A program made the translations under genes and the position numbers. A stretch of DNA of 13,242 nucleotides from Calditrichia bacterium (GTDB taxonomy: Bacteria > Calditrichota > Calditrichia > RBG-13-44-9). The notes beneath the pieces are model-generated. The model was given only the letters and a program-made list of their open reading frames with translations. It did no database searches and was not told the origin of the DNA. Where the stretch lies: contig JARRQT010000088.1 of the NCBI GenBank assembly GCA_037381445.1, forward strand, positions 1 to 13,242. The letters are read 5' to 3'. Of the stretch, positions 1 to 13,242 are shown piece by piece (position 1 is the stretch's first letter; each line of letters opens with the position of its first letter).

Positions 1-1
1 A

Positions 2-1096
2 ATGCGCTAAGCGCACCGACTTTTTATGTAGTATGACGTACCGCACGTCGTCCTGCGCCAGGGTTTCCAACTGGCGGCTCACGTCGGCAGACGCGGGCGG
101 CATCTTGCCCAATTCCGGCAGCGATCTCAGCCACGGATGGTTGTCCACGTAATCGGAGGCTCCCGGCGGGAGACGCGATACGTTGCCCTGCAGGATGGGG
201 TGGTGGTGGACCGTCTGCTGGAACATGTACGCCTTGGCGGCGGCCAGGTCGATGGGCAGGTTGAGCACGGCGTACGCCTCGGGCTCGCTGGACATCTCGT
301 GGAGAAAATCGGATGCCTTGGGCCGCATCGTGGGCACGGGCACGGCGATGTATTCAAAAAGGACGATGCCTCCCAGCGTCACCGACGCGGCCAGGACCAG
401 CCATTGGCCTCGGCGCTCCATAGTCGTCAGCAGGCCGGCGGCGCCGTAGGCCGCTAGCACCGCTACCGGCGACGCCAGGAACATGTTAAAGCGGCCGGGG
501 ATGCGCAGCAGACGCCCCACGTACAGCCGATCTGCCAGGCGATAGGGCATGGGCACGCTGGGGTAGATCTGTCCGTTGACGCGCAGCACCGGCCCCAGGG
601 CGAGCAGAATCATCGCCAGGGCCATCACCAGCCAGGGCATGCCAGACCGGCGGGCTTTGAGAGTGCCCGTTATGGCCAGGATCAGGGGGCACATGCCTAT
701 GTAAGCGGCAAAGCGGCGCGGCTCGGAGCGCTCGGCATAGTAGCGGTCGTAGGCGGGGCGCGTGAGCGGGCTGAGGACTGTGTGAGAGCGACTGGGTGTC
801 AGGTAGGCCAGCAGGTCGGTCTGCATCTCCGCCTCCTCGCCCTCCCGCAGTAGGTCTGCCGATCCCACGTCCTGCTGGGTCGCCAGCATCAGCGCCGGCG
901 GCGCGAGGATCACGATAGCAACGCTGCTGGCGATCAACAGGGCCGCTCCCCAACGCCGCCACGTGTCGCGCCGGCCGGGAAGCGTGCACACCGCATAGAT
1001 GCTGCCCAGGGTAAAGGCCGGCACCAGCAACTGCCAGCGGGTGTAGCCGACCAGTGCAAAGAACGCGCCCGTCAGCAGCCCGTTCCACCACTTGCC
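2..1096 (-). CDS. C-terminal part (365 codons, runs off the window edge) of a GT-C/YfhO-like multi-pass membrane protein in the GC-rich block; absent from the ORF track
   Basis: Hand translation from 1096 to 2 has no stop: GKWWNGLLTGAFFALVGYTRWQLLVPAFTLGSIYAVC...QTDLLAYLTPSRSH...AYIG...LALGPVLRVNGQIYPSVPMPY...LRIPGRFNMF...VLFEY...YAVLNLP...YMFQQTVHHHPILQGNVSR...VRYVILHK. Many hydrophobic helices followed by a soluble domain. Family assignment is from motif recollection, not a search. Confidence 0.75.
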
Positions 1097-1421
1097 AGCA
1101 TTGATACAGCAGGCCGGCGACGAGGGCGGCGCGCCAGTCGCCCGTCAGTTCATTGGCCAGCAGAAAGGCCGCGTACCCACACAGGACCAGGCTGGCGAGG
1201 ACGGATAGGTTGTAGGCGACGAACCCGCCGACCACGGGCTCCAGCAGCAGCCAGGCGACGATGTTGCCCCAGGCAAAGTTCTGCGAGATCAGGCTCAGGC
1301 CCCGGGGATAATACAGGTAGCGGGTGTAGAAGGGCGATTGCCCCGTTGCCAGTGCCCGCTTGGCCCACCAGCAGTTCCAATAGTGGAGCAGGGTATCTTT
1401 GGTGTCGCCGGGGAGGCGGAC
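1095..1421 (-). pseudogene. N-terminal fragment (start missing) of the same GT-C-like membrane protein, fused in frame to truncated ribF and frameshifted relative to the 2-1096 segment
   Basis: VRLPGDTKDTLLHYWNCWWAKRALATGQSPFYTRYLYYPRGLSLISQNFAWGN...AYNLSVLASLVLCGYAAFLLANELTGDWRAALVAGLLYQCW resembles the first loop and helices of GT-C-type proteins (D..L..W..WW...L..G..PF.T..L.YP.G). After YQCW this frame becomes non-protein-like until the stop at 486. Confidence 0.65.
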
Positions 1422-2210
1422 GTCATATATATGAGCTTCTAAAGTCAAGGGATCAAAATTAAAGGTTGGGCGATGCCCGATATTCATCATCCCGGAATAG
1501 CGTTGGTTACGTAAAATCACATCGATCGCATAGACGCCCGTCTTGGGGATTAATTTGTTCTGATCATTAATTTCGAGGTTGGCGGTGGGAAAACCAAGTT
1601 CTTTGCCCCGGCGGTTGCCGTGTTCTACAATACCGCGGACCGAGTAAGGCCGGCCCAGCAGCCGGGAGGTGGTGTCCATATCTCCCGCCAGCACCGCATT
1701 CCGGATTCGCGTGCTGCTCACGATTTCTCCCGCCACATAATACGGTTCCAGCACTTTTACGGAAAAGCCGTATTGTTTTGCGATGGCTTTAAGCTGCGCG
1801 GGATGTCCCTCCCGATTTCGCCCGAAGGCATGATCGTGACCCACCACCATGCTCTTCACCTTCAGACGGTCCACCAGAATTTCTTTTACAAAATTCTGAT
1901 AGCTTGTTTGGGAAAACTCTTTGGTGAAAGGAATGACCAATACAGCATCGAGACCTGATTTTTTAAGGATGTCCAGCTTCTCTTCCAGCGTGGTCAGCAG
2001 AAGGACCTGTTTGCCGTTTTTTTGACTGACAACCAGTCTGGGGTGAGGGTGGAAAGTGACCAGCACCCTGAAACAGCCGAATTCGGATGCGCATTTATCC
2101 AATTCCTTCAGTATCTGTTGGTGACCCAAATGAACGCCGTCAAAGGTGCCAACGGTGACCGCGGTGGGCTGGCTGATATCGACTTCCTCAATGCTGCGAA
2201 ATATTTTCAT
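1422..2210 (-). CDS. ribF: Bifunctional riboflavin kinase / FAD synthetase, C-terminally truncated (263 aa of RibF sequence; the open frame continues into foreign sequence to 486)
   Basis: GTFDGVHLGHQ, TFHPHP, VGHDHAFG, VSSTRIR, LGFPTAN, GVY, NIGHRPTF, LEAHIYD. The usual final ~45 aa (LYG...R.E.KF....L..QI..D) are absent. ATG at 2210 overlaps the truB end. Confidence 0.93.
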
Positions 2211-2910
2211 TGGCAATCATCTGCTTCCATTGTTGTTCAAATTGTAGTAGATCCAGTGAATTCTCCAGCGTATACTCCCCAATCTTGGTCCGGACCAGGG
2301 ATTTAATGTGCCCGACCGTGCCCAATTTTCGGGCAATATCAGAACCCAGCGTGCGGACATAAGTTCCGCGGCTGCACAGAACGCTGAAACTGATTATCTT
2401 ATCTCTATATTCGAAGAATTTGATATCATATATTTCAACATCTTTGTACCGTTCCGGCACCTCTTTCCCTTCGCGCGCCAGTTTGTACAATCTTCTGCCC
2501 CCCACCTTGGCGGCGGAATAATCGGGGATCCGCTGGGTGATTTTTCCTTTGAAATCTTCCAGTACTTCCTGAATCTCGGCAGGGGAGAGTGATGGAACCG
2601 GTCGGGTATCCACCACTTTTCCGGTGATATCCAGCGTGTCTGTTTCTGCGCCCAGTTCAAGCTGGGCTTCGTATTCTTTGGGTAAGTCCATCAATTTATG
2701 GATCTGCTTGGTGGCTTTGCCGATGCAGAGAAGCAGGACGCCGGTGGCAAAAGGATCCAGCGTTCCGGCATGCCCAATTTTTTTGATGCGGGTAATCCCT
2801 CTCAATTTTTTTACCACATCAAAAGATGTCCAGTCCTTGGGCTTGTTTATGCTGAAGATGAATCCTTCTTTTGCTGAATCTGTCATCTGCGGTATATTAT
2901 TTGTTTCCAT
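2188..2910 (-). CDS. truB: tRNA pseudouridine(55) synthase TruB (short form, 240 aa)
   Basis: NKPKDWTSFDVV, KIGHAGTLDPFATGVL (catalytic Asp), KEYEA, YSAAKVGGRRLYKLAREG, CSRGTYVRTL; canonical position between rbfA and ribF. Confidence 0.97.
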   Translation of the reverse strand: METNNIPQMTDSAKEGFIFSINKPKDWTSFDVVKKLRGITRIKKIGHAGTLDPFATGVLLLCIGKATKQIHKLMDLPKEYEAQLELGAETDTLDITGKVVDTRPVPSLSPAEIQEVLEDFKGKITQRIPDYSAAKVGGRRLYKLAREGKEVPERYKDVEIYDIKFFEYRDKIISFSVLCSRGTYVRTLGSDIARKLGTVGHIKSLVRTKIGEYTLENSLDLLQFEQQWKQMIANENISQH

Positions 2911-2945
2911 TATTCATTCTTAGAAAAAATCGCTGGGCTCGAGCA

Positions 2946-3323
2946 CTATTCCTTGCCGTCATCAGGATCCGGTTCATCGTGCTTGATCTTTTTCAAAATA
3001 TCTTCTATATGCCGGGAATAGTCCAGCGATTCATCATAAAAGAAGCGCAACTCGGGTATAAACCGCATTTTCAGGGAGGGCGCCAGTTCGTTGCGGATAA
3101 AATTTGTTGCGCTGTCCAGCGCTTCCTGGGACTGCTCCCTCTTTTCCTGATCACCCAAAACGGTATAATAGATAAATGCAATTCGAAGATCGCCCGAAAC
3201 CCTGACATGGGTGAGGGTGACCAAACCTTTGCGGGGATCCTTCAATTTCCTGTCGATAATCTGGCTGACCTGTTTTTTTATCTGGTCTGCCAGTTTTCGT
3301 TGTCTTACCGATTCAGATTTCAT
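2946..3323 (-). CDS. rbfA: 30S ribosome-binding factor A
   Basis: R..KLADQIKKQVSQII...LKDPR, VTLTHVRVSGDLRIA, RFIPELRFFYDESL. ATG at 3323 preferred over the TTG at 3329. Confidence 0.96.
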   Translation of the reverse strand: MKSESVRQRKLADQIKKQVSQIIDRKLKDPRKGLVTLTHVRVSGDLRIAFIYYTVLGDQEKREQSQEALDSATNFIRNELAPSLKMRFIPELRFFYDESLDYSRHIEDILKKIKHDEPDPDDGKE

Positions 3324-3336
3324 GAGCAACTTCTTT

Positions 3337-3624
3337 TCATAAATATTCGAAAGAATGATCTATTATTTCCACATTGTTGTTGGATTCGATCAGATTGAAA
3401 ATCTTATTCAGATTTTTTTCAATAAAACCATAATCATTTCCAACCTGGGCGATACCGAGCAAAGCCCGCTGCCATTTGTCCTGATAATCCACCTCAGACA
3501 CTGAAACATTGAATTTATTGTGGATTTTGTCTTTCAACCCTTTTACTACCATTCTTTTTTCTTTCAATGAATTGGCCGAGGGAATAAATATTTCTGCCGT
3601 CAGTAGACCAATAATTACCGCCAT
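3337..3624 (-). CDS. DUF503 (YlxP-like) protein
   Basis: 95 aa; IP.ANSLKEKRMVVK.LKDKI.NKFNVSVSEVDYQDKWQRA; canonical position between infB and rbfA. Confidence 0.92.
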   Translation of the reverse strand: MAVIIGLLTAEIFIPSANSLKEKRMVVKGLKDKIHNKFNVSVSEVDYQDKWQRALLGIAQVGNDYGFIEKNLNKIFNLIESNNNVEIIDHSFEYL

Positions 3625-3675
3625 ATCCTGCCTGCTTTACTATTCTCAAAAGGGAAAAAAGGCGTAAACCTCCAA

Positions 3676-3726
3676 TTAAAAAGAATTCGTCCGGAAGCCA
3701 TTTTCAAAATGGTGATTCCAGACGAA
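3676..3726 (-). terminator. Long hairpin plus U-rich tract after infB (intrinsic terminator or processing stem)
   Basis: Minus-strand RNA UUCGUCUGGAA-UC-ACCAUUUUGAAAAUGGC-UUCCGGACGAA (3726-3686; outer stem has a U-G pair only in this orientation), followed by UUCUUUUUAA. Confidence 0.6.
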
Positions 3727-3753
3727 AATCTATGACGAAATGCCGATCAGATT

Positions 3754-6684
3754 TTAGGATTCGAGGTAGCGTTTTTCCTGCACTACTTCAAAAGCTTCAA
3801 TCTGGTCACCGACTTTAATGTCGTTGTAATTTTCTATCATTAAACCGCATTCGTAACCGGAAACCACCTCGCGGACGTCATCTTTGAAACGTTTGAGTGA
3901 TGACAACCGCCCTTCGTAAATCTCCACGTCATTGCGGATAAGGCGGATTCGTGCATTGCGGTTGATTTTTCCGTTCAGAACATAGCATCCGGCAACCGTT
4001 CCCATTCGGGAGATTTTGAACACTTCCCGGACTTCGGTCAATCCAAGGATTTGTTCCCGTTCTTCCGGTTCCAGTAAACCTTCCAGCGCCTTCTTGACAT
4101 CATCGATCGCGTCATAAATCACCTTGTAGAGGCGAATGTCGACCTTCTCCTGTTCGGCCAGATCTTTTGCCTTCAGGGTGGGACGCACGTGAAAACCGAT
4201 GATAATGGCCTGGGAAGCCGCAGCCAGCATCACATCCGATTCCGTAATCGGGCCCACCGCGCGGCGGACCACCTTCACGGCCACATCCGAGTTGGATATT
4301 TTGAGCAGGGAGTCGGTGAGCGCCTGAGCCGAACCATCCACATCTGCTTTAACCAGTATGTTTAGCTCTTTAACCTGGCCTTCGGCAATCTGACGGGAGA
4401 TTTCATCCAGCGTCAAGAATTTGATCTGCCGGAAATCTTGCTCCCGCTTAAGCTGCTGACGGCGCTGTGCAATTTCGCGGGCTGTTTTCTCATCCTGCAT
4501 TACAATAATTTTGTCTCCGGCTTCCGGCACGCCATCGGTTCCCAGAACCTGTACCGGAAAGGCAGGGCCGGCTTCATCCACCCGCTGGTTCCTCTCGTTG
4601 AGCAGTGCCCGTACGCGGCCGTAGTACTGTCCGGCAATATAATCGTCCCCCACCCGGAGTATCCCCTGCTGCACCAGCACTGTGGCGACCGATCCTTTGC
4701 CCTTATCGAGCAGGGATTCAATCACAACGCCGCTGGCCCGTTTCTTGGGATTCGCCTTCAGTTCCATTAATTCGGCTTCCAGAAGGATTTTTTCCAGAAG
4801 ATCGGGAATTCCCTGACCGGTTTTGGCGGATACCTCAACCACCTGGTATTTTCCGCCCCAATCCTCCACCAGAATATTCCGGTCCGCCAGCTGCTTACGG
4901 ATTGCCTGGGGATCGGCATGGGGTTTATCAACTTTGTTGATGGCAATAACAATGGGAACGCCTGCCGCCCGCGCATGGTCAATCGCCTCCTCCGTCTGGG
5001 GCATCACTCGGTCGTCCGCCGCGACAACCAGCACCACGATATCGGTGACCTGCGCACCCCGGGAACGCATGGCTGTAAAGGCCTCGTGGCCGGGCGTATC
5101 CAGAAACGTGATTTTACGCTTGTCATCCAGCTCAACCACATAGGCGCCGATATGCTGGGTGATTCCACCGGATTCGCCGGCAACCACATTCGCTTTTCTG
5201 ATATAATCCAGAACTGAGGTTTTTCCGTGGTCCACATGCCCCATCACGGTAACCACCGGATGCCGCGGAACATAATCCTCCGGTTTGTCTTCCTCTTCCA
5301 GCACGTCTTCCAGATAGTCAGAAGCAAACTCCTCTTCCTCCTGCACCTTGAAACCGAAGTCTTCGGCCAGAAGTCTGATCATGTCCATATCCAAACGTTG
5401 ATTGATGGTCACCATCTGCCCCAATTCAAGGCATTTTTTGATGACATCGGCTACCGGAACATCCATCAGATTGGCCAGATCCTGCACGGTTATAAATTCG
5501 CTGGCCGAAATGACATTTTCCGCCTCTTCGGTTTCCTCGGCGGTCTCTTTCACTTTCTTGCGGCGTTTTTTGGCTGCTCCCGTATCCTGCATGCTCGCCA
5601 GGGTTTTCTTCAAGGTATCCTGCACTTCCTGTTGATCAACTTCCTTCTTTCTACGGGACCGTTTCCGTTTATCATCTTTCGGAACGACCACACCTTCTTC
5701 GTCTTCCATATCGGGCACGGCGGTACGGGGTTTCCGACCTTCTTTCCGTATCATCTCAAAAGCTTTGCGCCGCCGCCGTTCTTTCTCAGTTAGATCTTCT
5801 TCGCGGGTCTTTTTCTTCTTATCTTTTTTCTTCTTCGATCTTACTTCAGCATCTTCCGGCATGACTTCAGCGGTTTCTTCGCTCTCCATTTCCTCTTTCT
5901 CCTGCGCTAAAATCCGGCGGGGGATGATTTCTTCTCCGGATTTCGCCGACCTCCTTGTACGCGATTCATCAGTCCCTTCTTCATCCAGGGCCTCTTCTCG
6001 GATCTTTTTCAGGCCTTTTTTCTTCTTCTCTTTTTTCTTTATCTCTTTTTCACGCTGCCGCTCCAGATACTGTTTGGCAACCGGATGGTCGATGATGTCG
6101 CCCACCTTGGGCTTTTCTTCCTCTTCTTCCTCCTCGGCTTCAGCTACTGCATCCGCTTCCAATTCTTCCGTTTCCACTCCAACGGCCTCGGTATTTATTT
6201 CATCTTCCTTTTCGATCTCTTCTTCGGATACAGCTCTTTCAGATTCTTTTTCGCCGGCTTTTTTAAGATGCTCTTCATCTTCATCACTCACATCTGCCTG
6301 CGGTGCTCCGCTTTCGACAGCAGGCAACTCTTCCTGTGCAGTTTCCTCAACTGCTGCCGGCTTTATCTGTTCGGTCTCTTCTTGTGGTGCAGTAACTTCC
6401 TCCGAAACCGCCGTTTCCGGCGCCTCAGCCGTGGTTTCCACCGTTTGATCAGCAACAGTCTCTTCCTTCACACGCTCCTGTTTGCGCTTTGCCAGCTTTT
6501 CAGCCTTCTGTTTCTCCTGGGCAAATCGCTTTAATATTTCATCATACATCTCATCGGTGATCGGCGTATTCAGGCCGGAGACTTCAAATCCTTTTTTATC
6601 AAGAAATTCCGCAATCGTTTGATGGGATAGATTAAGTTCTTTAGCGACTTTAAAGAGTTTTCTCCTGGTTTTCTTTACAGCCAT
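3754..6684 (-). CDS. infB: Translation initiation factor IF-2
   Basis: 976 aa; [74 protein letters not shown]; long charged N-terminal region; GGGAGA RBS in the end of the upstream gene. Confidence 0.99.
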
Positions 6685-6993
6685 TTATTCTCCCACTTTA
6701 AATTTCTTCAATAATTTTCTTCCGAGTTCGCCGTTCCTGAATCCCAAAATTCTGCGGCCTTCAATACCCCATCGAGCTTCCCAATCCGTCCCGGAAGAAG
6801 TTTTAAATAAATGAATCCTTTTTTCTGCTACTTCATATCTGATTTTTTTCAGCGTATTTGGTGATATATCATGACTCACCAAAATGAACAATATCTGCTT
6901 TTTGGCCATCGCCCGCAATACAGGGTCAAATCCCGTCACCGTCTGTCCGGCTTTCAGGGCGAACCCAACCAGCGCGTTTGCTTTTTCGTCCAA
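6685..6993 (-). CDS. L7Ae/L30e-family RNA-binding protein (YlxQ-like); start uncertain (TTG 6993 gives 102 aa; ATG 7062 or 7113 also possible)
   Basis: EKANALVGFALKAGQTVTGFDPVLRAMAKKQILFILVSHDISPNTLKKI matches the L7Ae pattern LG.A.KAG....G...V..A......L..A.D.S.NT.KK; located between nusA and infB; stop codon abuts the infB ATG. Confidence 0.8.
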   Translation of the reverse strand: MDEKANALVGFALKAGQTVTGFDPVLRAMAKKQILFILVSHDISPNTLKKIRYEVAEKRIHLFKTSSGTDWEARWGIEGRRILGFRNGELGRKLLKKFKVGE

Positions 6994-7162
6994 ATCGACA
7001 ACCTTTGCTCCCCGCCGGTTTGCAGGCTTCTCTTTTATCTCCTCTTTTGCATCAGCTTTCATTTCTATTACAAAACTTTCCCGGATACTACCGGAATTAA
7101 TTACTATGCTCATATAATGCTAAAAGTGAAACAGATAAATGTTCCGCCGTTTCGCATTATAT

Positions 7163-8446
7163 TTAAATGTTTAACATCTGCAAAATCTTTTGCGCGGTCT
7201 TCTGTCCGATGCCCGGCACTTCCAGCAGACCCTGCAGGCCAAGATTCTTCAGTTGATCCACACTGTTGATATTTGCTTCCCGCAAACGGGTGACAATCGA
7301 CGGCGTCAGACCGGGAATTTCCTCTATATCCACTTCCTCTTCTTCCATTGACTTCTGGTAATATTCCGACTCTTTGATCAACTCAATATTCCAGTTGGTG
7401 ATTCTCTGGGCCAGTTCCTTGTTTGTTTCGCCGCGACCCAGCGCCAGTCCCATGTCTTTGTCCGGAATGATTGCCACGGCCAATTTGTCCTCGTGATTCA
7501 GCATAACCCGTATCGGCTTGGCTGGCGTCAGCGAACGCATTACAAAGATTTCCGGTTCGTTTGAAAAAGCGACCACGTCAATTTTTTCACCGTTCAGCTC
7601 GCGAACTACCGACTGGATGCGCACACCGCGCATACCGACGCAGGCGCCCACCGGATCAATTCGCTTATCCATCGATTCCACGGCAATCTTGGCGCGTTCC
7701 CCGGGTTTACGTGAAATCTTTTTGATTTCCACGATACCGTCGAATATTTCGGGCACTTCAATTTCAAACAGGCGGATCATAAATTTATCATCGGCGCGGG
7801 AAACGATAATCTCCGGGCCGATGCGGTGGCGTTTTTTCCGGGAGCGTTCATCATCCACCTCTTCCTCGTTTTTGTCGGGCTCCACCACTTTTTTTATCAG
7901 CGCCCGCACGCTGTCTCCGCGCCTTAACTCTTCTTTGGGAATGGATTCGGATTTGGGCATAAACATTTCGGTACGGTCCACTAAAAGAAAATATCCGCCG
8001 CGGGTCACCTGGTGTACATCGCCGATAATTATCTCGCCCACACGATTGCTGTATTCATCATAAATTTTTCGCTTTTCATATTCGCGGATCCGCTGCAGCA
8101 GGGTCTGTTTGGCAATGTTTATAAGCCTTCTCCCGAATCTTTCCGGATTCAGAACCTCAACGTAGTCTTCCCCAACCTCAATTTCCGGATCCAGCTTACG
8201 CGCATCTTTAAGCGGGATTTGAAGAATGGGATCCTCCAGTTCGTCGTCTTCCACCACTTCCTTCTCCACATAGATTTCCACATCCCCTCGGTCCATGTTC
8301 ACAATCACATCGAAATTCTCAGCTTCCCCGTATTTCTTTTTAATGAGCGTGACGAAGATGTCCTCCAGGATATCACGCAATTCATCTTTATCAATTCTTT
8401 TTTCTTTTGCGATCTGATTGACGGCATCAACAATTTCGCTACGCAT
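7163..8446 (-). CDS. nusA: Transcription termination/antitermination factor NusA
   Basis: 427 aa; FGR..I..AKQ, S1 domain, LFEIEVPEIFDG, R.PGERAKIAV, DPVGACVGMRGVRIQSVVRELNGEKIDVV, C-terminal HhH-like LLEVPGIGQKTA; GGAGG RBS upstream. Confidence 0.98.
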   Translation of the reverse strand: MRSEIVDAVNQIAKEKRIDKDELRDILEDIFVTLIKKKYGEAENFDVIVNMDRGDVEIYVEKEVVEDDELEDPILQIPLKDARKLDPEIEVGEDYVEVLNPERFGRRLINIAKQTLLQRIREYEKRKIYDEYSNRVGEIIIGDVHQVTRGGYFLLVDRTEMFMPKSESIPKEELRRGDSVRALIKKVVEPDKNEEEVDDERSRKKRHRIGPEIIVSRADDKFMIRLFEIEVPEIFDGIVEIKKISRKPGERAKIAVESMDKRIDPVGACVGMRGVRIQSVVRELNGEKIDVVAFSNEPEIFVMRSLTPAKPIRVMLNHEDKLAVAIIPDKDMGLALGRGETNKELAQRITNWNIELIKESEYYQKSMEEEEVDIEEIPGLTPSIVTRLREANINSVDQLKNLGLQGLLEVPGIGQKTAQKILQMLNI

Positions 8447-8473
8447 AAATTAATTTACCCTCCAGTAAATTTT

Positions 8474-8926
8474 CTACCATTTTAATTTGACCACTGCTTT
8501 GACAATCTGAGACAATGGTATGGTGATTTCTTCTTTTTTAAGCTGTAAAACAATGTCGTTTTCATTTGCTGATTTAAGTGTGCCGATATAATCTTTCCGG
8601 CCTTCCTCCGTTTCGAATAAAATCCGCAAATTCCGTCCGATATTCTTCCTGAATTGCCATGGTTCAATCAGCGGACGGTTGGTGCCGGGAGAAGAAACTT
8701 CCAAACGGTAATGGCCGGGAATGGGATCGTTAATATCGAGCACATCCTCTATATTTCGGGTCAGTTCGGTAATTTCTTCCATGGTTATTCCCGCTTCGGT
8801 GTCAGCATAAACGGAAAGAACCTGATTATTTCGGCCTCCCCGCAGTTCAATATCCACGAGAAACATACTCGTGTTCTGGAACAGCGGCTGAATTAAATCT
8901 CTGATTTTTGCTATTTCCTCTTTCAT
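8474..8926 (-). CDS. rimP: Ribosome maturation factor RimP
   Basis: 150 aa; LVDIEL, VYAD...GIT, LD..DPI...YRLEVSSPG..RPL; first gene of the operon, upstream of nusA. Confidence 0.96.
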   Translation of the reverse strand: MKEEIAKIRDLIQPLFQNTSMFLVDIELRGGRNNQVLSVYADTEAGITMEEITELTRNIEDVLDINDPIPGHYRLEVSSPGTNRPLIEPWQFRKNIGRNLRILFETEEGRKDYIGTLKSANENDIVLQLKKEEITIPLSQIVKAVVKLKW

Positions 8927-9010
8927 TGCCCATTACTTAATTGAGGATGCATGTCTAAAGTTTCACCTTCATAAAAATATATTCAGTTTGCAGAACCGGT
9001 TAGATTCCAT

Positions 9011-9041
9011 AAACAAAAAAAGTGGGTTGACAAACCCACTT
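9011..9041 (-). terminator. rimP-leader type terminator/attenuator hairpin
   Basis: Perfect 9-bp stem AAGUGGGUU-(UGUC)-AACCCACUU followed by UUUUUGUUU, between the predicted promoter and rimP. A GUGGG..CCCAC hairpin upstream of rimP is a known conserved leader element. Confidence 0.8.
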
Positions 9042-9052
9042 AACCAGCCGCA

Positions 9053-9081
9053 AATATACAAAACCCCGGTTGCATATGCAA
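9053..9081 (-). promoter_or_regulatory. Sigma70-type promoter of the rimP-nusA-infB operon
   Basis: TTGCAT (9081-9076), 17-nt spacer, TATATT (9058-9053), immediately upstream of the leader hairpin. Confidence 0.65.
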
Positions 9082-9155
9082 GCGCTTTAAAGGATTTCGC
9101 TTGATTCCCGATAATTATGAAAAATTTTTTAATCTAAAAAAGAAATAAAAATAAT

Positions 9156-9184
9156 TTGTAATCCCAATCAATCCAATTTATCAT
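9156..9184 (+). promoter_or_regulatory. Candidate sigma70-type promoter for the PHP-UbiA-GGR unit
   Basis: TTGTAA (9156-9161), 17-nt spacer, TATCAT (9179-9184), preceded by an A-rich UP-like tract (9136-9154). Confidence 0.45.
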
Positions 9185-9225
9185 ACGGCGCTGTTAATTT
9201 GATCGCCAATTATATTTGCTTGTTT

Positions 9226-10302
9226 ATGCCCGAATCAAAAAAATATTCAGAAGCCACAGGTTGTATCCATATCCATTCGATATATTCCGACGGCACCGGC
9301 ACCATCCCAGGAATTGCCACAACGGCGGAAGAGGCCGGGCTGGATTTTATCATGATGACGGACCATAATAACCTTCGGGCCCTGAAAAACGGGGAAGAGG
9401 GCTGGTACGGTCGGGTGATGGCAATTATCGGATATGAAATTAATGATATCGATGACAGCAATCATTATCTGGCGTTCGGGCTGGAAGAGGAGGTTAATAA
9501 AAACTTGCCTGCGCCGGAATATGTGAGGCGTGTAAAGAAAAACGGCGGCTTTGGAATCATTGCTCATCCGGATGAAAAACGCCATGCGCTTCCGGAACAC
9601 CCCTCCTATCCGTGGACGGCATGGGATAGCCAGGACTACCAGGGAATTGAAATTTGGAACCAGATGTCCGAATGGATGGAGGGACTGACACCATGGAACA
9701 AGCTGTGGCGTTTTCTGAATCCGCGTAAATCCATCATTGCACCCGTTTCGCAGACGCTGAACCGCTGGGACGAAGTGAATAAAAAGCGGAAAGTAATGGG
9801 AATCGGCGGCGTGGATGCCCACGCTCACAGATATAAAATGCTGGGTGGACTTATTCAGGTGACCGTTTTTCGTTATAAAGTACAGTTCAAAACCGTGCGA
9901 ACCCATCTGTTGCTTTCCGAACCGCTGGAGCCGGGAATGGCTCCCGAAAAGGCCAAAAAACTGGTGTTTGATGCACTTTTAAACTGCAGGATTTTCGTGT
10001 CCAATTATTTCAATGGCGATGCCAGGGGATTCCGGTTCGAAGCAGAAAATGGCAATGGTTCCGTCGGAGTGGGCAACTCACTGGAATTGGGGCCTGAAAC
10101 CCGAATCCTGGTCGCCTTGCCCCTGCCTGGCCTGATTCGGCTCATCCTTAACGGCCGAACTGTACAGGAGAAGTACGGGGAAAGCGAAACATTCTCCGTC
10201 CAAAAGCCCGGTTTGTACCGGGTGGAAGTGTACCGGAAAAACCGCGCATGGATATTTTCCAACCATATCAGGATTGAAGGTGAACCGGAAAAACTGGATT
10301 AA
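9226..10302 (+). CDS. PHP-domain metal-dependent phosphoesterase/hydrolase (CehA/McbA-like) with a C-terminal beta-rich domain
   Basis: PHP metal ligands: GCIHIHSIYSDG, LDFIMMTDHN, GYE, NHY, IIAHP, GIEIWN, GGVDAHAH; C-terminal YRVEVY...WIFSNHI. ATG at 9226 preferred over the TTG at 9199. Confidence 0.85.
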   Translation: MPESKKYSEATGCIHIHSIYSDGTGTIPGIATTAEEAGLDFIMMTDHNNLRALKNGEEGWYGRVMAIIGYEINDIDDSNHYLAFGLEEEVNKNLPAPEYVRRVKKNGGFGIIAHPDEKRHALPEHPSYPWTAWDSQDYQGIEIWNQMSEWMEGLTPWNKLWRFLNPRKSIIAPVSQTLNRWDEVNKKRKVMGIGGVDAHAHRYKMLGGLIQVTVFRYKVQFKTVRTHLLLSEPLEPGMAPEKAKKLVFDALLNCRIFVSNYFNGDARGFRFEAENGNGSVGVGNSLELGPETRILVALPLPGLIRLILNGRTVQEKYGESETFSVQKPGLYRVEVYRKNRAWIFSNHIRIEGEPEKLD

Positions 10303-11245
10303 ATACCTGGATTATTTTTACCTCTCCCGTCCAATGCTTTTTTTCCCGGGATGGAGCACCCTGCTGGCCGGGTATCTTGTCTCTGCAGGAGGAATTTACG
10401 GATGGTCTGAAGCGGGCTGGAACGGATTTTTCATCAACCTCTGGCGGGATCAAATTGCCCTGGGTATGATTGCCTTTATGGCGGCCATGGGCGCCAGTTT
10501 CATTATGAATCAGTTGCACGATGTGGAATCGGACCGGGAGAACAATAAACTGTTCCTGCTGGGAGAGAATTATGTCACTAAACCGGCGGCGATGGTGGAG
10601 AGTATCCTGTTGATTATTTTCTCTCTGGGCCTGAGCTCACTGATCAACAGCAGAATCGTTTTTTTGAATTTTCTGTTTATCCTGGTAACTGGATATCTAT
10701 ATAACTTTCCACCTTTCCAGTATAAAAACCGTCCCTTGTTGGGACTTTATTTAAACATTTTTATGGGCTGGATTGCCTTTGCCCTGGGCTGGTCGCTGCT
10801 TCGGCAGCTGGACTGGTCGTTCTTCATAAGTTCGCTCCCCTATGTGTTCTTGAATACCGGCCTCTATCTGCTGACAACTATGCCCGATGCCGATGGAGAC
10901 AGGGCGTCTGATAAGAGCACTTTTTGTGTCCGTTACGGTTTGAAAACCACCATTCGTTCAAGTATGGTGTTTTATTTCCTTTCCATTTTAACAGGAATGT
11001 TCCTGGGAGATTATCTCATCCTGAGCATCGACCTGCTTGTGGTCTACTGGGCCATCAGGTTGATACTCGGCCCATCGGTGGCCAATGCCATAAAAATGAT
11101 AAAAATGTCCATTTTCTTTTTTTCGGCATTGATAAGCCTTAAATTCCCGCTTTATTTTTTGCTGATGCTTATTGTTTTTTTCGTGACGAAATACTATTAT
11201 CGGGTTCGGTTTCAGTTCGATTACCCTAATTTCCGGGGGGAATAA
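10280..11245 (+). CDS. UbiA-superfamily intramembrane prenyltransferase
   Basis: LSRP at the N-terminus, first acidic motif NQLHDVESD (NxxxDxxxD), YNFPPFQYK, second motif PDADGD (DxxGD), about 8-9 hydrophobic helices. GTG at 10280 has AGGA 6 nt upstream (TTG at 10274 is an alternative); overlaps the PHP stop. Confidence 0.9.
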   Translation: MNRKNWIKYLDYFYLSRPMLFFPGWSTLLAGYLVSAGGIYGWSEAGWNGFFINLWRDQIALGMIAFMAAMGASFIMNQLHDVESDRENNKLFLLGENYVTKPAAMVESILLIIFSLGLSSLINSRIVFLNFLFILVTGYLYNFPPFQYKNRPLLGLYLNIFMGWIAFALGWSLLRQLDWSFFISSLPYVFLNTGLYLLTTMPDADGDRASDKSTFCVRYGLKTTIRSSMVFYFLSILTGMFLGDYLILSIDLLVVYWAIRLILGPSVANAIKMIKMSIFFFSALISLKFPLYFLLMLIVFFVTKYYYRVRFQFDYPNFRGE

Positions 11246-11248
11246 AAG

Positions 11249-12451
11249 ATGTATTTAAGAAATCAGATAGATTCAAGTTATGATATTGTCGTAGTTGGTG
11301 CGGGCCCAGCCGGTTCCATGGCAGCTTGGCAGGCGGCGCGAATGGGGGCAAAAGTCCTGCTGCTGGAAAAAGACCGTGAGGTGGGAACGCCGGTCCGCTG
11401 TGCCGAAGCAGTTGGCAAGTCTGGCCTGGAAGCGCTGATAGAACATCCCGCACCTGCTCACTGGATTGCTTCCGAAATCCGTAAATTCCGCCTGTTTGCA
11501 CCGGACGGTACGCCAGTATATGTTAATATCAATGAAATCGGATATGTTCTCCACCGCCGTCTATTCGATTACGATCTCTCGCTAAAAGCGACCCGTTCCG
11601 GTACCACATTGCTTACCCATGCCCAGGTTTTTGATGTTATTAAATCCGATGGCTATGTGACCGGGGTAAAAATCAGTCTGGATGGGGAAAATCTCGAGGT
11701 CCACGGGCGTGTTGTCATTGCCGCCGACGGGGTGGAATCCAGGGTGGCGCGCTGGGCCGGCATCGATTCCGGCACGCCGTTGAGGGAAATGGAAACTTGC
11801 GCCCAATACACGCTGGCGAATATCGGTATTGAACCGGATACCTGCGATTTTTATTTTTCCCGGGATTTTGCTCCCGGGGGGTATGCCTGGGCTTTTCCCA
11901 AGGGAGAAGGGACTGCCAATGTGGGACTGGGTATCTCGGGAAATTATGCCAGAAAGAAATCACCGGAGGAATTCCTGGAAATTTATCTGGAAAGATTCTT
12001 CCCAACCGGTTCAGCTGTTTCCAGAACTGTGGGCGGGGTGCCGGTGGATAAAACGCTGCGGGATATCGTTGCCGATGGTTTTATGATTGTTGGGGATGCC
12101 GCGCATCAGACCAATCCCATTTCCGGCGGCGGTATCATTTCCGGAATGACGGCGGGAAAGATCGCCGGAGAAGTTGCCGCCAAGGCCATTCAAAATGGCA
12201 CTGTGAACCGGAAGGCTCTGCTTCCATATGCCCGTCAATGGCATAAGAATGTGGGAAAGAGCCATCAGCGGTATTACCGTCTGAAGGAGGCACTGATGAA
12301 ATTTGAGGATTCGCAGTTTAACTATATCGCGGCGGAATACCTGAAACTGGACGAAAACAAACGTACCCTTATGAACCTGTTCAAAATTGCCTTCAAGAGC
12401 AATCCCGCCTTTTTGATTGATGTCATTAGGCTGTTTTCATCTTTTTCTTAG
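11249..12451 (+). CDS. Geranylgeranyl reductase family FAD oxidoreductase, resembling archaeal digeranylgeranylglycerophospholipid reductase
   Basis: YDIVVVGAGPAGS (FAD binding), EKDREVGTPVRCAEAV, IAADGVESRVARWAG, APGGYAWAFPK (PxxYxWxFP signature), ANVGLG, VGDAAHQTNPISGGGI; starts 3 nt after the UbiA stop. Confidence 0.9.
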   Translation: MYLRNQIDSSYDIVVVGAGPAGSMAAWQAARMGAKVLLLEKDREVGTPVRCAEAVGKSGLEALIEHPAPAHWIASEIRKFRLFAPDGTPVYVNINEIGYVLHRRLFDYDLSLKATRSGTTLLTHAQVFDVIKSDGYVTGVKISLDGENLEVHGRVVIAADGVESRVARWAGIDSGTPLREMETCAQYTLANIGIEPDTCDFYFSRDFAPGGYAWAFPKGEGTANVGLGISGNYARKKSPEEFLEIYLERFFPTGSAVSRTVGGVPVDKTLRDIVADGFMIVGDAAHQTNPISGGGIISGMTAGKIAGEVAAKAIQNGTVNRKALLPYARQWHKNVGKSHQRYYRLKEALMKFEDSQFNYIAAEYLKLDENKRTLMNLFKIAFKSNPAFLIDVIRLFSSFS

Positions 12452-12779
12452 CGAATCTGGGTATTGCATTAAACCGCTTTCTCTCGCATTCCTCCTATGT
12501 CATAATTGGTGATTCATTACAGTTGAATCCCCAGTTCCGGGTCTTTTCTCCGTTTTTGATGTTACCTGAATGATCTTTTCCATGAATAGATCCGCTCAGA
12601 TTAATCTGCCATAACGATATTTTTCTCCACTTTTTCTAAAATTTTAAATACTTAGGCCGATAATAGGAGTGATCGGATATTAGAAAAGAGCGAATTGATT
12701 GAGGAATTGGAACGAATATTTTGTAAATTTCACTGTTCTTTTACCGGGTTGTTCAAGAAAATAATAAGCGAAGAATGAC

Positions 12780-13242
12780 ATGTTTATTGACCTCCCGCAA
12801 TTTATCGGGTTTGTGGCATTAATTCTCTGGATAGATTTTTTCCTGCTTTCGGTGTCCAGAAAATTGAAATTCCCCGATTATCTGGCCCACATTCTTACCG
12901 GATTCGTATTTGCCGCAATTGTGGGAAACCTGCATTCCTATTTTTCCGTTCCACTGGTGACAGAGTTTGCGCAGATTTCCGGTCTGTTCAAGGGACTCGT
13001 TTTGCGCTCGCCGTATTTTTCCTGAATGTTGAATTAATCTTCTGGACATTCCTTATTGTACCCTTTGCCTCTCTGGCCACGGATGTGGGCGGCATTGTCA
13101 CCGGCGATCATTTCAGCAGGGAAGAAATGCGAATGAAATTTCTGGATTATATCCAGTTTTCAGTGGGACAGGAGGTGCTGGCGGTGATACTGTTTATTAT
13201 TTCGGCAGTTGTCATGGATGTTCGCGTAGGGCAGTTCTGGAC
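12780..13242 (+). pseudogene. Frameshifted multi-pass membrane protein, possibly a divergent cation:proton antiporter (CPA2/KefB-like); runs off the window
   Basis: The first frame (12780-13025) gives LSVSRKLKFPDYLAHILTGFVF, like the CPA2 N-terminus. From about 13000 the -1 frame is open to the end: FALAVFFLNVELIFWTFLIVPFASLATDVGGIV...SVGQEVLAVILFIISAVV. Confidence 0.5.

Follow-up and report, generated by a model that had tools for sequence, protein, structure and literature searches.

The window analysed here is a stretch of 13,242 nt from a Calditrichia bacterium whose genome is 91.85% complete. It carries three tightly packed, same-strand (+) ORFs, as a preliminary description of this DNA had claimed, and the window translation shows no internal stops in them. 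They encode a PHP-family metallophosphoesterase of 358 aa (9226..10302), a UbiA-superfamily membrane prenyltransferase, here called UbiA-X (10280..11245), and an FAD-dependent, DGGR-like geranylgeranyl reductase of archaeal type with 400 aa (GGR; 11249..12451). The first two genes overlap by 23 nt with a GTG start at 10280 and by 29 nt with a TTG start at 10274. An AGGA lies 6 nt 5' of the GTG, at which the UbiA orthologues and the Atlas record also start; GTG 10280 is the likely start of UbiA-X and TTG 10274 a possible one. Only 3 nt separate the UbiA stop from the ATG of GGR, and this spacing suggests translational coupling of the trio.

The trio is divergent from the operon rimP-nusA-infB-rbfA-truB-ribF, again as described earlier. 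The first gene of this operon is rimP-like (8474..8926, minus strand); the operon gene names were taken from translations, with ribF named via profile scoring. The junction of trio and rimP is restricted to the host family. On the other side lies the 5' remnant of a Na+/H+ exchanger-like gene (12780..13025, plus strand), the gene that links the block to ftsY in relatives, and contig C300 of the same genome carries ftsY and the 3' part of this exchanger-like gene. Promoter and terminator scans of the window gave signals no better than those of shuffled sequence. GGGP synthase (GGGPS), G1PDH, CarS, polyprenyl synthase and ferredoxin genes are all absent from the window, in line with the earlier account.

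The PHP protein scores over the PF02811 cut-off (28.7 against 26.4 bits) and has a full metal-ligand set, H15, H17, D22, H47, E71, H80, H114, D197 and H199, which is invariant in 16 orthologues. Its C-terminal part is a beta-sandwich. The nearest folds are BVU_3505 (3e38) and TM0559 (2anu), whose functions are themselves predicted. The CehA/McbA domain model NF038032 gives 70.4 bits, below its cut-off of 80, and two orthologues are labelled so. Searches for the protein found no match in plasmid sequences and one partial match in viral contigs.

The reductase belongs to the geranylgeranyl reductase family (TIGR02032, 221.9 bits against a cut-off of 158.8), and its best solved structure is the DGGR of T. 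acidophilum (3oz2, E 2.8e-67). It contains GAGPAG, PVRCAE (C52), RRLFD, PGGYAWAFP, VGD and GGG, and thus every element of the published GGR motif list, namely GxGxxG, Cys, RxxFD, PxxYxWxFP and xGD (PMC10821996). The archaeal DGGR models NF041160 (243 bits) and NF041080 (187 bits) are its top equivalogs, which bears out the earlier naming of an archaeal-type reductase; both scores are under their cut-offs of 780 and 580, as is NF041385 (95/700). GGR would act like a DGGR while falling outside the DGGR equivalog cut-offs. Assignments to MenJ (NF045655, 61.3 bits against 700) and to BchP (126 bits on the BchP/ChlP model against 343; a separate branch in the tree) were rejected. The GGR tree has long branches and a single archaeal row, and an archaeal origin is not deducible from such a tree.

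The GGR has a small ferredoxin with 2x[4Fe-4S], whose gene has been relocated in the source genome to contig C140, directly before ispH. In relatives it lies between UbiA-X and GGR (5/5 fetched loci of family f4 and 29/40 KSB1-like loci), and at the 40 KSB1-like UbiA-X loci ferredoxin and GGR are always together or both absent. Among 61 Calditrichia genomes, 24 have a GGR orthologue, 24 a ferredoxin orthologue and 23 both, and the two mismatch genomes are 81% and 84% complete. This co-inheritance mirrors the GGR-ferredoxin pair of M. acetivorans (PMC9385802). The ispH gene, found in 16 of the 61 genomes, is confined to the same two families as the ferredoxin and adjoins it here, so the ferredoxin distribution is confounded; ispH is not visible in 9 of the 24 ferredoxin-bearing genomes, one of them a single contig. 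Two Calditrichia families set against six are not independent samples. GGR and its ferredoxin quite probably saturate isoprenoid ether lipids, as judged from families and gene order.

UbiA-X is a member of its superfamily by PF01040 (67.7 bits, cut-off 34.2). Its AlphaFold model (pLDDT 89.7) has the UbiA fold and superimposes on AfUbiA (4tq4) with Z 25.1 and rmsd 3.1 and on MjDGGGPS with Z 21.0 and rmsd 4.2. Of 87 diverse members, 90% or more keep the residues R19, N79, D83, D87, Y143, K151, D205 and D209, so that UbiA-X carries the Mg/diphosphate pattern R, NxxxDxxxD, Y..K and DxxxD. In AfUbiA the equivalent donor-site residues are needed for GPP binding (PMC4106721). A PDB search with the single UbiA-X sequence gave no match; profile searches did match, in the order AfUbiA (E 2e-24), ChlG (2e-23) and DGGGPS (5e-21). 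In the tree, a branch (98/96) sets the 19 UbiA-X rows off from the 10 DGGGPS rows; the ChlG rows form a separate clade (100/100), and the MenA rows are also apart. UbiA-X is its own, uncharacterised clade. The trees proposed earlier thus place UbiA-X outside DGGGPS, MenA and ChlG and GGR off BchP; archaeal references are few, those of the UbiA tree being two haloarchaeal proteins, and three mis-extracted rows (L274, L278 and L286) were left out.

The preliminary description pointed to DGGGP synthase as a UbiA-family step of ether-lipid synthesis; for UbiA-X this assignment was rejected on HMM scores (NCBIfam models, 25.7/353 and 18.8/296 bits), motifs and tree. UbiA-X has T202 at the position of MjDGGGPS D180; the residue is T, L, S or G in 19/19 UbiA-X rows and D in 10/10 DGGGPS rows. 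Also rejected were MenA (22.9 bits against 264; outside the MenA clade), ChlG/BchG (TIGR01476, 32.4 bits against 212.3; separate from the ChlG clade) and HPT (27.8 bits against 226). No fusion of UbiA-X with PHP or GGR was seen among 7996 longer candidates, which is weak evidence, and a plasmid search with one distant UbiA-X found no match. Ten distant UbiA-X clusters have generic names and uninformative taxonomy. In the literature outside subscription papers, no account of UbiA-X or its module and no data on isoprenoid ether lipids in these bacteria were found.

Further lipid genes lie elsewhere in the source genome. The GGGPS proposed for search was found on contig C6, over the TIGR01769 cut-off and of Group II. 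A DGGGPS-like UbiA paralogue on contig C72 scores 173 and 199 bits, below the DGGGPS cut-offs and far closer to them than UbiA-X. The true MenA (344 bits) lies within a men operon on contig C68. CdsA, PgpA, two polyprenyl synthases, dxs and ispH are also encoded. The genome therefore holds GGGPS, DGGGPS-like UbiA, GGR and polyprenyl synthase, i.e., the FCB ether-lipid gene set. GGGPS and DGGGPS-like UbiA are present in 41/41 high-quality Calditrichia genomes, and GGGPS in 119/121 KSB1-like genomes. Neither CarS nor G1PDH was found in the source genome at its present completeness, and the egsA model exceeded its cut-off in 0/61 Calditrichia genomes.

The suggested synteny check recovered the PHP-UbiA-GGR trio in 13/17 host-family genomes, 11 on a single contig and 2 split by contig ends, so its order is not due to chance. 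The exact trio occurs in 0/44 Calditrichia genomes outside this family. In orthologue counts that exclude weak paralogues (E > 1e-60 for UbiA, > 1e-70 for GGR and > 1e-13 for ferredoxin), UbiA-X is found in 52 Calditrichia genomes, 30 of them lacking a GGR orthologue. All 32 Calditrichia PHP orthologues are accompanied by UbiA-X. Three families have PHP in 0/25 genomes and UbiA-X in 20 of those 25, and 10 genomes have PHP and no GGR orthologue. In the 99% complete G004, GGR is present and PHP and UbiA-X have been lost together. UbiA-X and GGR can thus each occur without the other. In three lineages (f1, f6 and three KSB1-like genomes) PHP directly adjoins UbiA-X, and in the host family PHP moved along with UbiA-X-GGR to the rimP site.

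A longer block, PHP-purF-UbiA-ferredoxin-GGR-PgsA-like-ftsY, is common to Calditrichia and KSB1-like bacteria, and on gene order the host trio is a remnant of it. The order UbiA-X-ferredoxin-GGR is common to two phyla, with short or nil spacing. Among 121 KSB1-like genomes, UbiA-X is present in 118, GGR in 102 and PHP in 29; about three quarters of the GGR-bearing ones lack PHP. In a strict set, which leaves out matches with E > 1e-90, 24/24 KSB1-like PHP orthologues occur with UbiA-X. Forty KSB1-like loci were picked from the 118 matches for their long contigs. A CDP-alcohol phosphatidyltransferase gene (PgsA-like) lies downstream in 32 of these 40. The ferredoxin-GGR pair is missing at 11 of the 40, being located elsewhere in 4 of those genomes, and in 10 of the 11 the PgsA-like gene still follows UbiA-X. 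The purF gene separates PHP from UbiA-X in 9/9 PHP-bearing loci of this set, and another genome, G108, has PHP directly next to ferredoxin-GGR, with UbiA-X on a different contig. At 80 distant metagenome UbiA-X loci, many of them short, none had a GGR, ferredoxin, PHP, PgsA-like or GGGPS neighbour. The block sits in a housekeeping super-operon (ridA, purF, ftsY, rimO), and the UbiA-X/GGR adjacency may therefore be inertia.

In bacteria of the FCB group, a GGGPS, DGGGPS and GGR gene set is reported for Ca. Cloacimonetes (Villanueva et al., PMC7852524), and GGGPS and DGGGPS for all 12 FCB phyla surveyed, with Caldithrix listed (Coleman et al., PMC6431249). The source genome agrees with this set in its Group II GGGPS, DGGGPS-like UbiA, archaeal-type GGR, two polyprenyl synthases, MEP genes, CdsA/PgsA/PgpA and want of CarS and G1PDH. 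It differs in that its GGGPS and DGGGPS genes are apart and, as far as the available parts of those papers go, in that GGR is tied to a PgsA paralogue, to a ferredoxin dedicated to it and to an extra UbiA that makes up a clade by itself. GGR shares with archaeal DGGRs, represented by that of T. acidophilum (3oz2) and the GGR-ferredoxin pair of M. acetivorans, the fold family, PxxYxWxFP, the active-site Cys, RxxFD and a ferredoxin partner, but it belongs to a bacterial clade, its host-family ferredoxin gene is beside ispH and its substrate is predicted. UbiA-X has the fold of MjDGGGPS (6M31) and equivalents of N62, D66, D70, Y125, D183 and D187. Unlike MjDGGGPS, it lacks the RPxN start, has Q for D63 and T for K179 and D180, and carries an extra YxxPPxxxK loop and a C-terminal RFxxxYP tail; it forms a separate clade, and the source genome holds a proper DGGGPS-like paralogue besides. 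The D180A exchange strongly reduced MjDGGGPS activity. The closest solved structure, AfUbiA of A. fulgidus (4TQ3; PMC4106721), shares the donor residues and likewise has no D180 equivalent, but identity is about 19%, and the available part of its description establishes no AfUbiA acceptor from which a function of UbiA-X could be read. BchG/ChlG with BchP/ChlP offer another UbiA prenyltransferase gene near a GGR gene, and an N-terminal PxW; UbiA-X, however, reaches 32/212 bits on the ChlG model and GGR 126/343 on BchP.

Genes, families, motifs, gene order and co-occurrence are directly established here; all substrates and products are inferred. On the reading we prefer, to which we give an even chance, UbiA-X and GGR are the surviving part of a module that adds and then saturates chains on archaeal-style ether phospholipids, with PHP optional. 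The isoprenoid-lipid context proposed earlier is upheld by GGGPS and the DGGGPS-like UbiA in the genome and by the conserved order UbiA-ferredoxin-GGR-PgsA-like. MEP-derived GGPP would pass through the GGGP synthase and the DGGGPS-like UbiA to a diether; the part of CarS would be taken by CdsA, PgpA and either PgsA or its paralogue, which would add the head group; and the window GGR would saturate the chains with electrons from its dedicated ferredoxin. The role of UbiA-X would be that of a second O-prenyltransferase, dependent on Mg, that places geranylgeranyl on another lipid alcohol, e.g., the head-group glycerol or a mono-acyl glycerophosphate, the acceptor being the weakest inference. The evidence leans slightly towards UbiA-X working in the same lipid route as GGR. 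A more specific version, in which UbiA-X, nearly ubiquitous in KSB1 and Calditrichota and broadly distributed among FCB bacteria, is a third ether-forming prenyltransferase acting on acyl-glycerophosphate or head-group glycerol, ferredoxin-GGR saturates the chains of a hybrid lipid and PHP is an accessory phosphatase, is unlikely.

Rather improbable, in our judgement, is that UbiA-X serves FCB bacteria as a general housekeeping prenyltransferase whose acceptor is unrelated, be it an aromatic ring, an envelope anchor or, as for ChlG, a carboxylate; that only the conservation of the entire ftsY super-operon keeps it beside ferredoxin-GGR; and that GGR acts on DGGGP-derived lipids alone. The Calditrichia genomes with UbiA-X and no GGR, the KSB1-like loci without ferredoxin-GGR and the distant loci devoid of lipid neighbours would fit such a role, as would an AfUbiA/ChlG profile ranking at or above DGGGPS, the ChlG-like PxW and the lack of D63, K179 and D180 equivalents. 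Against it stand the gene order kept in two phyla, the PgsA-like gene that persists without ferredoxin-GGR, and a ChlG clade separate from UbiA-X.

The preliminary description had the trio as one self-contained pathway, in which the product, once prenylated and saturated, would have a phosphate head group removed or remodelled by PHP. We regard this as distinctly unlikely, and PHP is probably an optional neighbour of the UbiA/GGR module. The constant company of UbiA-X, the joint loss in G004, the contact in three lineages, the joint move to the rimP site and the full metal-ligand set speak for a single pathway. However, with UbiA-X as frequent as it is (85-98%), co-occurrence carries little information, PHP is absent from most KSB1-like genomes and from three Calditrichia families, it occurs without GGR, it is separated by purF and split from UbiA-X in G108, and PgpA is already encoded by the genome. 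Any role of PHP in the same lipid route, as read from these gene patterns, is doubtful. The other product once proposed, a saturated-tail quinone (MenA/MenJ logic), or a tocopherol-like compound (HPT/ChlP logic), is very unlikely. The men operon and the promiscuity of GGRs, which accept many head groups, would allow it. The NQxxD first motif of UbiA-X, which we take to resemble that of homogentisate prenyltransferases, counts for it as well. The low MenA, HPT and MenJ scores and the genome's own MenA tell against it, as does the conservation of a gene for a phospholipid head-group transferase next to UbiA-X. UbiA-X falls outside the MenA clade and GGR scores far below MenJ, so the nesting in menaquinone clades that would have refuted the preliminary description is not seen.

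Whether bacteria naturally make archaeal-type ether lipids, and of what structure, bears on the lipid divide and on archaeol as an archaeal biomarker. An archaeal-like ether-lipid route in FCB bacteria has already been proposed, and the conserved UbiA-X-ferredoxin-GGR-PgsA-like module is likely an addition to it, to judge from gene order. The published FCB gene set accounts for two ether bonds and leaves unexplained an extra conserved prenyltransferase that is tied to a head-group transferase and to a reductase dependent on ferredoxin. On present evidence PHP adds little to the significance of the module, which gives a short gene list of UbiA-X, ferredoxin, GGR and the PgsA paralogue. Families with ferredoxin-GGR are predicted to have saturated chains and families without it unsaturated ones. 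If true, the hybrid reading would mean an archaeal/bacterial membrane lipid that spans the lipid divide in a single molecule.

The window spans the whole of contig C88 of the Calditrichia host genome. Three ORFs on the plus strand occupy the positions that the preliminary description had given for a PHP metallophosphoesterase, a UbiA-family prenyltransferase and a geranylgeranyl reductase (GGR). The PHP ORF (9226–10302) scores just above the PF02811 cut-off, the prenyltransferase UbiA-X (10274/10280–11245) matches PF01040 with no named Pfam or NCBIfam subfamily above cut-off, and the GGR (11249–12451), which begins 3 nt after the UbiA-X stop, is above the TIGR02032 cut-off. UbiA-X most likely starts at GTG 10280, 23 nt within the PHP gene and with AGGA 6 nt before it, and its orthologues and the Atlas record start at the same position. 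Downstream, a Na+/H+ exchanger-like gene (12780–13242) is cut after 81 codons, and its 3' part lies with ftsY on contig C300. At the other end (1 to ~1420), the ribF frame is broken at about residue 266 and continues into unrelated DNA of 62–68% GC, which has no second copy in the genome, where no contig exceeds 57% GC; this is probably a chimeric contig end that leaves the trio finding unaffected.

The host genome has six UbiA matches: besides UbiA-X, these are CyoE on C112, MenA (above cut-off and part of the C68 men operon), a DGGGPS-like paralogue on C72, a divergent UbiA below every named cut-off among glycosyltransferase-like genes (L005, G000:C338:2640-3695) and a fragment. Since CyoE, MenA and the DGGGPS-like enzyme are encoded elsewhere, UbiA-X is an additional gene. 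In a 45-row tree of the kind proposed in the preliminary description, with DGGGPS, MenA and ChlG among its references, the 19 UbiA-X rows lie on one side of a branch (98/96), separate from DGGGPS, MenA and ChlG. The predicted model (pLDDT 89.7) is nearest to AfUbiA (Z 25.1, rmsd 3.1), followed by ApUbiA and MjDGGGPS (Z 21.0, rmsd 4.2 for the latter). The donor-binding residues, with roles as described in PMC4106721, are conserved across at least 90% of the 87 UbiA-X members compared, so UbiA-X is probably an active prenyltransferase. Unlike DGGGPS, it is without the RPxN, D63, K179 and D180 signatures; the D180A exchange strongly reduced MjDGGGPS activity (PMC9385802). At E values up to 1e-30, a 20-sequence UbiA-X profile matched 330 clusters (50% identity level); the look-alikes that the Atlas lists for Bacteroidota, WOR-3, Fibrobacterota and Zixibacteria are a lead only.

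Among 61 Calditrichia genomes, UbiA-X is present in 52, PHP in 32 and the GGR orthologue in 24. The synteny of the trio held in 13 of the 17 host-family genomes (11 on one contig, 2 split) but not beyond, being contiguous in 0/44 others. Outside the host family the genes are arranged as ridA, lipid kinase, DUF5683, YfiM, PHP, purF, UbiA-X, ferredoxin, GGR, ftsY, rimO and GWxTD, with pieces of this block missing family by family. The 121 KSB1-like genomes (phylum of G061; the unpublished G139 was used in tallies only) carry UbiA-X in 118, GGR in 102 and PHP in 29 cases (24 close orthologues). Of 40 KSB1-like loci picked because their contigs are long, 29 have ferredoxin and GGR after UbiA-X, never one alone; a CDP-alcohol phosphatidyltransferase occurs in 32, purF in 38 and PHP in nine, with purF between PHP and UbiA-X in 9/9. 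The conserved core is therefore UbiA-X-ferredoxin-GGR-PgsA-like, and the window trio came about when purF, the ferredoxin and the PgsA paralogue were lost or moved elsewhere.

The window GGR, the sole clear GGR of the genome, matches Thermoplasma acidophilum DGGR across 350 residues (E 2.8e-67), and its motifs GAGPAG, PVRCAE, RRLFD, PGGYAWAFP and VGD are those of the archaeal list in PMC10821996. Its model scores are 243 bits for Thermoplasmatales DGGR, 187 for a second DGGR, 126 for BchP/ChlP and 61 for MenJ, all below the respective equivalog cut-offs. Calditrichia and KSB1-like orthologues form a single branch (96/99) in a tree with one archaeal row on a long branch, from which the origin of the GGR is not readable. 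At L301 (G027:C128:111500-118500), a UbiA and two methyltransferase-like genes, which by their motifs presumably resemble a tocopherol-type cluster, are followed by another GGR; in other f3 genomes the L301-type GGR has its own ferredoxin (L302, L304).

The ferredoxin orthologue (66% identical) is absent from the window and lies on C140, in the run MBL hydrolase, glycerophosphodiester phosphodiesterase-like gene, ferredoxin, ispH, queG and dxs (L182, G000:C140:9529-15523). It is present in 24/61 Calditrichia genomes, 23 of them also with the GGR orthologue, which fits the GGR-ferredoxin pair of Methanosarcina acetivorans (reviewed in PMC9385802). Because ispH was found only in the same two families (f1 and f4; 16/61 genomes), this co-occurrence could in part reflect common ancestry or a common lifestyle; the same restriction may point to a different isoprenoid route in the other families. 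The nine ferredoxin genomes in which ispH was not seen, among them the single-contig G012, which has kept ferredoxin while ispH is gone from that site, favour a ferredoxin-GGR link.

The genome-wide search suggested by the preliminary description located GGGPS on C6, above the TIGR01769 cut-off, and found no CarS or G1PDH in the host genome; 0/61 Calditrichia genomes pass the egsA cut-off, with weaker matches in 11. Two polyprenyl synthases, CdsA, PgpA, dxs, ispH, three PlsY-family matches, PgsA and a PgsA paralogue are also encoded. The same set, CarS and G1PDH gaps included, has been described in Ca. Cloacimonetes (PMC7852524). GGGPS and DGGGPS-like UbiA occur together in 41/41 high-quality Calditrichia genomes, and GGGPS in 119/121 KSB1-like genomes; both enzymes are recorded in all 12 FCB phyla surveyed (Coleman et al., PMC6431249). 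Two near-identical pgsA starts on the short contigs C383 and C390 make strain mixing in the assembly possible.

We infer with considerable confidence that GGGPS and the C72 enzyme would make digeranylgeranyl glycerophosphate, that bacterial CdsA/PgsA/PgpA-type enzymes would add the head group, and that the window GGR, with electrons from its ferredoxin, would saturate the chains. The UbiA-X may, somewhat more probably than otherwise, put a geranylgeranyl chain on a different lipid alcohol of this route; for both parts jointly the chances are about even, and a hybrid lipid as its product is improbable. Several observations speak against this reading: 30/52 Calditrichia genomes with UbiA-X lack this GGR, G004 and G006 have GGR without UbiA-X, the block is a housekeeping super-operon, and lipid-gene neighbours were found in 0/80 distant metagenome loci (L188-L267), where UbiA-X follows rpmB in 33/80 and often precedes a TPR protein (27/80). 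A few of these loci are near secretion-tail or C25 peptidase proteins. The UbiA-X genomes without this GGR and the 0/80 result would suit a housekeeping enzyme with an unrelated acceptor, which, set beside the conserved core, we regard as rather unlikely. A quinone or tocopherol tail as the UbiA-X/GGR product is very improbable in view of the low MenJ score and the separation from MenA.

The proposal of the preliminary description that PHP, UbiA-X and GGR form one three-gene pathway is decidedly unlikely, and a role of PHP in the lipid route is possible but doubtful. PHP is always accompanied by UbiA-X (56/56), adjoins it directly in three lineages and was lost together with it in G004; its metal ligands are all invariant, and its nearest folds are PHP proteins with predicted function only. 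Against the link, PHP is missing in roughly three out of four KSB1-like genomes that have GGR and in 25/25 genomes of three Calditrichia families, occurs without the GGR orthologue in 10 genomes, stayed behind in G108 with UbiA-X elsewhere, and has look-alikes in Chloroflexota and Thermodesulfobacteriota.

The ether-lipid potential and archaeal-like GGRs of FCB bacteria are already published; no description of the extra UbiA clade and the ferredoxin-GGR-PgsA-like module was found in open-access literature. The window adds a test of the PHP link and a ferredoxin co-occurrence that persists after relocation.
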